Notes: generated from the letters alone by a model not told the origin. 61,692 nt of DNA, filler included, from Basidioascus undulatus (GCA_000826855.1; 8 parts of 8 records of this genome joined end to end with filler, not necessarily neighbours in it), one strand, 5' to 3'; counted from the whole stretch's first letter, positions 1 through 61,692 are shown. Made by a program: numbers and translations.

Positions 1-1080
1 GACGGGGAGAAGGAGGAGGAAGAGTAGTGGAAGGAAGACTAGATCGCATTCTCGTGCACTCGCACTCGCATTCGCACCCGCATCCGCATTCGTACCCGTT
101 CAGTCGTGACCGCACATGCAGCTTTACCATGCATCGCGAGCCCTTTCCATCGTCCCTGTCGCTCTGCACGCTTGCAGAATTGGCACCCAGACCCGCAACG
201 TCGCGAGCATTTGATAGAAGCGTCTAACTAGGACCTCTTTTGCGCTCTCAAGCTCAGGACGTTGAAGATATCCTGCCCTTCGCACCCCTACCGGTAAACA
301 CCTTGTATTGCCCGGAAAGGGAGTCACAGGATGCTCAGAGACGCAGCGTCTGGCGGACTCGAAGACGCTGCCCCACTTCAGCCTTGGCTCGCGTGCTTCT
401 CTGTCCTACGAACCCAACACAGCAGCTGCATCCCCGCAGTCGGATCCGTTCAGAGATTCCCGATCAGGTCGTCCAGACCTCAGTCAAGCGCGCATGAAGC
501 GACTCGATGATTGAAGTGGGGCAACGTCCACGCTGCCACTCGTGCTACGAAGACGCCCGCTGGAGTGGAAGAAGATTATGGAACGCATTGGGTTCACATA
601 TTAAGACGATTGGGGATCGAATCAGATTTTTTTCAGAGAACTTTGTTGGGGAAGCTGTGATCTCAATAAAGCAAACGACAATGCGGAGGTCGAGGCTCAA
701 AGTCAAGAGATAGGTAATTGGCCGCTGCGTACAGTACGGCGAAGACAGCAAAGGTGCGGAAGGACAGTGTCCAGCCTGTGTTTCTAGCACACACAGTTGT
801 CGCTGCGACACTTCTCTCTGTTCAATCGATTCGTCTGGATGCAGGATCTGGAGACCCTTCGGTACTGAGTGAAGTCGAAAGCGACGACCGGATGGCTTTT
901 GAGGCTATTTGTGCCTCTACAGACTTCATAGAATATGCTTGAGAACATATGCTTCTCGTTGTGTCCTAAAGGGATAGACTGTAAACAAGCGCAAAAATCA
1001 TACAGCCAGCAGCGATGATCATAGCAAGTCCAGTCCCTTCGCCCCCGTAAGCTGCACATTCGCCGACGCTCCAAACTTCC

Positions 1081-3477
1081 TTAGGTCGTCCGCCGCGACT
1101 GAATATTCGCGCACTTGATCAAGGCTGATCGATGGGTCGAGCGGCCCAGCATGGCGACGATCGGCAGGATTCCGAGGTCGGCGACAAGCTCGTTGCTGGA
1201 GCGAGGATGGCGGCCCAGGATCACAACGGCGACAAGGAGGAGGAGGATGCTAGCAACGAGGCCTGCGCTCGAAGGGAGAGGGCTGAGGCTCAGCAGAGCA
1301 CGAAGGACTGGCGTCTCGACGCTGACTGGACCGGGACGTGGATCCCAGCCAAGGTCGCCCACAGCTCTAACGTTGCGAGAACAGGTCACCCAGGTTGTCT
1401 TCGCGGAACGAGAGCAAACAACACTAACCGGTCGACGTCCGTATATCCAAAGTATTCACACATGGCCAAGAACATGACCGGACTAGCCTGAGCAAGCGAG
1501 AACGCGAGCGCAAAAAGGGTCGGGTTGCCGGGCAAAACCAGATTCCCCATCGCCGTGGGCGTGAGCAGGGAACTAGCTGTCTTTGGCGTCTGCGCGAGGG
1601 CTCCATTCGAGTCTACGGCGCTCATGAAGGCGCCCCAAGAGTCTTCGATGGGTAGGCCGCGCGATGGCAGCGGCTGACGCAACGGCCATGGATACGGGTG
1701 GGGCGTCCTGCCGTTGTCGCTGCCATCGAAGGCATGACTGAATCCGACGATTGACACATTGATCGGTATGGTTTTCAAGGATCAGGTGAAGAACTAGGCG
1801 TATAAAGACTCCATGCCGTCGAAGTCTTGGACGTGGAGCTGGCGTGAACGAGGATGGACGAGTTGAGCGAAAGCGCAAGAACGACGATGTTCGGGGATGA
1901 AACGGACGTCTCCGGGTCAACGTCATGCATGAGATCCAAGGAAACTTCGAACGGAGGCTTGGAGATGAGCCATACACCTTATTTCGCCCAGTCTCAAGGG
2001 ACGACGCACGCAGACCTGTACTAGGCGCATAGACAACGGAGGGATGAGTCCGGCGAGGCCTGCAAATGGCAAAGAATCAATGTTAAAATGATAGCTCATA
2101 AATAGAGGGTACACACCGAAAGTACGGCTATCGAACGTCGCGCTGGCTGTGATGTTGATGCCGACATCGGGGAGCAGTGTTGATTCGAGAGTTTTAAGTT
2201 CGCTGGCGGAAGCTCGCTGCACTCGATGCGGCATACCTTCCCAGGCACCCTAGCGAGCGATATGGCGCTGAGGAGCGAAGTAAGGGTATTGAAGGATCCA
2301 GAGAATTGAGAACGAAGCTCTCAGTCAACAATGTCTTCTTCAAAAAAGGCACAAGGCGCACGTGAGCCCATAACCACTCATGCGTAGCTGGGCGACCGTT
2401 GGTAAGCTTTGAAAAGCGCGCATGTACATGGCAGCACCCCTGTCAAGCTTGAAGCATTCAGTACTCTTCAGAAGAAGGGACGCAAGCCTCAATGGACACT
2501 CACACTTGCTGTTGGGGGAATCACGGAGTCGGTTGGTCAGTCTTTCGGAAGCTGCTCCACTCAGATTTGAGTTTTAATACACTCGATACCACCTTTAGAG
2601 AACCCAAGGACCTATTCGGGTACGGAGGGTTCACGTACGAGGTCAGCGTTAGGACTTTGGTGATGACCGTTGTGATCGAGCGGGTCGGCGCCTGTCCAGC
2701 CTGGGTCGAAACGGTGGCGTTGAATCCGACAAATGCAAATGAAGATACAAACGCAGTGCTGAATAACTAGTCTCCACTTGTTGTGTTTCAAGCACAGAGG
2801 CTCACTTAACAGTCGCTGAGCAAAGAAGTAGAAAGCCACGCTAACCAGAGGGGGTAGGGGAGTCGCGCGACGAGCCAAGTTGGTCCACACGCTCATGAGT
2901 GCCGCGCCGGGGCCGTACCTTGAGAAACAAGAGCAGCTTAAAGGCGGCGAACAGGAACCCTTGAAAAGTATGGGGACTCACCAGGCAGACGTCTTGTTGT
3001 GAAGTGCTCTAAGAGACTGCCGAGGCGCATGGAATGCGCAATCAACTGCCATGGTCTGCATTGACCATGTCTGTTGCATGGGACCTTTGGTGAACGCCTT
3101 TAAGAATCAGAGAGACCTTATAGAGAGGACCCACAGTGCTTACGAGGACACCTGAGATCAGGCTGCGTGGTTTCGGATGAGATCCCTGGCTGTGCTGCTG
3201 CAAGAAGGACCCCAACTCACGCGCTGCAGATGAAATTGAGCGAGGCCATGCCAAGCGCAAGACCCTTGATGTCCATCACGAAGTTCCGGGTGAGGTTGAA
3301 AGCGCAGAGGTTGGTGACACATAGCTCGCCGAGGACGAGCAGGACGTGGAGGCTGATGCAGAGGCGGTAGCGGGAGCGTGCGTCAGTGAAGAAGCTTGAA
3401 CGAGTCGGGGTACTAGGCTCGCTTGTACCGCTCGATAAGGTTGATAAAGGTCGGTAAAGGGGACTGGTAATTCTCAC
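1081..3477 (-). CDS. Putative multi-exon hypothetical membrane protein; exon structure unresolved
   Basis: A run of minus-strand ORF pieces has hydrophobic segments (LCISLHVLLVL near the N-terminus; VASILLLLVAVVILG near the end) separated by GT..AG-like stretches. No family recognised. Confidence 0.35.
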
Positions 3478-5166
3478 AATCCTCGGGCTTCTTCCTTTTT
3501 ACGTTTGAAGATGAGTATCGGCGGATGGTGAGAGACGAACGAGTGAGGGGCAGAGGCCAGACGACTGCGCGCCGTGCAGTGAAGTAGGATGAATGTGATC
3601 TGGATCGATTGCACCGATGCCTAGACCCTTTGGATACGCATTATTGGGAAGTAGGAAGCATTCAATTTCCCGTCAGGTGTAGTGTCACTGACGTCTCCTC
3701 AATCCGGGGCCAGAGCGGCGTCGAAGGCAGGAGGCAGTTGATAGGCTCGTGGACGTCGCTTCAGGAGGCAGGCGCACCACTGAGCGAAGTTCGAAGGGCC
3801 TGCAAAATAGTACTTCCGTCTGTTAAATACACTCTCCTCCATATGAACCACGTCCTCGTGCGACAGCAATGTCCAAGGAGACGCGCGGACCCTTCCCTTT
3901 CAATGCGTCCCTCCATACCGTCACTGTGCTGCATATCTGCTCAAGGAAATTATCCCTCTCATCTGGTCCCTAATAAACCTCTGTGGTGGCAAGTATTCCC
4001 CTTCGTCACTTTGGCGGCAACAGCTGGCCTCGAACGCGCTCGATCTTTCTTAGCCTGTCAGACCAAGAAAACTCAATGATCCACTTTCTAGGACCTACTA
4101 CTGTTCGGTTACTAGACTTCTGCCTATTCTTTCTTGACAAGATGGTTGACATTGGTCGACGGCACAGCGGATATCAACACCCTCGCGGCCTGCCGACGTT
4201 GAGGACTGGCGGAGGCTTGAATGCGTCATGCAGACCTTATTACGTTTTTTTTTTTGAGATTGTATGAAGGGGTACGTCCTTGATCGACGCAAGCTTCCCC
4301 CGTACACCCCGAAAGCAGCCACACGAAAGAGCTACTACTCATCCACACTGCACGCCTGCTAGTCAGAAAATATTGCCACCAGCTTGACAGTTCGAAGACA
4401 CACTGGGGTCTCAGGGAATATCAGACGTGAAGTGGGAAATTGTACCCCGAATTTTGGCTATTGCTTTCGAGTGCGAATTGCTGCGGTGACGATCCAGCCA
4501 GTGTCGACAGTTCGGCCCAGCCCTCCAGAAACCTGATGAGGGACAAGTGGTTGAAGCTCGTGTAGCATTTTATATCTTTGGGCCAATGTGTTTAATTATA
4601 GGCTTTATTCGTGTAAGCCTGGGAGCGGCAAAGACTGGGCGATCGCGTCGACCGGTATTGTATGCCCCCATGCAGCTGGGCGCAACCCACCAGCTTAAGC
4701 TTCCCGTCTTCCTCCCCGCCGACCTGTTTCCCTCCTTCCGTTAAAATTACTCCACCATACCATGTAGTGGGCAGACCTCCTCTTCAAATTCCCGGGAAGT
4801 GGGTCCTCGAGGCTTCGGAAGAATAGACGTTTCACACAAGGAGCCAGTCACATCCTGTGGCCTGCGGAGGAGTGCGACAGGGGCTTGTATTCAAGCAGGG
4901 ATCTCGACATGAATGCCTTTTTACAATAAATCTGCCATGAAAGTTTTGGAGAGGGCGCGAGATGCAGCTCAGAGTAGTTCGGATGGTCAAACACCCGCAG
5001 GTCTCTCTAGCGGTAAAGCGAAAGAGAGTCGTGATATCAGCAGCCAGGAATTTCTGTCCTACATTGCTGTTCACACGGCCTCAAATTATCCTGCAAGCTG
5101 CAGAAAGTTTTATGATTGTTTCCCGCATCCGTCCTTCATGTCCCTCTTTCTTTCGATGGGCCGCGC

Positions 5167-7058
5167 TCAGAACTGGAGCATCCCTCCCTACGGCCCCGCC
5201 ATACCACCCCGAACGGATAAGTATCATTCCCACTATCGGACCCCTCCACCTTCCTCAAATGAAGCAGACGCACATTGGTAGAGACGATGGAGCCCGACAC
5301 CCACCTCGCTTTCTCGCTCGCTAGTAAGACGATGACGTCCGAGATCTGTCCGCGCCCATTCACGCCCAAGTAAGAACATGGGATGGGGGACGAGATAAAG
5401 GAAGGACAAGAGGGGGAGAAGGGGAAGAGGGGATGAGGGAAAGAGGAGCGGGGAAAGGAGGAACGGACCTCACTCGGTTTCGCGACCGGGTTCTTGCGCA
5501 GCTCCTCCTGGAACTCGGGCGATGTCGAGTTGAACATGTCTGTTTCGACGGGGCCGCTGTGGTGTACGTGGAGTTGTTAGTGTCTGATTCTTCCCTTTGC
5601 GAATCCGTCTGCCATTGAGATGTGGAGGTAGAGGGGAGGAAAGAGACAGAGTGGTAAGGATGGAGGGGGGACACACGGGTTCACGCCGTTCACGGTAATG
5701 CCGCGCTCGCGGCCGAACTCGCTGTCAGGGGAGTGTGGGTCAGCTATGAGCTTGAGATGGTCGAAAAGGGATGGAGGGAAGAGATGTAGGATGGGAGAGA
5801 AAAAGGCACACGCACTTGTGCCAGCATTTGATGAAACTCTCCACTGCCGCTTTCCTATCCCCCCGCCATGTCCCTCAGTTCCATCTTCTCTCGCTCTTCA
5901 CCTCCTCTGTTCTTAGACCTACGTAGCACCGTAAACCTGCCCTCCCCCACTCGCTCAGTCACCAATCACCTTCGGAGGCGGAAGGAAAGGAAGAGTGAAA
6001 ACCGCACAGTCTGCAGCGGGTATCCCGTCCGTGCGCTCACAGAGCTGAGGATGATAATCCGCCCGCCGCGCGGGATGTACGGCAGCGCGGACTTGGTCAG
6101 GAGCATTGGGCCGCGGACTGTTCGCATTCCCCCATCCTCGTCAGCGGAGAGGGAACGAAAAGAAAAAAAGGGGGAAGAGGAGGTGACGGGAGGAGGGGGA
6201 AAGGGGCGCACCGTTGATGTTCATCTGCTTGTCGTACTCGTCCAAAGTGAGGTCCGAGAGGGACTTGTTGATCGAGACGCCCGCTGTCCCACCGACCCAT
6301 GGTTTCTCAGAACGTTTCTCCTCCTTTTTTTCTTGACGGAAGCGGGAAGAAACGTACCGTTATGCACGATAATGTCGATCCTCTCTTCCCCAAAGAACCT
6401 ATTCCATCCCAATCAGCCTTTTCCCCCGACAGACCATCTCGGGCGGGGATTCTAAAGGGGGCAGAAAGGAACGGAACAGGAAAGGAAAGAAACGTACTTC
6501 TTAGCAACCTCCACAACAACATCCCCCACCTCCCTGCTCCCCACATCAGCCTGGACCTTCCCCGCGCGTGCGCCCGTGCCCAGCCGCCCGATCTCCTCGA
6601 TCAGCGAGTCCGCCTTCGACGCGGACGAGGGGGAGGTGTAGTTGATTAGGACGTGCGCGCCTTCGCGGGCGAAGTCGAGGGCGACCCTTTGAGAGGGGAG
6701 GTCAATTGGGATGTCAGTCCGGAAGAAGTGAGATTGTGGAGAGAGATGAGGAGCAGGGGGGAGAGGGAGAGGGAAGAAGGGAGGAGGAGGAGGCTGGATG
6801 AGGGAGCTGGGGGAAGTGGGGGAAGAGGGAGCAGAGGGAAGAGGGAGGGAGGAGGACGGACTGGGCACCGATACCTGTGAGGGTTTGAGAGGATCAGGGG
6901 AGTATTGGGAGGCTGGGAGGGGAAGGAAGGAGGGACCCACCACGCGAGCCACCGGTGATGATCGCGTCTTCATTTGGGGAAACGTGAGTTGAACCGATAA
7001 GGAGAAAACAAGACGGAAGATGAAAGAGGGAAGACGTACTCTTTCCCTTCAGCGACAT
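5167..7058 (-). CDS. Classical short-chain dehydrogenase/reductase (SDR), multi-exon
   Basis: Manual splicing gives MSLKGK..AIITGGSRG/IGAQ, VLINY, VQADV, IDIIVHN, GRIIILSS, catalytic YGATK, GITVNGVNP/GPVETDM and ARWVSGSIVSTN/GGMLQF*. ATG at 7058, TGA at 5167-5169. Confidence 0.9.
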
Positions 7059-7640
7059 CCTTCTCTTTTCTTTTCTCTCGGTTGGGTCTACAGGGTTGTG
7101 AAGAGCAAGGCTAATGATGTGTAGGCTCGGAAGAAGTGGAAGGTGGAGAAGGGAACGGGAAGTGAGAGCGGAAGAAAGGAAGACGCAGCATGTTAAGCGA
7201 GCTTGGATAAGCTCGATTGCGGGGACCGGAGGACCGGGCCGCTCCCGAGATGGCGACATTTCGGGGGCGGAGCGCGATTGCTTTCTGGTGGCGTGTTGGC
7301 AGGGCGACGCGGTCTTGCTCAAGCTGTCGGTCTGTTGGGAGAGGGGTGATTTATGTTGTGTGTTGGGATTGAAGGAGTACATGCGAAGGCGAGAGGAGAG
7401 TTAGAGGGAAAGACGGCGTTCTCGTTTGTTGGACAAAGCGAGATAAGACACTTGTCTCAGGTCGACCTGGACGTATCTACTGACCAAGAATCGCTTCATC
7501 AGGGCATACATCATTTTTGTCAAGCTCAATCTCCTTCGAGTCCCCTTCGAGCGTCCCAAGATCAAGCGCCCACGAACCTCACGGAGAAGTTTGAGATGGA
7601 TATTCCCGATGGAGATTCCCGAGGAGCACAAGGCGAGCTG

Positions 7641-7740
7641 NNNNNNNNNNNNNNNNNNNNNNNNNNNNNNNNNNNNNNNNNNNNTTAATTAATTAANNNN
7701 NNNNNNNNNNNNNNNNNNNNNNNNNNNNNNNNNNNNNNNN
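7641..7740. other. Artificial contig linker (N44-TTAATTAATTAA-N44)
   Basis: Identical 100-bp spacers with stops in all six frames also occur at 15376-15475, 23109-23208, 30836-30935, 38563-38662, 46283-46382 and 53989-54088. Confidence 0.99.
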
Positions 7741-8105
7741 GTCACGTTCGGCGTGCGCTCGATTTGCTGCGACAGGGAGAGCGGGACAGAAGCGATGCCG
7801 AGGTACAGGGCGGGCGTGATGATGTTTGTTTATTTGTGGGTAGTTGACGCAGAGGGGAGGGTGGGTCTTAGGAGGCGACGCAGGGAGGCGACGGTATGTG
7901 TGGGTTGGAGGAGGGGGACGAGGTGAGAAGGTTGAGTAGGAAGGTTGGGACGGATTGTGTAAAGGGGAAGATGATATGCCATGCGGTTGAGAAGTTCGAT
8001 TGAGGCTTGCCGTGGCGGGTTCCGATGGGAAACTAATTCAGGTACCCCGTAAGGTCGAGTGAGGAGTCAAATGAACGCCGGAGCATCGCTGATGCCGATC
8101 GATCG

Positions 8106-9848
8106 AGCCAGTCCGGCTATATCAACTCCTGCTGCCTGGCAGCAGAAGTTTTATTTTCGCTGCCGAGCAACAGTTTTCGAGGCAGCCGAAAATCTACAAT
8201 TGTGAGAATCTGGGTGCTCGGCAGCAAAAAGAACTTGGCTCGATCCGCGGATCAACGGGCACAGGAAACAGCTGCCGGGAAGCAGTTCAGTGGCGGCAGA
8301 AATTCTGCAGCTCACAAACGATTTTTTTTTTCTTTCCTAGTTTTCGGCGACTTCAGTCATGCACGCATTCAAGCGGAGCCCTGCCTCCCCTCTTCGACTC
8401 CGTCCATCATCTCGGTCTTTCGCTTTCATCCACTGCCCCGACCTCCCTTCCGCCCTCATCCTCCATCAGTAGCACTTCGTTTCCTCGTCCTCCCACCATC
8501 CCCATACCCACCTTCATTATGTTCATCTTTCCATACTGCGCTTGATCCACCTCTCATAATAATGGCTTTTGCCACCCACTTGCACCGCTCACCGCTGCGC
8601 CCCACACCCCGCCACTGCCCTCCGCTTCAGCAAAACCGACCGTACAGACGGAATTGAGGGTGCCCGTGCCCTTCTAGGTGCGTGAAGCGGAGGGGGAATG
8701 GTAGAGTGCTGGGGCAGCCGGTGACGGGGCGGATTTGGGGCAGTCTGGCCGCTGTGGCGGCGAACGGGGATGATCGAGACGGTGATTGCAGCTCAGAAAG
8801 AATGGAGATAAGCAAAACAAGGAGCAGCGGCAAGGGTGGCTTCGTTTTGATACTGTTGCTTCGCCATGCGCCATCCCTCCCTCTTCCCGTCCCTCCTCTC
8901 TGTACCTCCTTTGCCTGCCCTTCCATCCACCTCCATCCACCCCCCTCCATCTCCTCCGTCGCTCAATGTCATCTCTCCCAGTTCCCACTGTCATTGTCCA
9001 CGCGATCCAAGACAAACCACTGCCTTGACTCCGGTTTCCTTACCCCGCAGAACCCGCAAGAGCATAGACGGCCAGCGCGTCTGCAGGCACGCCATGCCCT
9101 TCCCTTTAACCTCCCTCTTTGTTCCTGCTCATAGTCCCCGCATCCACAGATGGGAAGATGACCGGGCTGAGGTGTGCCCTCCCCTTTCCTGATCCCCCTC
9201 ATTCTGGCAAGGTACCGCTGATGTGCTGCTGCTTCCCGCTCAAACTCGCGTTCATGCCCCGACCTGCAGCAGCAGCAGAAGAAGAAGGCAAGGTGCGCAC
9301 CGTCTTTCTTATGTCTTTTCTTCTGTGCTTGTGACTGAATCGCTTGAATTGTCATACAGGCTTTCTCCGGCTTCGAAGCACAAGTCGAGCCGCCGCCCTG
9401 CAACAGGCGAGAGCTCGGGTGTCTAGAGAGAGCCTGGGCGGGGGCGGGAGGAGCAAATGCCAGCTGATATGAATATTTTTGACTGAGCTTTTACGACATT
9501 ATAAAGCATTGCGATGATCTGTAATGTGTGAGCTGGTCTGGAGAAGTCTGCGGCTGAGCATCGGAAGAATCACAGCCTGGCAGCAGAAGTCCTACACCCC
9601 TGAAAAGCATCGCAGAAACTGTTCCTACGCTCGTCAGAAGAATTACATCTGCTCATCAGCCAAAGGGTCCATTTTTTTTTCCTGCATGCAGGCAGCGGAA
9701 GTTTTGCAACGACAACTGCTGCTCATCAGCAGTTTTCTTGCTGTCCGTCAGCAACAATTGTAGGGGAAATTCTGCTGGGGGGCATACAAAAAAAACCTGC
9801 CACCCGTCAGCAGTTTCCTGCAGCAGAAATTCTGCAGCCGGCCTCGCT
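8106..9848. mobile_element. Candidate non-autonomous DNA transposon relic with degenerate terminal inverted repeats and subterminal GCAGCAGAA-type repeats
   Basis: AGCCAGTCCGGCT (8106-8118) matches the reverse complement of 9836-9848 (AGCGAGGCCGGCT) at 11/13, and similarity continues to CTGCTGC. GCAGAAATTCTGCAG and CTGGCAGCAGAAGT occur in both terminal ~300-bp zones. No clean TSD and no transposase. Confidence 0.4.
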
Positions 9849-11260
9849 AGCGATATCGTTGTCGGTGCAGCCACGCCGATGGAAGAGAGGGAGGCGGGTG
9901 AGCTTTGTCGTGCATGTTGAACCATGACAATACAGAGAGCTAATCAATTAATGGTACGCTGATCTCGGCTTTGGTCTCGTCCTCACGTCGCGGCGAATCA
10001 AGCCCAAAGCACTTCACGTCGCGAAGAGCGTGCCGATGCTCCTCGAGGTGCTGCGTATATAAATACCAACGGGGGCTCTCAATACCGTACGTTCCCTTAG
10101 CCTGTTTGATTTTGCCACACAATGCCGTAAAGGCTGACATCCAGCCGCCAGCTGCACGCCTGCCGGTTTGTGCATTGTCTTTTCTGTGCCAAAGCGCGCA
10201 GCCAGATTTGGGTCCTATGAGATAGAGTTTATTTTTTGATTACCCCAGGCGGAGCAGCAGGGGTAATTTAGTGAGTAAGGCCAGCTAATGTTGGTTAAAG
10301 TGGGAGCGGGCGTTGGGACTGCTTCAGGCTCTTCGTCATAAGTGGCATAACCTCCATTAGTAGTTCTGCAACCATCCCTCACCCATTCCCAGAAGTTTAT
10401 ATGTATTTACGCTGCTGTAAATAGTTTAAAGGTCACACGCTACATATGGGACCTCCTTGAAACTGGCTGCAGCGCCGTGACAATACAGCGTCTGAAAGAT
10501 TCAACAGCAGAGGTCTCTTCCTCGAAGTTGCTGGAAGAAGAGGATCCGGACTGCCATTGGCCTTGAGAAATTCCCTTCTTTCAGTCTATTAATAAGAGAA
10601 ACAACTCAGCGATAGCATTTTCCATGTAGGCCTGCCCACTGAAACATCAGGCATTGTTGGCCTGCAGCACAGGCGATCGCGAGGCGTCCAGCTACCGTTT
10701 TCGAACGCTTCGGAAGAGAGACTCAAAGCGGGTCTTTGCCAGCACATAGCTCTCTTTGCTGCGTCTGACTCGTTGGCGATGATGAGCTGTAAGTCGCTGA
10801 GCCAGTGCAGACGCGATGGAAGTGAACGTGTTTGCAGCGGTGGAGGTGGCGGACCGAGCAGCGACGGGCCGCAGTGCCCAGCGGTCGCCGGGTCACAGTC
10901 TGCGCACAGCCTGCTGTATACATGCCGAGCTCTGTATACTCTCAGGTAGAGGCTCTTGGATTATTTTTCGTTCACCGAACAACAGAGTTGACATGAGTGC
11001 TATCGGAGGTACATGTGCCTGTCGTCGATCACCTGCAAAAGTGACCTGATAATACGTCGAAACTAAACTGCCGAATAGCGGCGGGACCGAGGTCCGCCCG
11101 GGACGACGGCTTTTCAGCTGAGACTCGCGCGCGGCGGTGGTGGCTCGAGCTGGATCTTGCCCGCCAGCGAGCGTCTTCTCTTTCCCTTCCCACCATCTTC
11201 TCCTTGCCCCTCCCACCCTTCCTCCTGTCTTCCCCTTTTTCAACGCCGTAATCCCCCTAA

Positions 11261-13215
<1,955 letters not shown>

Positions 13216-14206
13216 GTGTGTCGCCCCCTTCCGCATCCGTATCCACATCCATCTCCATCTCCGCATCGCATCGCATACTCGCATCTCTCGTTCAACACCG
13301 AGGGCCTTCTGACTGTTATACCCCTTTTGGCTTTCCTTCGCTCGCTTCGCCCTTTCTCCTTGGTTTGTGATTGGCCGGCCGCTCCATCGTAGGCCGCGCT
13401 TTGTACGACGTAGACAAGAACTTGGCATGTCGTGACTTGCCATTATCTAAAATGAAGAAAAAGGCTTCAACCCCGCATACTCTTTCGCTTGCGTGTGCGC
13501 ATTTTGGTGTGGATTTGGCTCGATTTTGCGTCCATCGTGGTAGCTTGTTGGCCTTTGCGACAGGCACGGGGACACCTTCGCTCTCGACAAGACTCAACCT
13601 GGGGCTTGACGAGAAGGGAAGGCGAAGGGTAGTCTGATATGGTCGGGTTCTGACGTGCGCTTGCTTGATGCTGCGACTGCACGTCCCAATCATCGCGACT
13701 GGCGGTCGCGCAGCAAATGCCCCGAATGGGCTTTCAGAGCATCAAAGCTAACGTATCGGCATATAAACTGCTTCTTCAAGAATTCTGAAGATCCATTCAA
13801 AGTTCGAAGCCAGCTCTCTTCTTGATCCCGCCAATCCCGCTCATTTTCCTCGTCTTGGAAGCAACACACGCCGCATTGCCATTCATCCCGCAGATCTCTA
13901 GATCGCAATACCCGTTTCATGACACCCGAAATAAAGTTACATTTCGTCACGGATGAGCCTGAGATCAACCGAGATGAGTGTCAGCGAGCCTGTTCCGATA
14001 CGCACCCCGAGTGCGCATTCCATAAATCCTTGTAGGTCGTTTAATACGTTGAGTTAGTTTGAAAAGCAAAGCTAAGGTATCCACCCGGTACAACTTGACT
14101 GTCAGCGCTGGACCAAAAGTCTGGAAAAAACGCTTTCGGCGGTGGCAGCCCAGTCGAGGAGAAGGTCTCTGTATCTCTATAAGTCCTGTGGGAAGCACAG
14201 GTAACA

Positions 14207-14278
14207 AGCTTGATGGCGCAGGGGAAGCGCGGTGGGCTCATAACCCACAGGTCTCTGGATCGAAACCAGATCAAGCTA
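14207..14278 (+). tRNA. Initiator tRNA-Met (CAT), intronless
   Basis: Acceptor stem AGCTTGA/TCAAGCT with A1-U72; anticodon arm GTGGG-CTCATAA-CCCAC with three G-C pairs; T-loop GATCGAAAC (A54/A60). These are eukaryotic initiator hallmarks. Confidence 0.97.
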
Positions 14279-14280
14279 CA

Positions 14281-14287
14281 TTTTTTC
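14281..14287 (+). terminator. RNA polymerase III oligo(T) terminator of tRNA-iMet
   Basis: T7 run starting 3 nt after the tRNA discriminator base. Confidence 0.85.
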
Positions 14288-14652
14288 CTCAGCTCGTCTC
14301 GGTTTCCTTTAGCCCTCCCATTTCCATTCGCTCTCCGTTTTATTTTGGGTTTGAAATTTTATGTAGCAAGGTTTTCAGGGCAAGTCACAAATGGGCGAGG
14401 AAGGTACCGCGCATGCGCTGCATGCCTCGAGGCTCGTGGAGACCACTGGATCGGTTCCTGTATTATAGATAGGAGAGGAGCTGCTATATGGGAGAAAGGA
14501 GCGCTGCCGTTCTCGCCCTTTCACTGCTCAAGTGACGTATCCTTTCCACCCAAGAAACAGGTAGGCTGCTCCACAACGACGCACACACCAACACACCCCT
14601 CGCAAGCTTCTCACATCACTCAAACACAGCACGATGCATCTCTCCCCACTCT

Positions 14653-15375
14653 TCATCCGCCCAAAAACCGCAACAACCGCCCCCCCGCGTCCCACACGCT
14701 GTCGGCGCCCCCGCCGAAGGAGAAGCCGAGGAGGCGGCTGTCGATCGGGAAGCCGACGGCTTGGACGAGGCGTGTGTATTGGATGGAGGCGAGCCTGCGG
14801 GGTGACGAGCAGTGCGAGTCAACCGTCAGTCGCGAGGGTGCGATTGAGACGGAGGACTAGGCGAGGGGAGAGGGAGAGGGAGAGGGAGAGGGAGAGTGGA
14901 ACGTACTGTCGGGATCGCAAGAGGAGGACGACGAGCGCGACTACTGCAAAAGCGAGGTTGCAGCCCTTCACCCGAACGCGGTCATTCAGCACAGCGCATG
15001 AAGTAGAATCGATGGGAGGAGGTACACACGATGAACTCCCAGTAATCTCTCCGTTCAGCCTCGATCAAGCGCCCGCACGCCTCCCACGCGGGCAGTCCGC
15101 CCGCCCCTGCTCCTGCCCCTGCTGCACCACCATTCTTAATCGGAGCGACGGCCTGCCTTGCCTCCAGACCGTCGCTGACGGCGGTGCACCGGATCAGCCG
15201 CCGGTTGCCGAACGGCTGGCAGACCTGGGTGTCGCGCTCGTCGGCAGGGCAGGGCTCGCACCTTTGGAGAGAGAGTGAGTTGGAAAGAGATGGAAAGGGG
15301 ATGAGGGGAGACGTACGGTCCCCGGGGATGGCAAATGTAGTCTTTGTTGTCGATGCTTGCGCGGCGGGCGAGGGA
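14653..15375 (-). CDS. JTB-like Cys-rich single-pass membrane protein; 5' end cut by contig end
   Basis: Spliced: ..KDYICHPRGP/CEPCPADERDTQVCQPFGNRRLIRC..PAWEACGRLIEAERRDYWEFI/GCNLAFAVVALVVLLLRSRQ/..* (TGA 14653-14655). Six Cys, then E-R-x-D-Y-W-E-F, a TM helix and a basic tail. Confidence 0.7.
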
Positions 15376-15475
15376 NNNNNNNNNNNNNNNNNNNNNNNNN
15401 NNNNNNNNNNNNNNNNNNNTTAATTAATTAANNNNNNNNNNNNNNNNNNNNNNNNNNNNNNNNNNNNNNNNNNNN

Positions 15476-16679
15476 GTAGAACATGCTGAGCCCGACGCGG
15501 GTGTGCGCGTCCCCCGCCTCCGTCTCCACTAGCACGGTCGGCTTCTCCTTCCCGTCACTCTTCCCGGGGATCCGCCCCCGCCTCCTCACCCTCGCAAGCA
15601 ATTTCCAGATCCCCTTCTACCGCGACATCCTCCTCCTCTGCGGCGTGTGCTCCGTCAACCGCAGGAGCTGCGAGAGGATTTTGAGGAAAGGACCGGGAAA
15701 CGCTATTTGTATTGTCGTGGGAGGCGCGGCGGAGAGCCTGAATGCTCACCCCGGGACCAGCGATTTGGTTTTGAGGAAGAGGCTGGGATTTATTCGGATT
15801 GCTATTAGACAGGGGTGAGTTTGTTGTGGGAGAGGAAGGAGGGGGAGGCGCACGCTGACTTTTCTGGAATGTAGGGCCGACCTCGTCCCCGTCTTTTCGT
15901 TCGTGCGTCCCAGCGCTCTCCTCTCCTTCTCTTTGCCCTTCCTCCATACAGCTAACCTGCCAGCCTCGACGCGCCCATACTCGTGCAGGGCGAGAACGAC
16001 GTAGGCCCTCCTTTCCTTCCCCCCTGCCCTCCTCTCCTTCCGTCCCTCGCTCCCGATCTCTCTGGCTCATCATCCCTCGTACGCGCGAGCAGATCTACGA
16101 GCAGCTCTCCAACGAGCGCGGGACGTCCGTCTACGCGCTCCAGAAGCGCTTCCAGAAGATGTTTGGGTTCACGCTCCCCCTGTTTCACGGGCGGGGGATC
16201 TTCAACTGTCCGTCCCTGTCCCCACTCCTCCCTTCCCTCCTCGCTTCCTATCCCCCTCCCCCTCTCTCCCCATCCTTCCCTTCTCCCTTCTATCCCCACT
16301 TCTTCATTTCCTCTGTTCCGAAGCGAGAAGGAAAATGAAAAGGGAAAGGAAGCCAGTGCTGATTCGGGATGGGGGATGTGTGGGTGGACCAGACAACCTC
16401 GGCCTCATGCCATACCGCCACCCGATCGTCTCCGTCGTCGGCCGCCCGATCGCCGTCAAGCAGCACGACAACCCCAGCACGGAGATGCTCGAGGACGTGC
16501 AGAGGCGGTATATCGATGAGCTTATGCGGTGCGGTCCTTCCTCACCACCTCCCCTCTTCCCCACCTCTGATTTCTGCGGGGCCTGATACTTGGGGGACGG
16601 GGGGGACGGCAGCATTTGGGACAGGTACAAGGACGTCTACGCCGCGAACCGGACGAAGGAGCTCACGCTCGTCGACTGA
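15476..16679 (+). CDS. DGA1: Diacylglycerol O-acyltransferase 2 (DGAT2), 3' part
   Basis: FPSLFPGIRPRLLTLASNFQIPFYRD, IVVGGAAESL, RLGFIRIA, ADLVPVFSF/GEND (12-nt exon 15989-16000)/IYEQ, GFTLPLFHGRG, GLMPYRHPIVSVVGRPI and YIDEL; TGA at 16677-16679. Confidence 0.95.
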
Positions 16680-17310
16680 GCACCCCGCCCGACCGTCCCA
16701 CCCGTCGTCTCGACCCTCTCTATATTAGAACGTAGCTCCCTCCCTATCTCCCACACACGCACATACCACTCCTCGGCCTCCTCGTTCTTCACGACTACTT
16801 CTCATTCCCATTTATTTTTCGTTTCTGGCACGTAACCCTTGGTTTCGGGTATCCTTTTTCCTATTCTTTTTACTGTCTTTGGTCTATGGTTTGGTGTGGG
16901 GAAGGCGGGAGGGGATGATGTGTGGAGAGGAGTGCGGTGAGGGGGCCAGGAGGAGAGGGCGAGGGGATCAGCATGGACACTTCGTTTTTCGAGTTTTGAA
17001 TTGGTTGAGAAACCAGTGCGTTGTTGGTGTGGTTCGCAGAAAGAAGTGGGCTTCTTGCAGAGTGCGACTGCAAGGGGAAAGCGAGATGCATGCAGGGTCA
17101 AGTTGTGAGGGGATGCAAGGCGTCCAGGTCGTGGGCATCTCCTCACTCTCGACTCACAGGCAAAGATTCTGGTCTTGGCGGTTGGCCGTCCGTTATATGC
17201 GTGCTGGGTTTGCAAGAGGGGAGACAACGCATTGAACTCACCCAGCTCACCGCTTGACCCAGTGCTGCGCACGGCTTTGCCCTTTCATGTACTCGTAGTT
17301 TTTCGAGACC

Positions 17311-17344
17311 GACTCGGTGATGAATGTGACTCGGTGATGAATGT
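17311..17344. repeat. Perfect tandem duplication of the 17-mer GACTCGGTGATGAATGT
   Basis: Two exact adjacent copies, seen directly. Confidence 0.9.
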
Positions 17345-19379
17345 GATTCATCGCTATAGTGGTTGAAGATACTACTGCATAGCATCAGGATCTAGAATGT
17401 TTAGACGAATGGGCACGCTTCAGTTGTGCGGTGGAGAGCCGGCGTTGCAACCGCTGCAGCAATGGGAGCTCGCCCAAGGCTCGTCGAGATAGGCAGACTG
17501 GAAGAAGGCCACATATATTGAAATCCAATATTCTTTCATTCGTAAATTTTGAACTCCAGATACATGGTATAGATGCCTGCCAGTCCGTTGGCCTGGCACG
17601 CTGGCGTACGAGCTCCGACATCCACCTGTGTGACCACATCCGACCCAGCGGCTGTCGCCTATCGACATCAGCGTCGCAAAGTAATGAAACGGCCAAGCTT
17701 TAGCCCACTTCTCCATTAGCCCTCTTCTATATTCGCTGAGCTCTTCCAGGGCATTTGGGGGGCATTGCCTGTACTGACACTGAAGTGTTCGCGCTGAAGG
17801 TGAACCCGGCGATGCTCATGGTGACCCTTATGCTGCACCTTCTGGAAGCCAAACTACTTTCCTAGAGGATACGCATTGCTGCACAACTCAGGAACGCGTG
17901 CGCTGCTGTGCCCTTTACTTGCTACTGGGGGAGCATGTCGGACCACCGTCAAGCATGCATAATTACGAAATGCTCCAAAAAGATTTCATGTATCAAGAAG
18001 CCGTTTTTCCGCGATCAAGGGATCGTACATAGCCCGTTGCAACCTTCGCCTGCTGCCCCCATCAGACATCGAGGCTCAACGTCTTGCGATACTTCGAGTC
18101 ACTGTCGAGATCCCAAATGGAGCCGTCGTAAATGCGCCCGTAGGACTGCTCAATAGTATACTGAAGGACGACGAGCTTGACAAGGCTGGAAGCAGGAAGC
18201 TCAGCCAGAACGGTCTGCTTGAAAATGTCACTGGTAGCGCCATCCGCGCTGAGGAAGAAAATCAGTTTCTGCAGCGATAGTGCCTCTTGTCCCACACGCG
18301 TAACACCCTCGATGTAAAATAAAAATATGTCGTCCCAGGACCACTCAACACAGACCGTGAGATGCGAAAGGCAGCCGAGCTGAACAATGTTTCCAGTCAA
18401 CACCCGATTGCGGAGGCAGAACTCTCCGACAGAAAGGTGTGTGAGCTCGCACTTGATTGGCTGCAGCGAGCGAAGAAGAGCGGGCTATTCAGTGCATGCA
18501 ACTTCTTTAAGCTTGGGACGTTTCTCGACATGGGTGGACAACAAATCTATAATAAGACTGTCTTTGAGACAATTGGACATGGCGATGCGTTCTAGACTTA
18601 GTGCACGGGAGGTCAAGCGCGCGATGACGGTGGTGAGTGCCTCTAACGTTTGGCTGTCCGTCGCTGGGTACGCGAAAGGCAGGGAGATCTACCTTGCCAA
18701 GGAGCGCGGGCCTTCCCTCGGCGGTGTGGGCAAACGCCCGGAAGATCTGCATGTCAGGACCCCTGAAGATGCCAATCGAGAAGAAGTCGATCGAGGATTA
18801 GAGCGCTTCGGCTGCGCGGTGTCCTTGCAGCCGTGCGAGACGAGGCCAAGCGAGGCCAGCGTGGCTGAGTCCTGGCCGTACGCGAGCGGGTGAACCGGAG
18901 CAGCGACGGCGTCCACAACCGAGTCTGAGGGCGTCGACGTGGAGATAGGGGACGGACATGTTGATTGAGGTGGACGTTCGGTACGAGATCGTTTAGAGAA
19001 GGGCGAGAGGGATAGAGGCACGAGGGCCGGATAAGGTGGTGGGTGGTACATAGTCAAGCGCGGGCAAGTGTCTGTCGAAACGTTGGCCCTCGGAGCAAAG
19101 TTGAACGTCGAACTTCCCGCATCCGTCTCGCTCTTCGGTAGGGCAGAGTATCTTTCGTCGCCTGGGAACTGTGCTGAGACTTGAACGACCTGCCGAGTAA
19201 TAGTGTGTGATATTGGCCAAAGGAAGCAGTCGCCGTCCAGGTGAGGAACATGAGGCAGTAAGCTTCAAAAGCTTCCCCAACACAAAGACATGAGAGCCAT
19301 GAGACAAACCGGAAATTAAACGTCAACAGTATGTCAAGCGTCCCGAAACTGCGAACGAGCGTGTTCCAGCTGGCGAACG

Positions 19380-20566
19380 TCGGTCCGGGCGAATGACGAG
19401 GGGAGATGCGGTGGGAGAAGAGGGTGTCGAGCTCTTCAAAGGTGCGCTTTCGCGTCTCGGGCATGTTGAAGAAAGACAGACTGTATAGAAACTTCAGCTC
19501 AAGTCGCCAGTAGGAGCTCAGAATTAAAGGTAAGAGCGCACCACGTGAAAGAAGGGCCAGTCCGCCGAAAATGAACCCAACTTTGCCGCCGAGGTTGGCT
19601 TCGTCTGGGTTGAGGAGGTACGGTATGACAATATTCTGGGAAGCGTAGACACATAAAGATAATGCTTCAACAGAACGGCAGGAGGAGGAAAGTGTGGGGA
19701 CTGACGGATATCAGTCCGACCACGGTGTTGGTCATGTAGCCAAGGTGGATCGCCTTGGAGCGCAGACGAGAGTTAGGGACGCCAGCGAAGAAAGCGTACG
19801 CCCCGGGGCCGATAGTGGCGAAATAGAGAAAGTTGTATACGAGCGTGAAGGATGCCATGGCCATCCGCGCCTGCCCGCCAGGAATCACGCCCAGGATGCC
19901 GACCAGGAGAATGCAGACGGTGAGGACGACGAGGCCCCAGAGCCAGAGGGGTCGTCGGCCGAAGCGGTTGAGCATCCAGAACGACATGATACCCGATTCC
20001 GAGAGCGGAGACGCCGAGGCCGAGGTCGTAAGACCTTAATTGAGCGAAGCCGGCAAGCTGGAAGAAGCTTTTGGCCGGGAACAAGGCAGTGTCCGTGAAA
20101 CAGGCTGCGTTAACAGCCCCGAGCAGCGTACTAGGTGCTGAACCCTATGACGAAGGTGACGCCTTGAAGAGTAAGGATGCAATGAGTTAGAAGACGTCGC
20201 GCAGAGCAAGGCTTGACGCACCGCAGAGTTGCTGTATCAAGAAAGTCGAGCAGCCAATCAAGGTGCGGCTGGAGAGCCACCCAGCAAGATCAGTACGGAA
20301 ATGCCCAAAGCCATTACGGAACAAATTGCTCACTATCGGTCAACGCCCTTGAAGCAGTCCAGCACGCTGGCGCCCGTTCGCCTCCCTGCGCGTACGCTCG
20401 ATCGTCTCCGAGATCGCAGCAACCTTGCAATCCAACGCGTCCTCCGGGGTACCCAGACGCCTGAGCGACTTCTTGGCGGCTTCTGCCGGCCTTTGCGTAT
20501 GAGGTGCCAGGGGCTATCGGGCATGGAAGGGACTCCGCAGAGGAGGATTAAGGCGAAAAGCCACTG
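19380..20566 (-). pseudogene. C-terminal half of an MFS sugar porter (maltose/alpha-glucoside permease-like), frameshifted; 3' end approximate
   Basis: QWLFAL..MPDSPWHLIRKGR, LDCFKGVDRYRTLIG..QQLCG, FSTYFFQLAG, NRFGRRPLWLWG, IGPGAY..SRLRSK, PYLLNPDEANLGGKVGFIFGG and PETRKRTFEELDTLF. Frameshift near 19995, and a shifted segment at about 20370-20485. Confidence 0.85.
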
Positions 20567-20821
20567 GTGCATCGGGTAGTGAATCAGGTAGTCCGGAGTG
20601 CAGAGCTCGTCGACCTGTGTCAAGGGGCACTCTATGAGCTGGATATCTCCGGCGTTAGGGGTGAGTATGGAAATAAACGCACGATATCGGCGTTGCCCGT
20701 CCCCCAGTACTCCTGCAGACCCAGCAGATGGTAAGTCGATTGAACCGAGGTGTACTCTCAACAACATAGTTACCTCGAAGTACTTCCCGATAACCGCCTT
20801 GTTCTGCTCGGTCGAGGGCAT
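20567..20821 (-). pseudogene. N-terminal fragment of a SnoaL/NTF2-like (ester cyclase-type) gene, fused to the transporter fragment
   Basis: Spliced: MPSTEQNKAVIGKYFE/EYWGTGNADI/VDELCTPDYLIHYPMH, which matches the SnoaL-like N-terminal pattern; transporter sequence follows immediately. Confidence 0.75.
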
Positions 20822-20901
20822 TGTGAACGTAGCGTGGGATGGATGGGGTGCGCTGTTGTGTTGTGATGGTAGTAAGAGGCTAAATGACGCGCCGTCAGAT
20901 G

Positions 20902-20909
20902 CTTTTATA
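20902..20909 (-). promoter_or_regulatory. Putative TATA box of the SnoaL-like/transporter chimera
   Basis: TATAAAAG on the minus strand about 80 bp upstream of the ATG at 20821. Confidence 0.5.
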
Positions 20910-21993
20910 CGCTACGGATGGCGAGTGGGTGGAGTGCTCACTTTTAAGAACAAGCGCGTGCGCGGCCGGTCACTTTCGCAGCAATCGTTTCGAGAGCAAA
21001 TAATGCAGTAGACTGCGTCAGAAGAAGGTTCACTAACACCAAGGTGAACTCTGGAAACCTCTCAAGCTTTCGCATCGTGGGCATGAACTCGTCGACAACA
21101 TGCTCATGTTTCCACTGGCACTCCAGGTCTGCCAGAGAAGTGCATGAGGCTCGACCGTCTCCTTTCAAGCCGAGCCGGATACATAGGTGGTAGGATAATC
21201 TCACAATGACAAGCTATTCTAAGCCGGGTGCCATTTGGATCAGCTTGGTTTCTCTAATGGTGTCGAGTCCGCAGTGCCAGTCAACCTACTGGGTCATTAT
21301 GAAGGAACACCCAGCTCGGCAAGTCCGAGTCTTTTCTAAGAAAACTCTAAAGTATTGTATCTCAAAATCAGATCTTACCCTCACTGCCTCAAGTGGCCTG
21401 GGAATACACTGTATGCACTCGAAGGTCGGCACTTGCTAGCACTTACTTTGGGTGCTAACCGGCTGCATCGTCGTCCAAATCGTTTGAAAGCATAGACCAG
21501 ACACTAATTAAGATCACCTGAGACTAACGGAACAGTCGCTGAAAGCTCGCTCGCTGCTGTCGTCCAGACATGCAGCTCTACCGTCCGCTGCGCCGCTGCT
21601 GGCCGTAAAACCACAGCGAGAATGACTCGCCCAGTGTAAGCTTCTGATTCCCATGCCTAAATCCAGAGTGTACACTCTCTGCCTTCGTTGTCTGTCTGCA
21701 GTCCATGCTTTGCCGTAACGGTAGCGACGCTGCAGTGGGACGGAGCACTTCATGTAGCAACCTCCTAAATGGACACGAAGCAGCCACTGTGAAACTTTGT
21801 GATCCCAAGGCACATTATACCTCTGAAAACTGCCAAGAGAAGAACTGTTGGAGAAAGACCACTCATCCAGCTCTTTCTCGAACCGCACACCTTCGCAGCG
21901 TACAAGCTCAGCACCCGGCCCGTCCTATCCCTTCTCCCTCTCCTTCCCCTCCCCGTTCTACCTCCTCCTCCCTCTCCCCAACCTCAAACCAGC

Positions 21994-22716
21994 ATGTCCC
22001 TTCCCGACTGGGACCCGTCCTCCCTCCCCTTCCCGCACCCAACAACCGCCCCGCAGACCGTGACGGTCGCTGAGCTGTCCACGTTGCTCACGACCAAGAA
22101 AACGGGGGAGGACTACGTGGTTGTGGATGTGCGGAGGGAGGATTTGAAGGTGCGGTTTGGTCTTGAGATAGGCTTGTTGTGAGTTGGTTGGTTGACAGGA
22201 GAGGCGGGGTAGGGCGGGATGGTACCGACTGCGTGCGTCGTTTCTGCTGGGGAGGAGAGCCGGGGAGAGCTGACAAAGATGGCGATGGACGCGGACGGAA
22301 ACAGGATCAACCTCCCGGCGCAGTCGTTCTACCACACTTTGGATGGGGTCGTCCCCCTTCTGGCGCCCCGCATTCCCATCGTAATCTTGTCCGCCCCCTT
22401 TCCCTTTTCCCTCATCCCCCTTCCTAGCCTCTTCCCTCCTCCCCTCTTCCCCGATTCCCCTTCCGTCGTTCTTCCGCTTACATACTTCCTAGATTACATA
22501 CTTACTAATGATGGATCCGCCCGTACCAGCTACTGTTCCAAAGGCACCCCCGGCCCGACCGGGCGGTCGCACCTCTGCGCGTCCTGGTTCCGCCAGCGCG
22601 TGGAGTGCGAGGCGCGCGAGCCTGTGAAGGTGGGCGTGCTCGAGGGGGGGATTAAGGGCTGGGAGGCGGGCGTGGACAAGGGGGATGGGAGGCTGTGGAA
22701 GACTGTGGGCGGGTAA
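21994..22716 (+). CDS. Rhodanese-fold Cdc25-like phosphatase/arsenate reductase (Ych1/Acr2-like), 4 exons
   Basis: DYVVVDVRREDLK/GGMVPTA/INLPAQSFY..IVIF/YCSKGTPGPTGRSHLCASW..VGVLEGGIKGW. Confidence 0.85.
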
Positions 22717-23236
22717 TGAGACGAGTGGGGAGTAGGAGGGAGGAGGGATAAGAGAGCGATGTGCAATGTGCGATGAGTGAGCGCGACGAGTGAGCGATGT
22801 ATCGCATCGGCTGGAGGGTTAAGCGAAGCGAGGCGCTGCAATCGATGCACTCAGCCTAGACTGCGTGCTGTAGGCGGATCAGCACGGACCCGACGCAGGA
22901 TAGCTGAGCACGAAGAATAGGCGAGTACGAAAGATGAGTGAGCGCGCCCGAAAGCTCATCATCCCAGCCCAAGCTCCTGCATGCGCGCGTGAGGGAGTGC
23001 GGGGGCGATCCGTCATTCATCCACGTATTGCACCTCGCCCTCGCCTGCACCCTCGCCCTCGCCCTCCTCGCCAACAGCGAAGTGATCTACTCCTACCGCC
23101 TCCAGCGCNNNNNNNNNNNNNNNNNNNNNNNNNNNNNNNNNNNNNNNNNNNNTTAATTAATTAANNNNNNNNNNNNNNNNNNNNNNNNNNNNNNNNNNNN
23201 NNNNNNNNCCTCCCCTCCCCTCCACACCAACACCCA

Positions 23237-24196
23237 TCACGCCGTGTTGCGAAGCACTGCACCCGCCCCGTGCTGCCGTCAGCTTACGCTCGCTGGACTG
23301 GAGGGTGGGAGACGTACCCAGAATGACCGAGTCGCCCCTGCAGGACAGAAAAGAGCCGGGGAATGAGCATCATTCTGTAGAGGAAGAGGAGAGACGAAGA
23401 GGGGAAGGGGAAGATATGATGGGCGTACCGCAAGAACATCTTTGAGATGAACCGGTCCTTGTTCACCGGCTGCTTGTTCTTGCCCTTCGGCACTTCTGTC
23501 CACATCTGGGCCGCGGCAGAACAGCACGCGTGTCAGCTGCGGCGGAAAGCGGGGGATGGGAAGGGGATGAGAGGTAAAGGCACCTCCTTCACGTTCTCCA
23601 GCACCTGGGAAGAGGGAGAAGAGCGCTGGTCAGTGATCGTGTGATGGCTTGGTGGGTGGAGCTGCTACGCCTGCCCCCGAACGGCGCGTGCTGTAGGTGG
23701 AAGTCCACACAACTCCAAATGACATCTCCCTCCGGAACCTACTGGCGTTCCCAGCTATCCCTTGCCCCCGCTCGCCGCCCTCCCAAGCCTGGACGTCACC
23801 TGAGCCGGCTCCCGCCCTCCTCTCCTACGCCCGCGCGTCCTTCCATCCCTCGTCCTCCCTTGTAGCCTTCTACGCAGCATGTGCCCCGTTCCACGCGCAA
23901 TAGCCAAGACTGACCATGTTAGAATGGCGGTCGAACGCCTTTACGCGCGCGAGGAGCTTGCGGTTGTTGCGGAGGGAGATGAGGATCTGAGTGTTGTTCT
24001 TGACCGACTGCTGCAAGACCGAGAGCGGGCCCTGGCTGATCTCGAACTGCAGCCACGTCCCACCATTCCACCCGGCATCAGAATCAGGATCAGGGGCCCT
24101 GCGAAGGCGCGGAGGGGCGGGAAGGCGGACCTCCTCCAGCTGGCGGAGCTGCGCCTCGTCGAGCTCGGACTTGGGCGTATTTTGGTACTGAGACAT
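23237..24196 (-). CDS. SMD2: Small nuclear ribonucleoprotein Sm D2, 6 exons
   Basis: [103 protein letters not shown]. Confidence 0.97.
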
Positions 24197-26513
24197 CGTC
24201 GGACGGTCGGTGGGCGCGCCGAGGGAGTTGTGTGTGCGGTGGGGGAAGCGGAGAGCGAGCAGGCGAACGGGCAAGATGGAGGACTGCACGCGGCGGAGAG
24301 TGAGCGCCTTCCATGAGCGCGTTCAAAAGTTAGGGTTACGCGGCTTGTCCTGGCTGTGTACAGCACGAAGCTGCTTAAATGCAGATTATTCCTTGCTACG
24401 GGGGTTTCCTTGTCTGAAAGTGCTGGAAAATAGAGGCAGTCTCTCATAGAGTGATATGGGGATGAATGCAAGTGCAAGCGTGCTGACCGTCGGCAGTCTG
24501 GGATGCTGGGATGCAGGCACTCAGCGCATGCAGCCTGAGCACTCGGCGTGCACACGCGGAGAATATAATGCATGCTATGCGCGGAAAATGCTTTATTTCG
24601 TAAATGGTTTGAAGTTCCCTTCAGATCACCCATTACTGGGCTGCGGTCGGCGTGGAAGCCAAATATACTGCCGACGCACGCGAGTACCGACGCTGGACCC
24701 GATGTTCTCCCCGCCAGACATGGCGCGGACGACTTTGCCTAGCGGGCCTTCATAACATACCTTCTTAATTCCCCGATCCCATCAATGTTAACCGACACCG
24801 GTGATCAGTTGCGATCTGAAAAGATGTTAGAACGAACCAGTTCAGCTGCGTCCTGGCTCACGAGTCGTCGGTCTTTGCAGCACCAAAGTGAATGCATGAG
24901 CTTGTCTAGGTGAACACGCTCACCAAAACTATTACATTCTTTCACCCCTCTATCTGGTTGTCCCCGTCTATAGATACTCTCAGCCTGGCGACGGGCAAGT
25001 GGCAGACACTGCTCCTGGTCGCAAATCCCGTAAGCCATGTTCCTTTCGACTCCTGGTGCGAGCGCCTTCCAAGTTGAGCTTATAAGGCTTTTCTTGAGTG
25101 TTAAATGAGCTTCCGAATTCGTCTGGGCATATGTTTGAGTTAATACTGAAGAAGGGGAATGCCAGAACGGACGGACAAAGTGCAACTTGCAGCACAGTGC
25201 ACAAATGCAGGCCCCGGCCCGGTTCAGTTAGTTTGTGCTCCGAGCAAATGAAAAAACCTTCAATAACCCAGTCCATCGTTTCCCCAACCGCGGGAGTGCT
25301 TGGGAGGTTGTGAAAAAAACATGTCAACACCACAATCGAACGCGAACGACGAAGTGGATGATCGCATCCCACCCGCAGTGCAGCCTAACAATGCCCAACG
25401 ACCGCCCGTTGGCTCTTGCAGCAACCGCCCTCAGACAAGATGTTTAAATGGTGCAACTTGGGCCCTAGCCAGATTCAGCAGCATCGATTCATCCACTCGT
25501 GGTTGACTACATGGCGTCACGAACTGACAGCGCACTCCGCCCAGCGGGGCGTTCGCAACTGGCATCGGGTCGCTTGTCGCAGATTCTTGGTAGACGCTGT
25601 CCAGGATGAGCGTGGGCCGTCATGAGCGTCCGCTTCGCCTAGTGGGCAGTCCGAGCTGCCATGCCCGGAGTCACTGCGCGAACAGCACGTCAGTGCCCGA
25701 CCCGCTCATCCCGCCATGGCCATCAACACAGCTACAAGTAGACTCACCAGGTACTCCGATGCGCTACGCCCCTCCCGATTTTCGGCGCTTCCAGAAGGAA
25801 TGATAGCCGTCCTCCGTCGGCACCCCGACCAAGGCCGCGCCTGGCGGCAGCATGGCCTTGAGATCGCGATGGCCAGCCGCAATGAGAGCCTTAATCTTAT
25901 CCTGAGGATCATAACGACTCTGTGAGCGGCCTTTACAGGTTAGATGGACGGGCAGATACGCACGATGTCGGTCTCGAAGCGATGGCGCTCGATGTCCGAT
26001 CTCAACCACGCGACGGTCTCGGTTCGTGCATCAGAGTGGGGGATGTCTGCGTTAGGCCAGAATCAGCCCAAGCCTGAGATACTACAGCATCGATGGAATA
26101 GAGCACCCACTCCTCGTCGACCTGAGGGCTTTCCGGTAGAGAGCGATGACGCGCGACTTCTGGATGAACTGTGGACGCGCCTTGTTCAGCTCGCGAGGAC
26201 ATCCCAGCCATTCTGCGTGCATACGTACATGTTCCAGGGAGAATCCGCCCGCATCCAGCTTGCGGCGTGCTGTCACAAACGACCGGGCCGGCAGGAACAT
26301 CGTACGGGGTGAAGCGAGACTAGAAGCAGCGGACAAGTCGGAGCGGCGTCAAAAGATCGCCCACGCGTCCGGAGCTTCCGGTCCGGACGGCTTCCGCATA
26401 AGACGTTCGCTGTCCTCCCTCTGCTTCCTCCCTCTCTATTCTCCGCGCTCTCAACACAACAGATCTGTTTCTTTCTCTGACCTGCACCTATTAACTTCCG
26501 CAAACAATAAACA

Positions 26514-29185
26514 ATGGCGGACCTCAAGAAGCTCGACGTGTTGATGGGTAGGCCGCAGTCAGCACGTCGACGTCCGTACGTTTCTGACAAGGGCATGTTC
26601 TCCATGCAGTTGGAACTGGTAAGCCCCAACTTTTCAGGTTTCCATTATTCTGTGAAGCTGAAGATATTTTCCGAACAGGCGAGTACACGACTGGGTGGGT
26701 TGGCACGGGTGCGTCGAAGTCCGACAAGTCCAAAGGTGTTGGTTCGTTCCCTTCCTTTTGCACCCACAAGTTCTCAGGCAGAATAGAATTGACGCTCTTA
26801 CTCAAAAATATGCAGTGGGGCTCGTCTGCTTCGACCTGCGGAGGAGAGGCAAGCTGGGGAACCTCTCCATGGTCGGGGTGTCCGGAAAGAAATTCCCTGC
26901 GTACGTATATGATCATGCTCTCCAGCCATGGATCTTGAAGAGACTTATATAGGAGCCATTCACTTCACAACAAGTATCCGCGAGCACCTCAAAAGTGCGA
27001 TCACCGAGGTCTACAACGGCCTTGACACGTCGTTCGAGTCTTTCCCGGCGGACGACAAGGTTGACCCGGAAGCCTACAAGGTGACGCCCCATTGCTGAAG
27101 TCTTTTCAATCTCAAGTGCTTTGCTCAGGTATCTCAACAGGCTGCTATCGACGTCCTCGCTCCGGGCTCCGCCATCATCGTCTTGTGCGCCCGCACCCAG
27201 GCTCCTTCCATAGTACCTCACAGCTAATTTTATCATACTTCACACTAGCACCCCGGACTCCACCCACTATGACATTACGAAGTATGCGCTCGAGCGTAAG
27301 CTGCATGTGAGCAGCCTCTACACATGCAGACGCATAGGAATGGCATGATCTGATCTGACCTGTGTCTGCGCCGCCAGGTCATGGTAACGAAGCCGGCTGT
27401 GCAGCGCTTGGAACATCACCAGTGAGCATCTCGGTCTGGTCCTTTAGGCGGGAATGATGGTCTAATCTCACTCGGACAGGGAGCTGGTGGACTTGGCGAA
27501 GGCCAACGGCGTTGTTTGCTTTGTCGAGCACCACAAGCGGTAAGCTCCAAGCAGCTGGGGGTTCCGAAGTTTTCTTTTCGCTTAGGGTGTACTTGTTCGC
27601 AGTTACGACCCCGCCTACAGCGACGCGAAGCTCAAGAGCGCGTCGCTCGGCGACGTACGCATTCCTGCTCGTCCTCCGCCGGCATGCAAGCAACTTACCC
27701 CATGCTGCTTCCCAGTTCAACTTCTGGACATCGTACATGTCGCAGCCCAAGTTCCAGCTACAGTCATTCGCTGCCTGGGCAGGGAAAGACTCCGACATCT
27801 CCTGTGCGCAAATGTATTCCTTTGCACTCGCGTGCTAGTACTGACTACCGCCTGCTACCGACGCACAGACTACCTCAACTCTCACCACGTGGACATGTGC
27901 GTGTACCGGAGCATCGCAGTCATGAATACTAACCGGGGAAGCCATATGCAGTCACGCTTGGGTGAGCTGCCAGCCTGGCTCGACGCTGCTGAACGCGCTT
28001 TGCTGATTCAACTTCGCAAACTGTGCAGTATGTGGACGGCAAGTACGTCCCGACGAAGGCAAGCTTTTTCGGTTTCGACCTGTGTGGTCTTCGACGCTAA
28101 ATGATCAAATAATTGACCATCTAATTTGCCGTAGGTCACCGCTGCCGCTTCGGCCGGTATCGCGACTGCGGACCCGTACAACTGTGTCGAGGGCACGGAA
28201 GACACGTACGTCGTTCTCGGCTCCATCTTCCAGTATTCGAAAATGTGAACGTAAACTGACTCCGAGCGGTACAGCATCTCTCTGCTGGTCGAGTGGCAGA
28301 ACGTGTTTGACCCGAGCAAGAAGGGCGTCGCTGTGCGTTTCGCTGCGTCTTCCGTCGCCACGTAGACGTCCTTGCTAACCTCGAGTGGTTTCGCTAGAGC
28401 TACACCTCCTCGTACGATGACCATTTCTCTTTCCAATTAAAGCTGTCACGTGTCTGATGCGCGTCTCCTTGTCAGCTGGGTCGCGGCGGAGAAGGCCGGC
28501 GTGCACAGCGAGCAGAATTTCCGTCCGTCCCCTCTTCGCTCTGAGGGTTAGCCTCTACCTCTCGCTAACATGTACGATAATTTGGCGCCAGATTACCTCG
28601 GCTCGAAGGGCGACATTAAAGTGGACCAAGCGAGGAGGTATGACTGTCTGTTCCTCCTGACTGCGCTCTTGCTTTGTGTTCCTCCTCACTGCGCTCATGC
28701 TGTCGGACTGACAAAGCTTGCTTTTTAGAGGATACACCGTCACCCCTGATGAGAAGGGTTTAACGTTTTTGAATCCCTTCTACATGAGTAGGTGGCGTTT
28801 ACGTTTGAGAACCCGATGCATGGGTCACGGACTGACAAGCATGTACTTTGCTTCATCCCAGAGTACAGCCCCGACGAGGAGGGCAACTTTGACGGACAGA
28901 AGGGCTACGGCTATGTATCGTTCGGTAAGGGGACCCTTCGCTGTTCAATGCGCACCCACGCTGAGGAAGTACCGCTGCTGTGCCTACACAGAGAAATTCG
29001 TCGACGCAGCGCGTGCCGTGAACGCCGGCACGCTCGCGCCCGACGCGTTCGACAAGCGCGGCCTGCCCACGATCGCAAACACGGTCATCACCACCGCGAT
29101 TCTTGATGCCGGCCGCAAGTCGCTCGACGAAAAGCGGAGCGTGCTGATCAAGCCTGCGGGCGAGGGGAAGTGGAAGCTGGAGTGA
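26514..29185 (+). CDS. gaaA: GaaA-type D-galacturonate reductase (Gfo/Idh/MocA family), about 22 exons
   Basis: VLMVGTGEYTTG, GVVGLVCFDLRRRGK, VYNGLDTSF, TPDSTHY, TKPA, EHHKRYDPAYSDA, SYMSQPK..WAGKDSDISYYLNSHHVD, AGVHS, NPFYMKYSPDEEGNFDGQKGYGYVSFEKF and TTAILDAGRKSLDEKRSV. Colinear with Aspergillus niger GaaA as recalled. Confidence 0.9.
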
Positions 29186-29407
29186 ATGGGGGGTGTGCGG
29201 GGTGTGTTGGGGGGGAAGGGGTTGTGCTGTGGTTTGCGAATGTCGGAACTGCGAATGAACACGGGTGACTGAAATGGGGGCTGGACTGCGTCTGCTTGTG
29301 CTTGCGAGCACACCTGTGCAGCGCGCAGATACCAAGACACTGCAGCCGAAACACACCGAAGAGAAGCACACAGACACGCCGCAGTAGATATCAAAGTGGT
29401 GGGTGCT

Positions 29408-30835
29408 TCATGCAGATCGTGCTCCGGTGTCTCCTCCAGCCTCCGAGCTCTCCAGCTCCTCCTTACCCCCCAACCCATCATGCGGCTCCAGCTGCCCCTC
29501 CTCCACCAAACCCTCCTCCAACCGCGACCCCTCTGCAGCGTTGCCTACCAAGTCCCACTCCTCCACAAACACGCCCAAATCCCTAAACAGCCTCTGCGCC
29601 TGTCCCTCCTCGCCTTCGGCAAAGAACTCGCGCGCGGCCTCCTCGCTCCTCCGCTGACTGCGGTTGCTCCTCTTCCCCGCCGCGTCGACCTCCTCCGCCG
29701 GGGCGTCCGACCCCCGAACAAACGTAACGAACGTCCCGTCGCGCTGGCCGAGCCGGCCTACGCGCCCGGAGATGTGCTTATACTGGACTGGGTCGGGCGG
29801 CAGGCCGGCCAGGAAGACGTGCGAGAGGGCGGGGAGGTCCAGCCCGCGGACCTGCGTCGTGTGCGTCACGTAGAGCACCGCGTCGTCGCTGTCCTGCGCC
29901 CCTTCCTCGGCGGACGGGACGCCGGGCAACTCGTCCAGCGCCTTAGCGGGGACGGCGAGCTCGCGGAGGTAGGCGCACGTCCGCCGGAGGGACGCCCCGG
30001 GCGGGATGACGAGGAGGGATGCTGGCGGTGCCGCAACGGCCCAGGCAGCCGCAATCGCCTCAAAAAGGTTCTCGTCCTCGTCGACGGGCGGGAGGCGCTT
30101 CGGGCGCGCATGGCGCGCCGGGAGGGGCATGCGCTTGTCGTCCTCGCGCTTTCGGCGCTCTCCCGCACCCTTCATGTTCCGCACACTCCCGTCCGGAGCG
30201 ACGACGACACACGCGTGTGTGACCCTCCCACGGGCCTCGCGGCGCACGGCCTCCGCGTCCAGGAACACGGCGGCCTTGCTCGCGTACGCGCGCTCGACGC
30301 GGAGGTACCCCCGCAGCGGGGCGTTGAGCGTCGCGCTCGCGGCGAGGAACTGGAGCTTCTTGTCGCGCTCGCTGAACACGCGGTCGAGCACGTCCTGCAC
30401 CGCGGGAGCGTGCGCGTGCCGGGCTTGCTTGTAGGTGGTGTACCGTCCGCTGTTGGGGAGGCCCACGAGTGCATCCGCCTCGTCCAGGGCGACGGTGCGG
30501 AGGTGCGCGAGCCGCAGGCGCGTGAGGGCCGGGTCGGCGCGGAAGAGGTCGAGGAACCCGTTGGGCGTCCCGAGCAGGAGGCGCGGCTTGGTGCGCCGGA
30601 GAAGGGCGATTTGGGAGGAGAGCTTGTGGGTGGGGGAGCGGTAGAAGGTTTGGGCGAGGGTGGACAGCGGCGTGTGCGGGAAGAGACGTGTGAGCCAAGC
30701 GAGGTATTGGTTCAGGAGGGGCGTGTGCGGGACGAGGAGGAGCACGGTGGCGGAGGGCGAGGAGTGTGCGTCGGCGTTGAGGGGGGTGGTCCGAGTGAAA
30801 GGAAGGTGGTCGAGTGAAAGGAAGCGAACGCAGCC
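29408..30835 (-). CDS. Divergent DEAD-box RNA helicase-like protein; 5' end cut by contig end
   Basis: ORF of at least 445 aa with GTP (Ib-like), LDEAD (II), SAT (III), RGLDLP (V) and YKHISGRVGR (VI). Confidence 0.85.
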   Translation of the reverse strand, partial: GCVRFLSLDHLPFTRTTPLNADAHSSPSATVLLLVPHTPLLNQYLAWLTRLFPHTPLSTLAQTFYRSPTHKLSSQIALLRRTKPRLLLGTPNGFLDLFRADPALTRLRLAHLRTVALDEADALVGLPNSGRYTTYKQARHAHAPAVQDVLDRVFSERDKKLQFLAASATLNAPLRGYLRVERAYASKAAVFLDAEAVRREARGRVTHACVVVAPDGSVRNMKGAGERRKREDDKRMPLPARHARPKRLPPVDEDENLFEAIAAAWAVAAPPASLLVIPPGASLRRTCAYLRELAVPAKALDELPGVPSAEEGAQDSDDAVLYVTHTTQVRGLDLPALSHVFLAGLPPDPVQYKHISGRVGRLGQRDGTFVTFVRGSDAPAEEVDAAGKRSNRSQRRSEEAAREFFAEGEEGQAQRLFRDLGVFVEEWDLVGNAAEGSRLEEGLVEEGQLEPHDGLGGKEELESSEAGGDTGARSA

Positions 30836-31848
30836 NNNNNNNNNNNNNNNNNNNNNNNNNNNNNNNNNNNNNNNNNNNNTTAATTAATTAANNNNNNNNN
30901 NNNNNNNNNNNNNNNNNNNNNNNNNNNNNNNNNNNGTAGCGATAGACGACGGGCTGAGGCGCTTGTACTCCTCGCGCTCTAGGAGGGAGATCAAGGCGGG
31001 ATCCATACTTCGAGTTGGGTATTAAGGGCGGCTAGGTATATAAAATTGAGAGACGGAAGAGATGGAGGGATGGAGGGATGGAGAGAGGAACGAAGGAGGG
31101 GAGGGCAGAGAGATGGGAAGGGAGGCTGAGCCGTCTCTGTTATGAGCACGCCTCCTTGTAAGTAGCTCAGAAAAAGGGAAGGCTTGAACGATTCTATGAT
31201 ACTCTGCGCCGCCCCCCCATGTGACATCAGTCCGGAAAGAGACACAGATAAACATGGGACGGTTGGACGTTGGAATGGGGAGAGGGGTGTTTACTGAATG
31301 CCAGCGACAGATGTTCCTTGAAAGGCTGTTCTGCTTTTGGTCGGGACCGCGCGGGGTCCCTCAACCACGGCTGTACGCGGCCTGCAGCTTGTTATTTGGA
31401 GAGGATTACATGGGAAGATTCAGAGAAAAACATGCTCTTGTATTGCGCGATAGCGCGTGGGATGCGCTCTCAGCTGGGATGCGGCAGGCAGCCTTCGGAG
31501 AAATGGCATGGCATCGCGAGTCCATTCAGCCGTCCATGTCCGGTCACTGTCAAAGAAATCAAAGAAAATCACTCGCCTCCAGTCTTCTAGTTATATTCTT
31601 GGAGATTCTCAACAAAGATTCAGCAATTCGCTTTTCCGCAAGGAGAGTGCAGCCTGGGCGTTGTGCGGCGAAACTTAACAACAGACAGAACCCGGCCAAA
31701 GTTCCCATTCCGTCCCACTCGACTATTTCTTCCTTTTGAACGATTCCTTCTAAAATAGGGAGATGTGCCACAGCTGACAGACACATTGTCCCGATAAATC
31801 AATGAAGATGCGTGCGAGCCCGCACGACAAACGCAGCGACCTTAACGC

Positions 31849-32803
31849 TCACACCCTGACAAAGTCCACCCTCGCGCGATCCCACACGCCGTGCTCCACA
31901 TGCTCCCCCTTGACGACCTTCAGCCTTGCGCGGTCTACGGCGTGCACGCTGATCTTTGCGAACGTCCCCGCGGACTGCGCCTTCGTTGAGAAGCCCGAGT
32001 TGATGACGAGCGTGTAGTTGACGACCTGCGCCGTTACCATTGTCAGCCCTAAGTGAATAAGAATGGGGGTAGGGAGTGAGAGTTGGGTTGACGGACCTTC
32101 GCGAGTGCTTGAGCATGCTCGGGAGGACGAGCACGTCCGGCACGACGTCGCCGGCGAACTTGAGGAGGTGCTGGTGCGTGAGGTCGAGGTTGAGGTCCGG
32201 AGCCGACTCCTTCGGTGCGGGAAAGATCGGGTAGAAAACTGCGAGCGAACGAGCTTCATGAGTAATCGAGACTGGCGGCGATGAGAGCCATTGAGAGAGA
32301 CCGCAGGCGCACCTCTGCTGGCCGAGGACATGCCGGCACAGCATCGCCATGGAGTCCTTCGGCGGCGCGGGCTCCGACCTCGGCTCAGCTTCCGCAGCCT
32401 TTTTGAAGAACTCTTCCTTGCGCAGGTGGAAGAGGACGTCGAGGGTAGATACGCTGAAGGAATACCGCCGGGTTAGGGAGGAGCTTGCAGCGCTGTTTAC
32501 CCCATCCAAACTGCATCTTCAGTCCATGACCGCGGCGCGCTGAGTAAAGTTAAAAGAGGAAGTACCTTCTGCGGCGGCAGTCCGAGCTCCTCGTCGCGCT
32601 GGAGCTGACTTTGCGGGAACGCGACGTACGCCGAGATCAGGTCCCGCACGCTGGGGATGAGGATGGCCGTCGTGCCCCGCGCGGAACCGAGCGTTTCGGC
32701 CAATAGTCGACAGACGCGCGTCCGGAAGGTCTCCGAGGGAGTTTGGTCGACGTCGCCGGCCTTGATGAGGGGGTGGGAGGCGTCGACGAACGGTCCGAGC
32801 TGC
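31849..32803 (-). pseudogene. POL12: Frameshifted C-terminal fragment of DNA polymerase alpha subunit B
   Basis: LGPFVDASHPLIK, ILIPSVRD..AFPQ, RCKLLPNPAVF, DVLFHLRKEE, LCRHVLGQQ..FYPIFP, PDVLVLPSMLKH and LVINSG. At least three frame lesions, and no N-terminal exons seen. Confidence 0.85.
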
Positions 32804-33783
32804 GACGAGCAGGGAAGATCTCGGCTCCAGGGACGGTCGTGTTCCGTGCCCCGGCGGACAAGCAGAGCAATTCAGAAGCTGGACGTTGACCACCACCTCT
32901 CCCGCGACGGGTGATAACAGTGTAGTGCAAGGCCTTGATCTATATCATGGGCAAGCATGCACGGCTTGTGCAGTGTGTGTTGCGTCGGAAGTCTGCATCG
33001 AAGTCCTAGGTAAACTGGGTACCTTCAAAGTGGTTCCCGAGAACTGTTGGGCTGCCAGTCCACCGAGTCATTTCAGTTGATTTCCGGAGGCCTGTTTTTA
33101 TGTTCTTTCGACAGAGGAAGCGCTCCGCGACACTCAGACTGGCTCTCCATGGCGTTCCGCGACTGTGTTTCGCCAGGTTGACTCGCTGACAGGCCTTATC
33201 GGTGCTCTCCCGCAGAGCCAGAACGAAGATACACTGGGACGCGCATTTCTTATAAAGATGTTGCGCAAACAAGGTAATCTATTTGAAGGGTGCAGCGTAG
33301 GGTGGACCGCGTCTAGCCGGGGCGCAGTCTCGCTGAGCTGCTGCGTCCCCCCTCAGCAGCAGCATTCTTGATTGCCCGCCCCGAAAAGACTTGCTCTGAA
33401 TGCCAGCATAAATACGATGTTCCACTTTATATTGCTTGGGCGACCCTATAATCAGCCAAGTTTTATTACCATCTCAATGGTTTGTGGTGCATGCACGCAA
33501 CAATAATTACGCAGCATTAAAAGTCGCTCTGTTCTACATGTCCTCACACAAGCTCGCTCCGCGCAACCCGGCCTACCAACTCGCGCTTCCAATTCTCAGG
33601 CCTGAACGTCAACGTGTGGGCACCGTCTCGCTAAGGGTAATATAGATCTCGTAAGGCGCTGCGCCCTAAGTAGGCCTGACAATGTCCCGCAATGCCGGCC
33701 CTATGGTTAGTAATTCAAGCGAACGATCCAAGCTCAGAAATAATCACCATCAAATGCGAGAGGAGGCTCACGTAACTAGGACG

Positions 33784-34452
33784 TCAACCACTCCAATCCA
33801 TATCCGCCGAGCCGGCCTCCTCCTCCTTCCTATCGCTGCGCATAGACTGCACGAGCTCCGGGTGGGCCCGCTCCAGCTCGTCGAAACGGTATACGCCCAT
33901 CCACTCCGGGTCCACAGTGAACCTGCGCTCGATCGGGAGGCTCGCGTCCGAATTCCAGGTGAGCGAGAGGCGGAGGAGCGAGGTCTCGACCACGCGTGCG
34001 CGTCGGTTGGCGGGGAGGTCAAGCCGCAGCGCGGCGAACGCGACTTGCATGATGAGCGCATAGTGCTTCTTGCAGAAGCGCCGGCCGGATGTCGTTCAAC
34101 TCTGCGACTGGCGAGGGACGGCCGTTCGCTGCTGGGAGACGCGCTTGATGCTTCAGCTCCCGGTCGGCGACATGTTGCCTTGTGCGCACGCCAGTCCATT
34201 CGGCCCCCTGGCAGGCCCGACTCTGTGAATAAGAGATGTGTTATTCGACCACACTAAGACTCTGTTCAGTGGACAAATGTTCCGTACACAACAGCTAACA
34301 TACCTAGCCTGTTGTCGATGCGCTTGTATGTGGTCAGGATCGTCTCGAGGAGAGCCAACGAGTCAAACGAGAAGACTTGCCGCAAGAACCGCAGAAAGAC
34401 ACCTTCACGCCGTCAGGGAGACTCTTGAAGCAACTAATACATGTGTTTAAGA
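33784..34452 (-). pseudogene. MYND-type zinc-finger gene, probably degenerate; limits approximate
   Basis: Pieces CISCFKSLPDGVKVSFCGSC, KRIDNRL, SRACQ and DWRAHKATC. SRACQ and DWRAHK are in different frames. Confidence 0.5.
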
Positions 34453-34862
34453 CTGTGGGTAGGCGTCCCAGGCATGATAGCACGTTGCAAAGCATGGCTG
34501 CAAAGAAAGGAAATTGGGGAACGGAGACATGGCGTCGCGCGAAATGCTTGTTCAGCGAACCTGGCTATCGAACAACCACGACAGCCGCAACAGCTTAGAT
34601 GTCGACGCCAGATCAATCGGAGAGAGGTATAGTAGAGCAAAATTCTCATATTTTTTTAGTGAGAAACCAATGACCTGACGTTGCAGTGGGTCTCTGCCGC
34701 TGCGCTGCGTGAACGCTGCCGTGAACACCGCACGTGGTCCGGCGCGTCTCTCCGTTGACCTCACCTTCTCGCGTCGAAAGACGCACGCCTCTCTCCGAAG
34801 TAAGGAAAGAGATCTGGATATCCAATATACTCTCTATTCCACAACATTCGTACTGGGCTGCC

Positions 34863-37800
34863 ATGCCCGACTCGCACAGCCGACGGCGGCTCCTCTCGCT
34901 CTCACTGCTCTCGCTCCTCCTCGCCGCACCCGCACCCTCCGCGGCCTCCCTCTTCTCCTTCAACCAGAAGCGTTTCACCGGGGACGGGCTCATAGATGCC
35001 GGATCTTTGGGAGTTAGTGGGCGGGTGGCAGCACTGGGAGACTTGAATGGGGACCAGTTGTACGTCCCTATATTGAAAGGTAGTCCATCGCGGCGAGGGA
35101 AGGCTGATCTGGCGGAATCCCTCGATCAGCCTGGACGTTTTTGCGCTGTCAGAAGATCAGCATACTTTTACACCTTACTTGTGGGATCACAGTGCGCTTT
35201 TTCTCCCTTTCCGAGTCTTCAGGCCAATGCAGGCCATTGACGTCGTCGTTCGCCCATCACCCAGAGGACTTCACCTTCCGCCCCCTCGCCTCCTTCTCCA
35301 CCCCCTTCCAGATCACCTCCCTCGTCCCCGGGGACTTCAACCATGACGGGCGTCTAGACCTCCTCGTGCTCGGCTCGACGCGACTGACGGCTAAGGCGGA
35401 TGAGGAGGTCCAGATGTGGGTGTACAAAGGCACACCACATGGCGGGCTCGGTGCGTGTGGCTCACCTCTGGGAGTAGTATAGGACCGGACTGATGCTCCT
35501 GTGAAAAATGCACAGACCGTCCTCCTATTGAGCTCCCCTCCTCCACGGCCGGACAACCAACCCTCTTCGACGCGAACGGAGACTTCACGACAGACCTCCT
35601 CGCGTACCCCTACTCCTCCTCTTCCTCCTCGCCCAAGCTCAAGCTCTGGCAGAACACCCGGAACGCAACCTCGCTGTTCTCAGTGTGCGTCCGGGCTCCT
35701 CAGACTCGCAGCTGAGTTTCAACACTGATCGGAGCGTTCTTGGCGCTGCAGCACCGATGCGCCCTTCACCAACGCCGAGCCGTGCCAGCTGGCACATCCG
35801 CACTCCAATGCGTTCATCGATCTCGACGGTGACTGTCTTGCCGGTACGTCGGTCTCTCTTCACCTTCTCCAAGCTTCCGCCCCCGCTCCCGACACCTCTC
35901 CCCTGCGTCCTCGTACTTTCATGCGCTAACGCCCTGCTCCGGCGCACGCTCTGCCCTATTCATCTTCTGAAGACCTCTTCTTCGTCTGCGCCCCCTTGCG
36001 CGGCTCATCCCAAAACCGCTACCAAATTTGGCTTAACCGCAAGTCCTCCGGCTTCCGACTGCACTCTTCCGGCGTCCTCCCCAAAGGCGCCGGCCAAATC
36101 TCGTTCGCGGACTTCGGTGAGCGCGCGTGCCTCCTGTCCCCCCCTTTCTTTCTTCTCTTTAGCATCCCGCCGTCTCCGAAATTGATGCCGCATCGCCCAA
36201 CTGGACCATCAGTTAACTGACCGCCCTCCTCCCATGCCGCCAGACCGCGACGGCACGACGGACCTGATCTTCCCGACGTGCGCGCACGTCGATTCGAGCA
36301 CGGGCGACGGCAAGGACTGCTCCATCAACATCGCGTACAACCGCCAGGTCCCGCTCTGCGACGACGACAACGCGTTCCGCGGGCTCGCCGGCGAGAAGGC
36401 GGGCGAGTGCCGCCCGCCGGACGCGCTGTGCTTGGCCGATGAGAAGTTCAGGATTTCGTTCGAGGAGGGGCCTGTGCGTCGGCCCTCCTTCCACCATTCC
36501 TTCCATTCACCACTTCGCGATCATGCTTGTCTTGTTCCTGACGAGGACCATTTCATCCGGTACACAGGATTTTGTCCGCCTCCCGCTCGGCCCGCTCCTC
36601 CCCGCGCACTCGCACTCGCTCCGCATGCTCGACACGTCCTTCACGCCCGCGCTCCCCGTCCCGCTCCGGCTCGGCGACTACAACCACGACGGCTACCCGG
36701 ACGTCCTTGCGCTCGTCGCGCTCGAGCCCGCGCCAGGAGGGCTGTTCGGCCTCGGCGGGGGCGCGCAGCGCACGGGCGTCGTCCTGCTCGAGAGCCGCGA
36801 GGCTGGGAGGGCGTTGGAACGCCTGGAGGGGAAGGGCACGAAGGCGCTGGCGGCGGTCGAGGATGCAAGGAGCGCGAGCTTCGTTGATTTGGACGAGGAT
36901 GTGAGTTTGAGGGAAGGAGGAAGAGAGCGGGGACGAAAGGGTTGCTGACGCTGTGTGTGGTTGGGGAAATAGGGCACGCTCGATATTATGGTGCAGCGTG
37001 CAGGCGCGGACGGCGGCCCGAAGGTCACCTTCCTTCAGAACAACTTCTTCCACGACGCGTTCTTCCTCAAGACTCTGCGTGCGTGTTATTTCATTCCGTC
37101 CTTTTCCCGCTGCCTTGTCCTTCGTCATTCCAAAAGAAAAAGAGGCTGACTCGGGAGCTGGCTGCGCGCGGAAACGGCAGTGCTGAACGGCGCGTGCATT
37201 GGCTGGTGCTATCCCTCCAATAGCAGTGAGCCCCGGTACAAGGCACGTTGTTTGTTGATTCAGAATTTGCATCACTGTATTGCTGACGTGGGACGAGGAC
37301 GAACAACAGCCCTTCGGCGTCAGCTACCCCGGCGCGTCATACAAGTTCACTATTCTCGACACGGCCGGAAAGCGTAAAGCGACTGAAAGTACGCCGGCGT
37401 GTTCTGTCTTCCTCACCTTCCTTCCCACAATCCGTCTGTGCGGCACCCTGAGCCCCTTCAAACGGTACCGTGTTCCCTTCTCGCAGTCGGCCAGCTCCCC
37501 CAAACCTCCTACCACTCCCTGCAAACGCCATATGCGTTCTTCGGCCTGGGCCGAACAAACAACTACGTCGAGAACCTCTTCGTGGGGTCGACCTCGCATG
37601 CCAAGACGCACTGCACCAACTTCGAGGGTATCATCCCCAACTCGCAGGTCATCATCACGCCCCCGCCCGCGAACAAGCCCGACGCCGCGGGAGAGTGGCA
37701 CAAGGAGCTGTACCTCCACCCGGGCGACTGGATCCCGTGGGTCACGCTCGTCGTCGTCGTTGCTTCTGGGCTTCTGGCGGTGGTGGTGCTGGTGCTGCAC

Positions 37801-37949
37801 TTGAATGAGAAGGTGTGTTGCAAGCGACGGAGAGACGGCGGGAACCTGCATGAAGGGTCGCTGACTTGTCGATGAGGCCGGGATGACAGAGGGAAGACGA
37901 GCGCGAGCGGAAACGCGCAAACTTGCATATCAACTTCCAGGCGTTGTAA
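34863..37949 (+). CDS. ITFG1: ITFG1/LINKIN (T-cell immunomodulatory protein TIP) homolog; FG-GAP repeat type I membrane protein
   Basis: Signal peptide; repeats GDLNGD, GDFNHDGRLD, DANGD, DLDGDCL and GDYNHDGYPD; PQTSYHSLQTPYAFFGLGRTNNYVE; IIPNSQVII; TM helix; tail LHLNEK/REDERERKRANLHINFQAL*. Confidence 0.93.
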
Positions 37950-38662
37950 TGCGTTGTATCGATCTATACCGTTTGCGAGACATAGCGTGGAGTGGCTCTT
38001 CACAGAGCTGTGCATTGCTGGCTCAACTGCGATCATCGCGCTGTGCGTCCAACGACTCCATCGGGTTTGATGGATGTGGGATGTTCTCGGAAAGGCACAA
38101 GGGGTAAGTTTGCTGACAGGCTCGGTCGGCAGTGAATGTCGTTCACGCAAGGGCAGCAACCGTGGTGTATGTTTTGAAAACCTTCACTCGATATAGGCGC
38201 CGCTTGCGCTCATAATTGACCAAAACATTATATGAAGGACGGGTGAACGGAGAACGGCAGCCGCAGTCAAGGGAAATTATCTCAGAAGACCGTGAGCGCT
38301 TCGAACATGATCGTGACAAAAAGAATAGGGGGTAGGGATCGAGGCAGTGGAGATGTCGGGGGGTGGGTATATCGCAAAGACGTAAATAGCCGGGGGGTAG
38401 GTATATTTGGAGAGCTAAATAGAATCTGTAAAGGGAAGATAGGGGGTGAAGTGATGTACGTATTGCGAAGCACGAAACGTAGTCGTTGACTCTTCGGCGA
38501 CCATCCGGTGCATCGGGACATTATCTACTTCGGATCGATCTTGAGGAAGTCGATCGCCTGGANNNNNNNNNNNNNNNNNNNNNNNNNNNNNNNNNNNNNN
38601 NNNNNNTTAATTAATTAANNNNNNNNNNNNNNNNNNNNNNNNNNNNNNNNNNNNNNNNNNNN

Positions 38663-39189
38663 CCGAGGACAGCTTGTCGAGATAGAGCGAGTTGGGAGGC
38701 GAAAACTGCGTCCTGCTCCCATCCGTGTCGCGCGGCGAATGCCAAGACCTCGAAAGGGTGTTTGATGGCCAACGTGAGGTTTGGGCCAGGCAACGCGAGC
38801 AAGACGGCCCGGGCGTCGTACTTCTCAGCGACCTTTCCAACAGCCTGGATGCCTGAGGGAGACTTGAAGTCCGGCGTGTCCGGGTTGACGTGAGGAGAGC
38901 AAGAAAGAGTTCAAGTACGTCAGTCTTCTCCTCTACGTCGACCGTGTCGCAGAGCATGGTGTCCGAGGCCGAGGTGCTTCTCGGCCGCGTTGCGAGAAGT
39001 GTCGAGGAGTCTGTTGGCGACGGGACAAGGAAGGTCGATATGGAGCGGAATGACCGGCGACCCAGCGGACAGAGTAAGACGATGGACAAAGTGCAGAACT
39101 TTGTCGCTCGATCGAAGGGCCAGGTCTGTGCGGGTCGCAACGAACGGCGAGACCTTGGTTGATAGTTCAGGGACGGAGCTGGACCACAT
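38663..39189 (-). pseudogene. BTB/POZ-domain gene of the basidiomycete expanded family, two frameshifts; 3' end cut by contig end
   Basis: DLALRSSDKVLHFVHRLTLSAGSPV, FRSI..VDVEEKTDVLELFL and VAEKYD..HPFEVLAFAARHGW are separated by frame changes with no intron signals. Confidence 0.7.
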
Positions 39190-39748
39190 AGTGGCGATGA
39201 CACTGGAAAAGCGAATGTGGCGAAGGTGGTGAAAAGTTGGGTAGAGTGGGAGAGGAGAGTCGGAGGAAGAAGGAACGAGGAATGACTCAACTGCTCTGAG
39301 CACGTTTCTCGTTCCGGCGTGCCCGCCAGTGCGGCAAGTTCCTTTCGAGCGTGCGTCCGTGTTACCATTAGTCATTGGAGCGAGTCATCTAGTGCACCAG
39401 CGAATTGTAGAGGCATGCAGGGGTATATCGTATTGCCGTGGCGCGACATTTGTAAGAATAAGAAAAGAAGCGAGCGTGGGGGAGGGGTGAAGCTGCAATG
39501 TCGAGACAGTAGGTAGTGTATCTATCGTACAAACAAACAAATTCAACGCAGTAACCAGCAACCAAGCGTACGGGAAAATTAAAAAGACACCAGCAACAAA
39601 GAATTGTGCTAATAAGAAAAGTAGCGGCAAGGAAGGGAAGGCGGCGAGAAGGAGGGAAGGGAGCGTTTCCTGTTTTCTACAGCACGCGCTGCGGGAGACG
39701 GGGTGGGAGGAGAAGGGAGGGAAGCGGGAGGCAGGAGGCGGACGGAGG

Positions 39749-42700
39749 TCATGAGTGATCGCCGTTGGTGGTGGTGGTGGTGACGTCCGGGTGGACGGGC
39801 GCGTAGCCCGGGTCGGCGGTCGAGCAGTCGAGGTGCTTGAGCAGCGTTGCGACGAACATTTGCTCAAACCTGTGTGAAACAAACGCAAGCTGATGAGCTA
39901 CTCTGAAAGAGCGCGGGAGCGCGAATCGAGGAAAGGAAGAGATCGCTTACCGAGCGTTATTGAAGACGACGGACATCTCCTCCGAGTTACAGCGCAGCAA
40001 GTTCGGCGCAAAGATCATCTGACGCGCTCCCACCACACGATCAGCCCAAAGCGTCCTAAACACCTGCCTTCCAGCCACTCGCGACTCACCGCCAAGTTAG
40101 CAACCGTCATCTTCGTCTCTTGCACGACGCGGTCCTTGCAGAAGAGCTGCAAGAAGCTGATAACGAAGAGGACGACGCGTCTGTTGATCTCGGGGAGGCC
40201 CTCGCGGACGATGCGCACGGCCTCGGCGGGCTGCTCCGCCGCGGCGACGCACGCGTTGTAAACGCGCGCGGGGAACACGGGCTCCTCGAGCTCGCGCAGC
40301 CAGAGCTTGAACAGCGACGCGGGGACGTGCACGTCGTCGATGTTCGCGAGGTGGTACTGCCCGCGGTTGATCCGGACCTGCGCAGTGCGGTTGCAAGATT
40401 CCTCAGCCAAGGCGAACGACTAGCGAAGGATTGAGGGGGAAGAAGCGGACCTTGAGCTCCGAAACGAGATCCATGTCGCCCGGGACGCGGAAGATCCCCT
40501 CTGCGCGCAGCCCGCCGAGCGCGAGGATCCCGTCCGCGAGGAAAGGCGCGACGATAGGGACCTGCTTGTACGGGTATGTGCTCTGCTGCAGGCCCATAAT
40601 CGTCGGCAAACTGGCCGAAAAGACGCTCGGGTTGAACGCCGCGTCCTGTAGCCCCACACACCCAGCAACTTCCATCAACGACAGTCCCCGCGAAACCAAA
40701 GCAGAAGAAAAAAAAGAAAGAGGGCAGAGGAGAGGGAGACGCACCGACAAGCTCTCGATCTCCTGCGCCGTCGGGCCCTTGCCCCTTGCCCCGCGCTTGA
40801 CGATCACGCCGAGGCGCTGGAGGCAGAAGCGGGCCATGACGTCCACGCGCCCGGCGGTCTGCGTCGTGTGCTCCGCGAGAAAGCCGCGCATGTGCGCATG
40901 GAGGTTCACGCTCGGTGGGAAGCACGAGAGCGCGACGCAGAGGAGCTGCCACCCTTTGAAGACGCTCTCCCTGCCGGTCCACCCCACACACCCTCACGTT
41001 AGCTTCGTTGCCTCCCTCCTGCCGCAAAGTGAAAGCGCGAAGGGAGTGGAAGGGAAGGGGCAAGAACGCACGGGTTCGGGTTCCTTGTAAGCTGTTTGGT
41101 GATCTGCGAGTAGACCTCGTCCCTGATCTCGGGCTGGGCGACGCCGACGCCGAGCAGCCAGCGCTCCTCCTCGAGCACCGATCCCGAGCCCGAGCCCGCT
41201 GGGTCGCGGTCGCCCATCACTCGCTGGACGACCTTGAAGCTGCGCACGGCGTCGCGATGCAGCGCGCGCGGGAGAACGAGCAGCGGGGCGCAGAGCGCAG
41301 CCTGAAGAGGCCCCATCCCGTCCCATAGCACACTGCTTTCAGCCCCCAAACACCCCGACTAGAAAGCGGAACGGAAAGAGGGCAAGAAGGACCCACCTTC
41401 TGCCACCCCACCAACTCTCCCAGAGGCACCTTTCTCCGAAACAGCACGCCCCTTGTCCGCGTGCGCGTCGAGAAGTAGCGCTTCGCAAAGTCCTCCACCG
41501 CGAACGCCTGGATTTGTGCAGACAGCTCGGAGGGCAGGACGTGGTGATCTCTTTTCCCGCATCCAACATTCCGCATCAGTCAGCATTCTACCCAGACACC
41601 AGGAAGGCGAAGGCGAGACAAGTGGAAATGGAGAAGGAAGAAGATAAGAAACGGGAAAACGCGACCCACCCAGTCGAGAACCGCTTCGTGCTCGGGTCCA
41701 CAAAGATCGGCTTCCCTGTCGGGCGTTCGCGCAGCGGCGACATGCTGAGCGCAGCCAGCTTATCCTCCACGGGGAGACCCACATCCTCCCTGCTCGTCTG
41801 CCGTCTCTTCGCGGGCGGCTTGTGCGGCTGCGGCTGCGGCTGCGGAGGAGAAGCGGCGATGCGCGGGCCGAGGACGGCCTCGAGCTGGTCGATCGAGCTC
41901 GAGCGCGTGCGGGCATGGGAGGCGGCGGCGGGTGGGAGAGGAGGGCGCTTGGGCTTGCTGCGCGGGGAGGAGTGGGAGGCGGATTGAGGGGTGGAGAAGG
42001 AGCGGGAGGCGGAGGGGGAGGTGGTAGAAGAGGAGGAGTTGGTGCGCGTTTCGACTGCTTCGGAGAGGGGCGGGAGGGCGCGCGAGGAGGTGCGGTGGGA
42101 GAGGGAGTTCCGCGGGTGAGGGGAGGAGGTGGATGAGACGGCGGCGGGGGAGGTTGAGGTTGAGGTTGAGGCGAAGGTAACGCCGCGAGAGGCCTGCGGG
42201 GGGGAGGTCGGCGGGGTCGTGCTGCTCGGTTGTTGTGCGGAGGGGGAAGCGAGAGACGCGGAGAGGCGCTTGGATAGGGCGTTGGCGGAGTTCTGGGGGC
42301 AAGGGGTTAAGGAACCCGCGCAGGGGAAGGGAAAGGCGAGAGGGCGAGAGAGAGCAAGGACGCACTTGGATCGACCAGAACGGAACAACCAGGACGCCCC
42401 CGCCCGGGCGTACCCAGGTTGTGTTCCCAGTCACTGCACAAGGGCTTGTAAGTGCCATTCGGAGAAAAAGCCAGGGGGAGGGAGACACACGCGTATGAAA
42501 GTAATACGGAATGCTGCGCTCCTGGTCCATGAGCTCCCACCACTGCCCAGTTGGCGACAAGGGAAGCCTTCACGCCCGTCCCGCAGACCGTCAACGCCTA
42601 CAGCACAATGCGAGGGAAAGGAGAGAGTAGCAGAAACGCACAGGTACACGCCCAGCGGCGGGTCCCAGGCCGCCTCGCCTGTCGACGGGTTCGCGTAGAA

Positions 42701-43214
42701 GATGACTTTGGTCATTGGATCCTCGACCTGCACCACCCGCACCCATACCCCGCCCAGAAGATGAGATTGAGAGGTGAGAGGCTCAGAGTTGATAAGGAGG
42801 AAGGGGCCCACGGTGATCCAGAACTGCGTCATTAAGAGCCAGGGGGTGGATGAGCTTGAGCTTAAGGGGAACGAGGAAGATGAGGATGCGCACATTGCTC
42901 CCCCAAGACTCGGGGATCTTAAAGTCCTCCTCCTTGACCTCCCTCGTCGCGGGCACCGCGTCCTCCTGCACGACAATGACAATGCTCCTCCGCTCGCCCT
43001 CCTCGCCCTCGCCCTCCATCACTGCCCAACTGCGCCTCCCCCCCCGCTCCTTCTCAATCCGCGGCGGGCTGCCCTCGATCCCGCCCAGGCCGGAGTCGAC
43101 CGAGCAGTGGGTGGGCACGCCGCCCTCGTCCGAGGAGGAGGACGTCGCGGGGGCGGGTGGCGTCATTGGGCGGGTTGGGGTCGAGGAGAGCGTCTGGGGC
43201 CGTGGGGAGAGCAT
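39749..43214 (-). CDS. WW-WW-MyTH4-RhoGAP protein (ARHGAP39/Vilse-like architecture)
   Basis: WW-like FYANPSTGEAAWDPP and WWEL..PYYFHT..TTWVRP; MyTH4 EIRDEVYSQITKQLTRNP/ESVFKGWQLL..FPPS; RhoGAP EGIFRVPGD, ASLFKLWLRELEEP and KMTVANLA. Start codon tentative. Confidence 0.9.
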
Positions 43215-44143
43215 GGGGGCCTGGGTGGGGTGGGTGAGGCTAGGCTGGCTAGAGGGTAAGACTGTCGGTGAATGGTGCAAAGGCAAGAGCCGTCTGCTTG
43301 AGTGTCTCTGCGTCTAGCACGCGAAGATTCCAATCGAGCCTAGGACGGACTTTGGTTGGCTGTTGGCTGCCAGCCGACGACAAGGAAAGCACGGGCCGGT
43401 CGCGTAGTACCAGTCGGGAAAGGGGCTAGCTGCCTCGATTGCACCTACGGGGCGCTCGTGGCTGGCGGTCGCGGGGAGAATATTAAGTGAGAGGATTATT
43501 AGAGAGTGAACATTGCGAGGAAGTGTAGGATAGAGAAGATTAAGGTCGGGCGAGCGAGGAAGCTCGGGGTGGGAAGGAGGGAGGGAGGTCTGATTAAGGG
43601 GCGCAAGGAGACAAAGGGGAACCGCTGCGAAGACCAACAAGGTTTGGCTTCAAACCGGCCCGTAAACACGTGAACCTTCTTGACGTTGCATGACAATTTA
43701 CACATAGGCACTCGCAACGCACAAAACGCACATAACACACGTCCATCAGCTTGCGTCGCAACAGTCCCGGTGGTACAAAGATTTAGTCTCTCGGAGGTTA
43801 AGTGGCTTGCGCAGCTAGCTCAGACTCGTACAAGGCTGCTGAGCGCACGAAACGTACGACTGTGTTTCACTTGCAAGGCTGATGTTCTCACTTTCGGCCT
43901 TCAACGAAGCTGCATGCACACCATGCATGTTGAGGATTACTGAGAGAGTTTGAATTTAACCTCGCGACACCTACATCAACACCGACTGCGCGTCGAGCAA
44001 GGGCGTCGGGCAAGGTGCAAGGCGGCGCTGCGATGTATAACAGCGTTGAGCACACCACCCAGCAGCTGTAAGCTAACATTCCGAACAGTAAACTCACTTT
44101 CTCTCAAGGGCCAATACCTGTCTTAAAGCGCAAGGCCGGTGCG

Positions 44144-45880
44144 TCACGCCCATTCCCGAGGAGTGCCCTGCAAACCCCAACTCTCGCACTGTCAGAGCAC
44201 CGCGAAGTGAGGTGGAAAAGCTCAAGATACTTGCATTAGGCCTGCACCCGCTATGACGTTGACGAGCCGCCATATTAGGCGCTGTGCCGAAATGTTCAGT
44301 TCCGTGGGCGTGAGGAACTCCTTGGCTGTGTAGCGCACAGTGTGGGCGAAGGTGAGCGGTACGCTTCGCTAGGGAAAAACGCAGGGTGCCACACTGGGAC
44401 GTACCGATGACTGCCACAGGATGATGAAGGCTTAGCGCACAAAGTGGTCAAACAAAGTTGAACACCCGTCCAGAGGAGAACGCCTGCCGCAAGCGAGTTG
44501 ATGATTGCGCTGGCTAGACTGTCACTCTTTCATAGTGGGAAGCGTTAAGAAGAACCAGGGAGAAATCAGTTCTGAAGGCTCCAGTATAAGTGATTAAGGT
44601 AACGCACAGGTTTGTCCTCAGAGTAGGAGTAGCGCAGCGCTGCGACATCGGTGTCAAAGGGTGAGTGCTGTCCATACGATAAAGCACCAATAAACAGGAC
44701 ACACCGAAGCCACCTTTGGCCAACCTGTAGAAGAGAGGTCAATGAGCGTCACGCCCCATCGAACAAGCAGCTTAGCCACGAACACTCACCGGCGTGATGA
44801 GCGCGTAGGCAATGACCACGATCACGGCATCCACGCATCGTCGGGGAAGGGTATCGGGGCCACGCGAGCCCCGAGTCCCAGTCCCTCGAACATCTGTCCC
44901 GATCGATGTAAGGGTGCAGTGGGCCGGAGAGCGAGATGCCGTCAGCCGCTGTGGGAAACTGCGAACAAAGATCCGCAGCGCACCTGATGAAAGACGAGGA
45001 CCACAAGAAGCGTGGCGTACCCGTCGCTGCTCATTGCCGAGAGAGATGTGCCGATCATGATGGAGTGAAAGAGGACCGCAAAGTGGAGCAAACAAAGCGA
45101 GAGCGCCGTGCATAATTTTCACCAAGCGGCCCAACATCCCACTCATTAAGCACACGACCTCACTCCCGATAACTCAGCAGATCTCACAAACAAACTTTGG
45201 CTCACCTCTAAGGTCCACGCTGTTCCAAGACCTTCAAGCGCTAGACGACGCCGAGAGCCTATGCAGTGGCTGTGTCGACCCCGTCTCAACGCGCTTCATC
45301 TGCCGCACTCGGCGCCGCTCTGGTCCATATCGAGGTTGACCATCTTCGTCCCGTCGTCCCGCTCGCTTTCTGGGACGTCCGGGATGAACCGCACGGCATA
45401 CCGCCGCGAGGCGAGCTCGATGCAGAACCTGCGGCAGTGTCGGGTGTGTGAGCGCAAGGGTAAGCGGGATGGGAGGTCGGGTGAGGGGGCGTACACTGTG
45501 AAGAAGCGAACGCGTTTGCGAACAGATACGAGTCCTGGAAGGCACATCACAAATCTTAGTTCCGGAGCGACAGGCGGTCTTTGGAAAGGAAGAGTCCGCT
45601 CACCCAGACAGCATTCAGGCACTTGTTCTCAAAACTCTCGCTTCCATCGCTCTGAAATGACCACCGATCAGAATAAAAGTAAGAGGAAAACCGTGGATGA
45701 AAATAACATACCAATAGATGGATCAAGGCGGTACTGATAATGATTCCCGACCACCCCAAAGACTTGCAAAAGTCGAAGCTGACGAGGTCAAGTTTAAGAC
45801 GGAGGCAGTTTGTCACTATTCTAGGTCTCGTCGAGCACCATCTATAGCAATTGGAATTTTTAACACACGCCCCTGATATG
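44144..45880 (-). pseudogene. Decayed near-full-length ZIP (Zrt1/Zrt2-like) zinc transporter; 5' limit approximate
   Basis: Exon relics in order: FDFCKSLGWSGIIISTALIHLL, FENKCLNAVW, FCIELASRRY, LFHSIMIGTSL..VFHQ/MFEGLGLGARVA, AYALITP, NSLAAGVLLWT, AKEFL and ALLG[K]WA*. Several frameshifts or stops. Confidence 0.8.
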
Positions 45881-46382
45881 GGTGATGGGCTGCCTTGCAG
45901 CTGGAGCGGGGACCAACAGCGTTCCACAGCTCCAGGTGCTGTGCACGTCCTGATCCGGCTCAGAAAACAGCTCTAGGTACGCTTTTCTCCAGCGCAGCAC
46001 TTCCATGTTGGCGCTGATGACGTTGAGCGCCATGTTCACTTCATCTCCCTGGCCCGCTCAATCCCATTAAGCAGTACGCCCTCTACACTTCATCCGCTGC
46101 TCCCTGGACTGCGGCTGAACTTGCCGTCCACCTTCCTCAGCACCAATCCAATGACTGGTGCGTCCGGAAGATATTAATTCGGGTCTTGAGGACGAGTCGA
46201 TGGAGACAGGTAGTGGGAGTGAGGGGGACAGGACGAAACTGGACGGGGAGGGAGGGATCTAGGAAATCACGGACTCTGGGAANNNNNNNNNNNNNNNNNN
46301 NNNNNNNNNNNNNNNNNNNNNNNNNNTTAATTAATTAANNNNNNNNNNNNNNNNNNNNNNNNNNNNNNNNNNNNNNNNNNNN

Positions 46383-48227
46383 GGGGCGGCGGCGGGAGGC
46401 AAGGAGGGCACCCTGGAGGCGCAGCGGAGCGAGAGGGAGGGTGCGCGGACGATGAACGTCTGGGAGACGAGGAGGACGGTCCTCGCTGTGGATTTGGTAC
46501 TGGGGCCGGGGGAGGAACGGACTTGTGCGTGGGGTCTCGCCGTCGTCTTGGGGCTCGAGGCACGGGAGTTGGTGCTGACTTCAGAATGCGTACAGTTACC
46601 TACACGCACCCTATCCCCGCACATCTCCCACCGACACACCGCGGCAAGGCGATCCGCATTGCGTACGAGCTGGTACTCGGGACGAACGTCCAGGGCGGCA
46701 AGAGCCGGGTAGTGAAAGTGCCGGTGCGGATACTGCCGAATGTCAACAGTGCGTTCTCCGGCGCCTTCGCGATCCTCCTCTTTTGTCCTCCTCCACCTGT
46801 CCCAGCTCGCGCAGACTAACATCCTGCTGTGTGGGGCTAGTGGACGGCGAGCAGCCGGTGTACGACCTCGGACGGCCCGTCGTGGAGTTCAAGGACGAGA
46901 GCTGCGTAGAGACTGACGAGGAGCAGGAGCGCGGGCGGTTCGGCGGCGGTGGGGGTATGGGCGCAGTCGCTATGAAGCGGAGCGGGTCGGGCATCGGTCG
47001 ACCAGGATGTGCGTTGCGTTGCTCCCCGTCCAATTCTCCATCTCTTTCAAAAGGCTCACAATAACCCACCGTCGCCGCACGCAGCCGATCGCCAATCCCT
47101 CCTCAACTACGCGTCCTCCCTCCTTGCCCAACACCAATCGCAGCACCTTTCGCAACGAGGCGGGCTCACGCGCTCTGACTCGATCCTGAGCGTGACGGAC
47201 CGCGCGGCGGGCGCAGGCGACGAGCAGGACTGTCGGGCCGCGGTGGAGGTTGCCAGTCGTAATTCGCAGAAAGGTGGGTGGGTGGTCACCGCCGCACGGT
47301 GGGGCAGAGGAGTAGGTGACAGGAACTGACGAGTGAACGATGGGCAGCGAGCTATGATATTGCGAAGGACGGACACGTCGTCGCTGTGCTTACGCTCGTC
47401 AAGTCGGCGTACCGACTCGGCGAGACGGTCCTCGGCAGCGTGCTCATTAACCGGCCTAACTCACCGGCAGCGCGTGTCCTCAAGGTGTGTTTCCTATCTT
47501 CTGCGGAACATTCATCGCCCAGTTGTCTCACACCACTCACACTCATCGTACCCGAGCCAGCTGTCCGCGACACTCGAAACGCACGAAGAGATCGTCCCGC
47601 AGCTGTCGGTCCAGCCCGCCCGACAAACGGCGCGCGCTACCCGGCGCGTGCACGCAGAGTTCCACGAGGCTATTGCGCTAGATCTAGGGCGCATCGGGTT
47701 TGCGTTGGACGTACCGAGCGGGGAAGGGGCGGCGTTCGAGACGAGCGGGGGTGAGTTGATTCGAATGTCCGTTTCGGTCTGCTCATTTTCCCAATTGCTC
47801 ACGACCCTGTAATGTGCAATCCACAGTCAAGCTCCAATGGAGCGTCCGCCTATCATTCCTCGTCCTCTCCCCGCCTGCAACGCTGCCCACGACGCCCATC
47901 TTTCCTCCCCCGACGCCGCGCACGCCCGGCGCCCCCCTCCTCTCCACAGGTCACCTCTCCCTGCACCCCCCGACGCCGCTCCAGCCCTCCTCCGCGTCTC
48001 CGAACCCGCAAGGCGGCGTGCCGAACGTGTACAACGAGCACGCCTCGCACCTCGTCCCGCTCGAGACGCAGGAGTACACCGAGTATGAGAGCGTCTGGCG
48101 CGCGGTGGATCGCCTCGGCGCGGGTGAGGGCCGCGGGCGCGAGGAGGTCGTTGAGTGTGAGGTCCCCCTCAGGATATTGCCGGGGAGCACGGAGTTCAGG
48201 CCCCAAGTCGTCACGTTCGCGGCGTGA
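46383..48227 (+). CDS. RGP1: Rgp1 (subunit of the Ric1-Rgp1 GEF for Ypt6/Rab6), 3' part
   Basis: VLAVDLVLGPGEERT..LPPTHRGKAIRIAYEL, YDIAKDGHVVAVLTLVKSAYRLGETV, LSATLETHE, FETSG/VKLQWSVRLSF and ECEVPLRILP. Confidence 0.85.
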
Positions 48228-48557
48228 GATGGAGATTGCAATCGGATACTTTGCAATTGAGGGCTGCTGGTTTGCAGCGCAGCTTCTGACGCGGAACACT
48301 GACTGTCTGCGTGTTCCCAAGCCTCTCACCATCTCGATCTGCAACTCATCTCGCTCACGTATTTCGCACGATCTGCCAGCCCTTTCAAGCGCTCAGTCCA
48401 AAATCGTCCGTAGTTCGAGCATCTCATATTATTTCCGCTTCTCACTGACGTATGGCGCATGGCCTCGCTAATCGATCGCAACCTCAAAGCCCATCGAACC
48501 CAGTACCCCATTCCCAACCCATGTCCGTCCTCGACTCCATCAACTCGCTTCCCTCCT

Positions 48558-49053
48558 TTAGAGTTTCGGGTCGCGCCACGACGGGGTGTCCTTGTCGCCC
48601 GGGCGGTCCCCCGGGGCAGGAACTTCGCGCTGCGGCGCCTGGGAAGGGTCGTACTGCACGTCGCGGCCCGTCAGCGGCCGCTCGGCGTTGCGGTCCTTCT
48701 CGCGTGTCATCATGTACAGGATGCCCTGTCGGAGGGAACTCGAGAGTGGTGAGCGAGGGATGATGGACTGAGGATAGATGGACGGCAAGATGAGGTTTAC
48801 GCACGCCGAGCGCAACGACGCCTGCGCCCATGAGCAGCATCGTGTTGTCGTCCTTGGGCTTCTCGCCCGGACGGTCGCGCGGCGGGTCCCAGGTTGCGTA
48901 AGCGCGAGGAGCAGCGACCGCCTGAACCGCCATCGATCACCCGTCATCCTCAGCTCTGCTTCAGCCTGCCTCCTCTTCTGTACCCAGCGCAGTGGAGAGA
49001 GAACGCACCGCCGGCCTAAGTCTGCCCGAGTGCGTCGCTGCGAGGCGCAGCAT
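48558..49053 (-). CDS. Small single-TM protein with probable mitochondrial presequence, 3 exons
   Basis: Spliced: MLRLAATHSGRLRPA/AVAAPRAYATWD..MLLMGAGVVALG/GILYMM..RDPKL*. Arg-rich, acid-free N-terminus and one hydrophobic helix. Confidence 0.6.
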
Positions 49054-49989
49054 GCTGGTGCGAGACTGGATAATCATCATGTGTATTTTTAGCTTCGATA
49101 AGTGTAATGTGTCGTTCTATCAATTTATTTAAGTAGTCGTGGAACGATAGATGCCTTGAAGGGAGCAGTGGGGTTGTCTTAAGGGGCCGGGAGGGAGAAT
49201 CCGAGCGAGCGGGTGACGAAAGGGTGTGCGTGATGAAAGTGTGCGTGCAGAACTTCAGAGCTTGCTTCTGTAGCCTTGTGATTGTTTCCAAGCCTGGAAA
49301 AACTCTATCTGTAGCTCCCTGGTACAAATCGGATTGTGAGGCCTGCAACAGAACGCATAGTTTTACAATCGGTAGTCGACCAGCCCGCTTCCAGTCAGTC
49401 CACTTGCAGCCGGCTCGCGCTGTGTTGTCCATTACTGATGCTGTTGTACTACGACAATTTCAAACGGTTAGTGTCTCTGTGGAAGTATTGGCAATCTAGA
49501 CTTGGGTGAAACCGTTTGCGAGAGATGCCGGAGCGCGTTCTCAGTGACCACCTCCTATCCGCCTGTAGTTACCTTGTGCCTGCCTCAGTCTCATTCACGC
49601 ACGTTTTACAAACGACCCAATGCTTCATTGGACTGACCCTATGACCCAACTATTGACCTCCCGTATTACAATGAACCAGCAACCGGGCACAAGTCGCATC
49701 ACGGACTGTATAGACGATCGCATCGCGGACTGTAGACGGTCACCGTTGAGCTGCCTCCGCCGTTTCGATCTGAACCTCGCAAAGAATCGGGCTGGATATA
49801 AAAGTCCGCTGGCTCCGTACTTTCTGTTTCCATCCCACCACTCTTTCAGACCTTCCTCTCCGCTTCGCTAACGCTTCGACTCTCAAGATGCCCTTCCACC
49901 TTGAGCCCACCCTAGTTGATGAAACGACCAGCCATGTGCGCCTCATAAGAGCTTCTTTCTAAACACGTCTCTTTCCGGACTGAAGCACT

Positions 49990-50645
49990 GTCCAGAGCCC
50001 CAACCTGAACTTCCCCTTTTGTCGGTCTTATCACGGGATTCGCCAGCACTTCTTCTGACATCGGTCCGGGCAGCTACAAGTAAATCGCTTGTTGTACTTC
50101 TTCGCCCCTAAACCTTTCCCCACTGACCTGCCCGTCCGGGCGTTCGTTCACAGCTACTGCTACGCTGGCGTTACTAGCAGTGAGTTCATCTGCACCATTA
50201 TATCAATTCCAGGGTGTAGCTCATCGTGTATACATTCGCAGCGCCTCCCAACTCGCCCCCTGTCAGCGGCCCGAACTGCTTCACGGCTGCGACCAACATC
50301 CCAGAGCAGTTCGAGTCGGCCGTGTGGATCTACAACACCCTGGACATGTCCATCTTCCTGCAATGGGTCAATACTGATGGCTGTAAGTATCTTATTCTCC
50401 CTTTTTTCAACTTGTAGCGTGAATGCGCGCTGAACCGAGTCTGTGTCGCTTGCAGCCAAGCCGGCGACCTTCCTTGGGATTACGCAGGGAACGATCATCG
50501 CTACGGGCGACAAGACCGCGTTGTCGAATGTGTTTAGACCGACTATGGATCGTGCGTTCTTCACAAGTCCCGATTGATGTTAAGTTTGCTGACGCTCTCC
50601 CAATTCAATACTTATCCGCAGTTTCTCACTTTCGTCCCGGACTTG
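49990..50645 (+). pseudogene. Fragment resembling an uncharacterised basidiomycete secreted-protein family, probably degenerate
   Basis: GT-AG-bounded exons give FVGLITGFASTSSDIGPGSYN/YCYAG../PPNSPPVSGPN..ESAVWIY..QWVNTDG/SKPAT..ATGD. Apparent extra T near 50020; no clear N-terminus. Confidence 0.45.
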
Positions 50646-51321
50646 CCCTCTCTTGTTTACGCCAACAGCCTCCGGCTCTCTTCCTTGTGCCCTAAAAAAA
50701 GCGGGTGGCTTTGTATTTCGCTTTTGCCTTAATATTGCTGTCAGAGAACCTTCATCTGTATTCGCTGCCGTGCAAGTATTCATCGCGCTGCTCATGCTCT
50801 TCTGACCGGAAATGACTGCGGAAAGTGGAAACTGGTCGGCGAAAAAGAATAAACCACAAGTTCGCATCAGACTTTCGCACCCGTAGAGAATATCCGCGGA
50901 TCGTTCTATTTTGTGAGAAGGTCAACAGGCCCACCCAAGGCGAGAGGAGAGCTTCTCTGTGAAGGCAGGGCGAGGCACGCGCCCCTTTACAAATAGTCCT
51001 CCAGCCCAAGGGCCATGTTCTGCCTTCCTCGGTGAAACTAGAATGTTAAAGTCAGATAGGTGTACGCGATGCGGGGGAGAGTGCGAGCAGCGATGATCAG
51101 CGAGACATGAGTGAGGCTGACCTGTCAGATGGCTGTTGGTCTATTGGCTGTCGGTCTAGCCGCAGCCTGACAGGAGGACATGAATCGGCGCTCTTTTCTT
51201 CTGGACGCTCCCCGTGGCCCCTTGAGTCCTTGCCTTCCCCCCCAATGGCAAGGACACAGTGCCTTCCACTAACATTAAATGCTCAACTAATCCCTTCCTT
51301 CGAACCCACATTCCGTTTGCC

Positions 51322-52873
51322 ATGCTCTCCTTCAAGTCTACCTTGTCGAATCCTCGCCATTTCGTGCCTCTCACCCTCGTCGCTTTCCTCTTCTTTATTT
51401 CCTACATTCTCGTATCCCCCACCGAACCCAGCATCCCGTCACTTCGCTCCCCTTCGCTCAAACCGGCCATCGAGCTCGAGTCCCAGGCGTCCTTCCGCGA
51501 CAAATTGACGCATGTCCGGCCGTCTGATGCGGCGCCGCACTCGCGGACGCTGGGGCTGAACAAGATCTTCGTTGTGCGTTGCACCTTGAATCGAGGCGGT
51601 CTTCACCGAAAGGGACGAGACACTGAACGAAGCTCATCCTGCGCTCTGGACGCAGATCAACCTCCCTTCCCGCCGCGATCGGCGAGAGCGCATGGAACTC
51701 CTTGCCTCCGCCCTGGGCGCCGACTTCACCTACCGAAACGGGACGCTCTCCGCCGCTCCTGACGTGCTCGCCGTCATCGAGCGCGTCCGGCTGCAGCGTG
51801 AGAAGGACGGCATCGTGGCCGTTACCACTCCCGGTGGGGGCCTCGCGCCAGGCGAGAAGCCCCCGCAGGACGAAGAGTCATACCCTTTCACGCCCGAGGC
51901 CCTCGCGCTCTTGGGCCCTCCGTTCTCGAAGCCCCTTGGGCTCGAAGGGTCGGACCTCTGGACTCTACCCGTTTCGCACCCTCTCGCGCTGGACGCGCTC
52001 CCGCCAGCGCCGATCCCCGATACTCGCCCGCCGATCCATCTCATCATGACGGACCTGAAGGAGACTCATCGATGGCTAGATGACGATGCTCTTGGGTTCG
52101 AGGCCGTCTCGGGAGCGATTGTCGCGTGCTGGATGGCGCATTATAACGTGCTTAGGGAGATCGCGGAGGACGAGAGCTTGGGGGAGGATGGGATGGCGTT
52201 GATCTTGGAGGACGATGTCGACATTGAGTTTGATTTCGAGCAGACGCTGCGGAGGGTCTTGCCGGGCCTGCCAAAGGGGTGGGACGTTTTGCTTCCTGGT
52301 GAGTTACTCCTTGTTCTCTCGGCATGCTCAGGGCGAGAGGCAAAACTAAGTCGGACGTTTGGTCGCGCAGGGTACTGCGACTCTACCGAAACCACCCACC
52401 GCCCGGTCCCGGGCTACCCGCGCTTGCGCCCGTCCGACCACCCGCTGTGCAACCACGGGTATATCATCAATCGGCGGGGCGCGCTCCGCCTCTCGCGGCT
52501 CCTCCGCTCCCCTTACTTTGCCTACGGCCGCCCGCTGGACCAGGCGTACAAGTTCCTTCTGCAGACGAAGAAGCGTAAGTCGGGCAGCGGGCCAACTTTG
52601 CCTAACGTAACCAAGCGCAACAGTAGCTCATGCCGCCTGATCCTTATTAGTGAGCTTCTACTCCATCGCACCCGTCGTCGTCGTGCAGGAGCACAAGACA
52701 GTGTCGGATTTGCGGGTCGGGAAGGGCGATGGCTGGTGGGACGACTTCCTGACGGACCCCACTCTGGAACGTGTTCAGTACGTAAATGAGTGGCCAACCT
52801 GAGATGACTGAGGGCTAACTTTGCTCGATGATGCAGGTTATTGCTTGAGCAGGAGGACAAGGATATTCCATAG
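51322..52873 (+). CDS. Glycosyltransferase family 25 protein (type II membrane)
   Basis: N-terminal TM anchor; KIFV/INLPSRRDRRERM; IVACWMAHYNVLREI; ALILEDDVD; WDVLLPG/YC; PLCNHGYII; PVVVVQ. Confidence 0.88.
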
Positions 52874-53142
52874 ATCAGCAATATTTCACAATGCACCGTG
52901 CCAGCGGACTGCGCCCCTTGCCAAACACGCTGTCGAAGCCATACGCTATGCGTCCTGCTTAATTGCTGCTGTGTGCACATGACTCCGCCGAGTACATGGA
53001 CAAGTGGTCAAGCGGGCCCTTCCCACGTAAGTCGGGGATCATCACATTCAGGGGTCGTCTCACTTTTCTCTCCCTTTCCATCATTCCCTGCTCCACTTCG
53101 TCTACTGAAGTCCTCCCTCCACGTCCTCCCTCCACGGCAAAC

Positions 53143-53988
53143 ATGCCTCTCCCGCAGCAACAACTCGTTCCCCCGCGCCCAAAGCAGAAAGTCATCTTCT
53201 ACGACCTTGAAGCGCGGGGCGACACGAAGACGGGGCGGAAGGTGAGTTTTTCGCTGCTTGCATTATATGAACACGCTTGAAACTGATGGATTACCATAAC
53301 TTTTGCCATGTATAGGACGTGACTGTTCCGACGCTTGAAGTGTCTGCCGCGGGCAGTCTCGAGTCATGGTACATCGTTGGGTCGGCAAACATGTGAGTCT
53401 GCCCAGAATTCGCGATGCTGAAGTGGAATTTTTGATGAAGAAGCTGACAACACCCTAGCTAATTCCTCATGCAATGCCGACTGGCTCGAGAAGGTTTACC
53501 CAGACACTCCGAACCTGTATGGCGGTGCGGAAGGACGGGCGTTCGCACAGTTTGTGGAGAGCGTGCTGGATGTACTCATGGGGTTGGATGGGGCCTTTGG
53601 TGCGTAGATCCTCAATTACTTGCTATCACTCTAAATGCGTGCTGATGTTGGTGGTATGCAGAAAGACCCGCTGCGGATTCCTTGATATCTACAAGGCGTA
53701 AGATGACGAGAACAAAGTCGTACGTTGCCGCTTCGGTCGACCGAATGCCGATCCGACCACAGCTGATGTACTCTAATACTATAATAGTATTTTCGAGAAA
53801 AAAGCTTGGCGCGGACAAGTTCGATGAGGTCGCTTCGCGGGACGTCGACGCCCTGAACGCGCGGGCGATCGAGGGCCTCAAGCCGTTCGAAGACGCACTG
53901 GCAAAGCGGCCTGGCGAATTTTTGCAGGGTCCGAATATCGGCTACTCGGACTGTCTACTGTTCGCGTGCGTCACAATTCCTTCTATGC
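53143..53988 (+). pseudogene. Glutathione S-transferase-like gene (fungal GST_N_3/etherase-like), internally deleted with a premature stop; 3' end cut by contig end
   Basis: VIFYDL, TVPTL, ADWLEKVYPD and FLQGPNIGYSDCLLF. The expected SP..W..R..LNYKG..Y segment is absent, and there is a TAA at 53699-53701 within LDIYKA*DDENK. Confidence 0.65.
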
Positions 53989-54088
53989 NNNNNNNNNNNN
54001 NNNNNNNNNNNNNNNNNNNNNNNNNNNNNNNNTTAATTAATTAANNNNNNNNNNNNNNNNNNNNNNNNNNNNNNNNNNNNNNNNNNNN

Positions 54089-54683
54089 TACACCCAGCCA
54101 TCTACACGACCTCACGATGCTCGCCCGTCTTGCCGCCTTCATCGCCTCCTCCCTCACCGCCACCGCCGACGCGAAGAACTACCACACGTGGGCGTACCGC
54201 CAGTGGGCGCTCGCGTTCTTCTCTCCCTTGTTCACGCCCCAGGGCCGCGAGTGGGAGAGGGAGCTCGAGTTCGTGGATAAGCTCTTGGACGAGGATGTGA
54301 GGAACAACTCGGCGTGGACCCACAGGTTCTTCGTCGTCTTCGAGAGCGGATGGGAAGGCGCGGACCGGGCCGCGGAAGTCGAGTACGCGAAAACCCGCAT
54401 TCTCCTCGCACCCTCCTCCCCCTCCGCATGGAACTACCTGCGCGGGCTCCTCCCTCGGCTCCCCACGCCCCTCCCGCTCTCCTCCCAAAACCCGTTCGCC
54501 GCCCCGCTCGCAGCACGCGACCCGCCCGTCCTCCCCGCGCTTGAGTGGCTCGCCGACGCAGGCGCGGACGGCGCGGAGGAGGCATATGGGAAGCTCGCGG
54601 GTCTCGATCCGGTCCGGAGGAGGTACTGGGACTTTAGGCGCGCGGAGCTCAGCAGGGGGAGGGCGGTGGAGAGCGCTGCTTGA
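54089..54683 (+). CDS. RAM2: Protein farnesyltransferase/geranylgeranyltransferase-I alpha subunit, 3' part
   Basis: PFTA repeats DAKNYHTWAYRQW, DVRNNSAWTHRFF and APSSPSAWNYLRG; C-terminal DPVRRRYW. Confidence 0.92.
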
Positions 54684-55885
54684 GGGACTGCGGGAGGGAG
54701 GATTGTTCCCTGCTTGTTTATCTGCTTCCTTGTCGTGGCGCCTTCTGGAAAGCTTGCCTGATTGACTTGACTGGTTACCCGCATGTTCAACCATTGCGGG
54801 CGATGGGCGGCGCATGCAAGGCAGAGTCTGCCTGCAAGCTTCCCCTTACGCTGAAAAACTTGTCCTGGTTGCGGCTTGTAGCGAATGCAGACAGGCGTGC
54901 TGCTGTGCTGCGGTTGGGAGGGCGTCTCAGGGCGCAAGGGAGTGCAGCGGTACATGCACAAGGTTGCAAGCTGTCGATCATGGTGAGGTTGACAACCGCG
55001 ATGGCAAGAGGCACCATCGTAGTCCGATCGACTCGGTACGTGCTGCAGTGGGCAGGCTTGAGCCTAGTGCGGCTTCCCCTTCTGCGATATCATGGTCCTC
55101 TTCTGTTCTAGACTTTAATCTTTGCGACGTATTCGTAAGTGGATAGCGCTGCGACTGTAGCAGCAGGTAGTCTAGGCTTGGTGGTGCCCTTGCACTGAAA
55201 GCGACAGAAGGTGGCCGCTATGGGGTCATTTCGAATAACAGTTGTGCTGGTGGTACTTCTAAAAAGAGTCGTATTTATTTCTGATTACACTGTATATCCA
55301 CGCCAGTGGGTTTGGCGTTGTTGACCTGGGCCGGGCCTCCAGTTCTTCCAACGACCTCTGGGTGCAGGGCACTTACGGACCGCCAGTCCCGGGTCTAGCT
55401 TATGCGTATACCCAGTCTAGAGTCCGGCAAAATCTACCGTAGGATGTCCGTTTACTACTGGACTTAAGGAGCGTCGCCGAAGTCGAGAAGGTCGGACGCG
55501 AGCGCACCCGGAACAATACAGGTCGGGTTCCAGCTGTCGCTCAGGCAGGGCGGATCGGCAGAGCTCCATAAGCATGCAGCGCAGCGCTCTCTCCAGCTGT
55601 CAGTGGTCCAGAACCGACCACGGCGGTTGTGTAGGGGAGCGGGCGCCTACCCATGATCCCCCTGCCTTGCCATGCGCGGAGGCAGGGAGGCAGAGGGGAT
55701 TGCTGTCCTGAGGTCCACGCCATTTAGTGGTGTACCAGCACAAGAAATCAGGAGGACGAGTCATTTGTCGACGTTCCGGGCGACCATGGCGAGTTCGCGC
55801 AGACTATCCGCCGCTTAGTATCTGGCCCTGCAGACAGACCGCCAAGCTCTGAAGCAAATTAGTGCACAATGCGACGGGAACTCTA

Positions 55886-57158
55886 TCAAGCATTCCCGCC
55901 CTCCACCTTCTTGTTGTCCTCGAGCGGCTCCAGCCCCGGATCCTCGTACAGCCGGTCCCGCATCTTCCAGCCCTTGTCGTTCCACAGCCTCCGCTCGAAC
56001 ATGATGTAGTCCTTGACCAGCCGGGGCTTCGGCTCCTTCCCAACCTCCGTCAAGCTCTGCCACACGTGTCCAACCAAGTCAACCACACTGTGCCTCGCTG
56101 CTTCCCGCGGAAACCCCACGCACCTGCTCCGATTGGAACCGTACGACGACCTGCGCGAGTCGCTTCTTCGGGTCCGGGTTGGCGGTATTCCTGTCCGCAG
56201 AAAGGGACCGCGTGGAGACTACGCGGGGCGGAGCGACGTAGCGGTGCAGCCTCCACTCGTACTGCTTCTTGGACAGGGCGGTCGGCTGGAACGACTTCGA
56301 GTAACGGCTGGCGACCGGTGGGGGAGGGTGCAGCGCACGAAGCTGAGCTTCGGTCGACGATTGCAGCGTGAATTGGGTGAGCGACTTGATTTTGTTGAGG
56401 TCGCCGCTGTCAGTGCATGGTGCGGTCAGCGGGGTGGAAAACGAGCGGACATTAGCGCGAAGCAGAGGACGAACGCCGCAATCGCGCGGTTCAAATCCTC
56501 ATACATCTCCTTCGCGGTCGTTCCCCCCCATGCGTGCGCTGCTCCGGCACGTCCAAACAGAAGAAATCTCCGCGACAAAGGGAACTCTTTCCACTGGCAG
56601 AGCAGATCGCGACTGCCCAACCCAAGGGTAAGCCAAAGGACGAGCAAAGCAACCTCATACATGAACGTACTGGTACCATTCCAGACCCCATGTCACGACT
56701 GTCGCGGAGACGAAGTCCCAGATCGAACGGAAGCTAAACGGACGCTGGAACGTCACCACCTGACCCCACTCCGCTGAGGACAGCCCCAAGAAGGAGTTGG
56801 CGGGGCGGACGTAGGGTTCTGCGGTACGCATCAACAGAGTATGAGGATCAGCAGCTACCTCGCCCCGGACGTGCCCTCTCAGCAGAGCCGGCGGCGCATC
56901 TCTGCCCGCTCAACACCAGCGCAGACGTGAGGGCTTACCGAGTTTCCCAAAGTCCTGACGCTCATAATCAATCCCTAACTGCTGCTGGGCCTGGGCCCCG
57001 CGTTTGCTCTGTGCCGCCCGCTGCTGAGCATCCTGCAGCCGGCGGAGCGCTTCGACGTCAACCTGGCGCTTCGGCGGCAGACGCGCTGGCGTCGAAGTCG
57101 AAAACGCCGCGCGAGCGAGAGGCGCCACCGCAGTCGTTGGGCGTGGACGCAAAAGCAT
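55886..57158 (-). CDS. Mitochondrial Tim44-like domain protein (Mba1/mL45-like)
   Basis: Presequence MLLRPRPTT..RAAFSTSTPAR; AKEMYEDLNRAIA; YEWRLHRYVAPPRVVS; QVVVRFQSEQ/SL..VKDYIMFERR..WKM. Confidence 0.7.
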
Positions 57159-57839
57159 TGTGAAGGGCGGCCCGCTGCAGCAGAGAGGAGAGCGGAGTGA
57201 AGAGGGAAGGCGAAGGGGTGGGCGTCTTCCCGACTTCTCCCTTCATACTAGCGCCTTTCGGCCCGGTTCAGATTTCTTTGTGCCACGCAGTCCGCACTTT
57301 CACGCCCTGCCTGAACCACGTATTGAAAATCCAGGAAGACGGCTTCATTCATGTCAAAATAAAAAATATATTGCTTACTTGAGCATAGGCTAGGACCCTG
57401 GACAGACTCCGAGAGGAATCCGGGCAGAGGCGGTACCTGCATCAAGCTGCTCGAGTTGTAGCCTAACATTCCCTTCCTCAACGAAAGTATTACCACATCT
57501 AAAAGTCTGTGTTGAGGAAAGTTGAAAGGACTTCCCGGGCGGTCTTGAAGGATCGACTAAGGGGATGCGGCTTGACACTGTGTTGCTTGCAGCGCCGACA
57601 GGCTCCCTCGTCTCCCGTCGACAGACTTTCTTGACCTCTGGGAAGACTGAAGAGCATACAGAAGTGCGCAAGGTTACAAGAATAACAGTGTGATGACATA
57701 ATGCGCAACGGCCCAGGTATTCGCGCTAGTGAACAAAGACACAAAACATGCAGGCCCAAGTCACGTACAATCCCAAACAAACAACATCACCTTGTGTGTC
57801 TCTGTGCTGCGTTGAATAACGTTGTAAAGTCCAATTCAC

Positions 57840-59882
57840 TTAAGCAAGAATTGCGATGGCAGAGATGATCGCGACAAAGCCGGTGGCACAGAGCGCCGCG
57901 ACCGGCGTGGTCGCAACGACGGAACGAGCACCATTGTCGGTGTTGTCATTGTTGTCATTGTTGTTGCTGGAATCGCCCTCGGCATCGTTTGAGCCAGTGG
58001 GGGAAGAGCCAGAGTTCGTCTGTACAAATGCTCCAGAGGTGATTTCAGAGAGCAGTGGAATGTCGACCAGGAAAGGAAGACGCACGTTGCTGCCCGTGAC
58101 GCTGCCCTCAGCGTTCAGCTGCAGACCGTTGGCGATGCTGGAGGTCGTCGTGCACTGCGACGTCGCGGGAGTGGAATATACGCTCGAGGGGGTGACCGTG
58201 GTGCCGACGGTGCTGCAAGTCGAAAGCGAGGCCATCAGCACGAGGACACGGCAGGGCACGACCGTGTGAAGCTTACTAGCCCACAAGCGAGCCGTCCTCT
58301 GCAAAAACAGCCATCACATAGGGATGTAAGTAAGTGTATCGACCTGGGCTTCGGGAAATTTAGCTTACGAGTGTACTGGCCTGCCAACATTGGTACTCTG
58401 GTAAGGGTCGTGTGTCTCGGATGCGGAACAGATACGTACCAGTGTAGTACTGCTCGAAGACGGAGTACGAAGTCGAACCGCCAGCCTCGACCGGGTACCA
58501 GCCTGAGCAGAGAAGCAAAGTCAGGTTAGCACATCTCCTCCTGTTCGAGCGTCCATTTGAGATATACCAGGAGGGTACGCCACGTCGCCATCGCACGAGT
58601 CGAAGACGCCGTCGGTGTAGTCACCAGGCATGACGAAGCGGCAGCCCATAACGTCGAGCTATTGGATGGTTTGTAAGCGTACTCATTGTGTGAATGCTTC
58701 AGTACGCAGTGCTCACCTTGTGCTCGCACATCTCCGCGGCAGGGTCTGTAATGGGAAACAACGTGTGAATGAAGGGGTTGCCCAGGAGACGAGATCACAA
58801 CGTGCAAGTGCTGTTCTCGCTCGTGCAGACTTTCCACAACCGTTAGGAAGTCAGTAGAAGCACATAGGACGGAACCGTGAGTCTACCGACTCACCGCGAA
58901 TGCAGACTGTGAAGACAGTCGGTCCGATTAGATTTCCCTGCTTAACGCTTCGGAAGGCTTATCAGGAAAGATGACACCCACACATCTCGTAAGAAATGAA
59001 GCTCTATAGGTCGAGAAAAAGTTCACATCAGGCTCTTGAGAACGAGAAGGATGGAGCCATACTGACCATCCATTCTTGGTAGGCAACGTCGGAACCGGAA
59101 ACGTCGGTGGTAACGTTACCACCGACCTGCATAACGGAAGCAGGTTCACTTTGGGACTGCAGGCATCGAAAATTGACATGAACACGCACAGGGTTGCCCT
59201 CGCCAGTAGGTCCATGGGGGTCAAGCTCTCCTCCAAAGTCTCCGTCCATGACGTTGACCTTGGTGAAGTCGCCGAGTGCCATAACCTGGACGTAGGCGTC
59301 GGTCTTGACCTGTATCACAAAGGCATTCAGCAGGCGTCATCATGTTCTTCAAGCATTTGAATACATACAAAGTGAACTCCCGTCAAGGTGCCATCCGGGA
59401 TGACACGAGCGTTATTGCGCGGCTGCGTGCACCACGCGACGACGAAAGCCTCCGCGCTGCCAATATCGACGCCGGGCTCGGGCGGCGCGAACAGGCACCA
59501 GTCCTACGCATTCCCAGGAGCTTTTCAATATCCTGTGCGGGTTAAAATATCTGGTATGGCTCACGTCCACACTGTTAACCGAGGCAAGACGGGACATGGA
59601 AGTCTGGTTGACTGGCGTCCCCATCGTAGCTGGGAAGCATGACAGAGTGAGTCTCCTGGGATCACAGTGGCACCATACATCACAGCAGAGAAAGCATATA
59701 CCTTGAGGAGGGTTCGTGGGGCCTTGAGTTCCTCTTTGTTTTGTAGAAAAGAGCCAGTGGTGGCAGTGGCAGTCAGCGCAAGCATCTCAGCATCATCATG
59801 AACTGGACATCACTCACGTTGCGGTGACCTGCGCCCGCACCGAGGCGGCAAGGAGGGGTACGAGCCCAATAAGGGGCAACAT
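57840..59882 (-). CDS. MP88-like (macrophage-activating glycoprotein family) secreted mannoprotein, probably GPI-anchored
   Basis: Signal peptide; DWCLFAPPEPG..VAWCTQPRNNARVIPDGT; GGELDPHG..GNP/VGGNVT; YQEWM; LDVMGCRFVMPGDY; S/T/N-rich stalk; hydrophobic C-terminus. Confidence 0.88.
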
Positions 59883-61692
59883 AGGGGCGTTAGGACCGTA
59901 TAGGCGGTTGATGGAAGAGAGGAAGAGAGTTGAAAGAGAGGCGCGTTGATCGACATCGTGGAAAGACGCATGGAGTTGCATGAAGCTTGGCGCGCCATTC
60001 GGGCGTCCGCCGAAAGCTTGGCCAGCGTGACCTCGACTCAGATTCCATATCATGAGAAGTAAGCGAACTTGTCAAACAAAGGACATAAAAGTCTTCAAAA
60101 AGCCGACATTCCAAAGTCTTCGGAGCGATTAAGCGGTCCGAAGTCGCTGGAGGGTGACGATCATGATGAAGGTGCCGCTCCTGCCGCTTCACTGACACGC
60201 GTGCGCCCAGGGATTCATCCATCATGGTCAGCGCAAGCCCAGAAGTCCTTATGCCAGACGAACTACTTTTCCAGGGATATGTGGTGTCTGGGACATTCCG
60301 TATGTTTAGGTGGTCTATATACGGTTTCTCGCCCTGCGAGTTCGCCTTTCATATTCAAACATCCAAAGTAACCTAGACCTTGGTCGCTCATGCGCCTTCT
60401 TATATGATCGTTTTAAGGGCCAGCAGCGATATGCTGCTTCCACGGCAGCTTCCGCAACATCCTTGCTCGGTCAAGTCAGCCGGGCAATCGGCTTCCCAGG
60501 ACGTTCCGTTTGCACAAAGCTGATTGATATGCCTCTGTGATTCCTATAGGCAATTATATCAAGAGATTGCAAAGATAACTACTCTTGATAGGAGAAGTGA
60601 GCCAGGTAGGCAAGCAAGCACGTGCGCCCAGACACTGAGACCGATCAGGCACCTGAGCACCACCTGAACACAGTTGCACGAAGGACACGAATGTTCCTTA
60701 AATTCTAGAAGGCTCAAAACTCCTTCATCCTTGCCTATCAAAGGTTGACTTTTGTTGGAAGACACGCGGCAACGTACCAGTCGCCGTCCTCTTCAGCTGG
60801 GCGGCCCGTCCACGCCCCAGTTGGGGAGTGTAACGGCTTGAAATGGGACTGAATACAGAGAGAATATAGATTTTACACACCTTCTACCTAGAATCGAATT
60901 TAAGATTGCCAGAAGCCCCGGTTTCGTGAGGCCGCGGACTTGAAGAAAGTACTTCGTGAACCCCCGTGCACTCCGGTGCCTACGGAAACAGTATAATGCG
61001 CTCCTGCCACCGATTGTCGACGAATAAAAATAAGTCTCGACATCTGCGCTTCCGTCCGCTTTGCATCACCACGGGAGTGCTCGGCAGCTGGACGAGGTTT
61101 ACAAGTTGCCTCACACCCGCCATCTGTTGCTCACGTCGAATCGTCCCGTGCCACTCGAATGCACAGTTTTCGACTGCTCAAAATCCCGTTTCATGCTGGC
61201 TAAGGGCACCTATGGAGGGCTAGCAGAAGCATTTGGGGACGCTGAAACGCGGTACTTTGCTCCTGCGCTCCCTACCCTCATTATCCTAGTCCTCTCCCTG
61301 CAAGTGAAAGCCCTACACCATATCCCCCACCCTAAAAGCGCCCCCCGGAAAAGGGGCGATCAGAGATTGCTCTGGCTGAAGGCAACTGACGATCCCTCAC
61401 CAATGATCACATAATTCCTGCGTTAGAGGCGCAACCTCACGTTGTGGCTGTCGACCACACTGTCCGCCTGCCTCCAGTACTGCCAGGTCCTAAACATCTA
61501 CTTCACATCGTACGACTACCGTATCTGAAGAAGATTTGCAGTCGATCTGACCTGTCCAGACTTTTGCTCGGATGTGAGTTTCGGAACGGAGTGAAGGCGG
61601 GCAGTGACCTGGAATGCAATGTCGGAAACGGGCAAGAGCGTGGGTGAGCGGGGCGGAGAAGGAGGACCCGCCTGGGGTGGGCGGGGAGGCGG

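Follow-up and report, generated by a model that had tools for sequence, protein, structure and literature searches.

When the opening exons of one gene run, inside a single exon, straight into the later part of an unrelated one, is the result a gene in the making or the remains of two dead genes, and by what event were the parts joined? The question is posed by the minus strand of positions 20909 to 19334 in a 61,692-nucleotide stretch of DNA from Basidioascus undulatus (the window, by which we mean that whole stretch, filler included). A preliminary description held that a rearrangement had fused the 5′ part of a SnoaL-like gene to the 3′ part of an MFS sugar porter, and this stands, on the evidence of profile matches to both parts and of contigs that span the point of fusion. 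All features of the chimera given below lie on the minus strand.

The 5′ end of the locus carries the TATA box, ATG and two intact introns that had been described. The TATA-like box, TATAAAAG (20909-20902), was read directly and lies 88 nt 5′ of the ATG at 20821, which opens a first SnoaL-like exon of 16 codons (20821-20774). Intron 1 (20713..20773, 61 nt, GTAACT..CTGCAG) is followed by a second exon of 10 codons (20712-20683), by intron 2 (20615..20682, 68 nt, GTGCGT..ACACAG) and by the SnoaL-like portion of exon 3 (20567..20614), whose 16 codons end in DYLIHYPMH; both introns are GT..AG, and the three exon pieces splice to an N-terminus of 42 residues. Scored against a purpose-built profile of 28 PF07366 matches from genomes of actinobacteria (stretches were translated from 29 loci, one of them too short for use, and a further locus from an unpublished genome was omitted), these 42 residues reach 21.3 bits (E 1.3e-8), with residues 6-41 on profile positions 1-36, and so belong where the preliminary description had placed them. 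In the shuffle control the best score was 3.5 bits, and 0 of 2000 were higher. The third-position GC content (GC3) of the 42 codons is 0.90, which we liken to the 0.76-0.81 of real exons of the window. Judged from its sequence, the SnoaL-like N-terminus is real and beyond chance. Searches with the unspliced 85-aa reading gave no match in a Pfam scan, among PDB sequences and the Atlas, or in a word-based protein search, because exons of 10-16 codons are too short when left unspliced.

The chimera shares with SnoaL/NTF2-like proteins (PF07366) the N-terminal helix region, in the pattern ..NKA...FEE.W..GN.D.VDEL..PDY..H.P. Unlike those proteins it lacks the complete alpha+beta barrel, since only positions 1-36 of about 126, or ~29% of the domain, are present. 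The SnoaL pocket lies in the beta-sheet part, which is gone from the chimera, and the catalytic residues would likewise fall in the missing part. A six-frame scan of the window, 2249 segments in all, did not find the rest of the SnoaL gene (the best segment scored 5.9 bits, E 1.6); this blank would count as moderate evidence of loss, because the profile is bacterial and short exons score low.

The fusion lies at 20567/20566, within exon 3, which reads VDELCTPDYLIHYPMH up to the junction and QWLFALILLCGVPSMPDSPWHLIRKGR from it. As had been claimed, the SnoaL-like sequence meets the sugar porter directly and with no splice signal at that point. Homology to the SnoaL profile extends to residue 41 (20569-20571), and transporter homology starts with the Q at 20566. 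In tblastn comparisons 13 of 16 full-length homologues align there, all 13 with a conserved Q on 20566 and 12 of the 13 with QW, and P0002 shows the same distance from there to the P[ED]SPW motif. The weak Pfam Sugar_tr match of the junction ORF likewise begins exactly at this Q (positions 177-205).

We then compared the locus with contigs from X1 and X2, public DNA runs from two different studies, in which the sampled words of the stretch are present at 0.91 and 0.84, respectively. Each run has a single contig, of 5404 nt and depth 28 in X1 and of 2619 nt and depth 21.8 in X2, that leads from 20454 across the junction to past 22000 and shows neither a difference nor a gap. In each contig 113 letters lie on the transporter side, and the SnoaL side stays at single-copy depth along the 5.4-kb contig. 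X1 and X2 differ from one another at several sites, for example 19297, 19309, 19462 and 19522, which shows that the two runs are not identical sequence. One of them may be the source of the window, and hence at least one, perhaps not both, is independent of it. A junction recovered without a difference in contigs of two studies is not a misassembly, the explanation against which the preliminary description had asked that it be checked.

Six exon portions of a transporter follow the junction. The transporter portion of exon 3 (20334..20566) covers TM6, the PDSPW motif and the start of the central loop, and is succeeded by an intron (20269..20333, 65 nt, GTGAGC..CTCCAG), an exon matching profile positions 302-321 (20222..20268), an intron (20163..20221, 59 nt, GTGCGT..TTCAAG), a short exon reading GVTFVIGFST (20132..20162) and an intron (20068..20131, 64 nt, GTACGC..CAAAAG). 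A large exon (19706..20067) then matches profile positions 325-453, and beyond it lie an intron of 70 nt (19636..19705, GTCAGT..TCCCAG), an exon at profile positions 449-480 (19545..19635), an intron of 64 nt (19481..19544, GTGGTG..ATACAG) and the last exon (19334..19480; profile 484-522). All seven introns of the chimera, five in the transporter part and two in the SnoaL part, are GT..AG and 59-70 nt long.

The profile used for this part was built from 16 full-length homologues, and it finds the fragment in colinear pieces from positions 222-224 to 511-522 of 536 along 20572-19393, scoring 99.8 + 151.5 bits as the sequence is read. An open stretch of 122 aa (19667-20035) matches Pfam Sugar_tr with 49.8 bits (E 3.2e-13; cut-off 22.3) at positions 305-401 of 452, and the transporter match as a whole starts at position 177 of that family. 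Searched with HMMER against 1.84 billion representatives, the 122-aa exon gives 473 matches at E <=1e-3, the best of them just 38-45% identical, and no close relative was found; the best full-length relatives fall in clusters named maltose permease or alpha-glucoside:H+ symporter-like. The same exon had no match in a word-based search of longer proteins or in a metagenome scan. The word-search collection seems to be without this genome's own proteins, so that its blanks are uninformative on annotation.

The chimera resembles MFS sugar porters (PF00083) in its colinear course, which we take to run from TM6 to the C-terminus, with its start a little ahead of the PESPW-type motif, and it keeps both the QW..P[ED]SPW..RKGR stretch and the ..PET..EELD.LF tail. 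It differs from them in starting only after Pfam position 176 of 452 (221 of 536 in our profile) and in being broken five times where a member of the family keeps an open frame. With its first ~220 residues missing, the fragment does not make up the 12-TM architecture of two six-helix halves, and tblastn with the 16 full-length homologues found no transporter N-terminal half within 18000-22500. Measured by its homology, the fragment amounts to about 58-61%, at the 3′ end, of an MFS sugar porter gene of the maltose-permease-like kind. The earlier term half-transporter is therefore right in that the transporter is partial, and inexact in that more than half of it, from TM6 onward, is retained.

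How far can this locus be read? Two compensating frameshifts had been noted in exon 3, and both were located. Near 20485 (20485/6) the window is one base short compared with another copy of the sequence, and at 20373 it carries one extra G compared with the X1 contig. The stretch AEAAKKSLRRL..ISETIE (20513-20340) lies in a different frame, the original frame resuming at ASVLDCFKGVDR; the two breaks cancel each other after 37 codons. The reading frame had also been said to stay open through three more introns until a frameshift near 19995, and here too the description holds, the break falling at ~19992-19993 in the large exon, where the alignment passes over profile position 353 and 2 nt are common to both frames. 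This break is in every contig. From the ATG the spliced ORF amounts to 243 aa, out of frame past ~19993 and ending at a stop at 19775-19773; if the X1 state at 20373 alone is substituted, the chimeric ORF is 122 aa.

Beyond what had been described, the 3′ part holds two further introns (19705-19636 and 19544-19481) and two further frame breaks, both in the last exon. At 19476/7 the window is one base short compared with the X2 contig, so that after the 64-nt intron the last exon is out of frame, and at 19391/2 it is one base short compared with both runs. The native stop TGA (19336-19334) can be reached only with the bases absent at these two places. With the indel states of the contigs inserted, positions 224-352 of the profile score 139.0 bits instead of 99.8, and positions 355-522, to the natural stop, 213.0 bits instead of 151.5, and the break at ~19993 persists even then. 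At 20373 X1 is without the G (depth 70 of 70), and at 19391 both runs have the additional base at full depth. The window states at these two positions may be private to the window's strain, lost in the popping of contig bubbles, or errors of assembly. Contigs drop minor paths, and the full-depth differences at 20373, 20392, 20415 and 19391 may accordingly be letters of the other copy.

That other copy is a new observation: the block 18622..20548 has at least one further copy, ~97% alike, in both runs. Contigs occur in two variants over 18703-18899 (11 differences and 6 gap letters in 199), 18901-19089, 19689-19858 (6 differences in 170) and 20454-20548, and between these stretches there are single contigs at about twofold depth (19231-20483). 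Depth within the block is ~70 against 28 in X1, and 28-39 against 21.8 in X2; the X1 depths of about 28-34 against about 50 misfit a clean 1:1 picture of two copies. Contigs have loose ends at 18622 and 20548, and the second copy diverges from the window to the right of 20548 and probably also to the left of 18622. Several of the window's breaks are absent from it: the base missing at 20485 is present in it and restores ..IRKGRAEAAKK... The 10 codons (CCRQFLNHLE) that precede 20548 in this copy form an open frame and are unlike the transporter consensus in spacing and in character and hydrophobicity. An intron in the second copy is an unlikely explanation of the divergence at 20548, as it would need a GAG acceptor, and all seven introns here end in CAG or AAG.

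The second copy does not lie in the window, where blastn of 18000-21500 and tblastn with four translated pieces returned self-matches only, and its 30-letter loose end had 0 matches in the window at <=3 mismatches and none in a metagenome scan. The window copy retains 18 nt (QWLFAL) more of the transporter, which suggests that it could not derive from the second copy in its present form, and the presence of the break at ~19993 in every contig suggests that this break is older than the copying. A third run, X3, from the sample of X1 (15.7 Mb of contigs; guessed to be DNA), contains a 233-nt contig at 18790-19015 in the form of the second copy, at depth 4.2, and otherwise just two 18-19-nt scraps of the locus. 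If X3 were an RNA library, the 3′ flank of the second copy would be transcribed.

Ordinary housekeeping genes surround the chimera, and nothing around the SnoaL-like start points to a secondary-metabolite cluster. Between 11.9 and 28.1 kb, 9 of 121 ORFs carry a Pfam family; besides the transporter exon, the genes recognised, all split by introns, are an adenosylhomocysteinase (11915-13309, plus strand), a DAGAT acyltransferase (15480-16583, plus strand) and an LSM-domain protein (23873-24322, minus strand). The adenosylhomocysteinase exon at 12027-13169 is 85-89% identical to those of many Agaricomycetes and Tremellomycetes, with 89% for the best match and no identical protein in the word-search collection. 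Among the ORFs that flank the chimera directly (16.6-19.3 kb and 20.9-23.6 kb) no Pfam match was found at E <=5, save one weak match at chance level, and open frames with no Pfam family occupy both 16600-18620 (~2 kb on the 3′ side) and 20950-21900 (~1 kb upstream). Two plus-strand ORFs, 21793-22179 and 22213-22713 (GC3 0.67 and 0.76), look like a divergent putative gene that shares its upstream region with the SnoaL start. At 18840-18893 and 21933-21950, both runs and X3 show excess depth and loose ends; simple or small dispersed repeats, with no relation to the chimera, are the probable cause. Seven paired runs of 44 N lie ~7.7 kb apart (7641-7740, 15376-15475, 23109-23208, 30836-30935, 38563-38662, 46283-46382 and 53989-54088), one pair 2.2 kb upstream of the start of the chimera, and their regular spacing suggests marks of masking or scaffolding, not biology.

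With both genes cut, the frame repeatedly broken, and neither the remainder of the SnoaL gene nor the N-terminal half of the transporter nearby, the locus is very likely the relic of a dead chimeric gene and not a new gene. Of the two fates offered earlier, dead or nascent, the first agrees with the five frame breaks and with a product of 243 or 122 aa, and is favoured over the second. The SnoaL promoter would drive, at best, that 243-aa (or 122-aa) product with a nonsense end.

As to how the relic arose, we favour an in-situ deletion between neighbours on the same strand, followed by decay and copying, and would give this tentative account a little less than an even chance. The SnoaL gene and the transporter gene would originally have stood head to tail on one strand, and a single non-homologous deletion would have taken out two thirds of the SnoaL gene, at its 3′ end, along with the initial ~220 codons of the transporter, inactivating both genes. 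The remnant would then have gained small indels, the one at ~19993 earliest, and a 1.9-kb piece (about 18622-20548) would have been copied to at least one other site, after which the copies would have decayed separately; this is the order of events as we infer it. Deletion is favoured because the window copy is the longer in the transporter by 18 nt and because the break at ~19993 is common to the copies. Under this route it is a coincidence that the border of the second copy, at 20548, lies just 18 nt from the junction, and the existence of a further, near-identical partial copy of the transporter means that a plain deletion between neighbours is not the sole possible route.

The transporter block exists in at least two copies and both of its flanks are at single-copy depth, as would be expected if a partial copy of an already broken transporter, with ~700 nt of 3′ flank, had been put into the SnoaL gene. 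Such an insertion, by segmental duplication or double-strand-break repair and with the 3′ part of the SnoaL gene lost in the same event, is the main alternative, which we regard as less likely. The break at ~19993, common to all contigs, would fit a template that was broken before it was copied. However, the second copy matches only to 20548, 18 nt short of 20566, and is not the donor as it stands, so that one would have to invoke a third copy or a later change; moreover, an insertion and a deletion are required, against one deletion and one copying. The outcome would still be a dead relic, and by neither the deletion nor the insertion route would a working transporter or cyclase be made.

It is also conceivable, though we consider it unlikely, that the second form is an allele, namely a second haplotype in a strain that is dikaryotic or diploid, different in structure and perhaps with an intact transporter. 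The organism is a basidiomycete, to judge from the identity of its adenosylhomocysteinase exon; basidiomycetes are often sequenced as dikaryons, and the X2 variants have nearly equal depths of 17-23 each. Against this, hemizygosity of both flanks would be required, the right flank forms a single variant-free contig at the lower depth (5.4 kb in X1, 2.6 kb in X2), and contigs of up to 102 kb, with about 34-35 Mb per run in X1 and X2, suggest little heterozygosity. The open, non-consensus 10 codons before 20548 further indicate that the second copy is not intact there, barring an intron with a GAG acceptor.

A far more remote reading is that of a young functional chimera, a truncated membrane protein under the SnoaL promoter that has been kept by selection. 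No damage is seen in the promoter-like region, the ATG or any splice site, the junction is common to two non-identical genomes, and the pair of breaks at 20485 and 20373, with the frame regained 37 codons later, might be the mark of selection to keep the frame open. A young gene of this kind, transcribed from the SnoaL promoter, would have to make a useful SnoaL-headed TM6-TM8 protein, for example a dominant modifier of related permeases, which strikes us as very improbable; that the frameshift pair was fixed for such a short protein, the later breaks merely trimming its tail, is equally hard to credit. The frame is lost at ~19993 in every contig, leaving 243 aa with an out-of-frame end, or 122 aa with the X1 state at 20373, and just 36 of about 126 SnoaL positions are present, joined to a transporter that presumably lacks helices 1-5. 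No such fusion is seen among relatives either: with the SnoaL profile, 0 of 183 transporter-related proteins fetched matched at E <0.1 (best E 0.42). Scarcely credible at all are errors of assembly in the window as the source of the junction or the frame breaks, for which the single-base states at 19391 and 20373 that the contigs lack might speak, since the junction and the linked break at 20485 recur letter for letter in contigs of two studies and the break at ~19993 is in all contigs.

Chimeric genes and pseudogenes that arise by illegitimate recombination or partial duplication are well known. The dead relic proposed here is like them in that two unrelated parents are fused in frame within a single exon, the promoter and the 5′ exons being borrowed, and in that one portion comes from a partial duplicate. 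It is unlike known chimeric genes in that its frame is repeatedly broken and that it is known from DNA alone; of the features that define a fusion gene, two unrelated parents in one frame are present, and an acquired part held open by selection is not. Examples are an X-linked chimeric gene reported from Drosophila (PMC1463047) and partial duplicates in the Triticeae, which are reported to be mostly classed as pseudogenes (PMC6092874). With processed (retro-) pseudogenes the locus shares a non-functional extra copy of part of a gene. All seven GT..AG introns are retained, and an origin by way of spliced mRNA is thereby rejected.

As the relic of a chimera, the locus carries small weight for biology at large. 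It is a clean and datable case of a non-homologous fusion of unrelated fungal genes, splice-competent yet decaying, and it also shows a 1.9-kb gene fragment copied within a genome. Since its start and splice sites are intact and long stretches of it are open, gene callers could be misled into reporting a false 'SnoaL-domain MFS transporter'. The indels that vary between copies and strains could serve as markers by which the events at this locus are put in order.
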